A DNA stretch of 64,000 nucleotides from Macrostomum hystrix (lineage: Eukaryota; Animalia; Platyhelminthes), in the NCBI GenBank assembly GCA_950097015.1, contig CATNEN010000002.1, forward strand, positions 5,642,001-5,706,000. The letters run 5' to 3'. A program made the position numbers and the translations under genes. Under the pieces are notes generated by a model. That model was not told where the DNA came from. It worked only from the letters and a program-made list of their open reading frames with translations, and ran no database searches. This document shows, in pieces, positions 1-64,000 of this stretch (position 1 is its first letter; the number at the start of each line of letters is the position of its first letter).

Positions 1-3000
1 ACCTCAGCTTTGATTTTCACCTGTCAGTGGATTAGTAACTAGTTTTATTATAAAGCGGAGGGGAGAGTCGCACAGACAGCACACAATGCATCTGATGGCG
101 GCACACACCTGAGTATTAGTTAGCCACCTGGCCACCTTCTCCATGAACACCAGGTCCACCATGTGGTTGCGGAACTGCTCCTCGAACTCGCGCACCTTAG
201 CGTTGGCAGCGTCCAGCCGCTTCTTTTCCATGCCCTCAAGCTCCGACAGGATGCCTGACTCGGCCGCGTCCACCCGGCTGGTCATTTTGTCCAGCCGCTT
301 GCGATAGTCGTCAACCTCCTCCGGGCAGAAATTGCCGCCCTCGGAGAACAGCTTGAAAGACTTCACGAATCTGGCGTTAGCCTCGCGCAGCATCTGCAGC
401 TTGTTGTCCAGGCCCTGGCGGAACTTCCTCAGGCTGGTCCTGATGCTCTCCATCAGCGACTCAACTTCGGTGGTGCACTGGGCACTGAGGGTCACCAGTC
501 TGCAGTGTCAGTTGGGGGATGGGCTAATTAGCGAAGAAAAAACCTGAGATCTGGGATCTGAGATCTGGGATCTGAGATCTGGGATCTGAGATCTGGGATC
601 TGAGATCTGGGATCTGAGATCTGGGATCTGAGATCTGGGATCTGAGATCTGGGATCTGAGATCTGGGATCTGAGATCTGGGATCTGAGATCTGGGATCTG
701 AGATCTGGGATCTGAGATCTGGGATCTGAGATCTGGGATCTGAGATCTGGGATCTGAGATCTGGGATCTGAGATCTGGGATCTGAGATCTGGGATCTGAG
801 ATCTCTAGGGCGCTTACTTTGCAGACTTTGTCGCGCTAGTGTAAGCTTCAGTCATGCCATCAATCTTGGTGGTGAAATTCGTCATCAGCCGCTCGTGCTC
901 TTCGTTCATGGAGGCGAATTCGGCTTTCATCGCGTCCAGAGTCTGCTGCACGCCCTTCGTGTGCCGAGTCACTCGCTCGGAGTGAAGCACCAGTTCAGCG
1001 GCGCGCACATTGTGAACGTCCAGCTCTGCGCGACGCGGTCGCGGCTCATGCAAGTGCAGACGAAGGCGCAGCTCGGCCTCCAGCTCCTCAGATTTGGCGC
1101 GGACAATGCCGGCGCCGCGTTGAGTCGCCTCCGGACGCCAGGAGTCCACAAAGTCGAGGAAGTTCTGGCGGATGCTGCGTGAAGGAATCGAGGAATGTGA
1201 GACATCGGAAAGGAATCTGACATCAAGATTCGGGGATCTGGGATCGGGGATCTGGGATCGGGGATCTGGGATCGGGGATCTGGGATCGGGGATCTGGGAT
1301 CGGGGATCTGGGATCGGGGATCTGGGATCGGGGATCTGGGATCGGGGATCTGGGATCGGGGATCTGGGATCGGGGATCTGGGATCGGGGATCTGGGATCG
1401 GGGATCTGGGATCGGGGATCTGGGATCGGGGATCTGGGATCGGGGATCTGGGATCGGGGATCTGGGATCGGGGATCTGGGATCGGGGATCTGGGATCGGG
1501 GATCTGGGATCGGGGATCTGGGATCGGGGATCTGGGATCGGGGATCTGGGATCGGGGATCTGGGATCGGGGATCTGGGATCGGGGATCTGGGATCGGGGA
1601 TCTGGGATCGGGGATCTGGGATCGGGGATCTGGGATCGGGGATCTGGGATCGGGGATCTGGGATCGGGGATCTGGGATCGGGGATCTGGGATCGGGGATC
1701 TGGGATCGGGGATCTGTGATCGGGGATCTGGGATCGGGGATCTGTGTGACTCACGCAATCTTGGCTTCCAAGATGATCCGCCTCGGCACGGCTGCACTAC
1801 GCACATTCTCGTCCTCCTCCGCCGCCTTATCGGTAGCGTCGGCAGGCAGCAGGGTGATGTAGCCATGCTTCTGCTGCTGCTGCCCCGGCTGCTGTGGTTG
1901 GCCTTGTTGCTGCAGCAGCTGCGTTGACGACTGTGTTGGCTGCTGCTGCGACAGCTGTTGAAGGCTCTCGGCATCTGGAGGAGGAATTCCGTGGACGCCG
2001 GCCTCCGTGAGGACGCGAAACTCGGAGCCGCGACTGGTGAAGAGGATTTCGCGGAAGGCGGTGCGGATCCACTCGTCCTCCTACGCTCAACATTTGTGGA
2101 AATTCGCGTGCTTTATGATTTTGCTAGAATTGAACTACTGTATGTAGAGTTGTGTGGAGTATTAAAAAACGCAGAGATGTTCAAATAAGTTCTTAAAAAA
2201 TCGATGGAAGAAATATTTCGGTCAGCCTTCAAATGCATTGTAAGCTTTGGTTCTGTGTTTTTTACTTTATTCCTTCCATGCGTGTCATCGAGGCTCATTT
2301 TACGCACAAATAAACAGACTGTTTTAATATCAGACCAGCCTCAACTGTCTACTGACCACTTTACTTCTTCCAATGGTCTGCTCAAGCATAAACTGTTTTG
2401 ATAAACATTGCACACTGTCCCCAGCTCTTTCAGTTTCTGAGCACTGAAGTGTGCTCACACAAAAAAGCTGTCAGCATGTTGCAGGCAACGCCCTGGGCGT
2501 ATAGCCAGACAGGGTGGGTGCCGAGTCTAGTTGCTAGCCCTTCGTTTCATTTATTTAATGCTCCGAATTAGACAAATCTAGAAGATAAATAGGTATGTAT
2601 GGGTAGAGAGAGATGCGAGACATTCCTCACAATGGACCTGAGCGTGCATTCCCACCCTCACTTCTGAGTCTAAAGGTCTGCAAGAGGCTGCATTGGAAAG
2701 GGTCTTCTGGCATTGCAAACATGGCCACCCTGGCAATGGCGAAGAATGGTCTCTGTCTTCCCTCTCTCTGGCCTGTCCAAGCCCGTATAATAAGCCGAGA
2801 ATAGGCTTGGATGCAAGCTGGGCTATCAAAGGACGCGGTTGAGAAGCCAGGACTCACTCACTCAGAGCAGCGATAATATGGAGCAGAGCAATGGAGAGAT
2901 GGAGCGGCCTCACAGCATTCCCTTCGAGCCTCGCGGCAAAGTGCAGTGCTTCGAGATCCTCCTTGACAGGCACGACGGCCCCAACGGCATCGGCATCTAC

Positions 3001-4729
3001 GCGCCGGGCGACCAGCTGACGGGGCACGTCAGGCTCGAACTGTCCCAGCGACTGACGGTGAATAACCTGGACCTGCTGGTTCAGGGCACCGGCAATGCGG
3101 CCTGGCGCCTGCGAACTCTGCAAGGTGACGAACTTGTCTCTGACGATGAAGTCTATTTGAACGAGATTGCTGAACTGGTCGGCAAGCGGAGCAATGAGAT
3201 GGTGACTCTGTCACCTGGAGAACACCTGTTCCCGTTCGCCTGCGACCTGCCGTGGGATCTGCCGGCCACGTTCACCGGCTCGCATGGCAACGTGTCCTAC
3301 CTGGTCAAGGTGGTCATCCAGGCCGACCGGAACGAGCCAACGCATCGGGAGCCCTGCGTGACCACCAACATCTTCCTGGTGGAGTCTCGCCTATCGTTGG
3401 AGGGCCTCGGCGACCACTTGAACTCCTACAAGATCGACTACAAGCACCCGGTGAAGACCTCAGGGCTCAGCACCGGCTCCAACTCCATCAAGGTGTCGCT
3501 CTTCATGCCGAGGCGTGCCTACGACATCGGTGACAACGTCGTTGTGAACCTCAGCCTGACAAACGCGTCGCGCAAGGCTGTGAATAACATGAGTCTGGCG
3601 CTGGTTATGGAGGCCAACTATCGGGTGCGGGATCGGGTCAACACCGAGCGATTGCTGGTGGCCGATCACGAGGACAAATTTGTCGTGCGTCATCTGGAGA
3701 GTAAGCGCACGCTCCATAGCTGACATTTTGCCAGAGATTGCCTACTCAAAGTAGTTTACTTCTTCTCAAAGTAGTTGTTGAAATATTTTCTCTAGAAAAC
3801 CTTGAAAAATAACTTTCCACAGGTCGTCAATGGCGACACGTCTGCTTGGCTGTACCCCGATGCATCCCGCCGAGTGGCCTGCCGCACTCGAGCATCATCA
3901 GCATTAAGTACTGGCTGGTGTTCAAGGCCGAGCTGGAACGCAGCCAGGAGAACGTCATGCTGCAGACGCCAGTGCTCATCGGGCTGCAGCTGCCGGACGA
4001 GATGAAGCTGGACACAATCGACGGCAGTCTGCTTGGCGAGATCGCCGCAGGCAGCGAAGGAGCCAGTCGCACAGTCGGCTCTGCTCGCATTCTATACCAG
4101 GGTCGACAGGAGCCGCAGGTCGACCTGCGTGCCGCTGCGCCCGCCTCCTCGACGGGAACGAGGCAGCAGCAGCCACTGCAGCAGCCGTTGTATGTTGAAG
4201 TCTCGCAGCAGCAGCAGAGGCCGTCGCCGCGGCCTCAGAGGTCGCAGCAGCCTCAGCAACAGCAGCAGCAGAAGCAGCAAATGCTTCAGCCGCCAGTGTC
4301 ACGAAACGTTTACCAAGTGGTCCAAGCGCCCCCGAAGCAGCAGCAGCAGCATCGACGGCCTCAAGGATCGCCAGACTCTCAGGTGATCACAATGAAATTC
4401 GCTGACGAGCTGGACGACCACCACAGCCCGTATGGACAGCGGCCGCTGCTAAGTTATGCTGATCGGCACGACGGAGACAGTCTGGGGCGGCCGCAGCACC
4501 ACCCACTCGCAGCCAACGTGTCGCGCAACCCGCTCTACTTGCCGGACGAAGACGTCGCTGGGCCGAGCGGCGACCGCGGCAACAACGGAGTCGAAAACGG
4601 CGCCCGCGACAGACGCCACGGCGGTGACGACTATGGCAACGGCAGAGACGGAGGAGCGGTCGAGCGGGAGATGGCAGCACTGGACGCCAGCATCGCCAAC
4701 GCAGCCGATGAGGAAGTTCTCTACTGAGA

Positions 4730-4772
<43 letters not shown>

Positions 4773-7700
4773 CAAAACTGAACTGCTGAGATACTAAAAA
4801 TATTATCTTTAAATGAAAAAGCTTGCTACCTTTAAAATGAAATAATTTTTTCTTAAATAAAGAAATAAGTTTTCTGAACAAGCTTCAATTAAAGGCGTTA
4901 TGATCTCAAGTTTAATATATCACCAATTTGATTTCCTTTGTAGTGTTTAATAACCGACATGTAATACTGCTGTCTTAACAAAAGCTATGGACGATGTATG
5001 TATGTATAGCTCGTTCTGCTACAATAGAAAATAGAATAAACTGCGAGTAGTCGCATATTTTTCGACTATTTAACACACATGGTACACAATGTCTTATAGA
5101 TTCAATTGCCCCGTTGTGAATTCATAACATTAATTCTGTGTGCCGTCAAATGTTGCTTTAATATGAGCCGTATTTCTTTTTTTGCTTTCAGCTTCTAATA
5201 AAAAAACTATTTGTTGGATGCGTGTTGAAATTTCCTAAAAACCATTTGTCTGTTCTTAATTTTGAAAGGTACTTCCTCAGATTTTATAATTATCCCCTCA
5301 GCTTGATAATCATTCACACAGTTTGATAATTGTACCCTCAGTTTGACAATCATCCACTCAGCTTGATAATCATCCCCTCAGTTTGATAATTATCCTATCA
5401 AGTTTGATAATTATCCTATCAAGTTTGATAATTATCCTATCAAGTTTGATAATTATCCCTCAGTTTGATAATTATCACCTCAGTTTGATAATTATCCTAT
5501 CAGCTTGATAATCATCCCCTCAGTTTGATAATTATCCCCTCAGTTTGATAATTATCCCCTCAGTTTGATAATTATCCCCTCAGTTTGCTATAGATTGCTA
5601 CTAAAAAAATTGCTACCACGCCCACGATCGCTACTATGAGTAGGCTAATTCAGCAGAATGATGCGGCTTCACTCACCTCAGACAGGCGGGCCTCCTGCGC
5701 GGCTTTGATCTTGGCTAAATCCGTCGGCTTAAGTGCGGCTTTGCTCTTCCTCTTCTCAACCTGTTTGAGAAGCAAAGTAGTGCTTTAATCAATAAATTCA
5801 ATATTTCTCTTATTCGTATAGATGTCCCAAGTATCAAATAAAAATATCTAGCTAGTTGGTGCCTTCGATCGATAGGCTGTTATCAGTTGTGTCATGGAGT
5901 GAGGTGGTCGTTCAGATAGTGCCAAGGAGTGAGGTGGTCGTTCAAATAGTGTCAAGAAGTGGGGTGGCCGTTCAGATAGTGCCAAGGAGTGAGGTGGTCG
6001 TTCAGATAGTGTCAAGGAGTGGGGTGGTCGTTCAGATAGTGTCAAGGATGAGGTGGTCGTTCAGATAGTGTCAAGGAGTGAGGTGGTCGTTCAGATAGTG
6101 TCAAGGAGTGGGGTGGTCGTTCAGATAGTGTCAAGGATGAGGTGGTCGTTCAGATAGTGTCAAGGAGTGGGGTGGTCGTTCAGATAGTGTCAAGGATGAG
6201 GTGGTCGTTCAGATAGTGTCAAGGATGAGGTGGTCGTTCAGATAGTGTCAAGGAGTGGGGTGGTCGTTCAGATAGTGTCAAGGATGAGGTGGTCGTTCAG
6301 ATAGTGTCAAGGAGTGGGGTGGCCGTTCAGATAGTGTCAAGGATGAGGTGGTCGTTCAGATAGTGTCAAGGATGAGGTGGTCGTTCAGATAGTGTCAAGG
6401 ATGAGGTGGTCGTTCAGATAGTGTCAAGGAGTGGGGTGGCCGTTCAGATAGTGTCAAGGATGAGGTGGTCGTTCAGATAGTTGTCAAGGAGTCAAAAAAT
6501 CTAGCTAGTTGGTGCCTTCTATCGAAGAAAAGCAGTACAAAATATATAATCAAAGTGAAAAGTGATTTCAAATTGTCAATGGAAAACACAACAACGACAG
6601 GACATGCATAATGTTTAAAATAAAAAGTAGGTGTAAGATATGTGACTACTAGCATACAAGGAAGTGACTTGCAAATAGTTCTAATCCGACTAGACATAGG
6701 AGTAAAATATGATCTACTATTATTCAAAATCTGAATATTTGTCACAAACCTCAGCTTCAGAATTGGAAGTAGGAGCGACGTTTTCGTGCTCAACCTTATC
6801 GGTTGCTGATTGGTCAACGGTTGAATCCTCAGATTTGGGCTACTCAGATGGGGCGGATTGAGAATCAGATATTGACTTTTAGCAATACCTATAGGTGTAA
6901 AACACTTTGGATGAGTAATGGAGTGAGGTGGTCGTTTAGATAGTGCCATGGAGTGAGGTGGCCGCTCATCTGGTGTCAAGGAGTGAGGTGGTCGTTTAGA
7001 TAGTGTCATGGAGTGAGGTGGTCGTTCAGATAGTGCCAAGGAGTGAGGTGGTCGTTCAGATAGTGCCAAGGAGTGAGGTGGTCGTTCAGATAGTGCCAAG
7101 GAGTGAGGTGGTCGTTTAGATAGTGTCAAGGAGTGAGATGGTCGTTCAGATAGTGCCAAGGAGTGAGATAGTCGTTTAGATAGTGTCAAGGAGTGAGGTG
7201 GTCGTTTAGATAGTGCCAAGGAGTGAGGTGGTCGTTTAGATAGTGTCAAGGAGTGAGGTGGTCGTTTAGATAGTGCCAAGGAGTGAGGTGGTCGTTCAGA
7301 TAGTGTCAAGGAGTGAGATAGTCGTTCAGATAGTGCCAAGGAGTGAGGTGGTCGTTTAGATAGTGTCAAGGAGTGAGATGGTCGTTCAGATAGTGCCAAG
7401 GAGTGAGATAGTCGTTTAGATAGTGTCAAGGAGTGAGATAGTCGTTTAGATAGTGTCAAGGAGGGAGGTGGTCGTTTAGATAGTGTCAAGGAGTGAGGTG
7501 GTCGTTCATCTGGTGTCAAGGAGTGAGGTGGTCGTTCGGATAGTGTCAAGGAGTGAGGTGGTCGTTTAGATAGTGTCAAGGAGTGAGGTGGTTGTTCGGA
7601 TAGTGTCAAGGAGTGAGGTGGTCGTTTAGATAGTGTCAAGGAGTGAGGTGGTTGTTCGGATAGTGTCAAGGAGTGAGGTGGTCGTTCAGATAGTATCAAG

Positions 7701-10700
7701 GAGTGATGTGGTTGTTCGGATAGTGTCAAGGAGTGAGGAGGTCATTCAGAAAAGTGTCAGTAAGTGAGTAATTGATGCCATAGATGGCTGTCTTAAAAAG
7801 TTGCCACTGAGCCAAGAAGGATGGGGCCATTATTACACATAAAATTATCAAAGCTCTCACCTTCTTCTTGTCAGCCCTCTCCAGACCGAAATACTCGCAG
7901 ACAAGCCGCTCAAGATTGTCCACCTCTTCGTCAACCAGTTTCGGATAAGTGCGCACCTCAATCAGCTGTTCGTCTTTGAACTTTTTATAGGTGGCCTCAA
8001 TGGTCTTCAACGTCTCCAGAGCGCGGCCCAACTGGTGCTTCAGGCCCACCTCTGTGGACTCCTGCCGCAGCTTGTCCATGATGACGTCAAGTTGAGCTTC
8101 GCGCTCCTGGTTCTGCCTGTTGTGCTGCTCTCGATTGGCATCCAGACGTTCAACCAGGGTGCGCTCGAGGCCCGCCAGCGCCAGCTGATGCCGGTCCCAC
8201 AGGTGTGAGGCGCCCTGCGCCAGTTTGTACAGCGATTTCAGCTGGACAGTGACTCGTTTGGCGTTGGCTTCAAACAGGCGCTGGATCGGTTGTAGTTTGA
8301 TTTGAGGTGAGATAATTAGAGTGGGGCTGAGAGGAAGGTAATTAGAGGTGGGGTTGAGTTGAAGGTAATTAGAGGTGGGGTTGAGTGAAAGGTATTTAGA
8401 GGTGGGGTTGAGTGAAAGGTATTTAGAGGTGGGGTTGAGTGAAAGGTAATTAGAGGTGCGGTTCAGTGGAAGATAATTAGTGTGGTGTTGGGTTGGAGAT
8501 AATTAGAGTTGGGGTTGAGTTTAAGGTATTAGAGGTGGAGTTAAGTTGAAGGTAGTTAGAGGTGGGTTGGTGGAGGATTACTAGATGTGGTGTTCAGTGG
8601 ATGGTCGATTATAGAGGTCGAATAAAGCGCAGGTAACCGATACCCCCTCTAGCACTCACATCGAGAGCTTCTAGTCGGTCCTCGAAGACCCTCTGCTGGG
8701 CGCTGATGAGCGGCAGGCAGCGCTCCTTGACCATGGTGTCGGCCTCTGGCTCAGTGGAGACTCCGTCGCTGATTAGCCCCTGCTTGAGCTGCTCCATGGC
8801 TTCAAGGCAGCGTTGGCAGACTCGCTCATAATCTTCGTACACCTGCTGCAGGTACTTCTGGTTCACTTCGTCTGTTTGGCATTGTGTGATTTAGTTTAGA
8901 TTGATTTCGGCCCAAATTCGGAATGCTCACAGAAGGAAACGGCTTTCAGGAGCATGGACTCACCGAGCATCTTGCACACCTGCTGCATCTTCTGGTACCA
9001 GGCTGCCACGCCAGATTTGCAGGCCTGCGGCGGCGCCAGGGAGCACAGCTCCTCAATGAGCTGCAGGCGGTGCGAATTGATCTCTGACTGCTCGGCTCGC
9101 ATCCGGCTGAGAATGGACTCCAAACTGTCCGGAGATTGCACCTGGGGAGAAAGTGGCGAGCTAATGGGCTGGAAAAGACATCTCGATTTAGAAAGGACGC
9201 CTAGATGTACAGCCGCTGGCTACTAATGAGCTTGTAGCCTTGTGGTTAGAGCGTCCGGCTCACGACTTGAAGATCGGGGGTTCGATTCCCAACTCCACTG
9301 GAACATTTTGTGCCCTTTAACAAGACACTTAACTCAACATTTGCTTCAGTTCAAACAACTTTTTAATAGATACCAGCATTAGCTGGGGTAAGTCAATGAA
9401 CTGAACAGCGGTACACCGCCTTCAGATGCGCCGCGCAATAGCTGCGGCTGTGCTGTCGGCTGCACGTCTGGCCCAATTGGGGCAGGTGTAATCCATTATT
9501 CCGTTCCGTCGATTAATGTTACTATAAGAGCTGGTTGACGATGAGAACAGGACTCAAGAACTCACCTGCGGACTCTGCATGAACTGGTGAAACCCGGCCA
9601 CGGCAACCTCCACGTGTCCGGCGCGCCATTCGACAATCTTGTCCTGCCACTGGGTCCGCAGACGCTTCTCCCGGTCCAGCTCCGACATCGACAGGCGAGC
9701 GTTGAGATCGGCGAAGCTGCGCTGGTTGCCAAGGAGGGTCTGGTTCATCTGGACGGCTTCATCGTCCACGATTCGATGCAGTTCAGCTGGCGCCAAGTGG
9801 CTGACCCGTTCCAGGACTTCGCTGTAGGAGCGGAACACTTTGCGGATCTCGGCGACGCGGTCGGACTCGATGGCTGCGAATTTTGGGAGCTTCTATTGTA
9901 TGATTTCGCAGAGTTTCCAGCATTTTCTCAGGTGAGTTTTTTTCTGAGTGGGGTTTCTGAGGGTATATTCGTGCACAACGCAAGCACACGAAACTCAATA
10001 ACACCGGCCAACTGTTTGTTGCGCATCTTCTGAAACAAGAATCATGTCGCCAGCTCTTCTGACTGTCGAGGTATTCAATGGTTCTGGCCGAAGGTCAGAT
10101 TTTTCTCATAAGCGCTAGTGTATTTCATGCACCCCTTTTCACAAATCAGGCCTTGCCAGGCCTTCACAATTTATCAGCCCGTCACCCGAATGTGCCTGCA
10201 TTATCTCTGTCTTCGGTCATCCCCTACCTTTATCTAGACGGACTGCTGGACCTTCAAGAGCTACAACAGGTGGAACTAGGTCACTATCAATCCAATCTCT
10301 CCAATCTCATTGATCAAACTTAAGTATTAGTCGGAGCTCAACGACAGGACACCCTCGCCTAGTCTGTCAACCAATCAGTCACCAACCAACGCTGTTAGCA
10401 TTTGGGCGCTGCCAAAACCCCCCTTGGTATAAAACAGGCGGCAAAATATCTTGGTAGTCCAACTGTTAAAAGCGACGCACTCTCGACCTGAACGTCGGGG
10501 GTTCGATTCTTAAATCCACACTTTAGCTTAGTCATTAAGGGTGGGTGTGGCGTCTCCCCAGAATCTTCCAATCCAGCACAGGTGGGGAGCAAATCAATCA
10601 GTTGAAATCCTCACCAAGCAGGTCGTCGTCCAGCCTGGCGATGGCCTCGCGCCTTTTAACAAAGACCTCGGCCGCGCCATTCCACAGGCCGAGCAGCTGG

Positions 10701-11543
10701 TGCTGATCCAGCGCCATCAGAGCCTCCGAGCTGGCCAGCGGGCCGAGCTGACGGTTCAGCTCTTCGTCGAGTTTGTTCAGCTCCTCGTGCAGGCGCTGGC
10801 AACGCTCGACGATCATTGGTTCGAATCCGACGCCGATCTGGTAGAGCTCCTGGTGCATCTCCTCCAGGGTGAGGTTGTGCCGCTCTCTGCGTTTCTCTTT
10901 GATCCGATCGATGACGTCAGAGCGGAGTTTCGATGGACGAACCTGGATTCGCGACGCGCATTTTGAACCGCTCATTGTATTTTGTATATATCCGATATGT
11001 TGCGAAAAAAATGGTTAAACTTCTCACCTGATCAGGCAGGTCGGCCACTTCATTGGCGTGCTTGCCCGACTCGGTCTCGGCTGTCACCAGGTCCAGCCAC
11101 TCCGCCGTCTGTCTGGCCACCACCGGATTCTCAGTCCGGGTGTCGTTCTCCTGAGCTCGAATCCATTCCGCCTGACGGCCGCCCAGCATGCCGCGGGAGG
11201 TCGCCACGGCCGGGGCGTTTCGCACCACCGGCAGACTAAGATCCCTGGTGGACTTCACCTGCTTCACGGCCGGTTTGTTCTCGCGCCACCACCTCGTGCC
11301 GGCCAGCTGGTCTGTCAGCTGAACCTCAGCCTCGAACAGCTGGCGATAGACTTCGTCGTTGCGCAAAACCTTGGAGCCGTCGGTTGGGGCTGGACGCTTT
11401 GCCTGCAGGCTGGTGTGGCCGCTGCGGGTGATGCCCGAACGCTGCTGCTGCTGTTGCTGTTGCTGAGGCGGAGGCAGCGACGGCTCATCGAAGCCGTTTG
11501 GTCCCATCGCCCCAGCGGTTGGATAGGCCAACTCCACTTCCAT
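1..11543 (-). CDS. CCDC180: Coiled-coil domain-containing protein 180 (CFAP76), 5' part; gene continues beyond position 1
   Basis: Exons (minus strand, GT-AG, phases consistent): 11028-11543, 10615-10942, 9566-9873, 8964-9141, 8660-8871, 7861-8280, 5677-5760, 1755-2080, 818-1174, 109-499, <1-20. Peptides IVDDEAVQMNQTLLGNQRSFA, HLHEPRPRRAELDVHNVRAAEL, KLFSEGGNFCPEEV and QVKIKAEV match recalled vertebrate CCDC180 motifs (HLHQPR...DIHNVRAAEL, RLFSEGGNFS). Confidence 0.9.
545..803 (+). repeat. 14-bp minisatellite (GATCTGA-GATCTGG)n filling a CCDC180 intron
   Basis: Near-perfect tandem array inside intron 500-817. Confidence 0.95.
1231..1743 (+). repeat. 14-bp minisatellite (GATCGGG-GATCTGG)n in a CCDC180 intron
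   Basis: Near-perfect array inside intron 1175-1754; source of the spurious PDPRSQI and GIWDRGS ORFs. Confidence 0.95.
2878..4727 (+). CDS. Alpha-arrestin (arrestin domain-containing, ARRDC/TXNIP-like), nested antisense in CCDC180 intron 2081-5676
   Basis: join(2878-3700,3823-4727), 1728 nt, phase-1 GT-AG intron. Arrestin_N motifs (YAPGDQLTGHVRLEL, LSPGEHLFPFACDLPWDLPATFTGSHGNVSYLVK) and Arrestin_C motifs (LFMPRRAYDIGDNVVVNLSLTNAS, IPPSGLPHSSIISIKYWL), followed by a Q-rich tail. Confidence 0.9.
4731..4769 (+). repeat. (CTG)13 microsatellite 3 nt after the arrestin stop codon
   Basis: Read directly; stop TGA at 4725-4727. Confidence 0.95.
5290..5585 (+). repeat. ~20-bp minisatellite (CAGTTTGATAATTATCCCCT)n
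   Basis: Tandem array at the 5' end of CCDC180 intron 2081-5676. Confidence 0.9.
5889..7755 (+). repeat. Two blocks (5889-6490, 6915-7755) of a 30-bp minisatellite GAGGTGGTCGTTCAGATAGTGTCAAGGAGT
   Basis: Same unit in both blocks, separated by ~420 bp of AT-rich unique DNA, in CCDC180 intron 5761-7860. Confidence 0.95.
8310..8600 (+). repeat. Degenerate G-rich minisatellite (AATTAGAGGTGGGGTTGAGTGAAAGGT-like)
   Basis: About 10 diverged units in CCDC180 intron 8281-8659. Confidence 0.85.
9235..9486 (+). mobile_element. tRNA-derived SINE, family 1, copy A (CORE/MIR-like central box)
   Basis: Box A-like TGTGGTTAGAGC, box B GGTTCGATTCC, then CCTTTAACAAGACACTTAAC, and a 3' block GCAATAGCTGCGGCTGTGCTGTCGGC...CCCAATTGGGGCAGG shared with the copy at 14031-14231. 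Confidence 0.8.
10455..10515 (+). mobile_element. Degenerate tRNA-like SINE head (family 1 fragment)
   Basis: GACCTGAACGTCGGGGGTTCGATTC resembles GACTTGAAGATCGGGGGTTCGATTC of copy A. Confidence 0.45.
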
Positions 11544-13424
11544 GCTTGAAAATCAGGCAAGGACACTATTTGGGTGCCTGGTTAGATTTGGGTAGGGCTT
11601 TTGCTCAACAGATTCTCTCTCTTATAGACTGCCAGCTCTGAAAGGGTGGAGAGAACGAATTAGACATTTTTATTTTATTCAATTAGCATGAAAGAGAAAT
11701 CGCTATTAGATGGGCTTTTCTTATTTAATTTCCTTTATAAATTGGACTGGTTTGTAAGACCAGCAAGAAAATTGTTTCATTTTATTTGTCTTTAAACTAA
11801 TACTGGTAGTCTAATACACAGCAAAATTTATTTATTAAAGTAATTTTAAATTAGAGGAATTCTTAACGATCTAAATGTGCATTTAATGATTACTTTATAT
11901 AAATATAAATATATATGCAGTAAATTATCAGTAATCAATACAGAGGATGGAAGAAACTATTTTGCCGAAGTTTTCCCTAAATAATACAAGACAAACTGAA
12001 ATACATTTTTAGCGGATAATTATTGCGCTATTTTCTTGCTTCCTATGTTTAACTCAATACTGTACTTGTACTGTCAACTATAAAACGGATTGACTAAATC
12101 TAACACGGTTTTTGGAGTTTCTGTAAAAGACTATATTATAAGCAAATCCTCAAAAACCATCCACACAAGAAATCTTAAAAAACAAAAACATCGCAATTAA
12201 AGAAGAAAATTTAAGCTCTTGAACTGCTTATACCAGGTTTATTTCTAAGTATACTAAAAGTAAATTTTAAGCAATGCCTCAAGATAAAGCAAAAAATGTT
12301 TGTAATGAAATATGAGGTAGAATGATTGTTGATTATATATGTTTATAAATTGCTTCGTTTTCCCGATATAGATATGATAAAATACAAGGCTTTGCTACAC
12401 AGCTTGGTATCCATCAATTTTTTATTAAAACTGAACTAAGTTGTCAATTTGAAATAAATGTTGCTTGTTGAGCGTCAACATCAACCTATTGACTTAGCAG
12501 CAAAATGTGTCTAGATTTTACAGTTAATACATTTAAAAAAATTTTTAGTAAAAAAATTACTGTATATACACGAGTTAAAAGAAATTAATAAAATGCCTTT
12601 GTTTTAATAGAAAGTCTCACGAAATGAATGATGCGCACATTTTTAGTTTTTTAATAACATTTATTTTTTCCTTCGAGGCTCGTTTCTCGTTACTTATGCT
12701 CAATCGACCATACAAAGATTTTAATCGTAGAGTTATGCCCTAACATAGGTAACCCTCGAGTAATTTTAATTTGTCGTTTGCTAGATATGTTAAATTCTTA
12801 TGTTTACGTTTTTTATTTCATTGCTGATGTAGTTTATGGTTCTAGAATTCAGACATTCAGTCCGTATATCAACAATCTATAGGCTATAATTTTCGATAGT
12901 TTGACACTTAAATGTAATTTTAAATTTGTATATACGATAGTAAACAATTCTTATCTATAAGTGCGAAAATAGGTGCTTTCACATGTTATTTATTTTAATT
13001 AGTAAGAACTTGTTCTTTAATATTACTGTTGTTTTTATGCTTAGCGTATATACTCGTAGTACATTTAATATATATAATTCTGTCTTTATTACTCATTTAG
13101 ATAAATTCCAATTACTTTTATAATTTTATGTTTGCGCTGACAAAATCAATTTCGCATTTTTATAGCTGGCTTTTAGATGGATTTTTACAAGCTTTGGAAA
13201 ACAAAATACCTATTTTTTACTTATAAAACTTTTTTACTACTTTAGAAATCTAAGAATTGAATCCTGGCATTTTTACATTGAATCTTTGTATTTATTTCGA
13301 TCTTTTTTAAAAGCAATCTGTTCTGTTTTAAATGTAATAATTTCAGGTTTGACAAAATCAAACAAGCTGCTGTATTCATTGTCTCATAAAAGATCAACAA
13401 AACAAATCAAGCTAGCCAGCAGTC

Positions 13425-16400
13425 ATGGGTGACCTGTTCCGCAGTCAGGAGATGACCCTCTGCCAGCTGTTTCTGCAGGCGGAAGCGGCTTACGCCTGCG
13501 TGTCCGAGCTGGGCGAGCTCGGCCTGGTGCAGTTTCGCGACCTCAAGCCGGACACCAACGCCTTCCAGAGAAAATTTGTCAACGAAATTCGGCGCTGTGA
13601 TGAGATGGAGAGAAAACTGCGCTACCTGGAGAAGGAGATCCGCAAGGACGGCATCCCCATCCTTGACACCGGCGACAACCCGGAGGCTCCGAATCCGCGA
13701 GAGATGGTCGACCTGGAGGCCACCCTCGAGAAACTGGAAAACGAACTTCGCGAGGTCAACGCCTACGCCGAGTCGTTGAAGAAGAACTTCTTGGAGCTGA
13801 CGGAGCTGAAGCATATCCTGCGCAAGACGCAAACTTTCTTTGAGGAGGTGAGCAGCCAATGAGCGTACAATTGTCACAACCAGCGATTTTATAGCCATTG
13901 TTTCTATGGCTCTCACTATGCCTCACTAAGATTCGAACTTAAGACCTGCTGGCTTAAATAAAAATCTCCATCAACACTTGTTTACCTGTTATAATTAATA
14001 ATGAGAATATTAATATTAGTAATTGACCATTCCTGCCCCAATTGGGTCTGACGTGCTGCCGACAGCACAGCCGCAGCTATTGCAGCGGGGGACGCCAAAA
14101 CCACCCTCAAACTACCTTTATAAGTGTTAAGTGTTAAGTGTCTTGCTAAAGGACGCTGATTGTTTCTGTGGAGTCGGGAATCGAACCCCCGACCTTCAAG
14201 TCGCGAATCCGCCGCTCTAATCACTAGGCTAAACCCCCTATTATAAAAGATAGCTATAACAATTGCATCGATTGTAACAAAGGTGAGACACTTCAGTGAG
14301 AAGGAGTCGCGGTTTTAAACCGTATTACAATCTTGTAAAAATAAACGAACTCACCCTCACCCTGAAGGCCTTGCACGACCAGCATATGACGGAGGAGGCA
14401 GTCGGCCTCATGACCGAGGAAGGCATGATGGCCGGCGGCCAGGCTGCGGGCCTGAGGCTGCAGTGAGTGCCTGCGGATGCCGGCGTTGTCTAAATCTGTT
14501 GTCTATTAGCCAGAGATGTTGTACCTAGCCTGGTGTTTTGCACCGTCTGTCTAGTATTGATGCTATCATATTATGTGAATACGGCATAGCCTGCAAATGA
14601 GATAAACAGCTGATGCACTGAAAAGGACTCTGGGGTAATGTCTGATGTACTGTGTGGTAATTTCTAATGCAATTATGTATTGTAAGATAATGTCTTATGC
14701 ACTAATGTACTGTAGGGTAGTGTCTGATTTACTGAATGACTACGGGGTAATGCAGTGAAGGCAATGTGACGTACTGTAGGCTGAAGCATTTAGTTAAACA
14801 AAATTTATTATTTTCTTGGTATTTATTTGTTGTTGTAATTTCTTCAATTTATTATCCTTAAATACCGTTTATACATAATAATGCATATTCAAATTGTTGT
14901 CGTGTCTTGCTTAAACTTTCCTTCATTTTTTACCCACCCGTTGCGTAACTATCGGATGCAAAAGTACTTAAAAAAATGACAGCCAATCACAAACCGCGCA
15001 CAGGCTGAGGGTCTGTTACTCACGGAGGAGCAGGCCTGGGACCACATGGTCCACGGAGCCGCAGGCTCCCAGATGCTGCTATTCAGTGCGGCAGATTCTG
15101 ATGACACAGGGCTGGCAGATAATAACAACGCAGAAGGAGGCAGTGCGAAACTGTTTCTGCATTTTGAGTGAGGAAGATAAAAAAAATTTCTCATGGACTG
15201 GCCTGCGAAATGGAAGCATTAACCAGAGCTAACTCTCTGTTTGTTTAAGCTTGCCGTGATGGATAAATTCCTTTAAAAATGTATTATTATATTTTCTTAT
15301 CGGTTTATTTGCACTCTTAAAAATCTGAGCACTCGTGGTTTATCATGCATAAAATTTATCTGGTTTGCTAACAACCTGGTTGATCTTTCGTAATTACGTG
15401 AATCACATTAGCAACAATTGCTAGTCTTTTGAAGAAAAAACATTCTAAGGAGTCTAATTAAAACCCTGTTGACTAACAGCACTACGAGCGTACTTTAGAA
15501 TAGCTAGCCAAGCTATCAACATAGCAACGTTTACTAAGTGTACTAAGACTCCATAGCAACAACAGTAAAATAAATCCTCCAATGAAAAATCAGAAACTTT
15601 TATTAGAAAAATCGACACAAAATAAAGTTCAAAAGTGCAGAATGAAGGTACTTGTGGAATGTACTTTTGAAGTATGTACTTTTCGAATGTACTTTTGGAA
15701 TGTACCCACGCCCGCAGGTCCGTTGCCGGCGTCATTCTGCGCGAGCGCCTGCCGGCCTTCGAGCGCATGCTGTGGCGCGTCTGCCGCGGCAACGTCTTCC
15801 TCAAGCAGGCCGAGATTGACACGGCCCTTGAGGACCCGGGCACCGGCGACAAGGTGCTCAAATCTGTCTTCATCATCTTCTTCCAGGGCGAGCAGTTGAA
15901 GAGTCGAGTCAAGAAGATCTGCGAAGGCTTCCGCGCCACTCTCTATCCCTGCCCGGACAGCCAGGCTGAGCGGCGCGAGATGGCCATCTCCGTGATGACC
16001 CGCATCGAGGACCTCAACACCGTGCTCAACACCACCGTGGATCACCGCATGCGGGTCCTGATGGCTGCCGCCAAGAACCTTCGACTCTGGTTCATCAAGG
16101 TGGGCAAGATCAAGGCCATCTATCACACCTTGAATATGTTCAACGTGGAGGCCACAAACAAGTGCCTCATCGCTGAGGCCTGGTGTGCCGTTGACGATCT
16201 GGACAAGATCCACCTGGCCCTGCGGAGGGGCACAGAGAGGGCCGGGAGTTCGATTCCGCCTATTCTTAATAGAATGTCAACCAGGTTAGTTGTGGAACAC
16301 GCCACGGATAAGTTAATTTCAGCGTTTTAATAAGATGAGACATGGGAGAGATGAGACAGGGCAGAGATGAGACAGAAGAGAGATGAGACAGGGGAGGGTT

Positions 16401-19400
16401 GAGACACGGGAGAGATGAGACACGGGAGAGATGAGACACGGGAGAGATGAGACACGGGAGAGATGAGACACGGGAGAGATGAGACACGGGAGAGATGAGA
16501 CACGGGAGAGATGAGACACGGGAGAGATGAGACACGGGAGAGATGAGACAGGGGAGAGATGAGACAGCAGAGATGGGACTGGAGAGATGAGACTGTAGAG
16601 ATGAGACGGGGGAGAGATGAGACAGGGGAGAGATGAGACACGGGAGAGATGAGACACGGGAGAGATGAGACACGGGAGAGATGAGACACGGGAGAGATGA
16701 GACACGGGAGAGATGAGACACGGGAGAGATGAGACACGGGAGAGATGAGACACGGGAGAGATGAGACAGGGGAGAGATGAGACAGCAGAGATGGGACTGG
16801 AGAGATGAGACTGTAGAGATGAGACGGGGGAGAGATGAGACAGGGGAGAGATGAGGCATGAGATAGATGAGACAGGGGAGAGATGAGACAGGGCAGAGAT
16901 GAGACAGGGCAGAGATGAGACAGAAGAGAGATGAGACAGGGGAGGGTTGAGACACGGGAGAGATGAGACACGGGAGAGATGAGACACGGGAGAGATGAGA
17001 CACGGGAGAGATGAGACACGGGAGAGATGAGACACGGGAGAGATGAGACACGGGAGAGATGAGACAGGGGAGAGATGAGACAGCAGAGATGGGACTGGAG
17101 AGATGAGACTGTAGAGATGAGACGGGGGAGAGATGAGACAGGGGAGAGATGAGGCATGAGATAGATGAGACAGGGGAGAGATGAGACAGAAGAGAGATGA
17201 GACAAGAGAGATGAGACAGGGAAGGGTTGAGACACGGGAGAGATGAGACACGGGAGAGATGAGACACGGGAGAGATGAGACAGAGCAGAGATGAGACAGG
17301 GCAGAGATGAGACAGAAGAGAGATGAGACAGAAGAGAGATGAGACAGGGGAGGGTTGAGACACGGGAGAGATGAGACACGGGAGAGATGAGACACGGGAG
17401 AGATGAGACAGGGGAGAGATGAGACAGCAGAGATGAGACAGCAGAGATGAGACTGTAGAGATGAGACAGGGGAGAGATGGGACACGGGAGAGATGAGACA
17501 CGAGAGAGATGAGACACGGGAGAGATGAGACACGGGACAGATAAGACAGGGGAGAGATGAGACACTGGAGAGATGAAACACTGGAGAGATGAGACACGGC
17601 AGAGATGAGACAGGGGAGAAATGAGACACGGGAGAGATAAGACACGGGAGGGATGAGACAGGGGAGAGATGAGACAGCAGAGATGGGACTGGAGAGATGA
17701 GACTGTAGAGATGAGACAGGGGAGAGATGAGACAGGGGAGAGATGAGACATGAGATAGATGAGACAGGGGAGAGATGAGACAGGGGAGAGATGAGACAGG
17801 GGAGAGATGAGACAGGGGAGAGATGAGACACGGGAGAGATGAGACAGGGGAGAGATGAGACAGGGGAGCATTTAAGGCAGTCTAGGATCTGCATCGAGCT
17901 CAATCTTAGCCACATTTGTCGCCGACCCCGCAGGGAGATGCCGCCGACGTATTTCCGTGTGAACAAATTGACCTCTGGCTTCCAGAATATTATCGATGCC
18001 TACGGTGTGGCCTCCTATCGCGAGGCCAACCCGTCGCCATTCGCCATCATCACCTTTCCGTTTTTATTCGCCGTGATGTACGGCGACTTTGGGCACGGCA
18101 CGCTGATGTTCCTGTCGGCCCTGTGGATGGTGCTGCGTGAGAAGCAGCTGGCCTCAACTGCCAAGGCTTCAGAGATCTGGGCCACGTTCTTTAACGGCCG
18201 GTACATCATCCTGCTTATGGGCGCGTTTTCCATCTACACTGGACTTATTTACAACGACTGCTTCTCCAGGTGAGCAAAGCTTTTGCTTTTCTGGGATGTG
18301 GGATTTGGGATCTGGGATCTGAGATTTTGGATTTGGGATCTGGGATCTAAGATTTTGGATTTGGGATCTGGGATTTGGGATCTAAGATTTTGGATCTGGG
18401 ATCTGGGATTTGGGATCTGAGATTTTGGATTTGGGATCTGGGGTCTAAGATTTTGGATTTGGGATCTGGAATTTGGGATCTGCTATTTGGGATCTGCGAT
18501 TTGGGATATGCGATTTGGGATCTGCGATTTGGGATCTGCGATTTGGGATATGCGATTTGGGATCTGGGATTTGGGATCTGGGATTTGGGATTTGGGATCT
18601 GGGATTTGGGATTTGGGATCTGGGATTTGGGATCTGGGATTTGGGATCTGGGATTTGGGATCTGGGATTTGGGATCTGTGATTTTGGATCTGCGATTTGG
18701 GATCTGGGATTTGGGATCTGGGATTTGGGATCTGGGATTTTGGATCTGCGATTTTGGATCTGCGATTTGGGATCTGGGATTTGGGATCTGGGATTTGGGA
18801 TCTGGGATTTGGGATCTGGGATTTGGGATCTGGGATTTGGGATCTGGGATTTGGGATCTGGGATTTGGGATCTGGGATTTGGGATCTGGGATTTGGGATC
18901 TGGGATTTGGGATCTGGGATTTGGGATCTGGGATTTGGGATCTGGGATTTGGGATCTGGGATTTTTACTGTGGATCCGGCGTCCGTGCAGGTCCGTGAAC
19001 ATCTTCGGCTCCGGTTGGAGCGTCCGCGGCCAGTTCAACCAGACCCTGCTGCCTGACCAGCTGCGCCTGCAGATCCGCGGCATCGACACGCTCCAGCTGA
19101 ACCCGAACGATGCCCAGGCCAAAGCCTGGCGGGCCAATCCCTATCCGTTCGGCCTGGATCCCATCTGGCAGGTGTCGGCCAATAAGATCACCTTCACTAA
19201 CAGCATCAAGATGAAGGCCTCGGTAGTGCTGGGTGTGCTGCACATGCTGTTTGGCGTGTTCGTGAGCCTCACTAACCACCTGCACCGCAAGGATATGCTG
19301 TCTGTTGTTGGAGAATTCGTGCCCCAGGTCCTGTTCCTGCTTGGAATGTTTGGTTACCTGGTCATTCTCATCATCTTCAAGTGGGCCGTCTACTCTGGCC

Positions 19401-19856
19401 GTAACAGCAACTGCGCTCCCAACCTGCTCATTGGTGAGCACTGGGATTGCTGTTAGACTGGACTGCAAAGGGTTTTAGTCGACCCAAGAATGGTGTTAGA
19501 CAAGAGTGTTAGAATAGGGTAGACAGAAAAGCGAAGGTTACTTAGACATGGCTGAGAAGGGTGTTAGACATCGCTGAGAAGGGTGTTAAAACTAGAATGT
19601 TTTAAAGAGTATCAAACAAGACAGTATGTGAGCACTTTCGGCTAACAATATCCTGCCGCTCGCAGGACTCATCAACATGTTTCTGTTCCGGTACGACAAA
19701 GTCAGCAGCTCCTGCCCGCCAATCTACTCCGGCTATCAGGGAGTCCAGACCTTCCTGGTGCTGATCATTGTACCATGCGCGCCCTGGATGCTGCTGGTCA
19801 AGCCGCTCATTCTGCGACGCAGGCAGCAGATGCTGGCCAGAGGCGGCGTGATTAGC

Positions 19857-19887
<31 letters not shown>

Positions 19888-21160
19888 TGGAGGGCGGAGC
19901 TGACGGCGGCAACATTCAGACTGACGTTGGAGAGCAGAACCAGGACGGCCTGTACAACTCGCACGACGGCGGCAAAGCTGTGGATATGGGCGCCGGCTAT
20001 GGAGATCACGGCGGCGAGGAGGTGGGTTGCATGGAATCACGAATGTGTTAGATAAACTGTTAGATAGGATTTCCCACTTGCTATACAGAAATTAGCACCT
20101 GTTATACACCTGAGGGTTAAGATTTCACACCTGTTAGATATGAACTCGCACCTGTTAGATATGAACTCGCAACTGTTTGATAAGAACTCGCACCTGTTAG
20201 ATAGGAATTCACACCAGTTAGATAGGAACTCACACCTGTTAGATAGGAACTCACACCTGTTAGATAGGATTTCGCGCCTGTTAGATATGAACTCGCACCT
20301 ATTAGATAGGATTTCGCACCTGTTAGATATGAAGTCGCACCTGTTAGATAGGAATTCACACCAGTTAGATAGGAACTCACACCTGTTAGATAGGAAATCA
20401 CACCTGTTAGATAGGATTTCGCGCCTGTTAGATATGAACTCGCACCTATTAGATAGGATTTCGCACCTGTTAGATATGAAGTCGCACCTGTTAGATAGGA
20501 ACTCACACCTGTTAGATAGGAATTCACACCTGTTAGATAGGATTTCGCACCTGTTAGATATGAACTCGCACCTGTTAGATAGGATTTCGCACCTGTTAGA
20601 TATGAACTCGCACCTGTTAGATAGGAACTCACACCTGTTAGATAGGAACTCACACCTGTTAGATAGGAATTCACACCTGTTAGATAGGATTTCGCACCTG
20701 TTGATTGCACAAGTGTAAGGTATGAAAGTGAATGTTAAACACTATAGCAAAATTTTCACCAATCAATGATCTCGCATCGCAGCAGGTTGACATCGGAGAA
20801 GTGTTTGTACACCAGGCCATCCACACGATTGAGTACTGCTTGAGCTGTATTTCGAACACAGCCAGCTACCTGCGCCTCTGGGCCCTGTCTCTGGCCCACG
20901 CGCAGCTGTCTGAGGTCCTGTGGAGCATGGTCCTGTCCATCGGACTCAAGCGCGAAGGCTTCGAAGGCTCCATCGCTGTTGCTGTGGTGTTCGGCTTCTG
21001 GGCCCTTCTAACCGTGGTTGTGCTGCTGCTAATGGAGGGCCTGTCTGCTTTCCTGCATGCTCTGCGTCTGCACTGGGTCGAGTTCATGAACAAGTTCTAC
21101 AAGGGCGAGGGCTACAAGTTTGAGCCGTTCTCATTTGCCAGGGCCGAAGTTGAAGTTTGA
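13425..21160 (+). CDS. ATP6V0A1: V-type H+-ATPase V0 subunit a (a1/Vha100/unc-32 type)
   Basis: join(13425-13847,14368-14462,15718-16284,17934-18269,18991-19433,19666-20021,20786-21160) = 2595 nt, phases consistent. Hallmarks: [77 protein letters not shown] (essential Arg), [16 protein letters not shown]. Confidence 0.97.
14031..14231 (-). mobile_element. tRNA-derived SINE, family 1, copy B (first coding intron of the V-ATPase gene)
   Basis: Reverse strand reads TAGTGATTAGAGC...GGTTCGATTCCC...CCTTTAGCAAGACACTTAAC...GCAATAGCTGCGGCTGTGCTGTCGGCAGCACGTCAGACCCAATTGGGGCAGG. Confidence 0.8.
14368..14462 (+). CDS. ATP6V0A1: V-ATPase a exon 2a ([32 protein letters not shown])
   Basis: AG acceptor at 14366-67 (second in-frame AG at 14381-82), donor CA|GTGAGT, phase 0 to 2; restores LRL-x-SVAGVI, matching the conserved LRLGFVAGVI. 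Confidence 0.8.
15004..15167 (+). CDS. ATP6V0A1: V-ATPase a candidate alternative exon 2b ([16 protein letters not shown]...[11 protein letters not shown])
   Basis: CAG acceptor, GA|GTGAG donor, 164 nt, stop-free, same phases (0 to 2) as exon 2a; a GC-rich island in an AT-rich intron. Confidence 0.65.
16333..17873 (+). repeat. 16-bp purine-rich minisatellite (GAGATGAGACACGGGA)n with higher-order blocks
   Basis: Fills V-ATPase intron 16285-17933; the variant block GGGACTGGAGAGATGAGACTGTAG recurs about 4 times. Confidence 0.95.
18291..18962 (+). repeat. Heptamer minisatellite (GATTTGG/GATCTGG)n
   Basis: Fills V-ATPase intron 18270-18990. Confidence 0.95.
20110..20705 (+). repeat. 21-bp minisatellite (CACCTGTTAGATAGGAACTCA-like)
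   Basis: In V-ATPase intron 20022-20785. Confidence 0.95.
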
Positions 21161-21279
21161 AATGGCGGCGGCAAACGGGGAAGAAAGGGGAGATTTAAAT
21201 GCGCAAGTTGACGAAAGTATTTATTTATTTTTAAATCACGATTTTAGGTAACGAAAATTGACGAGAGTTTAATATTATT

Positions 21280-21650
21280 AATCTGTATCAATCGATTAGT
21301 AAACTCTATGACTTATCAATCGGTTAGTAAAATCAGTAATTTATCTATCGATTTGTAAAAAAACTAATTTTTATCGATCCATTAGTAAAATCGGTACTTT
21401 ATCGATAAGTAAAAACGATAATTTATCGATCGATTTTTAAAATCGATAATTTATCGATCGATTTTTTAAATCGATAATTTATCGATCGATTAGTAAAATC
21501 GATAATTTATCGATCGATTAGTAAAATCTATTACTTATCGATCGACTAGTAAAATCGATTACTTATCGATCGACTAGTAAACTCTATATAATTTATCGAT
21601 CGTTTAGAAAATCGATAATTTATCGTACTTTATCGTACCGTTTATCGGTT
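21280..21650. repeat. Palindromic ATCGAT-rich minisatellite (ATCGATAATTTATCGATCGATTAGTAAA-like)
   Basis: Begins ~120 nt after the V-ATPase stop codon. Confidence 0.85.
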
Positions 21651-22664
21651 AGTAATTACTGATTATTAACTATTTTTAATTCTATGATATGGTTAAAGTT
21701 AAGTTTACGGGACGAACGATGAAGAAATAGGAATATTTTTGCTGTTTTTGGATACGCAAGCAGTGTCATGACAAATTGCCAGATAATCTCTACGAAATCC
21801 ACTTTTTAATGCATAATAAAATATTTGTCATTTCACAATATCTAACACTTACCTATAGAACTATGAAGGCGATGAATATTAATTTTCGTTGCACCTTTGC
21901 ATTGCGTTCTAAACAAGCACTATAACAATTATCAAATTCGGCATAATTTTTCGGCAAAACCTCATTGTGGATGTCGACTGTTAGTTTCTTTCCTTACTAC
22001 TGTTTATTAGTAGCATTCATCAGCTCGTTCAGTTTATTTGTCTTTAATTTATAAGTTATTTCTGTACTTATTTTGCTTTTGGTTATAGTTCACCGTTGTT
22101 TATGCCCATTCGTTGGCACTTTAATCGATTTTTTAAACAAGACATTCATGTACAATTACTGCATTGTATCCTCAATATCGCTGAAAAAGCTAAATTACAG
22201 TAGTCGATCTGCACGTTAACTGTTTTACTTTTTGTCTATTTTCATTTCATTTATTCTGTTGTTTTAGATTCAGCTGTGCTATGCGAATTCATTTCACAAA
22301 TTATTGAACTTGTTATTCAATAAATTTGTCCACTTTTCACAATGCTAACAGGCACATAGTCTTACAATTTTCATACGGATTTAGTTTTACAGTTGTTAAG
22401 TTTCTGGTGATCTCGAGTGTGTTGCGAATCTCAAACTTTTATCTTTATAGTATAACCCCATGATATATTACTATATATTACGCGTGTAGATTTTTACATA
22501 GCAGCTTAAAAAAGCGAACTATACAAAAATATAAATTAATAGGTTCTTAGCTAGATTAACTCGTTTAAACAATTAAAGCCTAGGTTCTATGTGATATTTT
22601 CATGTTGTGGCATTCCAAATGGTGCATCCGCTATTGCTTGTTCAGGCTTAAGTTATTTGTTGAA

Positions 22665-23353
22665 ACTGGGGATCTGGGAAGATGAAGGTCAGGAAACTGG
22701 GGATCTGGGAAGATGAAGGTCAGGAAACTGGGGATCTGGGAAGAAGAAGGTCAGGAAACTGGGGATCTGGGAAAATGAGGGACAGGAAACTGGGGATCTG
22801 GGAAGATGAGGGACAGGAAACTGGGGATATGGGAAGATGAAGGTCAGGAAGCTGGGGATCTGGGAAGATGAACGTAAGGAAACTGGGGATCTGGGAAGAA
22901 GAAGGTCAGGAAACTGGAGATCTGGGAAAATGAGGGACAGGAAACTGGGGATATGGGAAGATGAAGGACAGGAAACTGGGGATCTGGGAAGATGAAGGTC
23001 AGGAAACTGGGGGCCTGGGAAGATGAAGGTTAGGAAACTGGGGGCCTGGGAAGATGAAGGTTAGGAAGCTGGGGATCTGGGAAGATGAAGGTCAGGAAAC
23101 TGGGGATCTGGGAAGATGAAGGTCAGGAAACTGGGGATCTGGGAAGATGAGGGACAGGAAACTGGGGATCTGGGAAGATGAAGGTCAGGAAACTGGGGAT
23201 CTGCGAAGATGAAGGTCAGGAAACTGGGGATCTGCAAAGATGAAGGACAGGAAACTGGGGATCTGGGAAGAAAAAGGTCAGGAAACTGGGTATCTGGGAA
23301 GATGAAGGACAGGAAACTGGGGCCTGGGAAGATGAAGGACAGGAAGCTGGGGA
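22665..23353 (+). repeat. ~31-bp minisatellite (GGGGATCTGGGAAGATGAAGGTCAGGAAACT)n
   Basis: Tandem array between the convergent V-ATPase and ANKRD10 3' ends. Confidence 0.95.
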
Positions 23354-24039
23354 TCCTAAATTGTCCCCCAATAACAGAAATGAAGCCAAGAGACAAGACT
23401 TGTTTATTTATCGATTTGAGTTTACGAGCAGGGCACACAGACAATATGCAAAAAACATAAAACCCGAACTTCTCTAAACAACAAATTTTATTGTCCATTT
23501 TGCTAAACTCAGTCTAAATGGTATAAAACAACTGCCAGTGGGCACAAAAAAGACGACAGAAAATAAACGGCCTGCTAGAAAACTTGAACGAAAATGTCAA
23601 GAAGCGAATGAGTTGAGAATAACACAATACATTTTCTAAGAAAAAATTGTGTGCTTGAAACTGCTGCTTGAAACGAACTTTCAAATGGAAAGTTGCGAAT
23701 ATCAGTGTAGAAATTTAAATATGATTTACCCTATAGAACAAAACTATATCATGGTGGACACGGTGATAACTGAAAGCTGTTTTTAGAGCTGAGTCAACTT
23801 TGTATTTAAAAGTACACTGAAACACAATCAATTGGCACAAAAATCTAACAATTGTATCTTAGCAGATATGCCCTGATAGTTGATTAGCTGATGACTGTGT
23901 CAAACAACACTGGCTGCCTTTTCATGAATTCACCAATTAGGAAGATAAAGAGAATTCGTTCGCTTTATTAGGGAGAAACACAACGCAGAAACATCTAATA
24001 AATCAAGCTAATTGTAACACACATGTACTGCAGATTTGG

Positions 24040-25765
24040 GTGGGGATCATGGAATCTGGGGATCTTGTGGTGAGGATCATGGAATCTGGGGAGCATGTGG
24101 TGAGGATCATGGAATCTGGGGAGCATGTGGTGAGGATCATGGAATCTGGGGAGCATGTGGTGAGGATCATGGAATCTGGGGATCATGTGGTGAGGATCAT
24201 GGAATCTGGGGAGCATGTGGTGAGGATCATGGAATCTGGGGATCTTGTGGTGAGGATCATGGAATCTGGGGATCTTGTGGTGAGGATCATGGAATCTGGG
24301 GAGCATGTGGTGAGGATCATGGAATCTGGGGAGCATGTGGTGAGGATCATGGAATCTGGGGATCTTGTGGTGAGGATCATGGAATCTGGGGATCTTGTGG
24401 TGAGGATCATGGAATCTGGGGAGCATGTGGTGAGGATCTTGGAATCTGGGGATCATGTAGTGAGGATCATGGAATCTGGGGATCTTGCGGTGAGGATCAT
24501 GGAATCTGGGGATCTTGTGGTGAGGATCATGGAATCTGGGGATCTTGTGGTGAGGATCATGGAATCTGGGGATCTTGTGGTGAGGATCATGGAATCTGGG
24601 GAGCATGTGGTGAGGATCTTGGAATCTGGGGATCTTGTGGTGAGGATCATGGAATCTGGGGATCTTGTGGTGAGGATCTTGGAATCTGGGGAGCATGTGG
24701 TGAGGATCATGGAATCTAGGGATCTTGTGGTGATGATCATAGAATCTGGGGATCTTGTGGTGAGGATCATGGAATCTGGGGATCTTGTGGTGAGGATCAT
24801 GGAATCTGGGGATCTTGTGGTGAGGATCATGGAATCTGGGGAGCATGTGGTGAAGATCATGGAATCTGGGGATCTTGTGGTGAGGATCATGGAATCTGGG
24901 GATCATGTGGTGAGGATCATGGAATCTGGGGATCTTGTGGTGAGGATCATGGAATCTGGGGAGCATGTGGTGAGGATCATGGAATCTGGGGAGCATGTGG
25001 TGAGGATCATGGAATCTGGGGAGCATGTGGTGAGGATCATGGAATCTGGGGATCTTGTGGTGAGGATCATGGAATCTGGGGATCTTGTGGTGAGGATCAT
25101 GGAATCTGGGGAGCATGTGGTGAGGATCATGGAATCTGGGGATCTTGTGGTGAGGATCATGGAATCTGGGGATCTTGTGGTGAGGATCATGGAATCTGGG
25201 GATCTTGTGGTGAGGATCATGGAATCTGGGGAGCATGTGGTGAGGATCATGGAATCTGGGGAGCATGTGGTGAGGATCATGGAATCTGGGGAGCATGTGG
25301 TGAGGATCATGGAATCTGGGGATCTTGTGGTGAGGATCATGGAATCTGGGGAGCATGTGGTGAAGATCATGGAATCTGGGGATCTTGTGGTGAGGATCAT
25401 GGAATCTGGGGATCATGTGGTGAAGATCATGGAATCTGGGGATCATGTGGTGAGGATCATGGAATCTGGGGAGCCAGTGGTGAGGATCATGGAATCTGGG
25501 GAGCATGTGGTGAAGATCATGGAATCTGGGGATCTTGTGGTGAGGATCATGGAATCTGGGGAGCATGTGGTGAGGATCTTGGAATCTGGGGATCATGTAG
25601 TGAGGATCATGGAATCTGGGGATCTTGCGGTGAGGATCATGGAATCTGGGGATCTTGTGGTGAGGATCATGGAATCTGGGGATCTTGCTTGACACTTGAT
25701 TCCATGATCTGAGGATCATGGAATCTGGGGAGCATGTGGTGAGGATCATGGGATCTGTAGATCAT
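24040..25765 (+). repeat. 30-bp minisatellite (GAGGATCATGGAATCTGGGGATCTTGTGGT)n, ~1.7 kb
   Basis: Exact 30-bp period visible line by line; source of the 550-584 aa spurious ORFs. Confidence 0.97.
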
Positions 25766-25781
25766 GGAGTCTTGTCCCAGG

Positions 25782-28700
25782 TCACATATAGTGCCAGCCG
25801 CTGAAGAAGCTGTTCACCTGCCGATAGGTGTGCACAGCCAATGGGGCGACGGAGGCTGCACTAACCGCAGGCGGTACCGCACCGAACACCGCAGCGGCGG
25901 TCGAGAGTTCGTTTTCCGTTCGACAGTCGCTGCCGCAGCGCGGCTTCTTAGCCAGGGCTTCGCCTTGCTGGCATTGATTGTCATGGCAACGCTTCTGCGC
26001 TTGCGACTGCACAGGAGCGATTGAGGAAGCGAACGTCGGACAGTCATTGTTGCCTAGAGCTTCGCTGCAGGCTCGGTGATTGTGCTGTTGGGCCAGGTCC
26101 AAAGGTGTCAGGCCGCTGTGGTTGCGCACCCTGCAAAGCATTGCAATTGGCTAGCTGGAAATGCATAGGAAAGTATTAGGCACCTCTTTGAGGCACCTGA
26201 AGGTTGAGAACAAAAGACTATCCCAGCTTCCAGGGACCTGAGGGTTCAGAACAACAGGCTATCCCGAGAACCTGAATATTCAGAACAATGGATTTTCACA
26301 GGGACCTGAAGGTTCAGAACAACCGATTTTAACATAGACCTGAAGGTTCAGAACAACCGACGAATTTTTTGAATAACAGACCCTCTGAGGCACCTGAAGG
26401 TTTTGAATAACAGACCCTCCGAGGCACCTGAAGGTTTTGAATAACAGACCCTTTGAGGCACCTGAAGGTTTTGAATAACAGACCCTTTGAGGCACCTGAA
26501 GGTTTTGAATAACAGACCCTTTGAGGCACCTGAAGGTTTTGAATAACAGACCCTCTGAGGCACCTGAAGGTTTTGAATAACAGACCCTCTGAGGCACCTG
26601 AAGGTTTTGAATAACAGACCCTCTGAGGTACCTGAAGGTTTTGAATAACAGACCCTCTGAGGCACCTGAAGGTTTTGAATAACAGACCCTTTGAGGCACC
26701 TGAAGGTTTTGAATAACAGACCCTCTGAGGCACCTGAAGGTTTTGAATAACAGAGCCTCTGAGGCACCTGAAGGTTTTGAATAACAGACCCTCTGAGGCA
26801 CCTGAAGGTTTTGATTAAGGAGAGCAACACAGCTGATTTCTATTTTTCTACCGAAAAAGCAAAAAGAATTTAGAAAAGCGAGGAAAAAAGCACTAATTTT
26901 CATGACTATACAAAAAATAAAACAATCAAAACGTACGCCCTATATTTTGGACCTAAAAGCCATGCGAAAGTACAAAAAAAATTTATGTGCATCACTGAAT
27001 ACATACTAAATTCTAATTCCATACTACTCTAGCTTTAATCTACTAGAAGTAGTGAGATTAGAAATTAAAAATAGTTTTTTTGTTCACTAACCCTGCATTG
27101 GCGCCCTGGGACAGCAGCAGTCTGACGCAATCGAGGCTGCCATTGCGGGCAGCCTTGTGCAACGGAGTCTCACCCATATAGTCCTGGGAGATTGCAAGGG
27201 AACACAGGGTTAATTACTCATCAAACAATGATACAGCAGTTCACCACCTGTCCCTTCATCCAGCATCGCCCCTCTACCCTTCTATCCCTTCATCCAGCAT
27301 CGCCCCTCTACCCTTCTGTCCCTTCGTTCAGCATCGCCCCTCTACCCTTCTGTCCTTCATCCAGCATCGCCCCTCTACCCTTCTGTCCCTTCGTTCAGCA
27401 TCGCCCCTCTACCCTTCTGTCCTTCATCCAGCATCGCCCCTCTACCCTTCTGTCCCTTCATCCAGCATCGCCCCTCTACCCTTCTGTCCCTTCGTTCAGC
27501 ATCGCCCCTCTACCCTTCTGTCCTTCATCCAGCATCGCCCCTCTACCCTTCTGTCCCTTCATCCAGCATCGCCCCTCTACCCTTCTGTCCCTTCATCCAG
27601 CATCGCCCCTCTACCCTTCTGTCCCTTCATCCAGCATCGCCCCTCTACCCTTCTATCCCTTCATCCAGCATCGCCCCTCTACCCTTCTGTCCCTTCATCC
27701 AGCATCGCCCCTCTACCCTTCTGTCCCTTCATCCAGCATCTCTTCTCTCATATCACCTGCTTGCCCACAACGGCACCCCTCTGGAGCAGCCACTTGGCAG
27801 TCATAAATTGGCCAGCAAAGCAGGCCAGATGCAGCGGAGTCTGCAAAGATCTGGCCAACAGACAGTCGAACAAAGACTCATTGCGATTGATGATTGTCAG
27901 GCAGTCCATCTGGTTAGGAAAAAGACACAAAATTTGCTTTTTATATTGATAGTACTTCTACAACAGCTATAATAAATAAATACTTTTTATTAATTATAAA
28001 ATTTTATTTGTTTTTGTTACCTTGCTGATAAAATGCTACTCTAATATACTTTCTACAGTAAAATTTAGAAATTTTTAAGAAACAATAATTATAAAGTATT
28101 TAAACCCTAAAATGAGATCCTATTGCTCATATAAACAATTTAAACTCACTTGACCACAATAGGCAGCCCAATGTGATGGTGTCCAGTTATTGACAGGATC
28201 TTCCAATAGCAAGTGCTCATAATGAGACTCTAGGCTTCTTTGCAGCATTTCCAAATTGCCAGTCTTACATGAGGCATGTAATGGAAAATAGGTGGCAAAT
28301 TCCAGCTCAGAGGCTGCATCCCAACTATCACTCATGACACAAGGAGAGATGCTTGTTGGATTCCTAGAAAGCCACTGGACTGAAATGAGAATATGCAATT
28401 ACTTAGCTAAAGTCGTGCACAGTTAGAAAACCAGAATAATATATTGGAAAATGTTGGTAAGTTAGGGCCTAGTAGAGCTATTTTAGCCAATTATTTATAT
28501 TGCAAACTAAATATGATTTGTAAAGCTAAGTAACTTAACTATCTAAACTTGTAGGCACTATGTATAATAAAAACTACAAATGAAGGCTGATTGTAGCTGC
28601 AGACATAAGTTAAGAACATAAAATGCAAGTCTGACAGATAACAATTATTGTTCGTATAAATTTGTATTATAACTTCATTTTTAATAAATATAAAAATTAC

Positions 28701-29500
28701 AAATTCTCAGAAACTCATAAAATTCAAATGGGATCAGGATTCCTACAATTTAATATTTAATATATACAAGCTTGGCACTATAAGGCCTAACAAAAAAATT
28801 AACAAAACCCTACATACTTTCAATCATCTAGTCCTATAGACAATCCCATCCCAACCCAATCCAATTATTAGCATGGACCATCGTCCAACGACCATGGTAT
28901 AGCATAGCATGTAGAGTGGTGGTGTTATTTTGGTAAGCTGCCATATAGATATTCAAAACATAAATTGGCACACGAGCATGCAGATAAACCATGAAACTTT
29001 ACACAAATTGGACAGGTCGTAAAATGCATTTGTTTGTAAACAATCTAAGAAAGTAAAAAACTTAAATAGCTACCACGCTCCAATTCTTCTGATACTTCAA
29101 AAAGTAAAACAAACCAAAATTATTCAGCTACTTGTTCTCGTACAAAATAATTACATGCATAATTTGAAACTAGGAAGCCTCATTTCTTCGATTTGCTATA
29201 CTATACTTTCTTTTTAATTCGAGCGATTGAGTTTTCCTTTCGCTTTCTTAAAACGAGCAGTAGTGCTGACAGCATCGTCAGTTTTTTTCGATCTTATTTT
29301 TTACTTTCTGTAATTTAAATTATTGAATAAATTACTATTTCGACGATTATGTCTACTATGCCAAACACATATACTAATTTTGTATATAAAAATATTACTT
29401 TACTTAACTTTAAAATCTTTAACATATACATGTAATGTTTTTTATTTAAAATATTTTTTAATTGACTCTGACCAGCACCGCCGGCCGCCGGTGCCGCCAT
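25782..29500 (-). CDS. ANKRD10: Ankyrin repeat domain-containing protein 10-like
   Basis: Exons 29473-29500 (putative), 28150-28379, 27757-27909, 27092-27183, 25782-26130, phases consistent. FPLHASCKTGNL, NWTPSHWAAYCGQ, QTPLHLACFAG, DYMGETPLHKAARNGSLDC, VRNHSGLTPLDLAQ and KRC...KKPR match recalled ANKRD10. The 3' end is uncertain: a donor near 25816 could splice to an acceptor at 24029. Confidence 0.82.
26190..26812 (+). repeat. 34-bp minisatellite (GAGGCACCTGAAGGTTTTGAATAACAGACCCTCT)n
   Basis: In ANKRD10 intron 26131-27091. Confidence 0.95.
27250..27742 (+). repeat. 33-34-bp C-rich minisatellite (CCTTCATCCAGCATCGCCCCTCTACCCTTCTGTC)n
   Basis: In ANKRD10 intron 27184-27756. Confidence 0.95.
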
Positions 29501-29597
29501 GCACTAGGCCTACAACTACAATCACGAGCGAGCCACTACGCCTAATACTAAAAACTGAACTACTAGCTATTACTTGCAGAGTTTGCTTGTAGAGGCT

Positions 29598-29879
29598 CAT
29601 ACATGCGCAACCTCCCAAATCTTAGCCGGCCGTGCGACTTAGTTTTTGCTCTCATTTGCGACTTAGTTCATTTCATTGCTCTATTTACGACTTAGTTTGC
29701 TCTCATTTGCTCTCTTTTTCTCTCCCCTTTTTTCCTTTTCTTCACGCCTTCCTTTTTTGTCCCTTGGTCCCCCCTTTGATTTTTTTGCGCTTGGTCAATT
29801 GGTTTTTGCGACTTACCTTGCTTGGCCCTCGTTTCACCCGGCCGGTTCGGCCGGGTCGGCCGGGTGTTGCGCATGTATG
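29598..29879. mobile_element. Non-autonomous DNA transposon (MITE), 282 bp, with perfect TIRs and a target-site duplication
   Basis: TIR CATACATGCGCAAC (29598-29611) / GTTGCGCATGTATG (29866-29879); direct repeat TAGAGGCT at 29590-29597 and 29880-29887; internal CGACTTA(G) x4 and CCGGCC repeats. Confidence 0.88.
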
Positions 29880-30029
29880 TAGAGGCTCACTAGCCACGCC
29901 ATTATGTCATGCATAATTAGCCTAGGCCTACATTCTGTATTGTGTATGTTGCACATTATATTGCATTTTATGCCTAGCTACATCACCCAAAAACAAAATA
30001 TATTGTCTTTTCTCCACAGCCAATAGTCA

Positions 30030-30160
30030 ATAGCTGATACTCCAGTTGGCTTATTCCACTGCCACAGAGTTGGTGCTGCCATTCCATACAGTTGTCACAT
30101 TGAAGTGCCCACTGCTGGAAGCTGACCATATTCTGGCACACACAACACAATTCTGCCATT
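30030..30160 (-). pseudogene. Isolated PHD-finger coding fragment, likely a transposon relic
   Basis: CCVCQNMVSFQQWALQCDNCMEWQHQLCGSGISQLEYQ fits C-x2-C...LQCD-x-C-x2-W-x-H-x2-C; the last Cys pair and any adjoining catalytic ORF are not visible. Confidence 0.6.
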
Positions 30161-30416
30161 TTCACAGTAGGCCCTACAAAAAATTTCTGATCTGAGTTAA
30201 GCACAAAAATATAAAATAATAATGTCCTGTAAAGCTTCTCTCTAATTATTACTCAAAAGATATGATGTCACCAAAGTTGTCCTAGGCCCAGAGTTAATTA
30301 CTAGGCCTACTCAAACTTTATCTTCACAATGCCACCAAAGTTGTCATAGCCTCATGGCCTAACTTCCTTGTAAAGTTTTTATCCTAGTGTGAAATCAGAA
30401 GTTCACATTTTTTATA

Positions 30417-31055
30417 GGCAGAGCTTATTCCCACGGTCCCGTGCCGATAATTTTAATTTTATCCACATGGATCGGTGCCGATAATTTTCTGCTTATCCAC
30501 ACGGCAGCTTGTATGAATAGGTCTACAACTCTTTATATATGCCGTTTTTTTGAAACAAAGCCCTTTCGGGTTTGAACGTTTTGTTGAACCCTCGAGCCAA
30601 TAGATTGACAAAGTTGCCAGTGTGTTACGACTGTGTTCTATATTTTGACCTACACATTCATTAACCAACATTAATGTCATCCTTTTTAATTATTGTAATA
30701 ACAACTTACTAAATCTTTTGTCATCGTTACATGTTTTCATTCGAATTGTATCGACTTAAAAAGTAAGAAGTCTATCAAAGAAAATCATAAGAGTCAACCA
30801 GCAGAATTCTAGTCAGCACCAAACTCGTCACACATTATCACACATCACTGTTATTATTTTACACTACGCATTGATAGTGTACACTATACACTATACTCTG
30901 AAGCAAAAGCCTTATGCTCAGAGAATAATAGGTAGGGACTTAAAAGTAGACATATTCATACAAGCTGCCGTGTGGATAAGCAGAAAATTATCGGCACGGA
31001 TCCGTGTGGATAAAATTAAAATTATCGGCACGCGACCGTGGGAATAAGCACTTCC
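30417..31055. mobile_element. Mutator/MULE-like MITE, 639 bp, ~110-bp TIRs, 9-bp TSD
   Basis: Left arm 30417-30526 (GGCAGAGCTTATTCCCACGG...) is the near reverse complement of right arm 30945-31055 (...CCGTGGGAATAAGCACTTCC); TTTTTTATA on both sides (30408-30416, 31056-31064). Confidence 0.85.
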
Positions 31056-32553
31056 TTTTTTATATCCTACAAAAGTTGCTTACATAGGTATTTTAATATA
31101 ATGTCTAAGTAAGTAATTCAATATTTTCTTAGAATTCGCCTCAGTAAAAAGTATTACTTTTAATATTTTAAAAGTTTTTATAAAAGTTTTTCTGGCTAAT
31201 TACTTTATCATATTCCTATGTATGTATTTCTGAGTATAAGGCTTTCCAAAAAGCATTACTAGGCCTAGTAATCTTTAGTGTATAGAAATATGTTCTACTT
31301 TTTTTCTCAAATTCTCTATTATTTGTCTCCCGTATGTTTTATAAAAAATGAAAGAAAGAACACTTCTAAGTATTATATATGAACTGTTTATGAAACCACA
31401 AGTTGCTTTTCCTTACTTCTAGTCATCTGTATTTATAGTAATTTTAGTCTAAATGGCTGACAACTTATAACAAAAAGGTTCTTACAGTAAAACCATTTTT
31501 TGTATTTTAACAAATTGTCATTTAGTAAAACAAAACAAATTAAAATCTATTTAAGCCCAAAAGTCAAAATAATTCCAGTTTATTAGAATTCATATGGGGC
31601 TGGCAAATCTGGCTGAAAATCCTGAAATGTCCTGCCATCACTAAACCTAGTATATACTGTGTAGTATGGTGTAATTAGGTAATTATCCATTTCCTTTCCC
31701 TTTCTCCCCATTGGCTTCCACCTACATCAAATCATTTGTCAGGAAAAATATTAAGCTATTGATACTAGTGTGAAAGCAGAAGTTTTCTATGAAAAACTTG
31801 TTTGCTTGTCTATTTGATTTGTCCTTTGTTTCTCAAAAATCCATGAATTGGATAAAGCTACACAAAAGGTTGTATGATTATAGAAAAATTTCTATCCATG
31901 TAGACATCAGAACATCTGCTTAACAATGCTAGTTGTTGCTCTGTTGCAAAAATCAGGTGCCAATATTCTCCAACTCAGACATCACCTTTGAAGAAGCCAT
32001 TAAGATTTGCTACTTGCTTGAGCTCAAAATCCAAATTCCTTGGCTTTCCTGGTCAATCTCATGGTTGGTTTGCTGTTTTGTCCTGGCAATATTTGCCGGA
32101 TATGACAAATTGGTGGCTTCCTTTAGCGAAAAAATTGAAGCAGGCATCTCTCAGAAATTGTGGAAGCTGACTTAAAAGCATCCAACTCTGCAGCCATCTT
32201 TATGTCACACATTATCTTGTGCACAGCAAATGCAACTGATCATCATTTACTGACATTTTATCTGCATAGCAATAGAAGAATTATAGCTGAATCGAAAACT
32301 GCTAAATGTTATTTTGACACATTTAGTCAAACATATAATTACATAATATGTAAATAATTACATAATTACATAAGTGTAGATTGCACATTGCAATGTAGAG
32401 ACCATTATATATAGAAAATGCTAGTACATACCCTACCATCTGTCATATTAGTATTATTGAGGTGCGCACACCGATTGGGTGCTGATCTTTTTGTTTATTT
32501 GATGTTTGAGGCTGAACAATTCAATTTAAAAAAAGAAGGCAATAGAAAAGCAG

Positions 32554-33667
32554 TATTGTTTTTCAACTTCTATTTCAAACTAAGTAACTTCAAAATCAAC
32601 TGGTGGCTCTCCAGCTGTCGTTAGTAACTTCAATTTTGCCCGTGGGGAGGGGGGTGCTTGTGTGTACCCAATTAGTAACTTCAGTTTTGCCCGCGGGGAG
32701 GGGGTGCTTGTGTGTACCCAAGTAGTAACTTCAATTTTGTCTGCAAGACTGGCCTGCCCAAGTTAGGGTAATTCAATTTCACAAAAAGTAGCTTCTATTT
32801 CGTCTTGCATTTTTTTTAATTTGGCTTTAAACATGATTATAGATGGGTCTGTACTTTCAGTATATATTTTTGATGTCTCAGGCAAGACACCAAGTGGGAT
32901 ACAAACAACAAAAAGAGCTTGTATTGTTGCTCTAATATGATTGGAGCTTCAAGAGTGGCTGGATATGAAAGTGTCGGCGCTATCCATTTAGCTGAATTTT
33001 ATTGTGATTCTGTGCTATTGGGTCATAAATCCACAGGGCCATAAATCTCTCAACACTCGAAAGAAAATTATTATAATTCCACTGGGGTGGAGTTGGCAGT
33101 GGCGTTGGCGAAGTCTGTATTTCATAGAGCAGACGCAAACACATATCGCTGTGCTGAAGAGACGAAATAGATGTTACTTTTTGTGAAATTGATTTACCCT
33201 AACTTGGGCAGGGCAGTCTCGTGGGCAAAATTGAAGTTACTAATTGGGTACACATGAGCACCCCCCTCCCTGTGGGCAAAATTGAAGTTACTAATTGGGT
33301 ACACATGAGCACCCCCCTCCCTGTGGGCAAAATTGAAGTTACTAATTGGGTACACATGAGCACCCCCCTCCCTGTGGGCAAAATTGAAGTTACTAATTGG
33401 GTACACATGAGCACCCCCCTCCCTGTGGGCAAAATTGAAGTTACTAATTGGGTACACATGAGCACCCCCCTCCCTGTGGGCAAAATTGAAGTTACTAATT
33501 GGGTACACATGAGCACCCCCCTCCCTGTGGGCAAAATTGAAGTTACTAATTGGGTACACATGAGCACCCCCCTCCCTGTGGGCAAAATTGAAGTTACTAA
33601 TGACAGCCGGAGAGCTGCCAGGCAAAATTGAAGTTACTTAGTTTGAAATAGAAGTTCAAAACCAATA
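32554..33667. mobile_element. Foldback-like inverted-repeat element with 45-bp internal tandem repeats
   Basis: Arm 32554-32806 (2 copies of the 45-bp unit) is the reverse complement of arm 33162-33667 (~8.5 copies of GTGGGCAAAATTGAAGTTACTAATTGGGTACACATGAGCACCCCCCTCCCT-type unit), around a ~355-bp spacer; no clear TSD. Confidence 0.7.
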
Positions 33668-35117
33668 GCATGCATAAGATTAATTTTAGGTGAATAAAAT
33701 ATTAAAAAAAATATATATATGAAATAAACAAAGGCATTAAAACAAAAATGAAATATTGAAATTTAAAGAGAAAATTAAAACTGTGACTGAAATCGCTTCG
33801 CTCCCAAAAGGAGAATAGCTATTGTGTTTTTGCATTCTAACTATGGGCCTTAGGGCCCATATAGTTTTATATGTAAGGTCCAATATGACCAGTTTACAAG
33901 CATAGGCCTATCATAAGATTAGAGCTTAGTCTGTCTAGTTGACCAACACAAAATGTGATCATCACTATTGGAATGGCAATGAAGAGAGGCCACATTAATT
34001 GAAAATAGATAAGGCTTTCAGGGTGTAATGTGGGGAAAAGTGTTAACATTTATTGTTCCAAGGTGATAAAGCAATAATTGAAGCCTGGTGGGCTTGGCAT
34101 GTCCCAGGATTCCCAGTCCATGGACTGAACAGCTGTACCCAGCTTTTAGATGCTTCACTCAATAGCTGCACCTGTGCTATTAGCTGCACATCTGGCGCAG
34201 TAATGATGTAGAACTAATTAGTCCTCTTATTTTTTTATAATAATATTATTAACCTTTTATTATGATTTTGTGGCACCAAAAATTCAGAAATATAGGTTAC
34301 AATCATGTAAATAGTTTTCAGTTAACATATTGCAAAGTTGTATATATTATAATATGAGATGATTCCATAAACAGTATTTTATTTAAATGAACCTTGACTG
34401 TTGGAGTAAGTAAAATACATTGGTGATTCAGGCAATAGCTGTATTTTGTTTTACTAGTTACAGGTTTTTGTAAAATGCAGCATATATTATAGATTTTCAC
34501 CATATGAACATAACTTCCCTATGTCCTTGCAACGACCATTCCTGAGTTTTATTTATCTTAAGTTGTTCATAGAGTCTCTAGTCTAGTGAGTAGTATGAAG
34601 GGCATTTCGGCAAGATGGCAAACAATTGCCGCTGCAAGGACACGCCCGAATTTGCACTCAGAAGAAAACATAGCCGTCTAGCATTCCAATAGCGGCAACA
34701 CAGAAAGCCCATAAGGAGTTGATTTTCTGTCTCATCTCCACTCCTCTATTCTCTTTTGTGTCACAAACCCCCATAGCCTGCCATTTCTAGCTGGCCACAC
34801 CCATGCCATGTTATCTCCTTGCAAAATCTAGGTTTAAAAAATCAATCAAGAGCTTTACTATTTAGCCGCAGTGTGAGCCAATATTGACAAAATTTTGAGT
34901 TCGACTTTCCTGATTGGATGTTGCATTGCCATTGGCTAAGCCGCAGATTTGGTTTCATCTTTAAGAAAATGAAAATTAGTCTAGTTAAAGCTAGAGTAAG
35001 GGGCCTTGCAGAACAGTCTAATATTGTCATTTAGCCTGCATTGGATACTCTGCCATGCTATTCTGCCTATGGAGAATGCTAGCCCGCTATTTATTTGTTC
35101 CATTCCTCAGCGGCTGG

Positions 35118-38100
35118 ATGGACAGCCGATCATCTGACAATGGCGTGCCGGCACTGGAGCCGGCTGACAGTGACAATGAGCTAGAGTTCCTAGCCGAGTA
35201 CAAGCAGCCAGATGGTGCTTTCAGTGCCGACTTGGACAAACAGCAGAAATCGCATCAACAGAATGCTTCCAATTCGATTCCCGAGGTGAATGTAGCTGAG
35301 GCGTTTAGCAAACAGCCGCAGGAACCATTAAAAAAGCCAAATATTAAACCGGAGACCGCTTCGTCTACAGTATGCGCTGATGAGTCGGCTGCTATTGTTA
35401 AACAGACGGCATCGCAGGAGCTAGTTAATTATTATCGTGGCTCTGGCGACAGCGACGAGAATAGCGGTGAAGATCTGGACTCAGTGATTGACGATAGCCT
35501 CTCTGATTGGTCGGACTCCGAGAACAGTCGGGTCCGGGTGACCACGGATAGTGAGAATGGCGGAGTTCGCGTTGCTATTGGAGTCTCAGTGCCGGCACTC
35601 AATGGTAGGCACAGGCAGCCCCAAAAGGATCAACAATCAGCGGTTAGTACTGATGAAAGTAAAGACAAATCAAAGCCGAGGTTGAAACCTTCCACCGATG
35701 AGAATAGAGATGAAGTTTTATTAAGAATAAAGAAGCTTCAAGAAGAAAAAGAGCTTGAAGCCAAAAAGCAAGAGGAAATGCAGCGTCAACAGAGGGAGAT
35801 CCAAAGAAGACAAGAGGAGATTGAGACGCAGAGACTCGAAGCGGAGAGGCAACGATTAGAGAAAGAGGAGAGAGAGAAGCAGAGACTCGAGAAGGAGCGT
35901 CAGGAAAGACAGCGGCTGAAGCAGGAGAAGGAAAAAATAGAAAGGGAGCGTCAGCGACAAGAAAAAGAGAAGCAGAGACAGGAGAAAGAGAAACAGAGAC
36001 AGGAGAAAGAGAAACAGAGACAGGAAAAGGAGAAACAGGAAAAAGAGCGCTTGGAGAAGCTGCGGCAAGATAGAGAACGACAGGAGAAGGAAACCGAACG
36101 ACTGGCGGCAACAGCTAGGGAGCAGCAAAAATTGGAACAGCTGCAGCAGCAGTCAGCAGAGCAAAGCACCGTCGGTAAGAAAAAGAAGAAATCTTCAAAG
36201 AAGCAGTCAAACACCTCGCCAGATCAGAACACGAATCCAAAGCAGCAGCAGGCAGAAAATGACTCTGCATCGGCAAGAGCCAGTGCACAGTTAAAGAATA
36301 CATTGATTCACGAGCAGGAGACTGAGCAGTTTCTGCAGGCCCTAGCCGAGACCTCCTGGCAGACGGTATCGACTGTCAGCAAGAAGGGCGGAGGCGGTGT
36401 GGCGTCCGCCTCCAGCCAAAACCAGCCTGCGCCCCCGGAACCCTTGAAACTGATCAGCGATGACGAATTTCCATTCCTTGCCAAATGGGAAATCTGTTTG
36501 GCTTGCGACGATTGCATTAAGCCTGTCACCTTTACCGATCTTGACATTGACAGCAGACTTCGACACAGCTGTCAGCGCGACATTCTGTTAGCCAGGAATC
36601 CTGGCGCCAACTATTGGAAGAGAATTCGACATCGCGAAACTCACCGAAACCATTACGGAAGTTATTATCGCTGCAACAAGACTTTGTATAGCCAGCATCC
36701 GTGTCGACATCAATGCACATTTACGCATTCGGACATTGAACAGGAAATGTGGAATCTAGACAGAACGATGACTGATGGCTTTACTGTTGTCGGATTTATT
36801 GCCAAGCACAATGGCACTGCGGCAGCTTCGGGTAGACTACAGCAGCAAAAACTACCTCCTGAATCTGTCCAGCCGCTCATGTATGCCGAAACGGCTTCGC
36901 AGGCAAGGTCTTCGCCTTCTTCGTCAGGAAATCAGCACTCTCCTGCGCATTCGCCGTTAAAACACCCGCCGCCGTACGCTGGCAGTTTTGGCCGGCATCC
37001 GGCCGCCTACATGCCGCCTATTGGGGCGCTTTATCGCTGGCATGGTGAGCCGCATCAGCCAAGCCCTGCTGCTGAATCTTCTCCCGGATCTAGCCAGTCT
37101 AGGACTGAGCAGCCTGTGATGTCTTCGGCCTTCTCTACTGGCATATCGCCGCCTGCTCTCGCCTCTGGTTCCACTTCGGCTTCGGCACCAAATCAGCCTA
37201 CCAGTTCCGCTTCAGTGTCAGCTTCAGTGTCCGCTTCAGTGTCCGCTTCAGTGTCCGCCTCAGCTCCGGCCTCAACCTCAACCTCTTATTATTCGGCAAA
37301 GCTCTGGCAGGAAAAACAGCCGCCAACTGGCAACATCAGCGAGTTCGCCTTCGACCTGGCCTGCTCCAACTGCGTCGATGCAAACGGTAGTCGGTCAACC
37401 TCGCCGTGCGAAAATTGCTCCAGAGACAAACTCATAGCACGCCTAATTATTGAGAACACCTGGTACGTGATTCGTTTGCCTACTGAGGTAGATCTCGGCT
37501 ATAGCTACGTCTACGAATTGTGCAGCAATCAGTCAACTTTTGGAGAATGCTTTCACGGCGACGAGTGCGACAATCCGCATTCCGATGTTGAGTGCAAGCT
37601 GTGGAATCTGCACGCTCGCAAAGTTATGGGCATTGATTACATCATCAATCAGTTGAGAGTTAACACTGCCGCGCCAGCTAGTCCGCAGAAAAGTGCAAAA
37701 CAGTCCCTGCCCCCGCCGGCTACCTCGCTGCCGCCTGTTTCTAAGCCTGCTGCGGCAGCACTGTCCAACTTTGGTCTAGGCGTGGCAGCGACTGAGTCAA
37801 CTGTGAGTCAATTCGTCTTCGCGCTGTGCGAAAGTGTCCTTTTTTGGTCAGACCTGCCTTTATTTAGTAATTTAACGGGTCCTAGCAACCTCTCTTCAGT
37901 CATTTACCTGGTCATAGCACCCTATCTTCAGTCATTTATACCTGGTCATAGCACCTTATCTTCAGTCATTTACCTGGTCATAGCACCTTATCTTCAGTCA
38001 TTTACCTGGTCATAGCACCTTATCTTCAGTCATTTACCTGGTCATAGAACCTTATCTTCAGTCATTTACCTGGTCATAGCACCTTATCTTCAGTTATTTA

Positions 38101-41100
38101 CCTGGTCATAGCACCCTATCTTCAGTCATTTATACCTGGTCATAGCACCTTATCTTCAGTCATTTACCTGGTCATAGAACCTTATCTTCAGTCATTTACC
38201 TGGTCATAGCACCTTATCTTCAGTCATTTACCTGGTCATAGCACCTTATCTTCAGTCATTTACCTGGTCATAGCACCCTATCTTCAGTCATTTATACCTG
38301 GTCATAGCACCCTATCTTCAGTCATTTACCTGGTCATAGCACCTTTATCTTCAGTCATTTACCTGGTCATAGCACCTTTATCTTCAGTCATTTACCTCGT
38401 CATAGCACCTTATCTTCAGTCATTTACCTTGTCATTGCTCCCTGTCCTCAGTCTTTTATATTTCAAAGGACCTTTTAGCAATTGGACTGGTCAATGGTGA
38501 TTGCAATCGATGAATCTAACATAAATAAGTTTTTAAAGCCGAATTATCCCAATCCACAATGTTTCCCAGTCTACTGGCATCTATGGCTACGGCGGTTGCG
38601 GCGACTTAAATCCGTTGAAATATAGCGTTGCTAATGACAACGAATTTGTTAGAGAGGCCCAAGAACAGCAGCAGCAGCTGCCAGAGATGTTTCCATTGGA
38701 CACCACTCACAATTACCGACTCAGCTGCCTGCAGTGCATGGCCGAGCTGCCCCGAGAGCATGGCTACGCCTATTACACTCTGGACAGTCGCGGCAATGAT
38801 CACGTCTGCCAGTTGGAGTACCTGTTTGTCTCGAAGCGCGACATCCCAGCCGAAGGTTGGAAACTTGTTCGACCCCTGGCTGACAACGCCGGACCGAGAT
38901 TCGATAATCTGTGCAGCAGCTACTCAAGGAATCAGCGCTGCCTGCTGGGCCTCGACTGCGGCCTGCCACACGGCATGGAGGAGCGCTTTCTGTGGAATGA
39001 GCAGTGCGCTGGCCAGTTTCATATCAGACAATTCGTTGAGCAGATGAGACAGTCGCTGAGGAAGCAGCAGCCAGCAGTCCTAGACAATGACCCTGTCAGA
39101 GAAGACCATTTCGACTACGGTTTCTTAACGGTTTACGATCGAGCACCGCCTCGCTCTGTTGCCTCCCTGCTCAGCCCGGAAGATATTAGCGAGCCATTGG
39201 ACAGTGCCAACTTCGGTGGCTACAGCGGCGTCGGCGTTATCGGCGGCGGCGTCGTCAAAGCGGCTGCTGGCGGAGGCAGCTATCTAAATTTGTTGGACGA
39301 TTTCAGCGACGGTCCGTCAGTGCCGCCATCCTCTGCTCTGTACAACACCGCGTCTGCTTCAGCGGCCATCAGCGAATCGGTGAGTTTGGAATCTTCAAAT
39401 CCCTAGCATTGGTGAGGTTGTACTTTTGTTGCATGAGATTCGGCACTTTAGAATCTCAGGGTGAGATTTGGCACTTCAGTATCTCAGGGTGAGATCTGAC
39501 ACTTCAGTATCTCAGGGTGAGATCTGGCACTTCATTATCTCAGGGTGAGATCTGACACTTCAGTATCTCAGGGTGAGATCTGGCACTTCATTATCTCAGG
39601 GTGAGATCTGGCACTTCATTATCTCAGGGTGAGATCTGGTACTTCAGTATCTGAGGGTGAGATCTGGCACTTCAGTATCTCAGGGTGAGATCTGGCACTA
39701 CACGTAAAAGTTCGCCCTCTGCCCGCAGGCCAGTCAGTCTGTGCTTACTCCGGACTCCGCGGTCGGCGCCACAGTCATTCCAATAGCGTTGCAGCCTCAG
39801 GCCATCAAGAAGCCCAAGACTTACTTGAACTCATTGGACGACTTCGATGAACCCGCGCCGCTACTGCGACCAATAGGTCAGAGGTTCGTGCCGCCGCCAG
39901 CCGCGGTTGCTGCCTATGAGCAGGTGTCAGCTCCCATTTTTCAGCAGGTGAGTAGCTGCTTGAGACTTTGAACTTCACGGACTTCAAAAATACCTTTCCA
40001 GTTCATTCAGGACGCCCGATCCCCTCCAAGATACGTTCAGGGTCTTACTCATATAACACTAGATGCCTTCAGGGTCTTCATCCACCCCAGTAACTTTTTG
40101 TAGCCTCAAATCCCCCATTGCGAAATCCTCGCCCGAAGGGGTTGAGTGGCAGTGCGGTCTGACGCGTTTGCCACTCGCACCAAGGCAGTTTACGCCCTTG
40201 AGGGCCAACCTCCAAGGCACAGTGAGAGTGTACACTGCCTGAAGATGAGAAAGTCAGGGCAGATGTACACACCTGTGTGATTTTGTGCCTGTGTACAGTA
40301 TCTGTGTGCGTGTGTGCTCAGGAGTCAGCGAAATCGGCAGAATTGCCTCCTCGCTGGCTGCGGGTCTAGTGTCACCAAATGATGTGCTGTTGGCCGCAGC
40401 CCTCCTTCTATTGTTATTATTACTATTATTGTTATTAACTCCTCGCTCGCCTGCCAGTCCCGCGCGGCTGCCGTCAGCAACGCCGCCTCGTCGGAATTCC
40501 CGCTGGGCGCCGACCACTCCGTGGCTCTGGCCTGCGAGCAGTGCGCCACAGCCCTGGACCCGATCTGCACTCGCTTCAAATACCACCCGGCTGCCGGGCA
40601 CTCGTGTCTGGAGACTCTCCTGCTAGTCAGGCCGCCGTCCACGCCCCACTGGTGCCGAGTTCGACCGATTCGGCCCGGCGGCAAGCCGGTGCGCGAGTAC
40701 TACAACTGCCGGCTGTACATTGACGACAAATGTCTTCGCTCCGACTGCGACTACGCTCACGGCGACGTTGAGACCCAGCTGTGGAATCTCGAACGCGTCG
40801 GCCGTTGGTCCTGGGACGCGGCGGTGAGAAAACTTAGAAAGTCTTCAACTGGTGCTGCTGCTGCTGCTGCTGCTTCTGTTGTTTCTTCCGCTTCTGCTGC
40901 TTCTGTGCCAGCCGCAGTGGTGGCTCCTGCAGTGGCTGCTGGATCATCCGCAGGCGCGAGTGTCTCCGGCTCTTCAGCCTCTGTGAGCGCCGCCGGGCCG
41001 GCAACGAATCCCCAGCAGCCGCAGTTGCTGACGGCCGTCTGTTTCAAATGCCGCTCGCCCAGAGACCCGGCCAAGCCCAGCCAGTGCCAGCAGAGGCAGC

Positions 41101-42236
41101 ACGCGTGGGTCAAGCCCATCATTGTGTACAGCGCCACGGGTCGAGACGCTCGCGGGCCAGTTAAAAACCCGGCCAGGCAGCAAATTCCGCAGGTGAAATT
41201 CTTCCTGTGCCAGAACATTGCCAGGACCAAGCAATGCAGCTACGGTGTCAAGTGCATGTTTCCGCACAGCCCTGAGGAGGAAAGACTTTGGAATCTGATG
41301 ATCCAGGCAAAGGGTGAGGCCTTTTTATCCACAATCTGACTGCCATCTTTTTCATCCCTTAGAGAATCCCAAATCTCACTAGTTCTAAGATCCTATAAAT
41401 ATTCCCATCAGGACTGCTGACAAAAATCCCAATCCTAAGATCCCAACTTTACCGCTAACAAAGATCCCAATTAATCCTAGAACCCTTCGATACTGCTGAC
41501 AAAGATCCTAATCCTATGATCCCTTCGTGGCTGCTGACAATGATCCCAATCCTGAAGTCCCTTCGTGGCTGCTGACAATGATCCCAATCCTGAAGTCCCT
41601 TCGTGGCTGCTGACAATGATCCCCATCCTGAAGTCCCTTCGTGGCTGCTGACAATGATCCCCATCCTGAAGTCCCTTCGTGGCTGCTGACAATGATCCCA
41701 ATCCTGAAGTCCCTTCGTGGCTGCTGACAATGATCCCCATCCTGAAGTCCCTTCGTGGCTGCTGACAATGATCCCCATCCTGAAGTCCCTTCGTGGCTGC
41801 TGACAATGATCCCCATCCTGAAGTCCCTTCGTGGCTGCTGACAATGATCCCAATCCTGAAGTCCCTTCGTGGCTGCTGACAATGATCCCCATCCTGAAGT
41901 CCCTTCGTGGCTGCTGACAATGATCCCCATCCTGAAGTCCCTTCGTGGCTGCTGACAATGATCCCCATCCTGAAGTCGCTGCTGACAATGATCCCAATCC
42001 TAAGATCCCTTCGTGGCTGCTGTCAAAAATCCCAATCCTGAAATCTTTCGTTGCTACTGACGATTATCCCAATCCTTCGATGCCATCTTGACCGCTGACA
42101 ATGATCCCAAGCACACTTTGATCCTTCTTTGAACAAACCAATGCGGTCAAAATCCTAATAAAAAATCTCAAAATTTTCAGAGACGGACCTGGAGAAGTAC
42201 TATGAAAAGTATTGCGCGCCAAGTCGTAGAAAATGA
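35118..42236 (+). CDS. Large zinc-finger protein (~1540 aa): acidic N-terminus, EKQRQ coiled coil, five ZC3H7/HELZ2-type CCCH modules
   Basis: join(35118-37802,38570-39379,39729-39947,40458-41313,42181-42236) = 4626 nt, phases consistent; acceptor at 35110 just upstream, so the true start may lie further 5'. Modules C-x2-C...H-x-C...W-x2-(I/V)R...C..C..C-x3-H..E-x2-LW near 36490, 37350, 38720, 40525 and 41035. Confidence 0.8.
37890..38450 (+). repeat. 32-bp minisatellite (ACCTTATCTTCAGTCATTTACCTGGTCATAGC)n
   Basis: In intron 37803-38569. Confidence 0.95.
39445..39700 (+). repeat. 28-bp minisatellite (GAGATCTGGCACTTCAGTATCTCAGGGT)n
   Basis: About 9 units in intron 39380-39728. Confidence 0.95.
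40144..40438 (+). mobile_element. SINE-like element, family 2, copy A (internally deleted head, (TAT)n tail)
   Basis: Shares a ~78-bp core GAGGGCCAACCTCCAAGGCACAGTGAGA...GATGAGAAAGTCAGGGCAGATGTACACACCTGT with 56156-56400 on the opposite strand. Confidence 0.7.
41400..42110 (+). repeat. 38-bp minisatellite (CCCTTCGTGGCTGCTGACAATGATCCCCATCCTGAAGT)n
   Basis: In intron 41314-42180. Confidence 0.95.
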
Positions 42237-43294
42237 GGCTCGCCTATTGAGAGTTTCCTGTCTGACCACCCGATTCTGACTGCGATACAAAAGATGAAAG
42301 CCACTTTGACAATGAACTTTTGAAACTGAAAACCCTACTAGTACATAGTGAGTATTTTTCTGCTCTAAACAAGTTTATTACTTTAAACAAGCAAAAATTT
42401 AATGCCAAATACGAGTAAATAAATTCGGATGGTTAAATTGTTAAAATAATTGCGTTTGTTAAAATTCATCTTGAGCTTTTTTCTGTTGGCTAATTTAAAT
42501 ATGGAATTTTCCAAGAAAGGCGTGTTATTTTTTCACGAAATTCGGATAGCAGTAGTATGCAGTGTATGTGAATAGCACCCAAATTTCGCCTTTGCGTGTG
42601 TGTCCGTATAAAACAAGATGCATCGCAGGCTCTCTGTTTGTTTATATTTTTAATACATTTTTAAATGTAATTTCGACTGTTATAAGTTTTCCTGAATTCG
42701 TTAATAATAACTAGCAACACTAAAGGAGCAAGACCATGTACAATGAAATGGGCTGTTAATATGCTATGAAATGATATTTGAAATAAACTTTTTTCAAACA
42801 CTTTAAACTTATTATTCACATCAAGTTGCAGTTATGCATGATTTCAACTCTGGTCCCCAATTATTTTCTTTGAGTTCATGACGGGAGAGATAAAACATAT
42901 TCGTGTCTAGGGAGCAGCAAATGATCACGTCTCTAATTGAGAACATTCCGCAAACGATTCAGCTGATCAAAGGAATTCTTGTCCTCTAAAGTAAGTAAGA
43001 ACTTTTTTATTGAGCCCATCAAGGGTGCTAGGATATATTGCACTTCTCTGTTTGTGGGGCGTGGCCGCTGTTTGTGTAGAACAGGTGCACTTTATTTCGC
43101 CGGTTGTTTTGTACTCAGCTTGCTCAGGGATTTTGTTTAGCGTACAAAGGATCTGTAGCGTACTGCATCACATGTGCTATTCCTTACCCGCGATTCCAAG
43201 AAAAATCTGAAAATAATATTTTCCTCTTTACCCCACCTCTAATCTCACTATCTCATCTATCTACGTGTAATCTCGCTAATCTTAATCTCCATAC

Positions 43295-44170
43295 CAGAAC
43301 TCTAACTTCTCTCTCCGTCTCTAATCTCTCTAACCCCATCTCTAATCTCTCTAACCCCATCTCTAATCTCTCTAACCGCATCTCTAATCTCTGTACCACG
43401 TCTCTAATCTCTCTAACCCTATCTCTAATCTCTCTAGCTCCATCTCTAATCTCTGTACCACCGTCTCTAATCTCTCTAACCCCATCTCTAATCTCTCTAA
43501 CCCCATCTCTAATCTCTGTACCACCGTCTCTAATCTCTCTAAGCCCATCTCTAATCTGTGTACCACCGTCTCTAATCTCTCTAACCCTATCTCTAATCTC
43601 TCTAACCCCATCTCTAATCTCTGTACCACCGTCTCTAATCTCTCTAACCCTATCTCTAATCTCTCTAACCCCATCTCTAATCTCTGTACCACCGTCTCTA
43701 ATCTCTCTAACCCTATCTCTAATCTCTGTACCACCGTCTCTAATCTCTCTAACCCTATCTCTAATCTCTGTACCACCGTCTCTAATCTCTCTAACTCCAT
43801 CTCTAATCTCTCTAACTCCATCTCTAATCTCTCTAACCCTATCTCTAATCTCTGTACCACCGTCTCTAATCTCTCTAACCCTATCTCTAATTTCTGTACC
43901 TTGTCTCTAATCTCTCTAACCCTATCTCTAATCTCTGTACCGTCGTCTCTAATCTCACTACGCTATTTCTAGTCTCTCTACCCTAACTCTAATCTCTCTT
44001 ACCCGATGTCTATTTTCTCTTACCCGATGTCTATTTTCTCGAACCCGATGTCTAGTCTCTCTAACCCGATGTCTAGTCTCTCTAGTCCCATTTCTAGTCT
44101 TTATAACCCATCTCTAATCTCTCCACCCCATCACTAGTCTCTCTAACGCCATCTCTAATCTCTCTACCCG
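43295..44170 (+). repeat. ~20-21-bp pyrimidine-rich minisatellite (TCTCTAATCTCTCTAACCCCA-like)
   Basis: Tandem array; gives the spurious RLEMGLE ORF. Confidence 0.93.
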
Positions 44171-44667
44171 CATATTTAATCTGCTGTGAGATATCAAAGC
44201 TTTGATTCTTTCAAATGGCAGAAATATAATTTTCTTTATAAAAAGCCAAATGCAGGAAAATGACACAGAGATATATTGAAGAAGTTAATATTTTTTTTCT
44301 GCATCCAAAGTAGAACAAAACCCATACAACTATAGCTGAACAGTAGGACTTGAACTCGGTGTCTTATTACTGTGCCGACAAGCCAGGCTAACTTATAAGT
44401 ATTAATATAACTCTAACAGGATATGCTGCATGGCTGTGCGGTGACTAATCATTATGCTTGCTATTCTGTGAGTATTCAAGAGACACTGCACGTAGAAGCA
44501 TAGAGAAGTAAATGAATACCGTATCGCCAGACCAGTGCTTGACATCTGATGCCTTCAATGGGGGACCATGCCTTGAAGGCAGCTGTTTGCTACATCACGC
44601 GGCAACATGTCCTGCGGTTCTTTCGATTGGCTGAACGCACTGCAGTATCTGCAACAACTGGCATTGT

Positions 44668-45440
44668 CCCTCTGTCACCCTGTACAGTTGTCTGTCACTC
44701 TGTACACTTCTCTGTCATCCTGTACACTTCTCTGTCATCCTGTACACTTCTCTGTCATCCTGTACACTTCTCTGTCACCCTGTACAGTTGTCTGTCACTC
44801 TGTACACTTCTCTGTCATCCTGTACACTTCTCTGTCATCCTGTACACTTCTCTGTCATCTTGTACACTTCTCTGTCATCCTGTACACCTCTCTGTCATCC
44901 TGTACACTTCTCTGTCACTCTGTACACTTCTCTGTCATCCTGTACACTTCTCTGTCATCCTGTACACTTCTCTGTCATCTTGTACACTTCTCTGTCATCC
45001 TGTACACTTTTCTGTCATCCTGTACACTTCTCTGTCACTCTGTACACTTCTCTGTCATCCTGTACACTTCTCTGTCATCCTGTACACTTCTCTGTCATCC
45101 TGTACACTTCTCTGTCATCTTGTACACTTCTCTGTCATCCTGTACACTTCTCTGTCATCCTGTACACTTCTCTGTCATCTTGTACACTTCTCTGTCATCT
45201 TGTACACTTCTCTGTCATCTTGTACACTTCTCTGTCACCCTGTACACTTCTCTGTCATCCTGTACACTTCTCTAGCATCCTGTACACTTCTCTGTCATCC
45301 TGTACACTTCTCTGTCATCTTGTACACTTCTCTGTCATCCTTTACACTTCTCGGTCATCCTGTACACTTCTCTGTCATCTTGTACACTTCTCTGTCATCC
45401 TGTACACTTCTCTGTCATCCTGTACACTTCTCTGTCACTC
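44668..45440 (+). repeat. 20-bp minisatellite (CTGTACACTTCTCTGTCATC)n
   Basis: Exact 20-bp period. Confidence 0.96.
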
Positions 45441-45659
45441 TTTATAATTTTGCATCAATTTGTATTATAATTTGAACGTAAATTTATTTGCGATGCATCG
45501 GGACATGTTGATTCATTCAAGTCCCACTATCTCTGACCATTTTTTCTGCTGCTTTATTTCGAACGAATCAGAAGATCTCGAATTTCTTGCAAACTAATTC
45601 ATATTTAATTAGTTTTAAATATTTAAAACTAATTTAATTAATTAATTCTTTTGTGTTGA

Positions 45660-46620
45660 GAGTGGGAAAAAGTTGAGGGAGAGAGTGAAGCGAGAGAGTG
45701 CAGGGAGAGAGTGCAGGGAAAGAGTGCAGGGAGAGAGTGCAGGGAAAGAGGGTGTGAGGGTTAGAGTAGAGGGGGAAAGGTAGAGTTGAGAGAGTCGGGA
45801 GGAGGAGAGTAAATGGTGTGAGATTGTAAAGAGGAAGAAATGAGAAAATAAGAGTGCAGGGAGAGAGACTGTGGAGAGAGAGTGGAGGGAGAGAGACTGT
45901 GGAGAGAGAGTGGAGGGAGAGAGACTGTGGAGAGAGAGAGTGGAGGGAGAGAGAATGTGGAGAGAGAGTGGAGGGAGAGAGTGAAGGGAGAGAGACTGTG
46001 GAGAGAAAGTGGAGGGAGAGAGACTGTGGAGAGAGAGTGGAGGGAGAGAGACTGTGGAGAGAGAGTGGAGGGAGAGAGACTGTGGAGAGAGAGTGGAGGG
46101 AGAGAGACTGGAGAGAGAGTGGAGGGAGAGAGTGGAGGGAGAGAGACTGTGGAGAGAGAGTGGAGGGAGAGAGACTGTGGAGAGAGAGTGGGGGGAGAGA
46201 GACTGTGGAGAGAGAGTGAAGGGAGAGAGACTGTGGAGAGAGAGTGGAGGGAGAGAGACTGTGGAGAGAGAGTGGAGGGAGAGAGACTGTGGAGAGAGAG
46301 TGGTGGGAGAGAGTGGAGGGAGAGAGTAGAGAGAGTGAAGGGAGAAAGTGAAGGGAGAAAGTGGAGGGAGACGGGGGAGAGTAGGAGAGGAAAGGGGGAG
46401 AGATGGAATTTGGGGAAAATCATTAGAGCAGAACGAGGGGGTGTGAGGGAGACAGTTGAGGCAGAGATTGTAAAGAGGAAGAAATGAATAGAGAGGATGA
46501 GAGAAGAGTGGAAAGAAGAAAAAGTAGAGAAAGATGAGGAGAGGAGGGGGTGAGAGGAGCAAGGAGAAGAGAGAGCTGAGAGAATGAAGAAGCTACTGCA
46601 ATAAAAGAAGGAAAAGGCAC
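45660..46620 (+). repeat. Polypurine tract with a 26-bp core (GAGAGAGTGGAGGGAGAGAGACTGTG)n
   Basis: Almost purely A/G on the + strand; could form H-DNA. Confidence 0.93.
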
Positions 46621-47134
46621 TAAAAAGTTGTCTGAAGTGTCTGACCGCAAGCCCTACTAAACTGTCTATTGTGCTTCAAAACCTGCAGCAATTCAATTCA
46701 CAGTTGATTCACAGTCTCCTTCCAAGCGATGTCTGTTATTTCGCATTCCAAACAGTCTTTTTGCCTGCGCGTTGTTCTCACATTCTTCTGCTTCTCCATG
46801 TCCTTCCCCATGAAAACAGCCAAGGGCTGTTGTTTCAAAACCGGCATTTAGCATAGTGAAAGCTAACAAAAACACCAGCAGCTGCTGGCTCAAAGCTTCA
46901 AGGCCATTTCATGTCCGGAGAATTTTATCGAAAACTCCGCCCCTCATATCATTCTCGAGTTTTTGAGATGCTGCTCGCCTTGGGTTATGAAAACAAACAC
47001 ACAACCTTAGCGAGTGGCTGTTCTGTTATGTAACATCTCAACAGGCTTGAGAACTGAGTTCTCAGTGCGTACTGTTTGTTGGCACATCTGTAAACTGGAA
47101 TCACTGCTGCGTGAGCTGCTCATGTCCCTGATTG

Positions 47135-48875
47135 GCTGGCTCAGAATTGACTGGCTGAGAATTGACTGGCTGAGAATTGACTGGCTGAGAATTGACTGGC
47201 TGAGAATTGACTGGCTGAGAATTGACTGGCTGAGAATTGACTGGCTGAGAATTGAGTGGGTGAGAATTGACTGGCTGAGAATTGACTTTGTGAGAATTGA
47301 TTGGGTGAGAATTGACTGGCTGAGAATTGACTTTGTGAGAATTGATTGGGTGAGAATTGACTGGCTGAGAATTGACTTTGTGAGAATTGACTGGCTGAGA
47401 ATTGAGTGGGTGAGAATTGATTGGGTGAGAATTGACTGGCTGAGAATTGACTTTGTGAGAATTGACTGGCTGAGAATTGACTGGCTGAGAATTGACTGGA
47501 TGAGAATTGAGTGGGTGAGAATTGATTGGGTGAGAATTGACTGGCTGAGAATTGACTGGCTGAGAATTGACTGGCTGAGAATTGACTGGCTGAGAATTGA
47601 CTTTGTGAGAATTGACTTTGTGAGAATTGAGTGGGTGAGAATTGACTGGCTGAGAATTGACTGGCTGAGAATTGACTTTGTGAGAATTGACTGGCTGAGA
47701 ATTGACTGGCTGAGAATTGACTTTGTGAGAATTGATTGGGTGAGAATTGACTGGCTGAGAATTGACGTTGTGAGAATTGACTGGCTGAGAATTGAGTGGG
47801 TGAGAATTGATTGGGTGAGAATTGACTGGCTGAGAATTGACTTTGTGAGAATTGACTGGCTGAGAATTGACTGGCTGAGAATTGACTGGATGAGAATTGA
47901 GTGGGTGAGAATTGATTGGGTGAGAATTGACTGGCTGAGAATTGACTGGCTGAGAATTGACTGGCTGAGAATTGACTGGCTGAGAATTGACTTTGTGAGA
48001 ATTGACTTTGTGAGAATTGAGTGGGTGAGAATTGACTGGCTGAGAATTGACTGGCTGAGAATTGACTTTGTGAGAATTGACTGGCTGAGAATTGACTGGC
48101 TGAGAATTGACTGGCTGAGAATTGACTGGCCGAGAATTGACTGGCTGAGAATTGACTGGCTGAGAATTGACTGGCTGAGAATTGACTGGCTGAGAATTGA
48201 CTTTGTGAGAATTGACTGGATGAGAATTGAGTGGGTGAGAATTGATTGGGTGAGAATTGACTGGCTGAGAATTGACTTTGTGAGAATTGACTGGCTGAGA
48301 ATTGAGTGGGTGAGAATTGATTGGGTGAGAATTGACTGGCTGAGAATTGACTTTGTGAGAATTGACTTTGTGAGAATTGACTGGCTGAGAATTGACTGGA
48401 TGAGAATTGAGTGGGTGAGAATTGATTGGGTGAGAATTGACTGGCTGAGAATTGACTGGCTGAGAATTGACTGGCTGAGAATTGACTGGCTGAGAATTGA
48501 CTTTGTGAGAATTGACTTTGTGAGAATTGACTGGCTGAGAATTGACTGGCTGAGAATTGACTGGCTGAGAATTGACTGGCTGAGAATTGACTGGCCGAGA
48601 ATTGACTGGCTGAGAATTGACTGGCTGAGAATTGACTGGCTGAGAATTGACTGGCTGAGAATTGACTTTGTGAGAATTGACTGGCTGAGAATTGACTGGC
48701 TGAGAATTGACTTTGTGAGAATTGACTGGCTGAGAATTGACTGGCTGAGAATTGACTGGCTGAGAATTGACTGGCTGAGAATTGACTTTGTGAGAATTGA
48801 CTGGCTGAGAATTGACTGGCTGAGAATTGACTTTGTGAGAATTGACTGGCTGAGAATTGACTGGCTGAGAATTGA
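47135..48875 (+). repeat. 15-bp minisatellite (GAGAATTGACTGGCT)n with interspersed variant units, ~1.7 kb
   Basis: Strict 15-bp period; gives the spurious RIDWL and SQSIL ORFs. Confidence 0.97.
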
Positions 48876-49259
48876 CATGGAAAGCTTAGACTCAGATGAG
48901 AACTGGGTTAGTGGCACGTTGTAATGCATTTCGAATTTATTATTATTTATCACCGCATTTCAAATTGAACTTGCAAAGTCCCAAACACCCATGATCTTTA
49001 CATATCCTTTGTGCGCCAGCGAATTCGCTAATCTTGGAAATTCAGCTGTAGTGAGTAAGCGACAATCTGAGAGAGATGGTTTCGCAATTCGGTTTCGCTG
49101 CCTTGGCTGTGAGTCGGACTGCTAATTCCTCACAACCCCTGTACCCATTGTTCGTTATTGTTCCTTGGGCGATATTGTCTGAGAATGCTCGCGGCTGCAA
49201 AGTCCCGGGACTTAAGGAACGGTCGTTGATTTAGTCTGCACGGCGCCAAATTTTCTCCT

Positions 49260-49370
49260 CACTGCCAATCCACGCATGCAGGCGCTCGACCAATCAGCTA
49301 TCAGCTGCATTCCTATTGGTTGTTGAAGTTGGGACGAATTCGCTAACAAATGTGATATATATCCTACAGT
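49260..49370 (+). promoter_or_regulatory. Putative promoter of the forkhead gene (three CCAAT boxes, TATA-like motif)
   Basis: CCAAT at 49265 and 49290, ATTGG at 49315, GATATATAT near 49354, all 80-180 nt upstream of the ATG at 49447. Confidence 0.35.
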
Positions 49371-49446
49371 TCAAACTGCCAGTTCTGATATCTATACCAA
49401 CTCAAATTTAATAAGTGCCATCTGTAGCTCACGTGTTCCATCGGCA

Positions 49447-51486
49447 ATGGAGTCTGATCATGTGTACAACAGTCACTGGTGAGTTTCTGAAATATTTTTT
49501 CAGCATCAATTTTTTTCTTGAACTGTCTTTCTTCGTCTCTCATTTTTGCTGTCAATCTATACTCAATCTCACAGCCTCTCTCTCAATCTCACAGCCTCTC
49601 TCTCAATCTCACAGCCTCTCCTTAAATCTCACAGCCTCTCCCTAAATCTCACAGCCTCTCCTTAAATCTCACAGCCTCTCCCTAAATCTCACAGCCTCTC
49701 TCCAATCTCACAGTCTCTCTCTCAATCTCACAGTCTCTCTCAATCTCACAGCCTCTCTCTCAATCTCACAGTCTCTCTCTCAATCTCACAGCCTCTCTCT
49801 CAATCTCACAGCCTCTCTCTCAATCTCACAGCCTCTCTCTCAATCTCACAGCCTCTCCCTAAATCTCACAGTCTCTCTCTCAATCTCACAGTCTCTCTCT
49901 CAATCTCACAGTCTCTCTCTCAATCTCACAGCCTCTCTCTCAATCTTACAGTCTCTCTCTCAATCTCACAGTCTCTCTCTCAATCTCACAGTCTCTCTCT
50001 CAATCTCACAGTCTCTCTCTCAATCTCACAGCCTCTCTCTCAATCTCACAGTCTCTCTCTCAATCTCACAGTCTCTCTCTCAATCTCACAGCCTCTCTCT
50101 CAATCTCACAGTCTCTCTCAATCTCACAGCCTCTCTCTCAATCTCACAGCCTCTCTCTCAATCTCACAGCCTCTCTCTCAATCTCACAGCCTCTCCCTAA
50201 ATCTCGCAGCCTCTCCTTAAATCTCACAGCCTCTCCTTAAATCTCACAGCCTCTCCTTAAATCTCACAGCCTCTCCCTAAATCTCACAGCCTCTCCTTAA
50301 ATCTCACAGCCTCTCCTTAAATCTCACAGCCTCTCCTTAAATCTAATACTTTCTTCTGTCTCACAGTATCTCTCTTTCAATCTCACAGTCTCCTAAATCT
50401 CTGCCTCAATCTCATAGTTTCCTTAACCTCACAGTATCTCTCCCTTCATCTAATGCAGAACCACCCTTCGCCCTTGATTTGCCAGCTTTGACAGCAACGA
50501 GTCCTCTTCCGAAGCGTGTCCAATTCTGACTGCAGCTGGGCAACATTATCACGGCGCACAGCAGCAGATGCTGCCGCCGCCACCGCCTCAGCAGCGTCTG
50601 GAGCAGCTGCGAAGGCCGGGCATGTCCTACGTTGCCATCATCACAATGGCCATTAGGAGTTCGCCAAACGGTCAGATTGCATCCACGATGCAGCCTGTAT
50701 TTGTTTGTTTTCGTTCACTTAGACTAGATAAATCTACTTTAACTAAATTACTACTTAAAGTAGAACGACGGGTTACTACGTTTCTACGTTTATAAATGGG
50801 AAAATATATACACGATGGCTTTTTTGACATTGAAAATGCAATAATTTATTTTTAGAATTCAGAAACTACTTGTTTTTTGCTGAATGAGTCCGTAGTCCTA
50901 GAAAACTAGTTCAAATCCATTCTCGATCCCCAACCACAGGCTGCATGACACTCAGTGAGATCTACGACTTCATGCGCTCCCGCTGGCAGCATTTTCGCGA
51001 CTCCGACAATCCGCGCCGTTGGCAGAACTCCGTGCGACACAATCTAAGCCTGAACGACTGCTTCCAGAAGGCTGGGAAGGCGCCTAGCGGCAAGAAGGGC
51101 CACTACTGGCGTCTGCATCCGCTGGCCGTCGACATGTTCAGCTCTGGGTCGCCTCGGCGACGCGCCAGAAAGTTCCGATCGGCATCGGCAGCCAGTGGAC
51201 AGGCGACTCCGCAGCAAACCGAGGTGCCAAACCTGCCCAGTTGGATCTCTCCGCCGCAGCAGCAGCAGCAGCTCCCTGCAGCTACGGTGACTTCTGCTGA
51301 GACGCCGCCTCAGTTTGAGTCGCCCGCAGCGACAGCAGCAGCTGCAGCAGCAGCAACCGGTGCGCATTTTAGCTATGCAACAGATGGCTACGGCTATGGC
51401 TATGCTCACGGCTATGCGAACTCAAATGGGTACACTCCAAGCCATCAATCTCAGCAATACCCTCTATATCAGCAGCATTATTATCC

Positions 51487-51529
<43 letters not shown>

Positions 51530-51763
51530 GATCATCTGTCAAGCGAGCCCAGCGCCTATCCTTGGTCCTGGGCTGCAGCTGCAGCCGCCGCCGCCGCCGC
51601 CACCGCCACCGCAGGCGCTCCTTGGTGGCTTTTGCCGCACCCGAGTTCAGCTTATTATCAGCACTATCAGCAGCAGCAGCAGCCGCTGCGTGCAGATCCG
51701 GTGGCGTCTCCGGCCACCCCACCAGAGTCTGTGCAGTACAGCGAACATTCCTGCGGCTTCTAA
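49447..51763 (+). CDS. Forkhead-box transcription factor (FoxA/B/AB-like, best guess FoxAB)
   Basis: join(49447-49478,50486-50670,50940-51763) = 1041 nt. Domain RPGMSYVAIITMAIRSSPNG|CMTLSEIYDFMRSRWQHFR...RWQNSVRHNLSLNDCF...GHYWRLHPLAVDMFSSGSPRRRARKFR, then a Q/A/Y-rich tail. Confidence 0.9.
49560..50345 (+). repeat. 20-bp minisatellite (CAATCTCACAGCCTCTCTCT)n
   Basis: Fills Fox intron 49479-50485. Confidence 0.96.
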
Positions 51764-52601
51764 TTAATTTCAAAATTTCAACAGAACATTTTTTGAACCT
51801 GTCCTTTGCATCTACTTACATGAGATTACGATAGTAGTATTGTACGCATTTTTGCTGTTAGCTTTTTTGAAATCGTAAATTTATTTGACGTATAGTATGT
51901 TACGGAGTTAAATAATGGCCACAACACGAGTGCGTGTATTTTCAAGTGTAAGACTCTTTTCCGATTTTGCTTTGTGGCTCAAGTCTTTGTTCCTCGATCG
52001 CTCATAGATGCTGCTGTTCGTTCTTTGTGTTGAATTTTTTGCGATTCGAACTCACGACCTTGTTTCTTGTTTCTTCAACGATTAACTTTGCTCGAATTTG
52101 TCACTTTGTTGCGCTTTTTTGCTATTTTTCAACTCACTCGCAGAGAACAAAATGAAATATTTCTAGCTAAATACACTTCACTATTTATATAATAGCACCG
52201 CTTTAAAAGTGTTACTATTTCTGGTTTAATTTTTATTTACGCAAATCATACTGCTGTCGAAAAATTAGAATAATGGTGGTTTTGGCTAATTAAAATTTGA
52301 TCTTTTGAAAAAATGTGGGGAATTCTCAACACGATTTCAAGAATAAAAAAATTTCACGTAGGCTTGAGTGATTGTAAATAGTGATCAACATTGATTCCAC
52401 ACATGGAGACTATACTCATGCATGTGTCGTCATTAGCAACCATCGTTGGAGCGTCCTAAATAATTAATCTCAGGCACTGAGATTTCTGTCGTAAGTACAC
52501 TTCACGAGGTTTTTAGGATACTTTTGTGTCACACTGAGCTGTATTCTGTCAGTCTTCAACCAGGATATTCAACACTGAACTCTGAGTAAATCTACGGCAG
52601 C

Positions 52602-55600
52602 ATGTCTGGTGGACTGTGGGCCTGCAGCAGTCACGTCTGCGCGATTTTCCTCATTGTCATCAACGTGCTGGCAATGGTGAGCTGTGTGATGGAAGTGACA
52701 ATGGAAGTAGAATAGAAATGGAACTGAGGTGGAATAGAAATGGAATGGAAGTGGAAATGATATAGAATAGAATTGAGATGGAAGATGATATTTTTTATCG
52801 TCCGTGCCTAATCTTAATCTCATGCTGATCTCTTTTATGATTTCTCATGTCTTCCGTATGTCATTTATATAACACAATCTTCCCCTGTCTCATCTCTCCT
52901 GTGTCTCTCCCCTGTCTCATTACTCCCTTGCCATATCTCTTCTGTGTCTCTCCCCTGTCTCATCTCTCCCGTGCCTCATCTCTCCTGTGTCTCTCCCCTG
53001 TCTCATCTCTCCTGTGTCTCTCCCCTGTCTCATCTCTCCCGTGCCTTATCTCTCCTGTGTCTCTCCCCTGTCTCATCTCTCCTGTGTCTCTCCCCTGTCT
53101 CATCTCTCCTGTGTCTCTCCCCTGTCTCATCTCTCCTGTGTCTCTCCCCTGTCTCATCTCTCCCGTGCCTCATCTCTCCTGTGTCTCTCCCCTGTCTCAT
53201 CTCTCCTGTGTCTCTCCCCTGTCTCATCTCTCCTGTGTCTCTCCCCTGTCTCATCTCTCCTGTGTCTCTCCCCTGTCTCATCTCTCCTGTGTCTCTCCCC
53301 TATCTCATCTCTCCTGTGTCTCTCCCCTGTCTCATCTCTCCTGTGTCTCTCCCCTGTCTCATCTCTCCTGTGTCTCTCCCCTGTCTCATCTCTCCCGTGC
53401 CTCATCTCTCCTGTGTCTCTCCCCTGTCTCATCTCTCCTGTGTCTCTCCCCTGTCTCATCTCTCCTGTGTCTCTCCCCTGTCTCATCTCTCCTGTGTCTC
53501 TCCCCTGTCTCATCTCTCCTGTGTCTCTCCCCTGTCTCATCTCTCCTGTGTCTCTCCCCTGTCTCATCTCTCCCGTGCCTCATCTCTCCCCTGTCTCATC
53601 TCTCCCGTATCTCATCTCTCCCCTGTCTTATTTCTCCCGTCTCTCATCTCTCCCCTGTCTTATTTCTCCCGTCTCTCATCTCTCCCCTGTCTTATTTCTC
53701 CCGTCTCTCATCTCTCCCCTGTCTTATTTCTCCCGTCTCTCATCTCTCCCCTGTCTCATCACTCTTAGAGACGACAACGGAAATGAAAGATGAAAGATTG
53801 CGAGCTCATTCTTCTCCTCAATAACCCTCTGATTCTGACCCAATGCCAGGTGTTTTCGTCATTGCTGCTTCTGCTGGGTCTTCTGTTGCTGTGGGGTTAC
53901 CAGCTGATCACTGCCCTGTACCCGGCTGCTCTGTACCAGCTGGATCACCTGAGCAAGCAGCTCAACTCCGCTTTGGGCAGCTCCGATATTGACGCCAGGC
54001 GGTTGCTAAGCGGCGTAGCAACAATGACAACACCGGCCGGGGCGGCGTGTCTCACGCTGGGACTGGTTGTCATGGCAACCGCTTGCTTGGGTTGTTGCCC
54101 GGCCTCGTGTTGCCAGCAGAAGCGCAAGAAGGCATTGATTGCGGTAAAACAATAAGATTTGTTACTGTACACCTGGGTTCGGCAACCTTTGCATGCCTCG
54201 CGGGTCAAAGTCTAAAGTAGAAGTTCAGAAATTTGGACCTTAGGGGCAGAAAGAAAGGGGAGAGATGCGACACATGAGAGATTAGACAGGTGAGAGATGA
54301 GACACGGGAGAGATGAGACACGGGAGAGATGAGACACGGGAGAGATGAGACACGGGAGAGATGAGACACGGGAGAGATGAGGCACGGGAGAGATGAGGCA
54401 CGGGAGAGATGAGGCACGGGAGAGATGAGACAGGGGAGAGATGAGACACGGGAGAGATGAGGCACGGGAGAGATGAGGCACGGGAGAGATGAGGCACGAG
54501 AGAGATGAGGCACGGGAGAGATGAGACAGGGGAGAGATGAGACACGGGAGAGATGAGACACGGGAGAGATGAGACACGGGAGAGATGAGACAGGGGAGAG
54601 ATGAGACACGGGAGAGATGAGACAGGGAAGAGATGAGACAGGGTAGAGATGAGGCACGGGAGAGATGAGACAGGGGAGACACGGGTGAGACACGGGAGAG
54701 ATAAGGCACGGAAAATATGAGACACGGTAGAGATGAGACACGGGAGACACGGGTGAGACACGGGAAGATGAGACAGAGGAAAGATGAGACAGGGGAGAGA
54801 TAAGACAGCGGAGAGATGAGACAAGGGAGAGATGAGGCATGGGAAGATCCTGAGAGATGAGACATGGAAAAGATGAGACACGGGAGAGATGAGACAGGGG
54901 AGAGATGAGACACGGGAGAGATGAGAGACAGGAGAGATGAGACACGGGAGAGATGAGGCACGGGAGAGATGAGGCACGGGAGAGATGAGGCACGGGAGAG
55001 ATGAGACAGGGGAGAGATGAGAGACAGGAGAGATGAGACACGGGAGAGATAAGACACGGGAGAGATGGCACACGGGAGAGATGAGACACGGGAGAGATGA
55101 GACACGGGAGAGATAAGACACGGGAGAGATGACACACGGGAGAGATGAGACACGGGAGAGATGACACACGGGAGAGATGAGACACGGGAGAGATAAGACA
55201 CGGGAGAGATGACACACGGGAGAGATGAGACAGGGGAGAGATGAGACACGGGAGAGATTAGACACGGGAGAGATGACACACGGGAGAGATGAGACACGGG
55301 AGAGATGAGACACGGGAGAGATGAGAGACAGGAGAGATGAGACACGGGAGAGATGAGACAGGGGAGAGATGAGACACGGGAGAGATGAGACACGGGAGAG
55401 ATGAGACACGGGAGAGATGAGACAGGGGAGAGATGAGACATGGAAAAGATGAGACACGGGAGAGATGAGACAGGGGAGAGATAAGACACGGGAGAGATGA
55501 GAGACAGGAGAGATCAGACACGGTAGAGATGAGACAGGGGAGAGATGAGACACGGGAGAGATGAGATACGCCAACATGTATCTTGAATTTTATGCCTTAA

Positions 55601-57099
55601 AAAGCCTCAGGTTCTCAGAAAATCACTCAAACTTGACGTGTTTTTTGTCCAAAGCAAAGCAAAGCAAAGCAAAACTTGTTGAACCTCTTGAAATTGCAGT
55701 ACATGATCATGGTGATTGTGATATTCGCGGTGCAAAACATTGCTCTACCGGGTATTATTTGCTTTTACTAACGGCCAACAGGTAAAATTTTGCATTTGAA
55801 ATATGATTATTTAAATCTCGAGGTTTTAGTTAATTCCAGGTATTACTGTACAGTAGATGCACGATAATTTTTCCAGCTCAAAGACTGGGGACGCAATGGA
55901 ATGAAATCAAGTTTGGCCAAGTTCACCGGCATCGACTGCTCAAACCTCGAGTCGCTGCTCGCCAATCTGATGCAGATATTTGTCGGTTGCTGTGGAGTCA
56001 CTAACGGCACGGATTTCTACACACTCAGCACTGGATGGAAACGCGAAAGGACAGCGAAAACAAGCTCAGGAAATTTCACTTACAGTGAGACTTTTGGGAG
56101 GCTGGTAAATGGGAAAATGTTTGAAAGGCTCCTGAACCTTGCTTTTTGCAGTGTCTCCGCAGCGAGCGATGAGGCATTTCTTCCCATTTCGTTGACACCT
56201 GAGACCACACTCACAACAGGTGTGTACATCTGCCCTGACTTTCTCATCGTGAGGCAGTGTACAATCTCACTGTGCCTTGGAGGTTGGCCCTCATGACAAG
56301 CCCCCAGCCTTCTCTCCATGAAATGAATGTGGCCATTGCCGCGGAATCGAGCTCAGGCACCATGGTGCGAGGGGCAAACGCGTTAGACTGCTGTCACCCA
56401 CCGCCTTAATTACCTACGACATTCCGCAGACATGACCTACCCAGTCACGTGCTGCAAGTTCAATTTAACCAGCCTGGAGCCAATCGATGCCTACTGCAGC
56501 TACAACAACACGAACTCCGCCACCAGCTGGTACCAGACTGGCTGCTTCGACAAGCTGCTCTCACTGGCTGAGTCTGCGCTCAATCTAAAAGCGGTCGTGA
56601 TCAGCATCGTCTGTATTCTCCTGACGCAGGTGCGAGCGAGAGATCGATAAATCGATAGAAGATCCATAAAGGCTGGTGCACATTCCCTCACCCTCTATCC
56701 CAGCTGCCACTTGAAACAGGAAGACTGTACATTCCCTCACCCTCTATCCCAGCTGCCACTTGAAACAGGAAGACTGTACATTCCCTCACCCTCTATCCCA
56801 GCTGCCCCTTGAAACAGGAAGACTATACATTCCCTCACCCTCTATCCCAGCTGCCCCTTGAAACAGGAAGACTGTACATTACCTCACCCTCTATCCCAGC
56901 TGCCCCTTGAAACAGGAAGACTGTACATTCCCTCACCCTCTATCCCAGCTGCCCCTTGAAACAGGAAGACTGTACATTCCCTCACCCTCGGATAAAAAAT
57001 ATTAAATTTCAGCTTCTGTTAGTTCTCGGAGCGGCAATAATGATCAGAACTCCAACTAAAGCCAGGACAGCCAAGGTGGCACCGGCGCCTACCCAGTGA
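52602..57099 (+). CDS. Tetraspanin (apparent 1-nt frameshift in exon 3)
   Basis: Exons 52602-52676, 53850-54143, 55700-55781, 55877-56084, 56430-56629, 57013-57099. Four hydrophobic segments, ACLGCC after TM2, large loop with GCCG, PVTCC and QTGCFDKL. Total 946 nt (3n+1). Confidence 0.85.
52880..53760 (-). repeat. Minisatellite (CTCCCCTGTCTCATCTCTCCTGTGTCT)n, reverse orientation of the GAGATGAGAC family
   Basis: Tetraspanin intron 1. Confidence 0.95.
54265..55567 (+). repeat. 16-bp minisatellite (GAGATGAGACACGGGA)n
   Basis: Tetraspanin intron 2; same unit as 16333-17873. Confidence 0.95.
56156..56400 (-). mobile_element. tRNA-derived SINE, family 2, copy B
   Basis: Reverse strand: GGGTGACAGCAGTCTAACGCG (box A-like), GAGCTCGATTCC (box B-like), then the core shared with 40144-40438; lies in tetraspanin intron 4. 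Confidence 0.7.
56670..56990 (+). repeat. 49-bp minisatellite, ~6 copies (CATTCCCTCACCCTCTATCCCAGCTGCCCCTTGAAACAGGAAGACTGTA)
   Basis: Tetraspanin intron 5. Confidence 0.95.
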
Positions 57100-57354
57100 C
57101 ACGATGGACTCATCACCAGGAATCAGATGTGATTGCGCAACGCATGAGTTGATAATTAACAATAATTTCAATCAGAACTCAATTTTATAGTTTATCAGAA
57201 CTCACTTACTCATAATGCAAATTGTGTCTGGATATCAATTGCACCTTTAATCTACAAGCACTCACTAACTAAAATATTACATATAAATACTATTTTATTC
57301 ATACTAAATATATTAAAATAAATACTATTTTAACTATAATAGTAATACGATAAT

Positions 57355-58975
57355 ATAGACAGGCTTCAGAATATCCCAACCTAGATATGACTAGCTTTAG
57401 AATCTTCCAACCTAGATTGGCTTCAAAATATCCCAACCTAGATATGACTGGCCTCAACATCTCCCAACGTAGATAAGACTAGCTTCAAACTATCCCAACC
57501 TAGATATGACTCGCTTCAACATCTCCCAACCTAGATAAGACTGGCTTCAAAATATCCCAACCTAGATAACACTGGCTTCAATTATCCCAACGTAGATACG
57601 ACTGGCTTCTAAATATCCCAACGTAGATATGACTGGCTTCAAAATATCCCAACGTAGATACGACTGGCTTCTAAATATCCCAACGTAGATATGACTGGCT
57701 TCAAAATATCCCAACGTAGATATGACTAGCTTCTAAATATCCCAACCTAGATATGACTAGCTTCTAAATATCCCAACGTAGATATGACTGCTTTCTAAAT
57801 ATCCCAACCTAGATATGACTAGCTTCTAAATATCCCAACCTAGATATGACTAGCTTCAAAATATCCCAACGTAGATATGACTGGCTTCAAAATATCACAA
57901 CGTAGATATGACTGGCTTCAAAATATCCCAACGTAGATATGACTGGCTTCAAAATATCCCAACCTAGATATGACTGGCCTCAACATCTCCCAACGTAGAT
58001 AAGACTAGCTTCAAACTATCCCAACCTAGATATGACTCGCTTCAACATCTCCCAACCTAGATAAGACTGGCTTCAAAATATCCCAACCTAGATAACACTG
58101 GCTTCAAAATATCCCAACGTAGATACGACTGGCTTCTAAATATCCCAACGTAGATATGACTGGCTTCAAAATATCCCAACGTAGATACGACTGGCTTCTA
58201 AATATCCCAACGTAGATATGACTGGCTTCAAAATATCCCAACGTAGATATGACTAGCTTCTAAATATCCCAACCTAGATATGACTAGCTTCAAAATATCC
58301 CAACGTAGATATGACTGGCTTCTAAATATCCCAACCTAGATATGACTAGCTTCTAAATATCCCAACCTAGATATGACTAGCTTCAAAATATCCCAACGTA
58401 GATATGACTGGCTTCAAAATATCCCAACGTAGATATGACTGGCTTCAAAATATCCCAACGTAGATATGACTGGCTTCAAAATATCCCAACGTAGATATGA
58501 CTGGCTTCAAAATATCCCAACGTAGATATGACTGGCTTCAAAATATCCCAACCTAGATATGACTGGCCTCAACATCTCCCAACGTAGATAAGACTAGCTT
58601 CAAACTATCCCAACCTAGATATGACTCGCTTCAACATCTCCCAACCTAGATAAGACTGGCCTCAACATCTCCCAACCTAGATAAGACTGGCCTCAACATC
58701 CCCCAACCTAGATAAGACTGGCTTCTAAATATCCCAACCTAGATATGACTAGCTTCAAAATATCCCAACCTAGATAAGACTGGCTTCAAAATATCCCAAC
58801 CTAGATATGACTAGCTTCAAAATATCCCAACCTAGATATGACTAGCTTCAAAATATCCCAACCTAGATATGACTAGCTTCAAAATATCCCAACCTAGATA
58901 TGACTAGCTTCAAAATATCCCAACCTAGATATGACTGGCTTCAAAATATCCCAACCTAGATATGACTAGCTTCAC
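57355..58975 (+). repeat. 31-bp minisatellite (CTTCAAAATATCCCAACCTAGATATGACTAG)n, ~1.6 kb
   Basis: Between the convergent tetraspanin and fem-1 3' ends. Confidence 0.96.
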
Positions 58976-60478
58976 AATTCGCCACATAATGCGCAAATGT
59001 CCATAAAAAATTGAAGCACCAAAGTAGAAAGATTTCAGAGAAATTATGTAAGTCTTTAGATATTTCTGTTCTAACTTATCTTGAAGTGATTCATGCATGA
59101 ATGACAACGGGGTAGATAATTGGATAAGACCAAACTGACCAAATTTTATTCTACATCTGTTCTGGACAACGTGAGCGAAAATCTACATAGTTCAGGTTAA
59201 TCAAATACGAGCAGTTTATAACAAACAACAAAAACTGTCTTTAAATTGAATTTGAAGATTGCCAAAAATAATTAGAATGCAGATTGGAAATATTATTACA
59301 GAACAGATCTGAGACAAATGGAAACTTTTATTCAATTTAAAATACGAAGCCAGACAATTACAATAAACTTTCTGACAAGAAAAAACTATTTTAGTTTGAA
59401 AATAAAAAAGTGAAGTAAAAAGTATTTTCTGCAGTCCAAGTTACAGTGAGTTAAAAATAAAATTAAGGTATAGAAAATAAAACACTTAGCTCCTGCTATT
59501 ATAAGAGAAGTTTGCAGCAAAAACGAAAATGAAATAAAATTAGTTTCACACAGGCCTCTAATACTACTGACGAGTGGGTGATAGTAGCTATGCGTTGCGC
59601 GATATGCAAGGTGAGAGACAAACAAATATTTAAAGCTTGAAGAGATAGGTAAAGCATAGTTTAGTGTTAGGTAACCTTATTAATTGCCCCAACATCAATT
59701 CCAGCTTTTTTTGAGCAAAAATGGCCAGATCGCACTAATACGGTCAATGCTAAGTGAAAGTTGCCGAAAAGCGTTTGGCAGTTAGGATCAGGATCAGGAT
59801 CAGGATCAGGATCAGGATTTAAAGCGACGGATCTTGCGAATTTTACTTGCTTGGAAAACAGGCAAAATAATGAAAATCTAAATTTGGAAAGCAGAGGAAA
59901 AAGCTCAAAGATTAAACAACGGACAAAGAAGATTGTACTCTCTACATTCGTTTTATATTAATAATAAAAATAAATAACTCGAGTCCATTTGCTCATCTGC
60001 CTACTGAGTTAGTAGCGAATAAACATTTTATATGGTGAAGTTTTATATAATCAACAGACCTGTCAATTAAATTAAATCGTGTCAAACCATGTTTAGTCTA
60101 TGGCCTGGTAACAACAGGTCCAATTATCGAGTGCTATGGGCGCGAGAAAGTCCGGTAGCTGGACAACGAACTCAGGAATAAACTAACCAACAAATTTTTC
60201 AAAGATAATTTTTACACAGGAAAATATCAGAATGTCAATACTTGTCTGTACAAAACAGGTGGCAAAGAATCAAATGTCTCGATTCACAGAAGTTAGCGGA
60301 AAAAACAGGTTGCGACAAAGAGAGCTAAATCTTATTTGAGATATTTATCGCATTGGAGGACAAACGATACCAGGGCCAACACTTGGCTATTTAAAGTAGG
60401 TAAGGTTGAGAATTTACATTGCTAACCATCAAATGTACCGCAGTTGTTTCCATAGACAACCTTGCTGACTGACATACT

Positions 60479-63400
60479 CTACTGCTGCTGCTGCTGCTGC
60501 AGACGATCGCGCCTCTGATGCTGCTGCTGAGAGGACTGCTGAGGAAATGACATTGTCGAACTTGGCGAATTAGTCGGCGAACTGTTTGACGAAGTCGACG
60601 AAGCAGGTGACGGTGACAGAGCCGTGCAGGCTGACGGCAGCGGCAGCGGGGTACAATGAGCCAGCACAATGTCTCGAATCCAGGCGCTGCACTGCGGCGG
60701 CAGCTGGCGGCCGCTCTTGGCAAACGCAGCCGCTGAAAGGCAGGCGAGGCGGCTGAACCGGGCAGACCGGAGCAGCGAGACGAGGCCGGCCGAACTGTCG
60801 GCTGTCTCGGAGCCGGCGGTCAGGAGCAGCTCGGCCAGCGCTGACCGGCCGGTGCCATTTGGCGCGTCAGCGTGCGCCCCGGCCTCCAGCAGGGCGGCCA
60901 CTGCGCCGTGGCTGCGCGCTCTGGTGGCCAGGTGAAGCGGCGTGTCGCCATCGCGATTTCGAGCGTCAGGATTCGAACCCAGGCGCAGCAGCAGCCGCAC
61001 GGTGGCCGAGCAGGGCAACTGAGTGGCCGGGTAGCGCTCGGTGATACGCGAGCGACGGCTCGACTGGGGAATAAAAGAGAGCACATTTGAGTCACGTGAC
61101 TGTTAGACAATCTAACTAATGGGCTACGTGTCTTACAAGTGAACTTGAATGTCACGTGACTTATTGGTTGAATCCCACGTGACCTATTGGTTGAATCCCA
61201 CGTGAAATATTGTTATATAGTCCCGTGACCCATTGTTAGATAGTCACGTGACCTATTGTTATATAGTCACGTGACCCATTCTTAGATAGCCACGTGACCT
61301 ACTGGTTGATGGTGACGTGGCCTATTGGTTGAATGTCACTTATTATTAGTTGAAGGTCTGGCATAACTCACCTGGCAAGCAAAGTGAATCAGCCTGCAGC
61401 CAGTCAGGGGGCTGGTCACGAGTCGGACATCAAACAGAGCCTGACGAACGGACAATGGCAGGACGGTGTCGGGCGGGTCGTTGTCAAGGGCGGAGGTGCC
61501 GTTGCTAGACGATGCGGCTGCCGACCGCACCAGCAGAGCGGACAGGGTTGCCAGGCACTCCAGCAGGCGATCGGCGTACTGCAACGGCCGCTCGTCTGGA
61601 GAAGCCACTGCGGCGGCGGCAGCGGATGCGACGCTTGCGTCGGGCGACGGCACAGGAGCGACATTTTCAAGGACGATGGCAGCCGAGCTGGGAGTTCTAC
61701 TGGAGACAGCTGTAGAAGACACCACAACAGCTGGCTTCAGAGGAAGTCCGAGCGCGTTGAATGATTTGTCCACTTCCAGAACACAGCGGCAAAGGACCTG
61801 TGAGGACGGTGGCGCGAGTTACTGGTGACTGGAACAACAAAGCAATCACAATAATTCATTGATAAGATGAGGATCTGGGATTGAGTAGATTAAAACCTGG
61901 GATTCAGGAAACGTGGACCTTAGATTGAGGAGATGAGAACATTGGATTGAGAAGACAGGGATCTGGGATTGGGAAGATGAGGATCTGGGATTGAGAAGAT
62001 GGGGATCTGGGATTGAGAAGATGGGGATCTGGGATTGAGAAGATGAGGATCTGGGATTGAGAAGATGAGGATCTGGGATTGAGAAGATGAGGATCTCGGA
62101 TTGAGTAGATGAGGATCTGGGATTGAGTAGACGAGAACATTGGATTGAGTAGATGAGGACCTGGGATTGAGTAGATGAGGATCTGGGAATGAGTAGATGA
62201 GGATCTGGATTGAGTAGATGAGGATCTGGGATTGAGTAGATGAGGATGTGGATTGAGTAGATGAGGATCTGGGAATGAGTAGATGAGGATCTGGATTGAG
62301 TAGATGAGGATCTGGGATTGAGTAGATGAGGATCTGGGATTGAGTAGATGAGGATGTGGATTGAGTAGATGAGGATCTGGATTGAGTAGATGAGGATCTC
62401 GGATTGAGTAGATGAGGATCTGGGATTGAGTAGATGAGGATCTCTGGATTTCGAAAATGAAGATATGGGGTTTTTGAAGATAGGGATGTCAGAGATTTCG
62501 AAATTAATGTACTGGGGATGGCGAAGTTTGGGATCTGGGACAATGTCGTTGAGGATCAGGGATGGCAAAGAAAGGGATTAATGCTATTGATAAATATTCA
62601 AAATTTCCAAAAGACCTCTCAATCTTTTGACCCAGTAGCCAAAATCTCACCTGTCCTAGCACCTCTGTCCACTGAGCAGCCAGCGGTCTGGTATTTGAGC
62701 TGAGCATGAAGGCAAATAGCTCGATAAAATTGTTAAACGAGGCCAAACTGGCCGGGAAGAAAGGGCTGGCGTGACGAAGCTGCAGCTCCAAGGCGTAGAG
62801 CCACAGGCGCAGGCAGCTCTCAAACTGGCCCTGCGATTTGGGCGAAAACAGGCGAAGTTGAAGTTTTAATTAGCGCATATTTCTTAACCCTAATCGCTAA
62901 AAAACTGGCTGAAAAGTGCATAAGACCTAGGCCTACAACGCTTTCAATTTCAAGAGACTGAAGTCCACTTTTGAAGATGCAATTATTTTTTTAACACGTG
63001 ATCAAGTGCTTAGAGTCACATGACCAAGAACTTCGTATCACGTGATCAAGTACTTATAGTCACGTGATCAAGTACTTATAGTCACGTGATCAAGTACTTA
63101 TAGTCACGTGATCAAGTACTTATAGTCACGTGATCAAGTACTTGGAGTCACGTAACCAAGACCTTCTTTGATACCATATTTTACAAGAATAAGTTTAGTT
63201 TATCATCAAAAATAAATAATTCAAAGCGTGTACCTAACGCTTATTTGCAAATCAATCTACTATAAGTAGAAATATGAGCATTTGAGTTAACCAGCGTGAC
63301 TCTGACCTGATCGGCGTATACGGCCCCTCTGTAGCGCATGTAATAGGCCGTGTCCGGATGCCCGGAGCCAAGAATTCTCTCTCGCACCATCAGCGCCTGC

Positions 63401-64000
63401 ATCCTGACAGCTTCAGGGTCGGCGGCGACTTCGTCCAGCTCGGCGGCGGTCTGAAACTCTTTGGCTCCGGCGAAGGCCTGCTCGTGACGCGGCGCGGCGG
63501 ACTTGGGCAGATCCAGACTGTCACGCAGGCGCAGAGCTTTGCGCCAGCGTCGAAGGCCGCTCACCTGAGGATCGCAACAGGTGGGGATTTTTTGGAGGCC
63601 AAAGGTTGCTGGGGTTAGGTGATGATAATATAACAAAGCGAAGGTGTGAAAGCTGATAAAACTGAGGCGTGAAAGCTCATAAATCTGAGATGTGAAACCG
63701 AGTTACTCAAAAGTGACATCTAAAGAAACAAGCCTCTCTACCCACCCAGTCTCTCCGCTTGTCAACCAGGGTGCAGCCCAGCAATTCGATGGCGTGCACT
63801 CGCTCGGCGGGGTCGGGCACCAGCTCCGGGTGGCCGGCAAGGTAGTCCACGATGTTGGCGTGGCCGGAGTTGGCCGCACCAAGAAGCGGGGAGACGCCGT
63901 GAATGTCCGGCCTCAGCTGAGCGCCGCATTCGAGCAGGAGTTTGAGAATGCGCAAGTTGCCACTCTCGGAGGCGTCGTGCAGAGCCGTGTTGCCCTTGGT
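60479..64000 (-). CDS. FEM1: Protein fem-1 homolog (Cullin-2 E3 substrate receptor), 3' part
   Basis: Exons 63746->64000, 63307-63564, 62651-62830, 61372-61797, 60479-61063, all phase 0. KGNTALHDASESG, AIELLGCTLVDKRRD, MQALMVRERILGSGHPDTAYYMRYRGAVYAD, GQFESCLRLWLYALELQ, GDTPLHLA and the C-terminal RLACLSAAAF (VHL-box-like) match recalled FEM1 proteins. Confidence 0.93.
61090..61340. repeat. ~24-bp minisatellite carrying CACGTG and ATTGG motifs
   Basis: fem-1 intron 61064-61371; 7 CACGTG. Confidence 0.85.
61860..62440 (+). repeat. 22-bp minisatellite (GAGGATCTGGGATTGAGTAGAT)n
   Basis: fem-1 intron 61798-62650. Confidence 0.93.
62990..63155. repeat. 22-bp minisatellite (CACGTGATCAAGTACTTATAGT)n
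   Basis: fem-1 intron 62831-63306; 6 CACGTG. Confidence 0.9.

Follow-up and report, generated by a model that had tools for sequence, protein, structure and literature searches.

The V-ATPase subunit a gene of the flatworm Macrostomum hystrix very probably contains a real, frame-enforced pair of mutually exclusive exons, in which two unrelated exons, termed A and B, encode one and the same linker; exon A is ancestral, exon B has the appearance of a lineage-specific exon, and the choice between them is probably regulated. The pair lies in a stretch of 64,000 nucleotides, here called the window (GenBank assembly GCA_950097015.1, contig CATNEN010000002.1, positions 5,642,001 to 5,706,000), and coordinates given without a locus name are positions in the window, all on the forward strand. 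Subunit a decides the destination and the regulation of the V-ATPase, and most animals diversify it via gene paralogues. The flatworm would also diversify it by swapping a linker exon, in the slot that nematodes use for the tissue-specific isoforms of unc-32. This kind of switch is already known from unc-32, and the flatworm pair adds a new case.

Judged by its sequence, the locus encodes a V-ATPase subunit a of the a1 type. Exons were used as separate queries, one by one, in all searches. Exon 1 (13425–13847) runs from the ATG to ...TQTFFEE, ends in phase 0 at the donor gtgagc and matches positions 1–117 of the Pfam profile PF01496 (V_ATPase_I; E = 2e-34, 118.9 bits against a cut-off of 30.7). 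The common exon 3 (15718–16285) starts in phase 2, with one nucleotide followed by SVAGVIL, ends with ...NRMSTR before the donor gttagt and matches positions 161–287 of the same profile (E = 1e-42, 146.6 bits, cut-off 30.7). Profile positions 118–160 are missing between the two exons, which leaves room for a linker. Exon 1 aligns with residues 1–141 of the solved mammalian a1 chains, and these chains, not a2–a4, are the closest solved relatives, as shown by the a1 and a4 comparisons for exon 1 (E = 8e-67 versus 1e-46) and exon 3 (E = 5e-90 versus 4e-67). The final coding open reading frame (ORF; 20732–21160) carries the proton-path helix with the essential arginine, which corresponds to R740 of human a1 (PMC10352029). 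No match above 90% identity was found when the protein collection was searched with exon 1 and exon 3.

The alternative exons lie in the 1870-nt interval that separates exon 1 from exon 3. Exon A (14368–14462; 95 nt, gaag/G...CA/gtgagt) encodes a linker of 32 residues, five of them acidic, while exon B (15004–15167; 164 nt, acag/G...GA/gtgagg) encodes an acidic linker of 55 residues, with 10 acidic positions; the codon formed at the junction with exon 3 is CAG (Q) after exon A and GAG (E) after exon B. Both exons stand out as GC islands (0.6–0.7) within an intron of 0.2–0.45 GC, and GC at third codon positions (GC3) is 0.87 in exon A, 0.57 in exon B and 0.81–0.88 in the other exons. The preliminary description, drawn from the letters of the window, had proposed two stop-free, GC-rich islands with these coordinates and phases and with GTGAG donors, and all of this is found in the sequence. 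Its statement that neither exon appears in the ORF track holds at the default cut-off of 60 amino acids but fails when the listing is repeated with 30, where the exons fall inside ORFs at 14296–14466 and 15046–15171.

Mutual exclusion follows from the reading frame. Both exons are of length 3n+2, with phase 0 at their start and phase 2 at their end, so that either alone keeps the frame of exon 3 and exactly one must be included. When both are skipped, a stop is reached at codon 34 of exon 3; when A and B are joined in series, exon B is still open in the frame that follows A and the stop comes at about codon 60 of exon 3. The earlier claim that either exon restores the frame, and that both or neither shift it, is thus borne out. 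Both of these out-of-frame stops precede the donor of exon 3 (16285) by more than 350 nt, and by the general rule transcripts with both exons or with neither should be targets of nonsense-mediated decay (NMD). A mechanical scan of the 1870-nt interval returned 14 open 3n+2 candidates of the form AG..GT[AG], so the sequence pattern alone is not beyond chance. In the sequence, it is the GC islands alone that pick out A and B, and the RNA-like contigs decide the matter.

The evidence for splicing comes from assembled contigs rather than raw reads; these are unstranded, show presence and not absence, and drop rare forms. The type of run X4 is not on record, and it was taken as RNA from its exon and intron depth pattern and its spliced joints. 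Depth in X4 is 37–170 on exons versus 0–4 over most of the intron sequence; one contig covers exon 1 (13346–13848, depth 37), and exon 3 is also covered. Exon A is joined to its neighbours at 13847>14368 and 14462>15718 (depth 7.5), and exon B at 13847>15004 and 15167>15718 (depth 16.8), all four with GT..AG borders. The exon B joints are carried by a contig of 221 nt (record 27), which comprises roughly 26 nt from exon 1, exon B in full and roughly 29 nt from exon 3 with no mismatches, a shape typical of an alternative-exon bubble in a k = 31 assembly graph. Run X1, from a different study, also shows the joint 14462>15718, at depth 11.2 and with no mismatches over 243 nt. Exon B was not seen in runs X1–X3; the ratio of exon B to exon A is about 2:1 in X4, and X1 assembled A alone. 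The summed depth of A and B in X4 (24) is below that of the flanking exons (37–46).

These joints are the four that the preliminary description had predicted, and each exon is seen joined to both exon 1 and exon 3, in agreement with its central claim of two mutually exclusive linker exons. It had also named two outcomes that would speak against the pair, namely no use of exon B or a joint of A to B; exon B is used, and no joint 14462>15004 is listed. Neither that joint nor 13847>15718, in which both exons are skipped, is found among the contigs, which drop rare forms, and NMD would deplete both products.

Exon A can be traced in another flatworm. In Schistosoma curassoni an exon ending in ...TFFDE is followed, after about 1.8 kb, by a 95-nt exon (L003:12308–12402, ALHDPAMSEENVGLLGGEAMGAAGTAGGLRL) and then, after 1.7 kb, by an exon with ...AGIILRERL; the 95-nt exon is 61% identical to exon A and equal to it in length and phases. 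A-like linkers also occur in fragmentary relatives and transcripts from many animals, for example ...EEAVGLLAAEGGHGTASLRLG-FVAGVIL. Because of this orthologue and of the A-like linkers of relatives, exon A is, to judge from the sequences compared, the ancestral, canonical linker exon of flatworms. A further open 3n+2 stretch of 107 nt was noticed in S. curassoni (L003:12468–12574, bordered by the strong splice signals tttttag and gtgagt), separated from the exon A orthologue by 65 nt on its downstream side. This stretch is not similar to exon B, and is a possible further alternative linker exon of the fluke.

Exon B has a different record. It gave no Pfam match and no relative in a word-index search; HMMER against 1.84 billion representatives returned four repeat proteins, mostly of the kind expected from translated minisatellites, and no V-ATPase; and tblastn in the Schistosoma locus gave no match. 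Conservation of both exons in related species, which the preliminary description had offered as a check, is seen for exon A but not for exon B, for which no relative was detected in the Schistosoma locus. A common origin of A and B was rejected, since BLASTP produced no alignment at E <= 100 and a shuffle test gave p = 0.52; with lengths of 95 and 164 nt and no similarity, the pair falls outside the class of homologous tandem duplicates. As no relative is detected, there is no similarity to A and GC3 is lower, exon B looks lineage-specific, and would be younger or faster evolving than A.

It might be asked whether exon B does anything at all, that is, whether it is a young piece of intron that was exonised neutrally and is spliced with no distinct function, its exclusivity being purely frame-forced. 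Its GC3 (0.57 against 0.81–0.88), a second frame that is also open, its weak, purine-rich acceptor, the want of a homologue by word search, by HMMER and in the Schistosoma locus, and the fact that it was not seen in X1–X3 would all fit such an origin. We nevertheless regard this as unlikely, because B outnumbers A in X4 (depth 16.8 versus 7.5), keeps the frame, closes with LFLHF-E, a hydrophobic motif resembling a strand, at the place of LRL-Q in A, forms a GC island like the true exons and is not a repeat, being covered by a single contig at ordinary depth. The preferred reading is an exon B spliced in place of A, with a putative function of its own.

The closest known parallel is the exon 4 cluster of C. 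elegans unc-32, a gene with a second cluster (7a/7b). Exons 4a, 4b and 4c are 155, 107 and 122 nt long, all 3n+2 and non-homologous, and their exclusivity is partly dependent on NMD (PMC4165533, Table 1); exon 4b is neuron-specific via UNC-75 (PMC3585155). Related arrangements were found in other nematodes. Necator americanus has linker exons of 116 nt (L001:5986–6101, ending ...GPLFHNF-G) and 86 nt (7029–7114, ending ...APLKIQL-R), and Diploscapter has a 107-nt exon of the ...GPLFHNF-G type (L002:1109–1215); all of them run from phase 0 to phase 2 and stand before a shared exon, which opens with a single nucleotide and then FVAGVI. Fragments from Caenorhabditis and Plectus have ...TFFEE or ...FFDE and then a linker ending ...AAMLRLG or ...MFANFG. 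In genomic read-through fragments of Drosophila, Schistosoma and Necator, the likeness to the family breaks off immediately behind FF[DE]E, where a V codon follows, in keeping with a gt donor. Both introns that bound the linker are thus common to nematodes and flatworms, and the upstream one, from the read-through fragments, also to insects.

The flatworm pair and unc-32 exon 4 belong to the same family and occupy the same slot, between a phase-0 intron after ...TFFEE and a phase-2 intron one base ahead of [F/S]VAGVI; in both, all exons are 3n+2, unequal in length and mutually non-homologous, and the frame polices the outcome. The preliminary description had named unc-32 as a parallel, correctly, and the likeness is closer than it had claimed, since the nematode exons lie at the same intron positions with the same phases. 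The systems differ in that the flatworm has two exons and C. elegans three, in that the flatworm exons are without detectable sequence similarity to the nematode exons, and in that neuron-specific use and dependence on UNC-75 have been shown for exon 4b of C. elegans only. That A or B is orthologous to the nematode exons was rejected, as shuffle tests were not significant.

A deeper ancestry would hold that an A-type exon (..LRL-G/Q) and a B-type exon (..[LM][FL]x[NH]F-G/E) are both ancient, and that the flatworm pair is orthologous to two of the three unc-32 exon 4 variants, which would make the mutually exclusive cluster as old as the bilaterians instead of an invention made repeatedly. Such an origin would account for the shared intron positions, phases and 3n+2 class (PMC4165533 for unc-32) and for the resemblance of the end of exon B, LFLHF-E, to one nematode type (LFHNF-G, MFANF-G or MLNNF-G). 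We consider it decidedly improbable, however, because shuffle tests of exon B against nematode exons gave p values of 0.39–0.95, tblastn found no B-like exon in Schistosoma, and the common end motif is just 4–6 residues long and could reflect a shared constraint on a strand. A related conjecture, with a similarly slim chance of being right, is that two ancient introns, in phase 0 after FF[DE]E and in phase 2 one base ahead of [FS]VAGVI, form a bilaterian-wide, frame-locked 3n+2 slot, and that exon B and the nematode ...F-x-[NH]-F-G exon share one ancestor. Were the slot so locked, any second 3n+2 exon born in it would automatically be mutually exclusive; were the ancestor shared, switching of linker isoforms would date to the protostome ancestor or earlier. 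The preferred reading remains an ancestral exon A accompanied by an exon B that looks lineage-specific.

Clusters of this kind have consequences for annotation. In Necator (L001:6001–10815) the model NECAME_02916 (P0082) strings the two alternative linker exons serially, with intron-derived filler between them, and the N-terminal exon is given as a separate model, NECAME_02918; the structure of NECAME_02916 is an annotation artefact of a mutually exclusive cluster. Among long ORFs neither flatworm exon is visible, and alternative exons can be chained together by automated models, as in Necator.

Contigs that are 86–89% identical to exon 3 map at 15884–16270 in X1, X3 and X4, and their depth exceeds that of the window's own allele. 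The mismatches lie at distances divisible by three, so at third positions, which speaks for an expressed paralogue or homeologue. That the spliced joints stem from processed DNA copies, assembly chimeras or a mapped paralogue and not from mRNA is scarcely credible, even though the X4 run type is unrecorded, such paralogue-like contigs map on exon 3 and one contig per run stands behind each joint, given that the exon B contig and the X1 contig joining A to exon 3 have no mismatches, that each of the four joints coincides precisely with predicted GT..AG sites, that near-empty introns beside exons at depth 37–170 are unlike a DNA run, and that the joint of A to exon 3 is present in two studies.

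Exon choice is probably regulated, as the ratio of A to B differs between X4 and X1, both runs of unrecorded tissue. The two may serve as neuronal and general isoforms, as the preliminary description suggested. The intron between A and B is 541 nt long and all splice sites are GT-AG, so neither steric hindrance nor incompatibility of U2 and U12 sites applies. The acceptor of exon B is weak and purine-rich, with a pyrimidine fraction of 0.40. The 1870-nt interval has six GTTGT motifs, all of which fall in the A-B intron, and three of these are no more than 60 nt from the donor of exon A; a UG-rich patch with three GUUGU (14485–14522), just downstream of that donor, is a candidate CELF-type site. 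In unc-32, UNC-75/CELF binds a UUGUUGUGUUGU stretch in intron 7a (PMC3585155). By analogy with unc-32, the GUUGU patch and the weak acceptor of B suggest that trans-acting factors of the CELF kind may be at work. For RBFOX sites, no UGCAUG was found in the 1870-nt interval, and a single GCAUG lies inside exon A. Pairing of docking and selector RNA sequences between the introns was rejected, the short AU-rich inverted repeats (74–92% over 11–23 nt) being no better than expected.

Two tandem arrays were noted in the same interval. A unit of 13–15 nt (GAATGTACTTTTG) is repeated four times directly upstream of the exon 3 acceptor (15648–15710), and a unit of about 30 nt with a TGTACTGT core has four repeats in the A-B intron (14622–14780); a role of these repeats in splice-site choice is possible. 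Intron 1 contains a tRNA-derived, SINE-like element (14010–14246), whose minus strand carries a B-box-like GGTTCGATTCCC. All four runs cover it at extreme depth, which reaches about 4400 in X4, and in many variant contigs; ARAGORN called no tRNA at this element.

We propose that the exon pair acts as follows. The linker would join the long N-terminal helix, which ends in FFEE, to the first strand (SVAGVI) of the distal cytosolic lobe, and would be encoded by one of the two unrelated exons: A, with 32 residues and ancestral, or B, with 55 residues and more acidic. Exactly one exon would be included, and transcripts with both or neither would meet an early stop in exon 3 and be removed by NMD. 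A factor of the CELF kind acting on the GUUGU-rich patch, together with the weak acceptor of B, would steer the choice. The A and B proteins would then differ solely in the linker, which is probably flexible. In V-ATPases this distal lobe is in contact with the peripheral stalk and with subunit C, and its position changes as V1 separates from Vo. A swap of the linker would most likely affect the targeting of isoforms, the choice of partner or compartment, or V1-Vo assembly, and not proton transport.

The same linker varies in vertebrates. Rat a1 reportedly has splice variants with neuronal sorting, as described by Poea-Guyon et al. in 2006. In vertebrate ATP6V0A1 a small cassette is inserted in frame, whereas whole 3n+2 exons are not exchanged, and the vertebrate gene differs further from that of the flatworm in being split into many more exons; the likeness of its N-terminal variants to the flatworm pair is that the variation falls in the same linker. 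Most of the solved mammalian a1 chains have VAGVI at residue 171, but 9bra_a has it at 178, a linker difference of seven residues with residues 1–141 unchanged. PMC2835735 and PMC7212675 cite the 2006 study for alternatively spliced a1 with neuronal sorting, and the seven-residue difference agrees with the splice variants cited there. The linker would thus be a recurrent site of isoform control, in the flatworm, in nematodes and in the mammalian a1 chains with their seven-residue difference, and Macrostomum offers a tractable, regenerating model for the study of its function. With respect to exclusive pairs in general, the flatworm exons resemble the non-homologous, NMD-policed pairs (PMC4165533, PMC3585155), in which both exons are non-3n and either alone keeps the frame, and differ from most described mutually exclusive pairs, which are homologous tandem duplicates of equal length, in measuring 95 and 164 nt.

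Elsewhere in the gene, the exon at 19677–20051, which encodes the cytosolic loop that precedes the final membrane helices, contains ten consecutive glutamines and an insert, acidic and rich in glycine, that is not seen in the mammalian a1 chains. The introns at 16330–17900, 18280–18990 and 20117–20718 are filled by long, strand-skewed minisatellites, which yield spurious ORFs of 200–570 amino acids in several frames. At the 5' end, the match of the X4 contig that covers exon 1 starts at 13346, right after a ttttaaatgtaataatttcag acceptor, and the contig has 24 extra 5' letters found nowhere on the stretch, a likely sign of a trans-spliced leader or of a non-coding exon lying upstream.
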